Source: Nostoc punctiforme PCC 73102 (GTDB lineage Bacteria > Cyanobacteriota > Cyanobacteriia > Cyanobacteriales > Nostocaceae). From it: DNA of 32,000 nucleotides. The DNA lies in the NCBI RefSeq assembly GCF_000020025.1, contig NC_010628.1, positions 5,670,001 to 5,702,000 of the forward strand. Reading direction: 5' to 3'. This document shows, one piece after another, positions 1-32,000 of the stretch. Both the position numbers and the translations under genes were made by a program. How positions within the stretch are numbered: position 1 is the first letter of the stretch; each line of letters starts with the position of its first letter. The notes beneath the pieces are model-generated. The model ran no database searches, was not told the DNA's origin, and was given only the letters and a program-made list of their open reading frames with translations.

Positions 1-17
1 AGACCAAAACACTTGTA

Positions 18-40
18 GAGATGGCGATTTATCGCGTCTC
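18..40. repeat. Short palindromic dispersed-repeat module (gagatggcgatttatcgcgtctc)
   Basis: Imperfect palindrome. A closely related module in the opposite orientation lies at 14812-14831 (gcgcgataaatcgccgtctc). Confidence 0.6.
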
Positions 41-71
41 AAAACCCATAATTTTGTACAAGTAGTGCTTT

Positions 72-118
72 GAACCGTATTGGATTATCAAGTGTAGGGG
101 CATAATCCAATACGGTTC
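72..118. repeat. Perfect 17-bp-stem inverted repeat (gaaccgtattggattat / ataatccaatacggttc) with a 13-nt loop
   Basis: Arms at 72-88 and 102-118 are exact reverse complements. A related ccgtattgg module lies at 196-204. Confidence 0.85.
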
Positions 119-280
119 GGTTAAAGGGGAAAGTTTTAAATACATCCTTTACCCTTTACCTAGACCACAAGGAAAGTGAAAAATGCTTATCCAAACCGTA
201 TTGGGGCATAAGATTGTTTATGCTATCAACTTAAGCAAAGTCCCGCATAGTAAAGTTTTGCGTAAAAGTGTAGCGTTTTT

Positions 281-427
281 AATGTAAGCCGACGCATTAA
301 CAATGCAAGCCGACGCATTAACAATGCAAGCTGACGCATTAACAATGCAAGCTGACGCATTAACAATGCAAGCTGACGCATTAACAATGCAAGCTGACGC
401 ATTAACAATGCAAGCTGACGCATTAAC
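281..427. repeat. Tandem repeat, 21 bp x 7 (aatgcaagctgacgcattaac)
   Basis: Seven head-to-tail units. Units 3-7 are identical, unit 1 has 2 substitutions and unit 2 has 1. Each unit junction creates the palindrome gcatt-aac-aatgc. The array starts 35 nt beyond the P450 stop codon. Confidence 0.95.
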
Positions 428-461
428 AGCAAAATAGATTTGTTTCATCAAAGATTTATGT

Positions 462-1820
462 TTAACTATCCAAGGGATGCTTTATCAGCAAAGGTTCAAT
501 ATATGCTTGCAGAATATCTTTAACTTTAGAAGGCTGCCGAACTGGAGCGATCGCAGAATAATCCGGTTTTACTGTCCAGTCATAATGGCGAAGTAGTGTG
601 GAAAGCACAATTTTCATTTCCATCTGGGCAAATTCCATACCTAAACAACTGTGCGAACCATAACCAAAACCCATTAGTGCTAAAGGATGTTTTTTATCTT
701 CTTCACGAGGTGGTGCAAAGCGATCGGGGTCGAAGCGATCGGGTTCGGTGTACAGTTCTGGTAAACGATGAGTCAGCATCGGCGAAATAGTCACAAACCA
801 ACCTGCTGGGATGCGATAGCCTCCATACTCAATATCCTTGAGGACACCACGATTATAGGCATACACTGGCGGATAGAGTCTTTCTGCTTCTTTTAGGACG
901 TTGGTTAACTGTGGAAATTGTTTGAGATGAGACAGGCTAAGGGGATTATTTCCCACAACTGCTAATTGTTCTTGGCGCAGCCGTTCTCGCCATTCTGGGT
1001 GATTACCTAATTCAAATATTACCCAAGTCAGTAATGAGGCTGTTGTCTCATGTCCAGCAAACAGCAATAGTAATGCTTCGTTGATTACCTGTGTTTCGCT
1101 CAACTTATTGCCGTCTTCATCAACAGCCGCTAGCAGCAATCCCAAAACATCTTTTGATTCTTCTAAGTTACCCTGCTCGATACGTTGGGCGATCGCTTCA
1201 CGTAAAAAAGCCACTAATTTACCCCTAGCATTTTGACCGCGACCATATAAAGTAAAGGGGACATTCCATTTGAATATTGCCATACTACTATCTAACAGTT
1301 GTGTAAACCACTGACTGGTTTGCTCAACTTCGCTCTTGTTCTGACTTCCCAAAAATAGGCGAGTCGCAATCATCAGGGTAAGCTGACGGAAACTAGAATT
1401 TAAGGAAATCGTTCCCCTTTCTCCCCAATCTTTGAGGAAGTCTTGCACAATATTTTGGATGGTATCGAAGTATGTAGCGATCGCTTTTCCATGAAATGCT
1501 GGATACATTAAGCGACGAGTTAACCGATGTTCTTCCCCGTCTTGTAATAAAATATTGTTGCCAAATGTTGATTCTAAAAAATACCACCCGATCCGCGACG
1601 ACATGTTTTCCGCCTGTTCCACCAGTACTAATCGATTAGCGCTAGGGCCAATTAAATAAGCACGTTTACGCCCCAAGACGCTCGTCTTAAAAACTGAACC
1701 ATACTGCTGGAATCGTCGCCATAAATACAACTCTGAATCCCGAAATATTTCCAAAGTCTCCCCCAAAATGGGTAAGCCATAGCTACCAGGAATTTCTTCG
1801 GCGGATTTTAACTGCTGCAT
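462..1820 (-). CDS. Cytochrome P450 monooxygenase (CYP120-like architecture)
   Basis: 452-aa ORF with the heme-thiolate loop FGYGSHSCLG, the I-helix LLFAGHETT and an ExxR-type region (EAERLYPP). The N-terminal IPGSYGLPILGETLE resembles my recollection of cyanobacterial CYP120. Confidence 0.9.
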   Translation of the reverse strand: MQQLKSAEEIPGSYGLPILGETLEIFRDSELYLWRRFQQYGSVFKTSVLGRKRAYLIGPSANRLVLVEQAENMSSRIGWYFLESTFGNNILLQDGEEHRLTRRLMYPAFHGKAIATYFDTIQNIVQDFLKDWGERGTISLNSSFRQLTLMIATRLFLGSQNKSEVEQTSQWFTQLLDSSMAIFKWNVPFTLYGRGQNARGKLVAFLREAIAQRIEQGNLEESKDVLGLLLAAVDEDGNKLSETQVINEALLLLFAGHETTASLLTWVIFELGNHPEWRERLRQEQLAVVGNNPLSLSHLKQFPQLTNVLKEAERLYPPVYAYNRGVLKDIEYGGYRIPAGWFVTISPMLTHRLPELYTEPDRFDPDRFAPPREEDKKHPLALMGFGYGSHSCLGMEFAQMEMKIVLSTLLRHYDWTVKPDYSAIAPVRQPSKVKDILQAYIEPLLIKHPLDS

Positions 1821-1896
1821 ATTTAAGTACCTCTAGCAGGAATTAGCTACAGTATCTACTTAATTCTAAAACTTAGTTAGCCCTTGCAAATCCAAA

Positions 1897-2400
1897 TTAC
1901 CAATCACGGTAGAGTTTTTCTGCATAGAACATAATCTCTTCATTTGGTAATCTAATTTTCGGTTTTTGCCGAGGATACAAACTTTCAACTGCACCTGTAT
2001 CCTGTTCAATGACTGTGGCTGCTGCTTGTAAAACTGAGTTTTTAAACAGAAATTTCATCAAAGGATTGACGACTCTGGCATACATCAAAATAAAAGTTCT
2101 GGTGATTTTGTCTGTTTCAGGGTAGAGAATATGAATTTGAGCAATATCACCAATCGGCGTTTTAGCAAAAAAAGCTGTAGTTGAAGGAAAAGCGTATTCT
2201 AGTGTGTTAGAAAGTGTTTTCGGAAGGATTCCCAAAACAGGGTTTTTGATAATTTCTCCTAACGTGTTGTTGGCTCTGATGAGTTCTTGTTTAACTGTGG
2301 CATAATATCCTTTTTCTTCAAAAGCATTGACATTACAATTTGTAATCTTAAATAGTTCTTTATGAGTACCATTTTGGTGATTATAGTCATAGTTAACCAT
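1897..2400 (-). CDS. Rieske-type non-heme-iron oxygenase catalytic (SRPBCC-fold) domain only; possibly a 5'-truncated remnant
   Basis: An internal ATG at 2400 gives 167 aa beginning MVNYDYNHQNGTH (D-x2-H-x4-H iron-ligand spacing), with a C-terminal VIEQDTGAVESL...EEIMFYAEKLY. No CxH...CxxH Rieske domain is present. The 35 codons upstream in the ORF track are antisense to the TetR HTH. Confidence 0.4.
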   Translation of the reverse strand: MVNYDYNHQNGTHKELFKITNCNVNAFEEKGYYATVKQELIRANNTLGEIIKNPVLGILPKTLSNTLEYAFPSTTAFFAKTPIGDIAQIHILYPETDKITRTFILMYARVVNPLMKFLFKNSVLQAAATVIEQDTGAVESLYPRQKPKIRLPNEEIMFYAEKLYRDW

Positions 2401-2995
2401 AGCGACGAAAAAGCAGATTCTCGATGCGGCGGAAGCAGAGTTTGCCAGAAATGGACTTAGTGGGGCGCGGACAGGAGCGATCGCTAAAGGTTCAGGTGTC
2501 ACCACAGCGATGATTTACTACTACTTCCAGAGCAAAGAAGGACTATATGAAGCTGTTCTGCAACGTCCGGCGGTGGAGATGCACGAAGGGTTTGAGCAGC
2601 TAAATTTGGATCAGTTCCCACCAGAGGAGGCGTTGAAGGTATTAGTTAAAGAAGCGATCGCTTATGAAGCTGCTCACCCGCACAGGGGAATGCTTTGGTT
2701 TCAGGAAGCAAACCAAAATCAGGGAAAGTATTTCAAACAGTCCAATTGGCAAGAAAATTTTAGCTATCTCATCAAAATTTTAGAGCGGGGGATGGCGGAA
2801 GGTTGTTTCCGTCAGATCGATCCATTTCTCACCACTCTGCATATTATTGGGGTTTGTAATATGTACTTCAACGCTTACGAAAACATCAAGCATACTAGAC
2901 CCGATTTGCAATTGCTGAGTCCAGAAATGATTGAGCAGCATACTCAAGCAGCAGTTAATTTTATTTTGGCTGGTGTGCGACGTAGTGAGAATTAG
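2393..2995 (+). CDS. TetR/AcrR-family transcriptional regulator; the open frame lacks a canonical start codon
   Basis: The frame is open from 2393 (a TAG precedes it at 2390-2392). Codons 2402-2560 encode the classic TetR HTH: TKKQILDAAEAEFARNGLSGARTGAIAKGSGVTTAMIYYYFQSKEGLYEAVL. There is no in-frame ATG, GTG or TTG before 2510, and 2510 lies inside the HTH. ATA at 2399 sits where a start would be expected. Confidence 0.8.
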   Translation, partial: LTIATKKQILDAAEAEFARNGLSGARTGAIAKGSGVTTAMIYYYFQSKEGLYEAVLQRPAVEMHEGFEQLNLDQFPPEEALKVLVKEAIAYEAAHPHRGMLWFQEANQNQGKYFKQSNWQENFSYLIKILERGMAEGCFRQIDPFLTTLHIIGVCNMYFNAYENIKHTRPDLQLLSPEMIEQHTQAAVNFILAGVRRSEN

Positions 2996-3023
2996 GGTAT
3001 GAATATTGGGAAACTGTGATCGC

Positions 3024-3599
3024 TTAACTCAAAATCTGTGCCAAATCTAGTATAAATCCAGGCAATACATCCTCTCCTGATAAGCTAGTAGGCGATTGTA
3101 AAACCTCAACATCCTGTCCTGGGCGGTAAATTTCTACCTGTTGGTTTTGTGGATCAATCAGCCAGCCTAAACGCACACCGTTATCGATATACTCCTGCAT
3201 CTTTTGTTGCACAGTCTTTAAGCTATCTGAAGCAGAGCGCAATTCTACGGCAAAATCGGGAGCAAGTGGTAGAAAACTTGCGGGGTCTGGATTCAGGGCT
3301 TCTAATCGCTCCCGGCTAATCCAGGATGCATCAGGAGACCGATTTGCACCATTAGGGAGCTTGAAACCCGTTGAGGAGTCAAAAGCCAAACCTGTGCCAT
3401 CAGCGTCAGCCCAATTACCTAAGCGCTGAGTTAGTCTACTATTGCGATTTCCGCTTTCCCATCCAGTTGGGGGCATAATAATTAATTCTCCCTCTGCTGT
3501 GCGCTCAAGTCGCAAATCTCGATTATTTTGACACAGTTGGAAGAACTGCTCATCTGTTAGTTCAATGGTGGGGCTGAGGTTTAGAATCAGGGCAGTCAT
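3024..3599 (-). CDS. Uma2-family (DUF820) PD-(D/E)xK endonuclease
   Basis: 191 aa with a typical Uma2 layout: LTDEQFFQLCQNNRDLRLERTAEGELIIMPP, PDASWI, APDFAVELRS, and a KMQEYIDNGVRLGWLIDP tail. Confidence 0.85.
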   Translation of the reverse strand: MTALILNLSPTIELTDEQFFQLCQNNRDLRLERTAEGELIIMPPTGWESGNRNSRLTQRLGNWADADGTGLAFDSSTGFKLPNGANRSPDASWISRERLEALNPDPASFLPLAPDFAVELRSASDSLKTVQQKMQEYIDNGVRLGWLIDPQNQQVEIYRPGQDVEVLQSPTSLSGEDVLPGFILDLAQILS

Positions 3600-3753
3600 A
3601 GTTGCCTCTCAATCTTGCTAACTGTAGCGTAGCATTTGGTTGACATACTAGGTTGTTATTAATCTTTTAGTATTAAAATTTACATATCCTTTTAAAATTA
3701 TCTAAGTTAAAAACTTATATTGTAAATCTGATTAATATTAGAGAGTATATTAA

Positions 3754-4796
3754 ATGAAAGAAATACAAAAAATAACTAGGTTTAACGGAATATCAAAGTG
3801 GTTATCTAACTCAGTTAGCGAATCGGAAGATAAGCGGTACACACATCGTCTGCTCAGAGAAGATAAAAGCCAACGAGATATAATTCTCAATGAATTAATA
3901 TTAATCGTTCAAAAAGCCCATGAAGATGCTCGATATGCCTTCGTAAATTAGCAGGAAATTCTCTTTTTCCATTTAGGGATTTTTCAGAAAGCGATCCAAG
4001 CTATGGCTATCCTGAACGTCTTAATATTATATCCCGTCAGAGTTATTTTGGAGATATATTTTCAGGAATTATTGCCGAAAATTTTGCTCATTTTGGACAG
4101 GATGATTGGGAAGTTCCTGCTTTTCTTTTCCGATTTCATCTAGTTGAGTTTCAACATTTAGAATTTCTAAATCAAACTGAAGAGATTGCAAAAAAGCGAC
4201 CTGGACGTACAGGTGATGATTGTCTTGCCTTTTTACGCAACAGCGAAGGAGTAATTATTGCTTCTCTATTTTGTGAAGCTAAATGCACAACTAATCATTA
4301 TACAAAAATGATAGCTGAAGCACATAAAAAGGCAAGTGAATTACATATAAAGCCTGTTGATATCCCACAAATAATTGAGATTTTGGGTGATTACGATGAT
4401 CATTTTTCATCTGAATGGGTTGATTCTCTAAGAGTTTTATGGCTAGAAAAAGTTGATAGAAATTATGAACGCTGCGATTTAATTAGTTATATTTGTGGTG
4501 AACATCCTGTCAGAAATCCTACTTGGATATTTCCCGACAGACCACACGAAGAATATAGAGCAGGAAGAAGACTTGAAGCAGTTGAAATTCATCTTCATGA
4601 AGTTGAAAATCTGGTTACAACCGTCTATAATCAGCCAGCAATTACAACACTTTCGGTAAATATTTCTAACCAGACAATTCAACAACCAGATGATTCAGAC
4701 GTTGCAAAAGCAAACTCTGATATCATAGTAGAGGCAGAAGTTCTGCAAAATCAGATGACTCAACCAAGTAACGAAGTCATTGCTTTAATATTGTGA
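3754..4796 (+). pseudogene. Frameshift-split gene for a PD-(D/E)xK nuclease (HamA/DUF1837-like); about 347 codons if fused
   Basis: The frame-1 ORF 3754-3951 overlaps frame 3, which is open from 3924 to 4796. Frame-3 codons 3951-4307 have no start and no stop, yet encode GDIFSGIIAENFA...RPGRTGDDCLAF...ASLFCEAKC (E...D...ExK). The region is AT-rich. Confidence 0.65.
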
Positions 4797-4820
4797 GTGG
4801 CAATAATTTGAGCATTACCA

Positions 4821-7553
4821 TTACGAATTCCGCACAGTGTTACTAGCCTTAAACTTAGGATAAGCAATGCGTTTGTGATGAAATTGCTGCCAAACATCCA
4901 CAAATATCTGAGCAATTAGTGACATCTCTTCCCGTTTTAGCCCTGAATCTATGAGTTGATTGTCTTGCCATTTAGCACGCAAGATATTATTTAGCATTGT
5001 TAAAGCTTGTTCGGTGGAGACATCTTTAAGCGATCGCTTCTCTCCCACAGATTTAGCCGATGCTTGCAGCGATCGCAGCGCTGCTTCACAAGAGTCCGCT
5101 AACATCACAATTCCGGTTTCCCGTGATTGGGGAATTGGGCCATCGTAGCGAAAATCTGCGTCGTCTACTGTTAAACTTGGATCTTCTTGAGCCATTTGCT
5201 GGGCTTGGTGATGGAAATAGGCAATTAGCATCGTTCCCTGATGCTCTGGAATAAAAGCTTGAATCGCTGTCGGTAAAAGGTGTTTACGCGCCATCACTAA
5301 CCCTTCTGTTACGTGCTTTTTGATAATCTCTGCACTCTTCCAAGGGTCTTTAATCTCTGTATCGTGTTTATTCGGCCCCCCCATTTGATTTTCAATAAAT
5401 CCAAGTGGGTCGTGCATTTTACCAATATCGTGATATAATGTTCCAGCCCTAACTAATTCAACATTGCATCCTAGTTCTTTGGCAGCAGCTTCGGCAAGGG
5501 TAGCTACAAATAACGTGTGTTGAAAAGTTCCAGGAGTCTCTGTAGCGAGTCGTTTTAATAAGGGCCGATTAGGGTTCGCCAACTCTGCTAAACGGATGGG
5601 AGTGACTAAATCGAAAACTTTTTCGAGATAAGGACTCAACCCTAAAGCTACAACACTCCAGCCTAAACCGGATAAAGCAAAAAACCCGGCTTCTCGGAGA
5701 ACTATATACCAGGTTGAACCAAATGCTTGACCAATTAAGATTTTAACAATCAGATAAATACTGCCCTGAGTTAAAGCGATCGCAACTCCTAATAAAGCCA
5801 ATTCTTCACGCGATCGCAATCTTTGCGCTATGTAACTACCTAATATTGCCCCACCAGCACCAGCTAACAGCGCCGCCTTGCTCATATCGAAGGTAATAGC
5901 CAATATTGGCAACAGCAGTCCAACAACTGTTAACCCTAAAGTCGCGCCGTAGAAGCTTCCCAACAATAAACCAAGGGCGCTCCAAGTGGTGTAAGGCAAT
6001 CCCATTGTCACCAATCCTGGCACACTTAGAGTTAGCAATAACACCAAAAGGCGATCGCGTTGTCGCAATTCGTAATCAATATGGCGTTCTACCCAAACAA
6101 AAACGCCAATGGCGATCGCTATCACGCCTCCTAACTTCAACAATCCCCGCCATTTTACTTCTCGGCGAACCAGGCGATAATACTCCAGCACCTCTACGTT
6201 CCATGCAGTAACCTGCTCTCCTTTTTTGACAATTACCTCACCACGGCGTACCTTCACCATTACAGGTGGCACTCCAGCAGCAGCCTTTTGAGCGTTTTCT
6301 CTAGTTTCTTCTTCATCTTTTTGCAGATTCGGCTTGAGTACAGCTAACAACAGGTTCTTTGCCAAAGGTTGGGCGGATTCTGGTACAAAGGACTGCAATT
6401 GCAAACTCACCGCATCCTGTAAGATATTTTTTGGCAGTCCTTGTGGGATGCCTTGGGTGAGAATCCGCTCCGCACTCTGATGGATTCCCATTTGTGTTTT
6501 TTCCCACTCCACATCTGATAAATCCAAAAGGAATGATTCTTCGTATACTGCTTCTGGGGTAACAGTCTCTAACTGTAAAAGTTTGGTAGTCGCTTCGGTG
6601 TATCTTTTGCGTGTTTGGGAAATTTGGGCAATCAGTAAAGACAAGTTTTTCTCAGAAGTTGTGACGCGGTAAGATTCTAGTTCTGCAACGGCTTGAGTAA
6701 AATCAGTACTTTGAGAAAAATCAACTGGCTCTGTTTTCTGTGGTGTTGTGCGCGGTTGACGTTCCTGATTGGGTGCAGCTATAGATGATGGACGGGATGA
6801 GGTGGTGGTTTCTCCTGTTCCTTTTTTCTGCTGATTTTTACTATTTTCTACGGCTAATAGCAGTGCTTTCCATTCTGACTCATTGCAAGAGCGGAGATAA
6901 CGCTGGGTAGAGATGGGCAAAACTACAGAATCAAAAAAAGGAAAAGCTCCAGCAACAGCGCGAATTTCGTTACCATCATCTAGAAGTTGTTGCAAATTTT
7001 CGTTGATTTGTTCGTTTATTCGCGCATCCAGCATCAACACTTGTAAGGAGCTTCTACTGACGGCTTTGCGCTCGGCTTCTGTTTTTTTCTGATCTTCGAT
7101 TTTAGCTGTATAAGGCGCTGTAATGGTTTGGGGCGCGGAATGTCCTACTTGGAGTTGAGTTTGGTTGTAGAATTTTTGTCCAATAACACCTGTAAGAGAT
7201 AGGATAGCGATCGCTAAAATTACCAAGGAGCGCTGTTCATGTACCCAATCTAAACAGACTGAATAAATACTACTCTTAGTTTTGACCGATTTTGCCTTTG
7301 ACTGGAGCGCTTTTTCTTGTTTTCGACGAGCGCTTTTCTCATTGCTTTTGGATAAAAATAAGATTACATTCTTCAGGAAAGTCCTTAAAAGTTGCTTTCT
7401 ATCGCTTTTACTTTTGGGACTTCTCATTAACTTTCCTTTACGGCGTAGTCCTTTGTACTGTCGCCGCCAGTGAGTCAATTGCTGGGTTAAGAACTGCAAA
7501 AATTCCTGCATTTTCATTATCTCTGCCTGCAATTGCCTACTTTGATAGCTCAA
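4821..7553 (-). CDS. 7TM-receptor HD/HDIG phosphohydrolase (PgpH-like); start codon uncertain
   Basis: It has an N-terminal basic region and one TM segment, then a large extracytoplasmic region, a block of about 7 TM helices (VIAIAIGVFVW ... GLGWSVVALGL), and an HD domain with LYHDIGK, EHQGT and IVMLADSCEAA. Confidence 0.85.
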   Translation of the reverse strand: MSYQSRQLQAEIMKMQEFLQFLTQQLTHWRRQYKGLRRKGKLMRSPKSKSDRKQLLRTFLKNVILFLSKSNEKSARRKQEKALQSKAKSVKTKSSIYSVCLDWVHEQRSLVILAIAILSLTGVIGQKFYNQTQLQVGHSAPQTITAPYTAKIEDQKKTEAERKAVSRSSLQVLMLDARINEQINENLQQLLDDGNEIRAVAGAFPFFDSVVLPISTQRYLRSCNESEWKALLLAVENSKNQQKKGTGETTTSSRPSSIAAPNQERQPRTTPQKTEPVDFSQSTDFTQAVAELESYRVTTSEKNLSLLIAQISQTRKRYTEATTKLLQLETVTPEAVYEESFLLDLSDVEWEKTQMGIHQSAERILTQGIPQGLPKNILQDAVSLQLQSFVPESAQPLAKNLLLAVLKPNLQKDEEETRENAQKAAAGVPPVMVKVRRGEVIVKKGEQVTAWNVEVLEYYRLVRREVKWRGLLKLGGVIAIAIGVFVWVERHIDYELRQRDRLLVLLLTLSVPGLVTMGLPYTTWSALGLLLGSFYGATLGLTVVGLLLPILAITFDMSKAALLAGAGGAILGSYIAQRLRSREELALLGVAIALTQGSIYLIVKILIGQAFGSTWYIVLREAGFFALSGLGWSVVALGLSPYLEKVFDLVTPIRLAELANPNRPLLKRLATETPGTFQHTLFVATLAEAAAKELGCNVELVRAGTLYHDIGKMHDPLGFIENQMGGPNKHDTEIKDPWKSAEIIKKHVTEGLVMARKHLLPTAIQAFIPEHQGTMLIAYFHHQAQQMAQEDPSLTVDDADFRYDGPIPQSRETGIVMLADSCEAALRSLQASAKSVGEKRSLKDVSTEQALTMLNNILRAKWQDNQLIDSGLKREEMSLIAQIFVDVWQQFHHKRIAYPKFKASNTVRNS

Positions 7554-7828
7554 AAAAAGACAATCATCAGGGAAATTTGATCTGCTACTATTGCAACTAC
7601 GGTGACGGAGGCTAATTAAAGCTGATTTGCCACAATAGCTACCGACAGAATCTGTCCGAGGTTTGCTGAAAAGTTCTAGTATATAAGACTAGTACACTAT
7701 AGCAATGGGCAAAAGCCCCTTGTCTAGTTAATTGAGATGGTAGCTGGATTTAAGTCAAGCTGTCCTAATGTTTTATGAAGCTAATTTTGAGAGTTTAGTA
7801 CCCGCACCATTTTTCGGTAGAAATAGGA

Positions 7829-8770
7829 TTAACGCGATCGAATAACGCGGGGAGCTGCGTAAACTGAAAGCAAAGCCTCCTCACATTCCTGTGTTAACTC
7901 TCTGGGATTTAGGTCAATCTCATACACTCCTGACCACACCGCCACAAATGCATCGGTCAATTTTAACATTTGGGAAAAGCTAGTTAATCCCCATGCTGGA
8001 GAATTTCTTTGCAAGAGCAAGACTTGCCAATTTACAGGAATTCCGCCTATACCGTTATATGCTCCTGATAAAGCACCAGTAATTGCACCTGTAGCCTGTG
8101 AGCTTAGAGATGTAGCATCTTGCACTTTAGAATTGCCATTGTGAGTAGCCTGCAAAACTGCAAGGCGAAAGTCTTCTAAGGTACTTAAAAAGCAGTAAAA
8201 TGCCATAGCAATAGTGTTACTGAGTTTTTCTTCCCTAGCAAACTCAGCTTGCGCCCTTGACAATCCCGCCCCTTGCTCTAATAAATTCTGGACTTTTAAT
8301 AATTTGTTTGGTATCGATGTTGGTGTTTCACCAAGAAAAGAAATTGTTTGTGGGATGAGGGTTAGAGGGTCGAGTTTTTCAGTTAGGGCAAGAGATATCG
8401 CATAAGCTACCGCGAGTGTTCCATCCCTTACTACTGGGTCATCTTCCCAAATTTTGAGTACACGCAGCAAGTTTTGTCGCAACTTAATCGGATTTTCATG
8501 AAAAAAAAGTGCTACTGGTAATGTGGCAATAATTATTTTTATCGATATATCATCAGCTGCTGCTAAATGAAGAGATTCTTGCTGCTGACGTGCTATCCAA
8601 TCATCTAAATCTAATTTACCCAAGTTAATTAAACTCTCAGTACCCAGAATCGCCATTCTGCCTAAATCTAGGTAACTCTGAGACTGTATTTTACCATCAG
8701 ATGTTAAATTTCCCCCCAGAAAGGCTCCGAGGAAAGTACCTCTAAATCGACTTATAGGAGAGTAACGCAT
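7829..8770 (-). CDS. ADP-ribosylglycohydrolase-family protein with a degenerate active site; start reassigned to Met-27 of the ORF
   Basis: The N-terminal FRGTFLGAFLGG and C-terminal SSQATGAITGALSGAYNGIGGIPVNW match the ARH fold signature but lack the GDA and GGDTDT acidic residues. The ORF-track N-terminus (8771-8848) is a translated dispersed repeat. Confidence 0.6.
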   Translation of the reverse strand: MRYSPISRFRGTFLGAFLGGNLTSDGKIQSQSYLDLGRMAILGTESLINLGKLDLDDWIARQQQESLHLAAADDISIKIIIATLPVALFFHENPIKLRQNLLRVLKIWEDDPVVRDGTLAVAYAISLALTEKLDPLTLIPQTISFLGETPTSIPNKLLKVQNLLEQGAGLSRAQAEFAREEKLSNTIAMAFYCFLSTLEDFRLAVLQATHNGNSKVQDATSLSSQATGAITGALSGAYNGIGGIPVNWQVLLLQRNSPAWGLTSFSQMLKLTDAFVAVWSGVYEIDLNPRELTQECEEALLSVYAAPRVIRSR

Positions 8771-8773
8771 AGA

Positions 8774-8812
8774 ATTTTGGATTTTGGGTTGCACCTTTGG
8801 TGCGCTTCTAGC
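8774..8812. repeat. 39-bp dispersed repeat with an internal hairpin (gcacc-ttt-ggtgc)
   Basis: Its reverse complement matches 9985-10023 at 37 of 39 positions. Confidence 0.85.
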
Positions 8813-8882
8813 GTAACTTAGATTTGGGATTGAATAATTTAATTCCAAATCTAAACTCTAAAATCGATTCATTTTTCATTCT

Positions 8883-9350
8883 TTACGTTTCATTTTTTCT
8901 TAAATGATTTACCAAAGCTTGTAAGCCCAACAAGTAACTTTGAACACCAAAACCACTTATTTGCCCGATCGCAACTGGGGCGATGTACGAATGATGGCGA
9001 AAATCTTCCCGGCGGTAAATATTACTCAGATGTACTTCGACTGTGGGCAAGTTAACAGCCGCGATCGCATCTCGCAATGCCACACTTGTGTGAGTATATG
9101 CCCCGGCATTAATCAAAATTCCTTGATGTTGTCCTAATGCTTCATGAATAGTATCTACTAAAATTCCTTCATGATTTGATTGCAAGGGAAAAACTTTCGC
9201 CTGTAACTTGAATCCTTCTTCTTCTAACAGGCGGTTAATTTCAGCTAGTGTCAACGAACCATAAATTCCTGGTTCTCGCTGCCCTAGCAAATTCAAGTTT
9301 GGCCCATGCAGTGCCAGAATGCTTAAGGGTTGTAATGTCGAGTTCAGCAC
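8883..9350 (-). CDS. aroQ: Type II 3-dehydroquinate dehydratase
   Basis: 155 aa with [38 protein letters not shown] and [21 protein letters not shown] start. Confidence 0.95.
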
Positions 9351-9357
9351 TTTGGCT

Positions 9358-9498
9358 CTAGTGGCGACGACGCGAGCGATCGTTTACAGGAATCGGAATC
9401 AGTTCCGGTTCCGGTTCAGCCTCTGGCCCTAACAGGCTTTCAATCAGCCTGCGTGCTAATTCCTTAAGCTTTTCCAGCACCTTTTCTATATAGTCCAT
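9358..9498 (-). CDS. Small hypothetical protein (46 aa), apparently translationally coupled to aroQ
   Basis: Hand translation gives [51 protein letters not shown] lies 9 nt upstream of the ATG, and its stop is 7 nt before the aroQ GTG. It is below the ORF-track length cutoff. Confidence 0.45.
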
Positions 9499-9984
9499 GA
9501 ACTGAATGCTCCTGAGATACTACCTCAAATTTTGATTAACAGGTACGCAGAAAATGGCACATTGTCGTACCTCTGGCTTCCAACCGGGCACAGACACAAT
9601 CCCGTATTTGGGACATAAGCCACTTCTAAAATTTGGCGTTGTGTTCTCCCTTACTTTTTAGAGTATCACACTTGCAACCTACAGAACTGCATCCTATCAA
9701 GGATGAATATCAAGGGTCAAGAGTTTAAAGCTCGGACTTTGGACTCTTGACTACGAATTTTAGATTTACGATAGTGTAGCGTCAAGCCTGCGGCATGGCT
9801 TCTCTACGAGACACTACGCGTAGCTCGCTTTTCCGTAGGAGTACGCTTAGAGCAACGTAGGAGCGTCTTTTAGATTTTAGATTTATTTCGCCTACAAGAG
9901 GGAGCCACTGCGGTGGACGGGTTCTCCGGCATAAAGCAAGTGGCATCAGGGTATGAACCCCAAAATTTTTTTAATCCAAGTTGC

Positions 9985-10023
9985 GCTGGAAGCGCACCAA
10001 AGGTGCGACCCAAAATCCAAAAT
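9985..10023. repeat. Second, inverted copy of the 39-bp dispersed repeat
   Basis: gctggaagcgcaccaaaggtgcgacccaaaatccaaaat is the reverse complement of 8774-8812 with 2 mismatches. It sits in a repeat-rich intergenic stretch (9700-10037). Confidence 0.85.
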
Positions 10024-10037
10024 CAGTTGACTTACAG

Positions 10038-12698
10038 TTAGCCTTCTGTGACTTTCTTTTTCGCAGCCGTCGTTGACTTAGCAGTTGACTTACCTGTTGA
10101 CTTAGATTTGGAATTCGTTGATTTAGTCGTTTTGCGAGTTGATTTCGCTGTCGATGCCTTAGCTGCCAATAAGTTAAGCGCCTCAGTCAGGGTTATATCT
10201 TCTACAGTTTGACCTTCTGGAATACTCACATTAGTTTTGCCATGCTTGATGTAAGGACCATAAGGGCCATCGTAGATGTTAATTGTTTCCCCGTCCTCTG
10301 GATGTGGACCCAATTCGCGTAAGGCTGCCTTGGACTTGCTGTTGGTGGAACTACGTCCCTTTTTGGGTTCGGACAATAATTCTAATGCACGTTCCAGGCT
10401 AATTGTCAACACATTGTCAGCAGCTTTCAGGGAACGGTAATCTTTCCCTTCCTTACCCTGGTCATGAACCACATAAGGGCCAAAACGTCCCAAACTTGCT
10501 TGGATTTTGCCCCCAGTAACTGGATGAACTCCCAATGTTCGGGGTAGTGCCAACAGACCAACAGCCATTTCCAGGGTAACGGTTTCTGGGGTGACACCCT
10601 TGAGTAGAGAAGCTTGTTTCGGTTTGGGGTTTTCGTCGGTTTTATCGCCCAATTGGACATAAGGCCCATAAGCACCAATTTTCACATAAATCGGTTCGCC
10701 AGTTTCGGGATGCCGACCTACCTGGTCAGGGCCTGTGATTTTTTGTCGCAGCAAAACTTCTACCTGTTTGGGGTCGAGGTCTGCTGGTGTCAAGTCTTTG
10801 GGAATTGAGGCGGTGATTACCCCCTCACCATTTGTAACTTCAATGTAGGGGCCATATTTACCAATGCGGACTTTGGCATCTAGATTCTCCAGTTCTACAG
10901 TCCTAGCTGTGGTGGCATCAATTTGACTTTCCCGTTCTTTTACCAGGGTTTCCAACCCTTTCTCTCCCAGATAGAATTTCTGCAAGTAGGGTAGCCATTT
11001 CGCTTCACCTGTGGCAATGTCATCAAGGGTTTGCTCCATCTTCGAGGTAAAACTAGGATCAACGATGTCTGGGAAATGTTTTTCCAGCAAGTCGGTGACG
11101 GCGAAAGCGGTGAAGGTAGGAATGAGAGCGTTACTCACCAAATGGGCATAACCTTTGTCGATGATCGTACCAATAATGCTGGCGTAGGTACTGGGACGAC
11201 CGATACCTTCACTCTCTAAGGTTTTCACCAAAGAAGCTTCGGTGTATCTAGCTGGCGGTTGAGTTTCATGCCCAACTGCTTCTAAATCTGTACAATTCGG
11301 ATGATCTCCCACTTTCAAATTCGGCAAAATTACTTCCTGGTCTTCCAGTGCTGCTTCTGGGTCATCTGAACCTTCGACGTAAGCACGTAAATATCCAGGA
11401 AATTCAATCCGTTTGCCAGAGGAACGGAATCCAGCATCCTCAACTTGTAATTGCACGCTAATTTGAGTTTGGCAGGAATCAGCCATTTGACAGGCGACAG
11501 TCCGCTTCCAAATCAAATCGTAAACGGCAAGTTCTCGACCGCCCAAACCAGTTTCTTGGGGGGTGCGAAAGGTGCTACCGGCTGGACGAATTGCTTCGTG
11601 CGCCTCTTGTGCGCCTTTGGATTTAGTGGTGTATTGCCGGGGTTGGGGACTGAGGTATTGTTGACCGTAAAGCTTTTCTACAGAACTCCGAGCAGCTGCG
11701 ATCGCTTGATCTGACAAATGCACCGAATCTGTCCGCATATAGGTAATATACCCTTGTTCGTACAAATTCTGGGCAACGCGCATCGTATCGCGGGCTGAGA
11801 GGCGCAGTTTCCGGTTAGATTCTTGTTGCAGTGTCGAGGTGGTAAACGGTGGCGACGGCTTGCGCGTCACTGGACGTTCTTCCATCTCGGTAACACTCCA
11901 GGTTTTCCCAGTTAGGCGTTCCTTGAGGGCTACCGCTTGGTCTTCGTTGAGCAACAAGACATTGCGACCTGCGGTAATTTGTCCGGTTGTTGCGTCAAAA
12001 TCGCTACCGTTAGCAATTTTGGTTCCTGCCAATGTTACCAACTGAGCAGCAAAGGGGGTTTTTTCCTTTGACAGACTGGCTTTCAAATCCCAGTAAGTGC
12101 CCTCATGGAAAGCGCGGCGTTGGCGTTCTCTTGTGACTAAAAGCCTCACGGCTACAGATTGTACCCGCCCAGCAGATAATCCCCAGGCGATTTTTTTCCA
12201 TAGCAGTGGAGACAGCGTATATCCCACAAGTCGATCTAAAATCCGCCGCGTTTCTTGGGCGCGAACCAACTGCTCATCGATTTGGCGGCAGTCCTTCAGA
12301 GCTTTTTTGATCGCCTCTTGGGTAATTTCGTGAAACACCATCCGCTTAGTTGGAACTTTCGGCTTCAGCAATTGGTATAAATGCCAACTAATGCTTTCAC
12401 CTTCCCGGTCTTCGTCCGTTGCCAGAATCAGTTCATCTACATCTTTAAGGGCTTCTTTAAGCTGGGTGACAATTTTCTTTTTGTCTTTCGGGACAACATA
12501 TACCGGTTCAAAGTCGGCGTCCACATTTACCCCTAGCTGCGCCCATGTTTCCCCCTTGACGGCAGCAGGAATTTCACTAGCCGACTGGGGTAAGTCACGC
12601 ACATGACCCATAGACGCTTCCACCCGATAGCCTGCTGGCAAGTAGTTGCGAATGGTACGAGCTTTGGTTGGAGATTCGACGATGACGAGAGTTGACAT
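10038..12698 (-). CDS. topA: DNA topoisomerase I (type IA) with a K/S/T-rich C-terminal tail
   Basis: 886 aa. It has a TOPRIM N-terminus ([22 protein letters not shown]), the active-site region YITYMRTDS, repeated C-terminal GPYGPY modules, and the tail [31 protein letters not shown]. Confidence 0.97.
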
Positions 12699-13012
12699 GG
12701 AAATTTCAATAAAAAGAATAGCTACTAAGCTAAACAGTCAAATTGAGGTAATTTTTGCAAATTGTCAAGATAAAAGGTCGCGCTTAGGGCGGTGACTTAA
12801 TCCTCACATAAACTGTCTGCTTGGGAGAAAATCCCCTGAACTTGTGGCCCAGTCTGTCCCAAAGGATAGAGAAGGCTACGCTGGGTGTGAATTTCCAGCT
12901 ATTTCAATCTTTAACTTATCTAACGCATAATTGGCGACTACAGTTTTAAAATTTGGGGAATGGGGGAATGGGGAAGAAGCAAGGGAGCAGGGGGCAGGGG
13001 GAGATGAGGGAG

Positions 13013-13432
13013 ATGAGGGGGAATTATTTAACAAGTTTCTTTCCCAATTCCCACTTTCATATAGCTTGTGCCAAAATTAAACCAAATTTGAGAGCAAAAG
13101 CGAAGTGGAGTTTGTATCCATCTCAGGAAAGCAAAACTATAAAACCAATTCGTCAAGGTGATGTAATTTTACTGCCTGTGCAGCAAATTGAAGGACAAAA
13201 AATACCTCACTTAACTTTGGTAGAAGGCGAAGTTACGGGGCATAAGCATCGCATTACTGAGGGAAATGCCGAATTATACGATCAAGATAGCACACTGTAT
13301 TTGCGTGTGTTTTCAGAGTCGGCATTACTAGCTCATGAGGAGCATAAAGCTATTTCTATTCCCCAAGGTGCCTGGATGGTGAAAATTCAGAGGGAATACG
13401 AGCCTGAAGGTTGGCGATATGTCGCTGATTGA
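13013..13432 (+). CDS. Small conserved hypothetical beta-rich protein (GDV...GEVTGHKH...QREYEP motif); start uncertain
   Basis: The frame is open from 12953, but its first roughly 20 codons are G-rich repeat DNA (ggggaatgggg...). The conserved-looking part is IRQGDVILLPV...LVEGEVTGHKHRI...HEEHKAISIPQGAWMVKIQREYEPEGWRYVAD. It overlaps the next gene by 14 nt. Confidence 0.55.
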   Translation: MRGNYLTSFFPNSHFHIACAKIKPNLRAKAKWSLYPSQESKTIKPIRQGDVILLPVQQIEGQKIPHLTLVEGEVTGHKHRITEGNAELYDQDSTLYLRVFSESALLAHEEHKAISIPQGAWMVKIQREYEPEGWRYVAD

Positions 13433-14465
13433 AAAGTTAACGCCTGAGCAAGAGGCTTTGATTTCAGTTTATCGGGAAAAGTGGAGAGCGATCGCGCTTT
13501 CAACTGAGCGTATTGATAAAGAAAAAGCGGCGGAAGTCGTTAAAGCTGCATATACAGCGATCGGTAAACAACAGCCGGAAATTATTTTTTGTGACAGTCC
13601 TTATGCAGGTTTGAAAATTATTCTTAAAAAACGAAATAATAAATTAAATTCGAATAACATAAATTTAAATAATAATTTAATTAGCTATATTTCTACAGCT
13701 TTAGTTAATAAAAGTTCAAAAATATTATATCAACTAGATAAGCAGGTTATTAGGCAATTAACTATTTTTAGACTAGATTTTATTATATCTGAATATGTAT
13801 TTGAAAAAAAATCAAAATTCAAAATTCAACCTAAGATGAATTTAGATCGTCTTTGGTTAAAATCACAAAAGTTGGCTAGTGATTGTTGTTGGTTAGATTT
13901 TTATATATCTGTATTAAATTGTTCTTACAGCAAAATAAGATGGAAAACCTTACAGTCTCTATCAAGATTTTGTGGTTGGATTTCTCCATTTGAAAACCTT
14001 TGTATTATCTGCGATCGCCCCCTTCACCTGCGCTTCGACAATGAAAACCGCCTCCACGCTGAAGGTGAACCCGCTATTGAATTTACCGATGGATATAGCC
14101 TCTACTCCTACCACGGTGTAACCTTGCCTGAAAAATACGGTAAAATCCACCCGCAGCAATGGCAAGCTGAATGGCTTTTGACAGAAGAAAACGCCGAACT
14201 ACGGCGAGTGTTAATTCAGGGTATTGGTTACGCCAGAATTTGCCAAGAATTGCAAGCTATTGAATTAGATACTTGGCAAGAATACACTCTATTAAAAATT
14301 GATGCTGATGTTGATGAAGAATCAATTCATTTACTAAAAATGACTTGTCCTAGCATAAGCTTTATTCACGCCTTGCGAGTTCCACCGAATATGAAATCAG
14401 CGCGTGAGGCAATTCGCTGGGTGAATTGGGATGTAGATCCAGAAGAATTTGGTGTGCAAACATAG
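13419..14465 (+). CDS. Hypothetical protein; the C-terminal region resembles what I recall as DUF6745
   Basis: 348 aa. Its ATG lies inside the upstream gene's last codons (ATGTCGCTGATTGA). The C-terminal motif is ICDRPLHLRFDNENRLHAEGEPAIEFTDGYSLYSYHGVTLPEKYG. The middle third is extremely AT-rich. Confidence 0.6.
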   Translation: MSLIEKLTPEQEALISVYREKWRAIALSTERIDKEKAAEVVKAAYTAIGKQQPEIIFCDSPYAGLKIILKKRNNKLNSNNINLNNNLISYISTALVNKSSKILYQLDKQVIRQLTIFRLDFIISEYVFEKKSKFKIQPKMNLDRLWLKSQKLASDCCWLDFYISVLNCSYSKIRWKTLQSLSRFCGWISPFENLCIICDRPLHLRFDNENRLHAEGEPAIEFTDGYSLYSYHGVTLPEKYGKIHPQQWQAEWLLTEENAELRRVLIQGIGYARICQELQAIELDTWQEYTLLKIDADVDEESIHLLKMTCPSISFIHALRVPPNMKSAREAIRWVNWDVDPEEFGVQT

Positions 14466-14602
14466 CTGCTTCAGTGACTTTCCCTATTTAGAATCATACT
14501 AAAAAAGTGTAAGACTTATTTTTTCAACCATACACAAAACAAAAGACACAAAGTATTAACTTGCATCTTATTTTAATATTAAAAAATTAGAAAGCAATAA
14601 GA

Positions 14603-14845
14603 TTCGGTTAAGGTTTTTTGATGGAAATTCTAGATCGCAAAGACGCGATAATATCAAGTTCGCATAATTAGTTATAATTCCCACAGTCATTGCACCTCAC
14701 CCCCAACCCCTCCCCGCCTGCGGGGAGGGGAGACAGCGCGTAGCTTTGGCGTGGTGGGGTTATTCGGGTTTAATAAGTAATCAAGCGAACATGATATAAA
14801 TCATCACAAAGGCGCGATAAATCGCCGTCTCTTGCCTTAACCGAA
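14603..14845. mobile_element. MITE-like nested palindromic element (243 bp)
   Basis: Perfect 11-bp terminal inverted repeats: ttcggttaagg at 14603-14613 and ccttaaccgaa at 14835-14845. It has imperfect inner inverted repeats and a central hairpin, cccctccccgc-ctgc-ggggagggg. No ORF. It ends 10 nt from the porin stop codon. Confidence 0.6.
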
Positions 14846-14855
14846 CAGTATTGAA

Positions 14856-16460
14856 TTAGAAAGTGAATGTGGTTCTCACTGTACCAATGACGATATCATC
14901 GTTTTGATTATTATGATCTGGCGCTGTTAGCCAGATAACTCCTGGGGTGATGCTGATATTGTCACTCAGCTTATATTGATAGAAACCTTCAATATGATAT
15001 GAAGTGTCTGGATCTTTATTTATACCTGCATTGCTGAGAGAGCCGCTCACGCTGGTAACTTTAGGTTCCATACCCACAATGATGCCTGCAATGTTACCTG
15101 TTTTCCCAAGATCGGGGAAAGCCAGTGTGACGGCATAGTTCCAGATGTCAGCATCGCCAGGAGTAACCGAAAGGACGCGAGCTTTGGTCAAGCCAGCCCA
15201 ACCGCCAATCACGAATTTTGAGCTAGGTTGAAAGGATGCTTCTATACCGTAGGAGTTACTAGAAGCATTCTCCAATATGTCATTAGCGTTATTGCTACCA
15301 CCACTACCATTGGCAAAAAAAGTATTTTTGTAGGCGTTAAGGTAGGTCAAACCGAGGGTAATTTGGTTGCTAGGCTTAACAGTTAACTGTGCCATAGCAC
15401 CATAAGCACCATTGAATAGTCCAGAGCCTAGTTGAGGGTTAGCAGCATCATTCGCTAAATACCCCAAGCTTAGTTCGAGCTTATCACTGAACTCGTGTTT
15501 GATTCCGATACCAGTACCATTGACTAGATAATAAATTGGGTTGCGAGTCCCAAATTGGGAAAGGGCACCGCTACCACCGTCCCCATCTAAGTATGGGTTG
15601 ACTGTATTAGTGAAATCATCAATTGCACCTGCATTTGCTTCCAGAGTGACGCCTGTTTTATTACCGAGAGGGAACTGATACAAGAGTGCGTCTATCACAA
15701 CTCCGTTACTGTTATTACCACCAGCAAATCGGAAGTCACCTTCTGGTGTAAAGGTAGCAGTCTGAGAGAAGGGGTCTAGGTTTGTTGCCTGAAGTCGTGT
15801 TCTGAGTAAATCTTTACCAGTGAAACTGGTGTCGAGGTTCAGACGCACCCGATCTGCAAGGACAGCATTTTGGTTGACTTCTTGACCATTAACTGTATTA
15901 CCACTTACAACACTTGCGATCGCTATTACGACTTCACCATTCAACTTGGTTGTAGTTGAGAACTGATTCGCCTCCAATTCAGCAGTTTTAGCTTCTACTG
16001 CATCTACACGACCTCGGAGTGTCGCCAGTTCTGCTGAAAAATCTGCTTGCAGCTTTTGTAATGTTGCTAAATCTTGTTTGTTAACTAAATCGCTTGTGGC
16101 TGTAGCAATAAGTTCGTTAACGCGATCGAGACAAGCATTCAAACCAGCAGCAAACTCATATCGCGTTAATGCGCGATTACCACGATAAGTACTATTTGGG
16201 TATCCTGCAATACAGCCATAGCGCTCAACTAACGACTGCAATGCTTGGAATGCCCAGTCAGTAGGTTGTACATCAGAAAATTGAGATACGGAAGTAACTT
16301 GCCCTGTTATGTGAGTGTTTGTGTCTGGACTAGCTAAAACTTGCGGTTGATTGATTTCAGACGTAGCGGATGTTTCACCTGCAAATGCAGCAGTACTCAC
16401 AAATAGCATTGCACAGCAAACTGCTGGACTAACTAGCAGATATTTACAGAAATTTTGCAT
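14856..16460 (-). CDS. SLH-domain / OprB-type outer-membrane porin; start moved to Met-38 of the ORF
   Basis: Signal peptide MQNFCKYLLVSPAVCCAMLFVSTAAFA with GAGGAG upstream. It also has an SLH motif (FSDVQPTDWAFQALQSLVERYGCIAGYPNSTYRGNRALTRYEFAAGLNACL), a coiled-coil linker, a beta-barrel region rich in alternating residues, and a terminal F. Confidence 0.9.
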   Translation of the reverse strand: MQNFCKYLLVSPAVCCAMLFVSTAAFAGETSATSEINQPQVLASPDTNTHITGQVTSVSQFSDVQPTDWAFQALQSLVERYGCIAGYPNSTYRGNRALTRYEFAAGLNACLDRVNELIATATSDLVNKQDLATLQKLQADFSAELATLRGRVDAVEAKTAELEANQFSTTTKLNGEVVIAIASVVSGNTVNGQEVNQNAVLADRVRLNLDTSFTGKDLLRTRLQATNLDPFSQTATFTPEGDFRFAGGNNSNGVVIDALLYQFPLGNKTGVTLEANAGAIDDFTNTVNPYLDGDGGSGALSQFGTRNPIYYLVNGTGIGIKHEFSDKLELSLGYLANDAANPQLGSGLFNGAYGAMAQLTVKPSNQITLGLTYLNAYKNTFFANGSGGSNNANDILENASSNSYGIEASFQPSSKFVIGGWAGLTKARVLSVTPGDADIWNYAVTLAFPDLGKTGNIAGIIVGMEPKVTSVSGSLSNAGINKDPDTSYHIEGFYQYKLSDNISITPGVIWLTAPDHNNQNDDIVIGTVRTTFTF

Positions 16461-16665
16461 TTTTCTCCTCACACTGATCTTCAATTCACACCCAAAGCAC
16501 GTTTTTTTAACGTGTATTTCATGCAAATATTTGTCAGTAATATTATCAGAAATAGACAACCTTTCTAACAAAAAAAGTCAAGAAATCCTAATTATTCAAG
16601 GAAAACTAAATTGCAGAGGACTGTACCATCTGACAAAGTTTTGTTGTTACTCATTACACAGGAAA

Positions 16666-16711
16666 CTGAGAATGATATTATGTGTTGGTAATGAGAATGA
16701 GAATTATTATA
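16666..16711. promoter_or_regulatory. Candidate Fur-family (Zur-type) operator pair upstream of znuA
   Basis: tgagaatgatattat (16666-16680) and tgagaatgagaattattatag (16691-16711). The TGAGAAT half-site occurs twice, with a related GAGAAT(T) at 16698. The minus-strand 15-mer ctataataattctca matches an AT-rich 7-1-7 Fur/Zur-type palindrome at about 11-12 of 15 positions. They lie 58-103 nt upstream of the znuA GTG. Confidence 0.3.
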
Positions 16712-16768
16712 GTCTAAAATTTAGAATAAGTCTCATAGACTTGCATCCATTTTGAGGAGGAAAACACC

Positions 16769-17782
16769 GTGACGATCAATGGCAAAGGGCTGATCGCAGG
16801 AAGGCAAAGAAGCGGCATCTTGTCCATGATGACTCTACTAATGTTGTCAATGATTACTGGCTGTAGCCAATCGAATCCGAATCAGGGAACAATACCTGAA
16901 CAGTCGCCGCAAGCACAGGCGACTGTATCCACCCCAGTAGCGCAGTTAGGAAAAACTAAAGTTGTGACGACATTTTTGCCGATATATTTGTTTACTAAGG
17001 CAGTAGCTGGGAATGTGGCAGATGTAGAAATTCTAGTGCCGCCTGGTACGGAGGTACATGAATACCAAGCGACACCCGAAAATGTCAAAGCGATCGCAAC
17101 TGCGAATGTGTTAGTAAAAAATGGTTTAGGTTTAGAGGGATTTCTGGAAAATACGGTCAAAAATGCTCAAAATACTAAATTAGCTGAAATTGATGCCAGT
17201 AAGGGTATTAAACCCTTAAATGAAATTTCACCTGTTGTAAAAACAGCGAAGGAGGAAGAAGACCACGAACACGCCCAAGGTAATCCTCATGTTTGGTTAG
17301 ATCCAGTTTTGGCAAAACAACAGGTAACTAATATTCGGGATGGATTAATTGCTGCTGACCCGGCGAATAAAGTCACTTACGAAGCAAATGCTGCGGCTTA
17401 TATTAAAGAATTAGAAAGTTTAAATAATGAATTTCAACGGACTTTACAAAAAACTCCTAGTTGCACCTTTATTACCTTTCATGATGCGTTTCCATATTTA
17501 GCAAAACGCTATAACCTCAAGCAAGTTGCTGTGGTACAAATTCCTGAAGATCAACTTTCACCGACTGATGTGCAAAATGCCGTCAATGCTGTTAAAAAGT
17601 ACAAAGTTAAAGCTTTATTTAGTGAACCAGGAGTAGATAACAAACTCCTAAGTAGCCTCTCCAAAGACTTGAAATTAACTTTGCGTCCTCTGGATTCCCT
17701 GGAAACTGGCGAAACAGATCCACAGCATTATTTCAAGGCAATGAAAGCTAACTTACAAATTTTGGAAACGTCGTGTAAATAG
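16769..17782 (+). CDS. znuA: Zn/Mn-family ABC transporter substrate-binding lipoprotein
   Basis: GTG start with GAGGAGG 8 nt upstream. It has a lipobox (ITGCS), the acidic/His loop KEEEDHEHAQGNPHVWLDP, and an FHDAFPYLAKRY motif. Confidence 0.85.
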   Translation: MTINGKGLIAGRQRSGILSMMTLLMLSMITGCSQSNPNQGTIPEQSPQAQATVSTPVAQLGKTKVVTTFLPIYLFTKAVAGNVADVEILVPPGTEVHEYQATPENVKAIATANVLVKNGLGLEGFLENTVKNAQNTKLAEIDASKGIKPLNEISPVVKTAKEEEDHEHAQGNPHVWLDPVLAKQQVTNIRDGLIAADPANKVTYEANAAAYIKELESLNNEFQRTLQKTPSCTFITFHDAFPYLAKRYNLKQVAVVQIPEDQLSPTDVQNAVNAVKKYKVKALFSEPGVDNKLLSSLSKDLKLTLRPLDSLETGETDPQHYFKAMKANLQILETSCK

Positions 17783-17894
17783 GTTTTTCATTTGTCCTTT
17801 TTCATTTGTCCTTTGTAAAAAATAATGACCAATGACCAATAATTAATGACTAATAACCAATGATTAATGATTAAGAACCAATGACTAATGATAT
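17783..17894. repeat. 14-bp direct duplicate (tttttcatttgtcc x2) followed by a degenerate heptamer array (atgacca-type, about 10 units) running into the znuC start
   Basis: Units are phased every 7 nt from 17825: atgacca, atgacca, ataatta, atgacta, ataacca, atgatta, atgatta, agaacca, atgacta, atgatat. The ATG of the ninth unit (17881) is the znuC start codon. Confidence 0.8.
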
Positions 17895-18657
17895 TGCTAT
17901 TTTAAAAGTAGAAGGATTAACTGTCTATCAAGGTAGTTATTTAGCTGTTCGAGATGTTTCTTTTGAATTATTGCCAGGAACAGATACAGCCATAGTTGGT
18001 CCCAATGGTGCTGGTAAAAGTACTCTGGTAAAAGCGGTTTTAGATTTGATACCTCGAAGTGCTGGTACGATTGAAATATTCGGTCGTCCAATTGCAAGGT
18101 TGGGGCGTTTGCGTCATTTGTTGGGTTATATGCCGCAAAATTTCATCTTTGACCGCAGCTTTCCTATTTCTGTTAGCGAATTGGTGGGTCTGGGATGGGC
18201 AAAGGAAGGAAAAAAGGGAGATTTATTTTTCTCCAAGTTGTGGAGACAAGACCGAGAAAAATCGGCAGCAGTAGGAGAAGCTTTACGGCGAACCGATGCT
18301 TATCATTTACAGCATCAAGCTATTGGGACTCTTAGCGGTGGCCAACTTAAGCGGGTGTTGTTGGCTTATTGTTTGGTAATGTCTCGAAAACTGTTGGTAC
18401 TCGATGAAGCCTTTGCTGGTGTTGATGTGCAAGGTTCAGCAGATTTTTACGCTTTGCTAAATGAATTAAAGCGAGAGGAGGGTTGGACGGTATTACAAGT
18501 TTCCCATGATATTGATATGGTAAATCGCCATTGCGATCGCGTGCTTTGCCTGAACCAAAGCATTGTTTGTACTGGTAAACCGGAAATTGCCCTTTCACCG
18601 CAAAACCTGTTAGCAACATACGGTCCAGGTTTCAGCCGTTACCAGCACCAACATTAA
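17881..18657 (+). CDS. znuC: Metal (Zn/Mn) ABC transporter ATP-binding protein
   Basis: Walker A GPNGAGKST, signature LSGGQLKRV, Walker B LLVLDEAF. Confidence 0.9.
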   Translation: MTNDIAILKVEGLTVYQGSYLAVRDVSFELLPGTDTAIVGPNGAGKSTLVKAVLDLIPRSAGTIEIFGRPIARLGRLRHLLGYMPQNFIFDRSFPISVSELVGLGWAKEGKKGDLFFSKLWRQDREKSAAVGEALRRTDAYHLQHQAIGTLSGGQLKRVLLAYCLVMSRKLLVLDEAFAGVDVQGSADFYALLNELKREEGWTVLQVSHDIDMVNRHCDRVLCLNQSIVCTGKPEIALSPQNLLATYGPGFSRYQHQH

Positions 18658-18668
18658 AGTTTATAAAT

Positions 18669-19538
18669 ATGGATTTCTTCAATGATTGTCAGATATCTTG
18701 GCTTGCGATCGCCAGTAGTAATGACTTGGTAAGCTTGTTAACATTCCCTTTCATGCAGCGTGCGATCGTCGGTGCTGTGTTAATGGGAATACTTGGCGGG
18801 ATGTTGGGCAGTTTTGTCACCTTGCGCCAGTTGTCCTTTTTCAGCCACGCCGTTGGTCATGCAGCATTAGTAGGTGTGGCGTTAGGTGTACTACTCCAAA
18901 TAAATCCGACTTGGATGCTGTTACCTTTTACCTTGGTTTTCGGCGTTATTGTCCTCTACTTCATCGACAAAACCGATTTAGGTAGCGATAGCGTCCTTAG
19001 CATAGTGCTATCTGGGGCATTAGCGATCGGTGTAATTCTCACTAGCCTGATTAAAGGATATCGTGGCAACTTGATGGCTGTGCTGTTCGGGGATATTCTA
19101 GCGATCGATACCATAGATTTGATTTTGACGCTGCTAGTACTTGTAGGAGGTAGCATATTTTTACTATCAACCTTGCGACAGCAAATTTTATTGACCCTTA
19201 ACCCTGATGTCGCACAAGTCCAAGGCGTTCCCGTCCAATTGTACCGCTATGTATTTGTGGTTTTGCTTTCACTCGCCGTTGCCGTAGCGATTAAAGCTGT
19301 CGGCGTTTTACTGGTGAACGCCTTTTTGGTTATTCCCGCCTCTACTGCCAAACTGATGAGTCACCACTTTAGCCGCTTTCTAGTCATATCAGTGATAGTT
19401 GGTTCCATCAGCAGCATTGCTGGCATCATTGTCTCTGGTATTTTCAACCTTGCTTCTGGCCCAAGTATTGTTCTTGTCCAATTCCTGCTATTTATAGCTG
19501 TTTTCATCTGGTTTAAGTTGAATTTGAAAGCCGCATAA
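18669..19538 (+). CDS. znuB: Metal ABC transporter permease (ABC-3 family)
   Basis: 289-aa polytopic membrane protein that follows znuC after an 11-nt gap. It has the typical ABC-3 GDILAI motif. Confidence 0.9.
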   Translation: MDFFNDCQISWLAIASSNDLVSLLTFPFMQRAIVGAVLMGILGGMLGSFVTLRQLSFFSHAVGHAALVGVALGVLLQINPTWMLLPFTLVFGVIVLYFIDKTDLGSDSVLSIVLSGALAIGVILTSLIKGYRGNLMAVLFGDILAIDTIDLILTLLVLVGGSIFLLSTLRQQILLTLNPDVAQVQGVPVQLYRYVFVVLLSLAVAVAIKAVGVLLVNAFLVIPASTAKLMSHHFSRFLVISVIVGSISSIAGIIVSGIFNLASGPSIVLVQFLLFIAVFIWFKLNLKAA

Positions 19539-19613
19539 ATCTTTTTTCTCCAACCCCTTGCTATATTTTGGGATGTTTGCTACATTTATTAATCGTGGCT
19601 CACAAAAGCCCCA

Positions 19614-19686
19614 GCCGGGATAGCTCAGTTTGTAAAGCAGAGGACTGAAAATCCTCGTGTCACCGGTTCAAGTCCGGTTCCTGGCA
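19614..19686 (+). tRNA. tRNA-Phe (anticodon GAA); CCA not encoded
   Basis: Acceptor stem gccggga/tcctggc (one G-U pair), D-arm agctcagtttgtaaagc, anticodon loop cuGAAaa, and T-arm ggttcaagtcc. Confidence 0.93.
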
Positions 19687-19697
19687 TCATCAAAAAA

Positions 19698-19729
19698 CCC
19701 TTGATATCTAACGATATCAAGGGTTTTTT
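19698..19729 (+). terminator. Rho-independent terminator after tRNA-Phe
   Basis: Perfect 11-bp stem cccttgatatc / gatatcaaggg with loop taac, followed by tttttt. Confidence 0.85.
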
Positions 19730-19965
19730 GGTTTCTAATCCCTGAAAAATAGAGGATAAATGTTCTAATGTTTATGCCATTTTTGGACGTTTTTGAATAC
19801 CTTTAGATACAAAAGTGGTGTAAATATTCTCCTTTGGAGACGCTACGCGAACGGGAAGCAAGCTACGTTCCTCAGGCCAACCTACGCAGTTTAATGGTTT
19901 TGGCGCTAACCCAAGCGTATTAAGCTATGAATGCTCAAAAAATACTCAAAGTGCTGTATTAAATA

Positions 19966-20077
19966 CAAAAAGACCAGCCTCCCACAGCTGGTCTATAAAA
20001 TATTTATTTTGCGTTGTCTTCTCAAGAGAGTTAAAACCCAATTGCGCGTTCCCAAAATGCAACGGGCAACTTTTCTT
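19966..20077 (-). ncRNA. Candidate small RNA (about 112 nt); identity unknown
   Basis: On the minus strand, an extended -10 element TGtTACAAT (plus-strand 20084-20092) lies upstream. A terminator follows: agaccagc-tgtgggag-gctggtct (19971-19994) then ttttg. There is no convincing ORF in between. Confidence 0.25.
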
Positions 20078-20352
20078 AACAATATTGTAACAGTCAACAC
20101 AGATTTTTCAGGAATATTCATCAAAAAAAGATATTAGCAAAGCTTAAAAGCCTCTATCTATTAGGAGAATTCAGCAGAACGCAAGGTATATATAGACTGA
20201 CAAGGCGAGAGGCAGAGGAAGCAGAAAAGAAATGACCAATACAACCCTTGGAGAGGCTGCGCCCTAAGCGGAGCTATGCCGCAGTACGACTACGCGGTAG
20301 TTGAATCTCGACTTCGCTCGATTTCCGCGCAGTCGAAACTCAGTACAAGTGA

Positions 20353-22086
20353 CTAATGACTAATGACTATTTGTGGTTTTCCCCAAAGGATGCTTTCCTG
20401 CTTGTAAATCGCAATTCCCGGTTTTGCTCCTTTGGGTTTGTAAACGTGTTTTGGCTGGGTGTAAACTATTGGCACTTGCTCACTCTGACGAGCGCGACTG
20501 TAGTAAGCAGCAAGATTAGCGACAAATTGCAAATCAGCTTCTTCTGCCACAGCACCGGGTTCTAGACGTAGTAGCAGATGACTCCCTGGAATTTCTTGAG
20601 CGTGGAACCAGATGTCATAATCCCCAGCTACACGAAAAGTTAATTGGTCATTTTGGCGATTATTGCGGCCGATTAATACTTCAAAGCCACTGGGGGTAAG
20701 GTAACGATGAAAGTTGGTGCTAGGAGGTTCGTTTGCACTCCTACTGCGATATTCTGGATCTTCTAGATACTTTTGTCCAATCAACTCTTCACGGATTTCT
20801 TCTAAAGCTCGTAAATCTTCTGATGTTTTGTAAGTGTCTATCTGAGCGATCGCAGCTTCTACTTGTTCTAAATACTCAATTTCTGTCTGCACTTCCAATA
20901 GTAGGGGTTCCACGGCAGCACGAGCGCGTTTGAGTTTTTGGTGCTGTTTGTAAAGACTTTGGGCATTTTGAACAGCATTTTTATCTGGCAACAGAGCGAT
21001 CGCTACTGGCAAATTTGTATCAAAATCAGCAAGGATAATTTCTTTCATCCCTGGTTCCCAGTTTTGCAGGTGAGCCATCAATAAATCAGCTTTTTGTCGA
21101 TACTCATCAGCTTGATCTGATTGCTGCAAGCGCGTTTTAAAGGTTTGAGCCTTGTTGCGTAATTTCACCAGAATATTATTTAATTTCTGACTCAACTGAT
21201 GGCGCAATTGAGAAAATAACTGTTGGTCAATTTGGTTACTGTAGTAATGGTTGAGCAACTCCTGGATATTTTTGACTTTTTCCACCACACCCCAACCCAT
21301 TACGGTGTAACCATCTTTTGTCCAAGCGGGTTGAAATTTCTTGGAATCCAAAGCTTGCAGCCATTCTTGCCAACGCTCAAACAATCTTCGCCAATCGTCG
21401 GGGTTGAGAGTATCGGTAGATGTTTCTGGTGCGATATTTGCTTCTAACAGCATTAAATCTAGCAATGCTGCACTCAAACCACTATAACTTTTCAGTAATT
21501 GCCGCTTGATTGCTCCTGGTACTAAACTTACCCGTTCTTGCCAACGTTCTTGGGATTCGCTCAAACTGGGGACAGTTCCAGTCAGTTTTGGTGGTGTTTC
21601 ATAAGGTTGTCCAGTTTGGATGGGACGGACACTAGATTGTTGCTGACTGACTTGATGGGCGGCAGTGATAATTATATTGTTAGCGTCGGTGAGAATGACG
21701 TTACTATATTTACCCATGATTTCTGCATAGACATGATACAGGGCGCTTTCTCCGGGACGACGGGCAAATTGTAAATCGATAACACGCTCCCAAGGTGCGA
21801 TCGCTTCAATACCCACCAATGCCAAACCACCCAATTGGTGTATTAGTTGTTGGCTAAAGGTAAAGGTATCTGGCGATCGCGGTGGCGGATCGCCAATACA
21901 AATATGGGCAGCTTGGGGATGCCAAGAAATCTGTAACCAATCACGCTGTTTCAGGGTGCGTAATGCTATGGCAATAGTATAGCGATCGCGCTGATAAACC
22001 TGTTCTGTCCGCGAGGGCAGCCAGTTAGCGCGTAGTTCGCTACAAGTAGCTGTAAGGGTGGTGAAGTCAACTGGTTGCATAGCCAT
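20353..22086 (-). CDS. NFACT-family (FbpA/RqcH-like) RNA-binding protein with a C-terminal DUF814/NFACT-R domain
   Basis: 577 aa. It has an N-terminal NFACT-N-like region, central coiled coils, and C-terminal FEVLIGRNNRQNDQLTF...WFHAQEIPGSHLLLR. Confidence 0.85.
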   Translation of the reverse strand: MAMQPVDFTTLTATCSELRANWLPSRTEQVYQRDRYTIAIALRTLKQRDWLQISWHPQAAHICIGDPPPRSPDTFTFSQQLIHQLGGLALVGIEAIAPWERVIDLQFARRPGESALYHVYAEIMGKYSNVILTDANNIIITAAHQVSQQQSSVRPIQTGQPYETPPKLTGTVPSLSESQERWQERVSLVPGAIKRQLLKSYSGLSAALLDLMLLEANIAPETSTDTLNPDDWRRLFERWQEWLQALDSKKFQPAWTKDGYTVMGWGVVEKVKNIQELLNHYYSNQIDQQLFSQLRHQLSQKLNNILVKLRNKAQTFKTRLQQSDQADEYRQKADLLMAHLQNWEPGMKEIILADFDTNLPVAIALLPDKNAVQNAQSLYKQHQKLKRARAAVEPLLLEVQTEIEYLEQVEAAIAQIDTYKTSEDLRALEEIREELIGQKYLEDPEYRSRSANEPPSTNFHRYLTPSGFEVLIGRNNRQNDQLTFRVAGDYDIWFHAQEIPGSHLLLRLEPGAVAEEADLQFVANLAAYYSRARQSEQVPIVYTQPKHVYKPKGAKPGIAIYKQESILWGKPQIVISH

Positions 22087-22174
22087 TCGCGTTCAAAGGT
22101 CGATGCTCAGTATACTTCCATCATCTCTAATATTGATATTAATGTAGGCATAAATATGCTCCCGCAAAAAATGT

Positions 22175-22198
22175 AGAGACGCAAAATTTTGCGTCTCT
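22175..22198 (-). terminator. Palindromic hairpin, probable terminator of the glycosyltransferase gene
   Basis: Perfect 12-bp arms agagacgcaaaa/ttttgcgtctct. On the minus strand it is followed by acattttttg. It lies 62 nt past the GT stop codon. Confidence 0.55.
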
Positions 22199-22259
22199 CT
22201 AGAGAATTTATCGGTTGTGTAAAATGATTTTATCTGGGTGTATTAAGTTGCTTGAAGCC

Positions 22260-23528
22260 CTATTTAACAAGCAATGCAGGTTCTTTTGCTGATGGTTCTA
22301 ACAATTGGGTGTAAAGTTCACTCAACTGAGTTGCGACACCATGCCAACTAAATTGGCTTTCAGTACGCTTTCTGCCAGCTTTACCCAATTCGTCTCGCCA
22401 CTCTGGATTAAAGAGAATTCGGTCAATAGCAGACGCAAAAGCACCTACATCTTGTGGTGGTGCTAATAAACCAGTTTGTTCATTAACTACAGTAAATTGA
22501 AGTCCACCGACATCACTAGCCACAACCGGCGTACCGCTTGCCATCGCTTCGATCGCAACCAGTCCAAATGGTTCGTAGTGACTAGGAACAACGCAGACAT
22601 CGGCAGCAGCGTAATAAGTTGGTAAAATATCTTGACTGAGACGACCAGAGAAGATGGTCAAGTCAGTGATTCCTAATTCGTGGACGATTTGCTCAATGCG
22701 ATCGCGTTCTATGCCGTCGCTGTTACCTGGAGTACTACCACCGCCAATAATTAGCTTGAGATTCTTCGAGTCGCGTAGTTCAGACTCGTTGACTGCACGC
22801 ACTAGGGTTTCTATACCTTTGCGTTGGTCAAAACGCCCTACATATAATACAACTTTGGCATCTTTGGCAATTTCCAGTTCAGCCCTGGCTGCTTCTCGCC
22901 CAATGGAACCAAAACGCTGAATATCTGTACCACAGGGGATAATATCGATATTGCCTTCAGTGGAAACTAGCGATCGCATGTGTTGCTGTTCTTGCGGACT
23001 GGTCGCTACAATTCGCTCTGCTGTTTCTAACACCTGTTTTTCTACTGCCAATCGCTGACTAGCAATCAGAGGAATATTTTCTATAGTGTTGTATTTGACT
23101 GCTCCTAATGAGTGATAGGTGTGAACCTGTTTACTCCCTTGGATTTTCTTTAACTGCATCCCCACCCAACTAGAGAGCCAATAATTAGTGTGAACTAACT
23201 CATATTGAATCTCATTTTTTACCTGAAATTTGAGGAAATTCTCCACAAATTCTGGCAAATATTCAAAAATTTCATCTCGCGGCACAAACTCAAGGGGCCC
23301 AGCTTTTAAACGAATAGTTCGGCAATTGTCGCTATGTTCAACAATCGAATCTTGCTCCAGACTAGCCTTGCGGGTAAACATATCAACTTGCCATCCCAGC
23401 TGCGCTAGTGCTTCACCCACTTGGCGCACATAAACATTTTGTCCCCCAGCTTCTTCTTTCCCTATTTCAATCGCCGGGTCTCCGTGGACGGAAATCAAGG
23501 CGATACGTTTTTCGGTGGTAGAGTTCAT
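22260..23528 (-). CDS. GT4/GT-B glycosyltransferase (sucrose-phosphate-synthase-like or MshA-like)
   Basis: 422 aa with N-terminal ISVHGDPAIEIGKEEAGGQNVYV and a C-terminal E-x7-E region (PSHYEPFGLVAIEAMASGTPVV). Substrate cannot be called from sequence alone. Confidence 0.75.
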   Translation of the reverse strand: MNSTTEKRIALISVHGDPAIEIGKEEAGGQNVYVRQVGEALAQLGWQVDMFTRKASLEQDSIVEHSDNCRTIRLKAGPLEFVPRDEIFEYLPEFVENFLKFQVKNEIQYELVHTNYWLSSWVGMQLKKIQGSKQVHTYHSLGAVKYNTIENIPLIASQRLAVEKQVLETAERIVATSPQEQQHMRSLVSTEGNIDIIPCGTDIQRFGSIGREAARAELEIAKDAKVVLYVGRFDQRKGIETLVRAVNESELRDSKNLKLIIGGGSTPGNSDGIERDRIEQIVHELGITDLTIFSGRLSQDILPTYYAAADVCVVPSHYEPFGLVAIEAMASGTPVVASDVGGLQFTVVNEQTGLLAPPQDVGAFASAIDRILFNPEWRDELGKAGRKRTESQFSWHGVATQLSELYTQLLEPSAKEPALLVK

Positions 23529-24449
23529 AGTTTGTGTGTTGCTGATTTTAACAAAGCTCTAGCCTGTTTCAAGTACGTGTATAACACACTTACTTGAATT
23601 GTTGAGAAACTTTGATTAATATTTATTTTAATTTAATACACCTAATATTTTTTTACATCTTCTGCCAGAAGTATAATTTTAAGTTAAGTATTTATATTTA
23701 ATTTCTTTAGATAGAGGAAAATTTATACCTCATATTTCATACTTTTGATAGATAAAACTTATAGTTTTTCACCTTGTTTTATGAATATCTAATTCAAAGG
23801 TGAGTTTGACAAATTGACAGCAGAAATTAGTAGTTAGAAGTTATATTCATCATGCCAAAATCCCACCCACAAAGAGATAAGATTTTTGATTTTTCTGGTA
23901 AATGTAAGCAACTACCCCACTAAAAAATCGACTCCAAAGTTAAATAGGTCTTAATTTTTGGTGTCAAAATTGATAAATATTTTTGTTTTTAGCTAAGTAG
24001 CTAGCTGGCAATTATGTGATTTTCTCAACCTGAAAAGTGTGATTAACATTTGTTGCCTATAAATAAAAAACTCTATTAATTCTCTTTGGCTCTATCTTCA
24101 GGTATAATCTATAACTAGAAAATCACTTACTTCTGACATTGAAGTTAAAAGCAGTTATAGGACTCATATTTGATTTCTAAAAAAATTCACTACAACTAAA
24201 AGAGGTTTCTTGACTATTGACTTTTGCTTCTTGCCTCCTACACAAATAATTATGGCTACGCCACGCTGCGCGAACAGTAATCAAAACGGATTGCTATAGC
24301 ACAGTTAACTCACCACGTTGAACTCAAGTTGTATTAAGTAGTGATAATAACTGTTAAATATTGATGCAAAATCGGGTAATTTATTGAATTTGCTTCGAAA
24401 AGTTTCAGATTATATTTTCAATCATTAATAAATTTCAGGAGCAAATCAG

Positions 24450-24710
24450 GTGTTTACTTCAACCTTACTCGCTGCTGCAACTACACCCCTGCAATGGAGT
24501 CCGACAGTTGGACTGATTATCATTATTGCTAATATCATTGCCATTGCCTTTGGGAAATCGACCATCAAATATCCCAATGCAGAACCAGCACTACCCTCAT
24601 CTAATCTTTTTGGTGGTTTTGGTTTACCAGCCCTTTTAGCAACCACTGCCTTTGGTCATATCTTAGGAGTGGGCGCTGTTTTAGGGCTGCATAACCTGGG
24701 AAGAATTTAG
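24450..24710 (+). CDS. psaK: Photosystem I subunit PsaK
   Basis: 86 aa: TSTLLAAATTPLQWSPTVGLIIIIANIIAIAFGKSTIKYP...GGFGLPALLATTAFGHILGVGAVLGL. GTG start, with AGGAG 9 nt upstream. Confidence 0.9.
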   Translation: MFTSTLLAAATTPLQWSPTVGLIIIIANIIAIAFGKSTIKYPNAEPALPSSNLFGGFGLPALLATTAFGHILGVGAVLGLHNLGRI

Positions 24711-24760
24711 ATTCTTGCCCAAGTTAGCCTTTATTTGATGATTCTTTTGTCTCCAGCATT

Positions 24761-24794
24761 GAGCCAGAGAGTTAATTCTCTGGCTCTTCTTTAT
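24761..24794 (+). terminator. Rho-independent terminator after psaK
   Basis: Perfect 10-bp stem gagccagaga / tctctggctc with loop gttaat, followed by ttctttat. Confidence 0.7.
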
Positions 24795-24845
24795 AGATAA
24801 ATTGTCTAATATTTTCTAGATTGCTTCTTAAATTCTCATGTGTAT

Positions 24846-25586
24846 CTAACTCTTAACAAATGTCCACTCAAGTACCTTAATGGGGGCTTTTTGTAGCGCT
24901 TGAGTTAGTTGGGCACTGCTGTCAAATTTCACCTGGGAGAGGTCGCAGGCTTCGACGTTGACCGTAAATTTATCGTTTTGGAAGGGCCAGGGTTTGACAA
25001 CAACCAAGTTATCACTGCGCTGCATGATGTCATAGCGCTCACCTTCAGGGCCCTTGCTAATTTCTAGAAACCGCTCATCGTCAGGTAGTTCTTGCTGACA
25101 TAAGATGAGAGAAAGGCGATCGCACCACTGCATAAACGCATAAGCTGCATCAACTTCCTCCTTCTCAATGCCCAGTTCCTTGCGCCAACGTTGCTGGTTT
25201 TGAAGTTGCTCATCCAAAAGTTTGTCTAGTTTGGAACCCTTACCCCGGCTTCCCTCATTTAGACGGCTAATGTGCATGGAAATCAATAAAGCTACCCATC
25301 GTCCACGGTAAAGGGCATTCTTTGCCAAATCAGCCAATTTCTGTACCCCAGCATCTACATCGGCATTTGAGGACAGCATGAAGTCCTTTGGCGCACCGGC
25401 TTCAGTAAGAATATCTTCTTCCCACTCTTTCTCTAAATCATCGTGATGAGAAATTGCAGCGATGGTTTCATATAATCTTACTGGCGCATCTTTACGTCGC
25501 CATTGCCCCGCCAGTTGAGCTGCTAATAAAGCATGGGCACGATGGTAAATGACTTCCCAACCATTTGGGGTAGCGTTGACAATCAC
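24846..25586 (-). CDS. Conserved hypothetical protein (DUF3891-like by recollection)
   Basis: 246 aa, GTG start with AGGAG 9 nt upstream. An N-terminal HRAHALLAAQLAGQW and ISHHDD suggest a metal- or His-motif protein. The family name is from memory only. Confidence 0.45.
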   Translation of the reverse strand: MIVNATPNGWEVIYHRAHALLAAQLAGQWRRKDAPVRLYETIAAISHHDDLEKEWEEDILTEAGAPKDFMLSSNADVDAGVQKLADLAKNALYRGRWVALLISMHISRLNEGSRGKGSKLDKLLDEQLQNQQRWRKELGIEKEEVDAAYAFMQWCDRLSLILCQQELPDDERFLEISKGPEGERYDIMQRSDNLVVVKPWPFQNDKFTVNVEACDLSQVKFDSSAQLTQALQKAPIKVLEWTFVKS

Positions 25587-25847
25587 AAATTAATCTCCTG
25601 ATTCTTAGTTTTAATTTTGAGTTGAATCTGAATTCAGAAACGTCAGGCTAGATATTGAAGAGGCAATCGCTCTGAATTCTTCAGTGTGACTTATGATTAC
25701 ACCCATTTAAAATTGAGTGCAATATACTAGTCGGTTCATCGTAACGCAGAGATATCTAGCTAATATTCCCAACTTCTTTAAGAAGTCGGGAGTATGGTTA
25801 TTCACCAACCTTCGGTCGAGGAAACAGGGAACAGTGAAGATTTCTGG

Positions 25848-25873
25848 TTTGATGCGGACAGATCCGCATCAAA
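25848..25873. repeat. Perfect 11-bp-stem hairpin (tttgatgcgga-caga-tccgcatcaaa)
   Basis: Exact inverted repeat immediately next to the MITE-like element. Confidence 0.8.
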
Positions 25874-25880
25874 AGCTTTA

Positions 25881-26096
25881 GATCCTTAAAAATCCCCCTT
25901 TTGAAGGCTACGGTGTACACACAAGTCTTCAAGAGTTGCCCCACAAGCTATTTGATTCCCCCGTCCCCCCTTTTTATTGGACAAAACCTCTCAAAGTCCT
26001 CCAATTTATCGGAGGATTTAGGAGGATCTACTACATTTTGGTTTTATAGAGAGATGTGTGTACCCCGTAGTCTAAAAAAGGGAAGTTAGAGGGATC
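25881..26096. mobile_element. MITE-like element (216 bp)
   Basis: Imperfect terminal inverted repeats of about 43 bp: gatccttaaaaatcccccttttgaaggctacggtgtacacaca versus tgtgtgtaccccgtagtctaaaaaagggaagttagagggatc. It has an internal hairpin, tcctcc-aatttatc-ggagga. The ORF inside it looks spurious. Confidence 0.6.
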
Positions 26097-26139
26097 AATA
26101 AGTACCCAAAATCACAGCCAAATCCTTTTCAACAAACTT

Positions 26140-26832
26140 CTAAGAGTGGCTTTCTAAAGGATTAGCAATGTATTTGAATGTTGGCTCAGAATTCCAAGGA
26201 CCACGCTCATCTTGACCATTACCGTTAGTAGATAGGTTGTAGTAAAGAGCAACAGTTTCATCTGGTTTAATATTACCAAAGAACGGATCTGTCAGCTTAC
26301 CCAAAGAATCCAGAGCTTTCATAAACATCTGGGTATGAGAAATTTCTCGTGTTAAGAGATGGACTAAAGTTTCTTGGGTTCCTTTGTCAGTTGCCAGTTT
26401 AATTAACTCTTCATAAGTCTGACGAGCGCCGGCTTCTGCTGCAACGTTAGCCCTTAAATCACGGACTACATCTCCACCTTCATTCAAGTAACTTGCTGTC
26501 CAAGCATTACCCTGGCTATCTAGAAAATGAGGCCCAATCCCTCGAACTGCAAAGAGAGTACTCTTATAAGCCTCTGTTTGATCCACATTTTTGGTATGAG
26601 CCTCAATGAGTTTACCAACCATTTCTAAATGGCTGAATTCCTCGATTGCAATGTCTTGGAGCATATCTTTAATACCAGCGTTTTCAACATGGAATGATTG
26701 CACCCAATATTGCAAAGCTGCACTAAGTTCGCCAGTAGCTCCGCCAAACTGCTCTAGAAGTAATTGAGCAAAACGAGGGTTTGGTTCACTAACGTTAACT
26801 GCATGAATAGGCTCTTTTTTGTGAAAAAACAT
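26140..26832 (-). CDS. Manganese catalase
   Basis: 230 aa with LLLEQFGGATGELSAALQYWVQSF and EEFSHLEMVG, a di-Mn ligand pattern typical of Mn-catalases. Confidence 0.9.
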   Translation of the reverse strand: MFFHKKEPIHAVNVSEPNPRFAQLLLEQFGGATGELSAALQYWVQSFHVENAGIKDMLQDIAIEEFSHLEMVGKLIEAHTKNVDQTEAYKSTLFAVRGIGPHFLDSQGNAWTASYLNEGGDVVRDLRANVAAEAGARQTYEELIKLATDKGTQETLVHLLTREISHTQMFMKALDSLGKLTDPFFGNIKPDETVALYYNLSTNGNGQDERGPWNSEPTFKYIANPLESHS

Positions 26833-26997
26833 AGATTTACACTTCCAAAAATTATGATGTTACAGAAGGGATTTAATGGTCTTTTAGGATTTTTCCAGAG
26901 AGAGCTAATTTGATGTTTGATAGCTTCTCAACCTGGGAAACTATAAGACCAATAAAATACAGTGATTGTGTAAGTGTTGATAACTGCCAATCAGCGA

Positions 26998-27276
26998 TTA
27001 GGCATTGCTGCTTCTTCTGATTAATCCCCATAGATAAATAGCAACAATTGCGCCAAGCACAGCCACTAAAATACCAGGGATAGTTAAACCAGCGCCAGCC
27101 GCAGTAATTTGCAGAGTTCCTGTTCGCAATAGAGTAAACAGACTTCCACCAACGAAAGCACCAATGATACCTAAAATCATTGTGGAGAGAATTCCACCAC
27201 CTTGATAGCCAGGATAAATAGCTTTAGCAATCGCACCTGCCAAAAGTCCTAAAACTACCCAAGCAATAATACTCAT
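26998..27276 (-). CDS. GlsB/YeaQ/YmgE-family small membrane stress protein
   Basis: 92 aa with three Gly-rich TM helices: IIAWVVLGLLAGAIAK, ILGIIGAFVGG, ILVAVLGAIVAIYLW. Confidence 0.8.
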   Translation of the reverse strand: MSIIAWVVLGLLAGAIAKAIYPGYQGGGILSTMILGIIGAFVGGSLFTLLRTGTLQITAAGAGLTIPGILVAVLGAIVAIYLWGLIRRSSNA

Positions 27277-27685
27277 AACTGCCTCAACAATCTCACTTGT
27301 ATTTAAGTTATCAACTCTGATTCAGAATTCTTTCTACCAGATGGGATAAATGCTAAATCCAAAAGTTAGACAAAAGAGTTTAAATACAAATTAGATGGGA
27401 ATTACAATTTGGCGTTTATAGCATGAAAATGCTCAACGATTTTTCGGCAGCCAAATAATAAATTATTAAATCTCTAATAAGCAATAACGAAGTTGCCGAG
27501 AGTAACATATTTTTCGATTTATTAGAAAGATTGCTAATCTAAATCTTGATATATCTATCTGAAGATATAATTAGATAATCTAACTTTTTAGAGATGTATG
27601 AAAAGCGTTTGTCTATCAAGTTGAGCAATTAATATTTAATAAATTCGATTTTGTACATTTTTATTTAAAAATTAAATGTGATAGT

Positions 27686-27728
27686 GAAAAATTAGAACCT
27701 CAATTTATTTAATAAATCGGGGTTCTAA
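27686..27728 (-). terminator. Rho-independent terminator after hemN
   Basis: Minus strand: ttagaacccc ... gaggttctaa stem (one mismatch), followed by ttttt. It lies 36 nt past the hemN stop. Confidence 0.6.
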
Positions 27729-27763
27729 AGACTGCGAAATTTCACCAGTGATTTGCGGCTGTT

Positions 27764-29146
27764 TTAAATAGCACGAGAGAATTTTGTCTCTCGCATTTTT
27801 GTGTGGGTATCAAAGATAACAGCAATGTTTCTGACTAGTAATCGACCGATGTCTGTAATCTGAATCTGATTTTTTGATAAACTGACCAGACCATCAGCTT
27901 CTAGTGGTTTTAATGCCTCTAGCTCTTCAGAGAAATATTCATCAAAGTTGATTTGATATTTGTTTTCAATATCTTGCTTGTGTAACTGAAAGTGAGACAT
28001 AATACCCATGATTACATCCCTTCTGATAATATCATTTTGACTAAGCTTGACACCTTTGCTAATAGGTAAATTACCCGATGCAATTGTCTGATAATAATAT
28101 TTTAACTCCTTGTGGTTTTGAGCATAAGCATCTTCTAGCATACTGATGGATGTAGAACCAAAGCCAAACAATTCTGTCTCCGCGTGGGTAGTGTAGCCCT
28201 GGAAATTGCGCTTGAGAGTGCCATTGCGTTGAGCGATCGCTAGTTCGTCGTTAGTTTTTGCAAAGTGATCCATCCCAATAAATAAATATTGGTTACTCGT
28301 CAATTCTTCAATAGTCATTTTCAGAATATCTAACTTTTCTTTGGCTGCTGGTAACGCTTCTTGAGGAATATTTTTTTGCGTCGGTTTGAGCCAAGGAACA
28401 TAGGCAAAGTTAAAGACAACAATTCGGTCAGGATCTAATTCAATTGTCTTTTTCACCGTTTCTTGAAATGTCTCGCGGGTTTGATAAGGTAAACCATAAA
28501 TTAGGTCGACATTCACACTTTCAAACTTAGCTTCTTTCACCCAACTCATGACATCAAAGAGCATTTCTTCTGGCTGAACACGATTTACAGCTACTTGAAC
28601 TTGGCTATTAAAATCCTGAATGCCAAAACTAATGCGGTTAAAACCAATCTCTCTTAGAAAGAAAATGTAGTTTTTATCGATATAGCGGGGATTAATCTCA
28701 ATTGAGATTTCTGCTTGTGGATCGATGTTGAAATAGCGATTGATGTTTTTCCATAAAAATTCTACTTGGTGATGATCCAAGTAATTAGGAGTACCGCCTC
28801 CCCAATGGATTTGCAGCACTTTTCTGTCTGGATCGATTAAAGCTGCGGTGTTTTTGATGTCTTGAACCAAAGACTCGACGTAAGGTTTAGCAATATTCTT
28901 GTTGTTGGAGATTACTGTGTTGCAGCCGCAGAAGTAGCAAGCACTTTGGCAAAAGGGGATGTGGAAATACAAAGAAAGAGGAGTTTGGCGTTGATTAGAT
29001 GCTGCGATCGCGGCCTTAAAATCAGTTTCAGTGAATGTTTCGCTTAACTCTGTAGCGGGCGGGTAACTGGTATATCTAGGTGCGCGAGTGTCGTACTTTT
29101 GAATCAGATCCAGATCGAACTTGACACCAGGTAATAAAAAAACCAT
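27764..29146 (-). CDS. hemN: Oxygen-independent coproporphyrinogen III oxidase (radical SAM); start moved to Met-22 of the ORF
   Basis: PRYTSYPPA, the radical-SAM cluster motif CQSACYFCGC, and GGGTPN. The ORF-track N-terminus is a translation of repeat DNA. Confidence 0.9.
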   Translation of the reverse strand: MVFLLPGVKFDLDLIQKYDTRAPRYTSYPPATELSETFTETDFKAAIAASNQRQTPLSLYFHIPFCQSACYFCGCNTVISNNKNIAKPYVESLVQDIKNTAALIDPDRKVLQIHWGGGTPNYLDHHQVEFLWKNINRYFNIDPQAEISIEINPRYIDKNYIFFLREIGFNRISFGIQDFNSQVQVAVNRVQPEEMLFDVMSWVKEAKFESVNVDLIYGLPYQTRETFQETVKKTIELDPDRIVVFNFAYVPWLKPTQKNIPQEALPAAKEKLDILKMTIEELTSNQYLFIGMDHFAKTNDELAIAQRNGTLKRNFQGYTTHAETELFGFGSTSISMLEDAYAQNHKELKYYYQTIASGNLPISKGVKLSQNDIIRRDVIMGIMSHFQLHKQDIENKYQINFDEYFSEELEALKPLEADGLVSLSKNQIQITDIGRLLVRNIAVIFDTHTKMRETKFSRAI

Positions 29147-29216
29147 TGAGTTGCTTTCCAATGAATGTGTGAAGCGAAGGGGAATAGGGAGTAGGGAGCA
29201 GGGGAGCAAGAACTAT

Positions 29217-29300
29217 TGACCAATGACCAATGACCAATGACAAATGACCAATGACAAATGACCAATGACCAATGACAAATGACCAATGACCAATGACAAA
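29217..29300. repeat. STRR-type heptamer array, 12 units (tgaccaa / tgacaaa)
   Basis: Exact 7-nt phasing. The unit pattern is CCCA CA CCA CCA, where C is tgaccaa and A is tgacaaa. On the transcribed (minus) strand the unit is TTGGTCA. The array starts 1 nt after the heme oxygenase stop. Confidence 0.95.
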
Positions 29301-29301
29301 C

Positions 29302-30018
29302 TTAATTAGCCGCACCTATTTCATTGCTACCTGAATTCTGTGAACGAGTTAGACTATTAAACAGGACTTGGCCGAGTGCTTTAATTAGACTTCTCTCTAA
29401 CTCTTGAGCCATCTGCAAATTAAATCCAAAGGCATTATTGGCTTCTGCAACAATTCGTTCTGCTGTTGCATCATCAATAGGTAGCGCGTTTAATACCTGA
29501 CGATACTTATCCTTAAATGCTTTTTTATCAGGAATTTGCTCAAAATTGTAAAAGGACGTGCCTTCATAGCCAGAAAGCTTCAGAGCTGACTGAGCAACTT
29601 TTTGTAGCATTTGGCCTCCAGAAAGATCGCCCATGTAGCGAGTGTAGGCATGACCTAGCAATAAAGCCGGTTCACTAGCAGAAATTTCCCGAATGCGGTC
29701 AATGTACTTTTGAGCAGCAGGTGAGGGTGTAATTTGGCCTCTCCAATTATCCCCATAATAGAACACCATGTCTTTTTCGAGCGAGGATTGGCGATTAAGT
29801 TCAGGAAAGTAAACCGCACTAATTACAGGATGCTTTGCATGGCTATCTAATGCCGCTTCTAGTTCGCTGTAGACGTAATACAAGTTACTTAAGAACTTGG
29901 CAAAGCAGTCTCTATCCACCACTCCTTGTAGAAAACATTTCATAAATCCCACATTTTCTGCTGATGTGTGGGCTTGTTGAGTTCCAGAACGCAGTTTGAT
30001 GGCGAGATTGCTACTCAT
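29302..30018 (-). CDS. Heme oxygenase (ho2-like by synteny with hemN); start at Met-10 of the ORF
   Basis: MSSNLAIKLRSGTQQAHTSAENVGFMKCFLQGVV...LYYVYSELE matches cyanobacterial HO N-termini as I recall them. AAGGAAG lies upstream of ATG 30018. Confidence 0.85.
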   Translation of the reverse strand: MSSNLAIKLRSGTQQAHTSAENVGFMKCFLQGVVDRDCFAKFLSNLYYVYSELEAALDSHAKHPVISAVYFPELNRQSSLEKDMVFYYGDNWRGQITPSPAAQKYIDRIREISASEPALLLGHAYTRYMGDLSGGQMLQKVAQSALKLSGYEGTSFYNFEQIPDKKAFKDKYRQVLNALPIDDATAERIVAEANNAFGFNLQMAQELERSLIKALGQVLFNSLTRSQNSGSNEIGAAN

Positions 30019-30610
30019 TGTTGCTTCCTTCATTTTCAAGCGCAAGGTTTCTGGACAGTCACCGACTTAGGATGCCTGCCAATTCCAGCTAAAAGATTGT
30101 TATTCTAGGTTTAGAGAGGATCTGCATCAGTCTATCCAGCAACTACCACTGCCGATGTAGATCCAGGTATTTTTATTTCTCCTAAGATTATTTAACTATT
30201 AATTCATATATAACTATGAAAGATATTAGTATTTATTTATGTTTTTCTGATACTCATGTTCAGGCACATTTCAGTTGAGTAGTAACAAAACTGATTTTGG
30301 AATAGGCATTTTAACTCTCCTGAAACGATCGGATTCTTTAATACCAGAGTCATTGAAGAGACGAATAACATCGCTAGACGCGTGTTTGTTCTAATTTTGG
30401 ATACAAATCATCCAGAGTTTTGCGGCGATTAAAGCAATATTGCGATCTTAATTTGAGAATAGCAGAGATTAATAAGAGCGATCGCTCAATTCAACCCTCC
30501 AGCTTCTTGTGTTAAAGGTGGGTTATTCGCGATCGCCAGGTATACCTCTATACATGAGCGATCGCTCCGAGCAATATTGATATTTTCTCATCTCAATAAT
30601 CCAAGCAATC

Positions 30611-31030
30611 TCATACTCCTGCAAATCTAATCACCACATGGGCAAGGCTAATCAAAAAATTCAAAACTTTATCTGCCTTAATTGCAGCATCAATATCTCG
30701 TTTGATATTTTGCAGATCGGCAATAATTGTGTTGTGGTCTGGACGGATCAAAACTTGTGTGAACAGAGCTGCTGTCACTGTTCTGAGTGCATCCTGACAT
30801 TGTTCGATAGCTTTAGAGAGGATATCCACAAGTTCCCAATCCTCATCATCTTCTGCTTGCAAAAGTGAAAATTGTAATCGGAAAAGGATATTTCTTAGGC
30901 TTTTTTCTGCTTGTTGAAAAACTTGCGGTTCGATAGGTTTTCCAGGAGACAGATTTGCTATCGACTCAATGCTATCAATAATCTTTTTGATCTGTTCTTT
31001 AATTGTGTTGAGGCTAGTTGGTGTAATCAT
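30611..31030 (-). CDS. Hypothetical all-helical protein (139 aa)
   Basis: AGGAG lies 9 nt upstream of the ATG, and the gene starts 14 nt after the upstream lipoprotein gene. No recognisable motif. Confidence 0.55.
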   Translation of the reverse strand: MITPTSLNTIKEQIKKIIDSIESIANLSPGKPIEPQVFQQAEKSLRNILFRLQFSLLQAEDDEDWELVDILSKAIEQCQDALRTVTAALFTQVLIRPDHNTIIADLQNIKRDIDAAIKADKVLNFLISLAHVVIRFAGV

Positions 31031-31044
31031 TGTAAATTATCTCC

Positions 31045-31989
31045 TTACGATGAACATTCGAGAGGTTGAGAATCAGAAGTTGCAGGAAGGAGATTCTGTC
31101 TTTGTTTGTTTAACATATCGTTCAGGATAGGATCTTCCTGAATTGCTGCTTGAATCTCTCTAGTTCTTACATTTACAGCAGTAATATCTGACCCAAAACT
31201 AGAGGCTATTCCTAAAATTGTGGTAATTTTTGCAACAACTTCATCAAAGCTGACATCGTTGTATTTTTCGATGAGTTGGGAAAGCTTTACTCCTGTATCG
31301 GCTGTCAGCAAAAGTTTAGCTCTAGCTTGGCAAATCATTGTTTTATCTTCTGCATTTATGCTGAGTAGCTCATCTAAAAGTTGCTCACCCTGATTGAATA
31401 TTTGTGTTTTATCTGCTTCAGAAGCCGCATTCTGAAATTGCGTTCTGAGCTTGCTAAACCTAAAAAGAATCACAACTCGGTCTGGGTTTTTCGGTGAGGG
31501 TGGATCTTGAGCAATCAGTTCAGCTAGAAGTAGCATTTTGACAGTTAATCGTCTAGAAGGTTCAGCCGCTCTAGCAACTGCACCGGCTTCAGTGCCTAAT
31601 AATCCTGCTTGTTCAATGTTGTTAAAAGTCTCGCCTGCTACGATATATTCTTGCTTGAGATCGTTGAGAACGTTATTAACAGGATTTGACCGGGTATTTG
31701 TCTGAAGTTGATTTTCAATTATATTCGATATTTGGTCTATATCTGCAAAGTCTATATTGCGATCGCTTAAGAGTCTTTTTATCAGTATTCGCCGCCGTTC
31801 ATCTGTTGAGCGTGGTAGAGGATTGAGTTGATAGATAGTTTTGACAGATTCAATCGCATCACTTGCCTGAGTTTTAAAGTTAAGTGCCGTTAGTCGCAGT
31901 ACTGCCCTCCTCTCTGGACTACAACCGCTTAGAGCGATACTCATTATCAAAAAAAGCAGGAAACTTTTTAATTGAACTGGATTTTTCAT
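31045..31989 (-). CDS. Hypothetical lipoprotein (about 314 aa), predicted helical
   Basis: Signal peptide plus lipobox (FLLFLIMSIALSGC). The ATG at 31989 is preferred over the adjacent TTG at 31992. The upstream region is cut by the window edge. Confidence 0.6.
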   Translation of the reverse strand: MKNPVQLKSFLLFLIMSIALSGCSPERRAVLRLTALNFKTQASDAIESVKTIYQLNPLPRSTDERRRILIKRLLSDRNIDFADIDQISNIIENQLQTNTRSNPVNNVLNDLKQEYIVAGETFNNIEQAGLLGTEAGAVARAAEPSRRLTVKMLLLAELIAQDPPSPKNPDRVVILFRFSKLRTQFQNAASEADKTQIFNQGEQLLDELLSINAEDKTMICQARAKLLLTADTGVKLSQLIEKYNDVSFDEVVAKITTILGIASSFGSDITAVNVRTREIQAAIQEDPILNDMLNKQRQNLLPATSDSQPLECSS

Positions 31990-32000
31990 CAAGTAGTCCT

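Follow-up and report, generated by a model that had tools for sequence, protein, structure and literature searches.

Hachiman is an anti-phage defence system built from the PD-(D/E)xK nuclease HamA and the Ski2-like helicase HamB, which holds the nuclease and controls it (PMC12278908). Defence is lost when either gene is deleted, and HamB seems to keep HamA soluble (PMC12278908). According to one study, HamA expressed alone is not toxic in E. coli and causes no growth defect (PMC13064477). Tuck et al. left open whether HamA is handed over to DNA by HamB in cis or set free to act in trans (PMC12278908). Domain-fusion variants of Hachiman have been described as well, namely AbpAB/type I-B Cap4-HamA (PDB 8ZUE, PMC11914072) and trypsin-HamA (PMC12799240, bioRxiv 10.1101/2025.09.03.673762).

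Here, we analyse a stretch of 32,000 nucleotides from the chromosome of Nostoc punctiforme PCC 73102 (NC_010628.1, positions 5,670,001 to 5,702,000 of the forward strand), referred to as the window in the following. An earlier note, made from the letters alone, had pointed to a frame-split gene for a HamA/DUF1837-like nuclease at this place and had offered three readings, i.e. a decaying remnant of a defence system, a phase-variable gene or an undescribed stand-alone nuclease family. We conclude that the segment 3754-4796 is very probably a pseudogene, representing the broken 5' part of a single-ORF hamA-hamB gene for a one-polypeptide Hachiman system.

Results

A split reading frame in an AT-rich islet

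Translation of the window reveals a 65-aa ORF in frame 1 (3754-3951), which terminates at the TAG codon 3949-3951, and a stop-free stretch in frame 3 that extends from 3924 to the TGA codon at 4794-4796 and comprises 290 sense codons. The two frames share an overlap of 27 nt (...CGATATGCCTTCGTAAATTAG). The first 128 codons of frame 3 contain no ATG, GTG or TTG, the earliest of these being the ATG at 4308, and the stretches FGDIFSGIIAENFA, RPGRTGDDCLAF and ASLFCEAKC are all found in its translation. The GC content at 3600-4800 is 33.9% as compared to 41.3% for the whole window, and none of the 34 HIP1 sites of the window falls into the 2.4-kb gap around the locus (2654-5030). Neighbouring genes are a Uma2 gene (3024-3599, minus strand; E 1e-49) and a convergent 7TMR-HDED/HD gene (4821-7553, minus strand). 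The earlier note had reported the two frames, the lack of start codons, the AT-rich composition without HIP1 and both neighbours, and all its statements on the sequence were verified. When repaired, the window protein has 353 homologues with a top E-value of 3e-199, which excludes a chance ORF and identifies the locus as the relic of a true gene. A promoter scan detected a weak promoter-like site at 3692-3721; apart from this, promoter/terminator and repeat scans of the locus gave no signal over background that would alter the interpretation. The Uma2 gene also has a PADLOC match (E 4e-11), to the candidate defence family PDC-S03, and Uma2 adjoins hamAB in most Nostoc loci that have the same chromosomal context.

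The frame break lies at codon 62

Alignment of the DNA with the related loci L001 and L003 (L numbers designate the loci compared) shows that a single C is absent between T3936 and G3937, i.e. in codon 62 (Arg), where the window reads TAT-GCC as compared to TATCGTC in both relatives. The true repair yields ...DARYRLRKLAG..., and two Nostoc orthologues give ...AHEDARYRLRKLAGNSL... in a single frame. Other Nostocales copies inspected at this stretch also stay in frame (11 of 12 translated copies, plus L012, L016 and others). The earlier note had suggested that one extra A in the run at 3945-3947 would fuse both frames; this is arithmetically correct, but the alignment places the real lesion at the missing C, and ...DARYAFVKLAG... 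is the product of the other repair.

The break site is neither a homopolymer nor a repeat nor a slippery sequence. Since the lesion lies outside any repeat or homopolymer, phase variation as envisaged by the earlier note fails. Programmed -1 ribosomal frameshifting could formally join the frames, as the transition from frame 1 to frame 3 corresponds to -1 and takes place within a 27-nt overlap. However, this overlap contains neither an X XXY YYZ slippery heptamer nor a repeat tract, the relatives have one base more and are simply in frame, and a joined product would still be devoid of HamB. Rescue of the gene by frameshifting or phase variation thus has virtually no probability. Selection for the frameshift through toxicity of an orphan HamA was considered as well and is unsupported, as HamA alone caused no growth defect in one study (PMC13064477), and we treat the frameshift as neutral decay.

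Evidence for a divergent HamA subfamily

Our data support the assignment of the split gene to HamA, the PD-(D/E)xK nuclease of Hachiman, here without its helicase. This assignment derives from the fold, from profile matches of family members and from gene context, the window protein itself having no profile match. Searches of the repaired window protein against Pfam, PADLOC and NCBIfam returned nothing useful, with no match at E<=10 in Pfam and PADLOC; DUF2848 (E 0.045), the sole match in the profile searches, was taken as noise. An exhaustive profile search delimited a family of 354 clusters at 50% identity, whose core of about 290 aa is 45-60% identical across phyla. Among 52 family members, 22 and 24 matched the PADLOC HamA1 models PDLC00155 and PDLC00159, respectively (E<0.01, best 8.9e-9), and member P0103 matched Pfam HamA with 13.8 bits, which is below the 25-bit cut-off. 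Profile searches with the repaired protein, as proposed by the earlier note, were hence negative for the window protein in Pfam and PADLOC, the HamA1 matches coming from part of its relatives. The family is a compact, divergent HamA subfamily. By HMMER it remains separate from the bulk of DUF1837, which explains why the window protein has no Pfam match.

Structures were modelled for the frame-3 product of the window and for the full-length relative P0003, and in Foldseek searches, also proposed by the earlier note, the solved HamA structure 8vxy_A topped both lists. For the AlphaFold model of P0003 (pLDDT 90.1), the two best matches were 8vxy_A and 8vx9_A (E about 5e-7, Foldseek probability 1.0, TM 0.57-0.68), followed by 8zue_A, another Hachiman HamA. 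For the window's own frame-3 product (AF2 model, pLDDT 78.9), 8vxy_A matched with an E-value of 2.8e-3 and a Foldseek probability of 1.0. Judged from these models, the predicted fold is that of HamA, that is a PD-(D/E)xK core with helical insertions. In the P0003 model, D150 is located just before one strand and E169-x-K171 within the next strand, and this predicted placement of D and ExK on adjacent strands is the classic PD-(D/E)xK arrangement. There are 36 invariant positions among the 52 family members, including D156, E175 and K177 (window numbering); the window copy keeps all of them, and the three named residues are kept in 13 of 13 Nostocales copies.

Gene context provides a further link to Hachiman. 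A separate HamB is encoded directly downstream in all three split-gene relatives whose context was read (within L005-L008), and the next gene in two non-cyanobacterial members encodes a DEAD/ResIII helicase of 1187-1199 aa. As for the genes flanking intact homologues, a point raised by the earlier note, the Nostocales homologues carry the HamB helicase in the same ORF. Adjacency or fusion to HamB thus holds for the family, i.e. for every relative examined, but not for the window copy.

An undescribed stand-alone nuclease family unrelated to Hachiman, the third reading of the earlier note, would be compatible with the missing Pfam, PADLOC and NCBIfam matches of the window protein and with the compactness of the 354-cluster family and its missing HMMER link to the bulk of DUF1837. 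It would also agree with a search of the family profile against PDB sequences, which gave chance matches only (E >0.4). However, the match to the HamA fold, the HamA1 matches of the relatives and the presence of HamB, either as the next gene in three of three split-gene relatives with context read or within the same ORF in the rest, leave this reading with next to no probability: what we see is a subfamily of HamA that goes together with HamB. The original recognition of a HamA/DUF1837-like PD-(D/E)xK nuclease is accordingly borne out by fold, relatives, invariant D...ExK residues and HamB linkage.

Two members of the HamA subfamily from outside the window, P0005 and P0035, have added domains related to replication proteins, namely DnaA_N-like_STI at the C terminus (PF23007, E 2.5e-8) or DnaX_C at the N terminus (PF20964, E 2.5e-12).

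Intact relatives encode HamA and HamB in a single ORF

In the Nostoc locus L001, a 523-aa orthologue of the window protein is followed by one stop codon and then, in the same frame, by a 994-aa helicase that matches PADLOC HamB1 (E 3.4e-59). Beyond L001, twelve further Nostoc and Rhizonema loci were compared. In L010, L011, L012, L015 and L016, hamAB is uninterrupted and forms a single ORF of 1529-1557 aa. It is collinear with HamA (295 aa) and HamB (1199 aa) of L005, which are encoded by separate genes, and comparison with separate HamA and HamB proteins sets the limits of its parts: HamA at residues 7-294, a 40-aa linker at 295-334 and HamB at 335-1529, with residues 404-1475 matching PADLOC HamB1 (E 6.7e-64). 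A HamA domain is N-terminal in 70 of the 120 best HamB-type clusters, about 55 of which are full length (1470-1624 aa). The fused proteins originate from Nostoc, Rhizonema, Calothrix, Dolichospermum, Leptothoe, other cyanobacteria and metagenomic contigs, and those named by source are all annotated as DEAD/DEAH box helicase, superfamily II helicase or hypothetical protein.

The fused gene is a stand-alone gene in varied contexts, frequently near toxin-antitoxin genes, and in L012 and L016 hamAB resides at another genomic context. Complete hamAB has 37% GC and zero HIP1 sites (GCGATCGC) in 4.6 kb, as compared to 10-25 HIP1 sites per surrounding 21-kb locus. As intact copies are also low in GC and devoid of HIP1, the AT-rich islet in the window is a property of the hamAB gene itself. 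Composition and varied context suggest a horizontal origin or mobility of hamAB.

On balance, we lean slightly towards the view that the remnant stems from a natural single-polypeptide form of Hachiman, composed of HamA, a flexible linker of 13-110 aa and HamB, a fused form that is usual in Nostocales and common in the subfamily. Neither a covalent HamA-HamB protein nor Hachiman in Nostoc was found in the open-access Hachiman literature, so that the parent gene with its fusion is apparently a Hachiman variant not described before.

Truncation and rearrangement of the window copy

The window retains the first 23% of hamAB at 3754-4796, up to codon 345, all on the plus strand. Codons 1-61 are in frame 1 (3754-3936) and encode the N-terminal strands and the long helix of HamA; they are 93% identical to L010 aa 1-61 and collinear with L001 and L003. 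Downstream of the frame break (3936-3937), codons 63-345 continue in frame 3 (3939-4787; 89% identity to L010 aa 63-345) and cover the PD-(D/E)xK core and the C-terminal portion of HamA, followed by the linker of 40 aa and by 11 residues from the start of HamB. The catalytic motif (4215-4283) is intact, with D155-D156 at 4215-4220, E175 at 4275-4277 and K177 at 4281-4283. Homology to hamAB ends at nt 1035 of about 4590, at a deletion or rearrangement junction with the 5-bp microhomology CTTTA (4783-4787), and blastn places this breakpoint identically against 14 of 14 related loci. The earlier note had recognised neither this 3' truncation nor the fused form of the ancestral gene, nor that low GC and lack of HIP1 extend to intact copies. 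The tail ATA TTG TGA (Ile-Leu-stop, 4788-4796) is junction-derived and not part of hamAB, the window protein ending in ...NEVIALIL as compared to ...NEVIALA(K/T)ELQNSLAG... in relatives. These final two codons and the stop derive from a 38-bp relic from the interior of a PIN_3 toxin gene (4783-4820), located between hamA' and the HD gene, which corresponds to L001 18721-18758 (PIN_3 gene 18650-19072) and, with 100% identity, to L019 16868-16905.

Upstream of the gene, the region 3600-3753 is shortened: about 270 bp present in L001, L009, L010, L011 and others are missing, leaving a scar at 3645-3653, and the proximal 100 bp are conserved. At 431-465, that is 3.3 kb upstream of the 5' relic, we found a displaced hamAB 3' relic of 35 nt on the plus strand, consisting of the final 11 codons and the TAA stop at 463-465. 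In tblastn with an intact orthologue, matches were confined to 3754-3936 and 3939-4787, and HamB is absent from the 32-kb window, in agreement with the earlier note, which had seen no helicase nearby.

Relatives that keep the flanks have the gene order Uma2-hamAB-p450-Rieske-TetR, as compared to p450-Rieske'-'TetR followed by Uma2-hamA' in the window. Mapped onto L001 by blastn, window 431-2400 corresponds to 14556-16522 (last 35 nt of hamAB, p450 and the 3' part of the Rieske gene), 2402-3013 to 17373-17984 (3' part of TetR), 3018-3644 to 8998-9624 (Uma2), 3654-4787 to 9902-11035 (with hamAB nt 1-1035), 4783-4820 to 18721-18758 (the 38 bp from PIN_3) and 4819 onward to 19176 onward (HD gene). 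This permuted order may have arisen if the block from Uma2 to TetR was duplicated in tandem and deletions came later.

Six breakpoints within 5 kb against all relatives, a permuted block order and a tandem array with other repeats at the left edge could also be signs of an assembly chimera, in which case hamAB would in reality lie whole or nearly whole between Uma2 and p450, as in the relatives. We consider this very unlikely. The junctions are clean and have short microhomologies, with no long repeats to mislead an assembler, sister genomes have suffered independent deletions at the same locus, so that decay of this kind is normal here, and the hamAB 3' relic at 431-465 fits a real rearrangement.

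Several further features accompany the rearranged region. A 21-bp unit (AATGCAAGCTGACGCATTAAC) is repeated seven times with 98% identity at 281-428 (flanks 260-449); the array abuts the hamAB 3' relic at 431 and occupies the place of the HamB-coding part in relatives. At junction 2400/2401 (1897-2995), two divergent genes lost their 5' ends through one deletion of 850 bp, which took about 150 N-terminal codons from the gene for the Rieske oxygenase and about 21, encoding the HTH, from the TetR gene. No Pfam match is obtained with the Rieske remnant and TetR is left with its C-terminal domain only, both probably being pseudogenes, and the p450 gene (462-1820) beside the Rieske remnant looks intact. 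The spot between TetR and the HD gene is variable, with HicB/PIN_3 in L001 and DUF4160/DUF2442 in L003, i.e. toxin-antitoxin pairs differ among sister genomes. Finally, a perfect 17-nt inverted repeat (GAACCGTATTGGATTAT / ATAATCCAATACGGTTC) with a 13-nt loop is present at 72-118 and 187-204, with a related third copy nearby, and may represent a small repeat element that borders the rearranged region on the left.

Probable pseudogene status and decay across Nostocales

Three lesions disable the gene: loss of everything past codon 345, i.e. of HamB but for 11 residues, in a microhomology-mediated event, either a deletion or a rearrangement, which also changed the order of the neighbouring genes; loss of a single C in codon 62; and loss of about 270 bp of the upstream region. 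HamA without HamB, the frameshift and the shortened upstream region make a pseudogene the best reading of the segment, given that both Hachiman genes are needed for defence. Neither half of a functional Hachiman system is left in the window, as the HamA frame is closed by the stop at 3949-3951 and HamB is lacking throughout the 32 kb. The fragment presumably gives no functional product, and among the readings in the earlier note, the truncation at 4787, the missing C, the upstream loss and the absent HamB support that of a defence system remnant in decay.

If the missing C were a sequencing or assembly error, the genome would encode an uninterrupted 347-aa orphan HamA, comprising nuclease and linker, that is expressed and may have a HamB-independent role. 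Intact catalytic and invariant residues, a dN/dS that is not raised and conservation of 100 bp upstream, including the weak promoter-like site at 3692-3721, would agree with such a protein, and it might be tolerated, as HamA alone was non-toxic in E. coli in one study (PMC13064477). However, repair of the base still leaves a truncation 11 residues into HamB and a junction-derived tail, and about 270 bp upstream are deleted too. Moreover, sequencing errors concentrate in homopolymers, outside of which the lesion is located. Split-gene relatives have HamB directly downstream (three of three) and other examined relatives have it in the same ORF, and Hachiman defence requires both parts, with HamB solubilising HamA (PMC12278908). 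We therefore regard a genuine orphan HamA as unlikely and retain the pseudogene reading.

Decay of hamAB is not restricted to the window. Among 15 Nostocales loci, 5 are intact, 4 have one in-frame stop and 6 have deletions, the window included, so that 10 of 15 are damaged. The in-frame stops are at different positions in L001 (11570-11572), L013, L014 and L019, and the deletions differ among L003, L009, L017, L018 and L020. Comparison of these sequences indicates that the sister loci decayed independently. In databases, the pieces of stop-bearing hamAB genes are entered individually, as 'hypothetical protein' and 'DEAD/DEAH helicase'.

Substitutions private to the window copy comprise 2 synonymous and 10 non-synonymous changes, which fits neutrality, small as these numbers are. 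Pairwise dN/dS values are 0.31-0.50 for the window copy and 0.35-0.62 for intact pairs, i.e. the window is not raised. As the catalytic residues are intact and dN/dS is not raised, loss of hamA' was probably recent; alternatively, dN/dS is insensitive here. G97S and E101D, at near-invariant positions, were considered as markers of decay and rejected, as the intact L010 has both of them too.

Discussion

Taken together, the split gene at 3754-4796 is a dead piece of a known defence system, brought about by ordinary gene decay, and annotation as a hamA-hamB pseudogene is preferable to two hypothetical ORFs. Its relatives expose a compact, divergent HamA subfamily that Pfam misses, and fused HamA-HamB proteins have probably been overlooked by two-gene detection rules. 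The 15 Nostocales loci constitute a small natural experiment in defence-gene loss at one chromosomal site. If the fusion is functional, its repeated decay in Nostoc would indicate a real fitness cost, e.g. autoimmunity.

By analogy, we infer that the intact fusion works like two-subunit Hachiman. In this scenario, the helicase would scan DNA, as described for the two-subunit system (PMC12278908), until damaged or 3'-overhang DNA triggers ATP hydrolysis. The N-terminal helical domain of HamB would then move and unmask the tethered nuclease, which, once freed, would degrade DNA without sequence specificity. The 40-aa linker would keep the nuclease tethered and may thereby favour cleavage in cis. 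If the fusion is functional, the nuclease need not be released into solution, which bears on the choice between cis and trans cleavage, and the natural fusion represents a ready-made test of nuclease release in Hachiman.

Among the described systems, HamAB of E. coli ECOR31 (PDB 8VX9/8VXY; Tuck et al. 2024, PMC12278908) provides the HamA fold that is the top structural match of the Nostoc family. Both share the D...E-x-K nuclease motif, in which E175 and K177 may correspond to ECOR31 E138/K140, and a Ski2-like DEAD/ResIII partner that matches PADLOC HamB1, including the HamA-binding N-terminal region. However, HamA of ECOR31 is only about 14% identical and gives no match at the sequence level, and HamA and HamB of Nostocales form one polypeptide with a 40-aa linker, of which the window preserves the frameshifted HamA module only. 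Much closer are the split-gene members of the subfamily from Peptococcaceae (L005; HamA 295 aa, HamB 1199 aa) and Paenibacillus odorifer (L008), which align with the window protein along the entire HamA module at 45-60% identity and have the same invariant residues. Their HamB shares 62% identity with the corresponding part of the fused Nostoc protein. In these bacteria the system consists of two overlapping, intact genes, whereas Nostoc has one ORF, which is broken in the window copy. Cap4-HamA, whose structure 8zue_A ranked third in the structural search, and trypsin-HamA are domain-fusion variants of Hachiman as well, and the published fusions found in open-access papers are N-terminal additions to HamA only. 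In both of them HamA carries an additional effector or protease at its N terminus and HamB is a protein of its own, whereas in Nostoc it is the C terminus of HamA that is joined to the N terminus of HamB.
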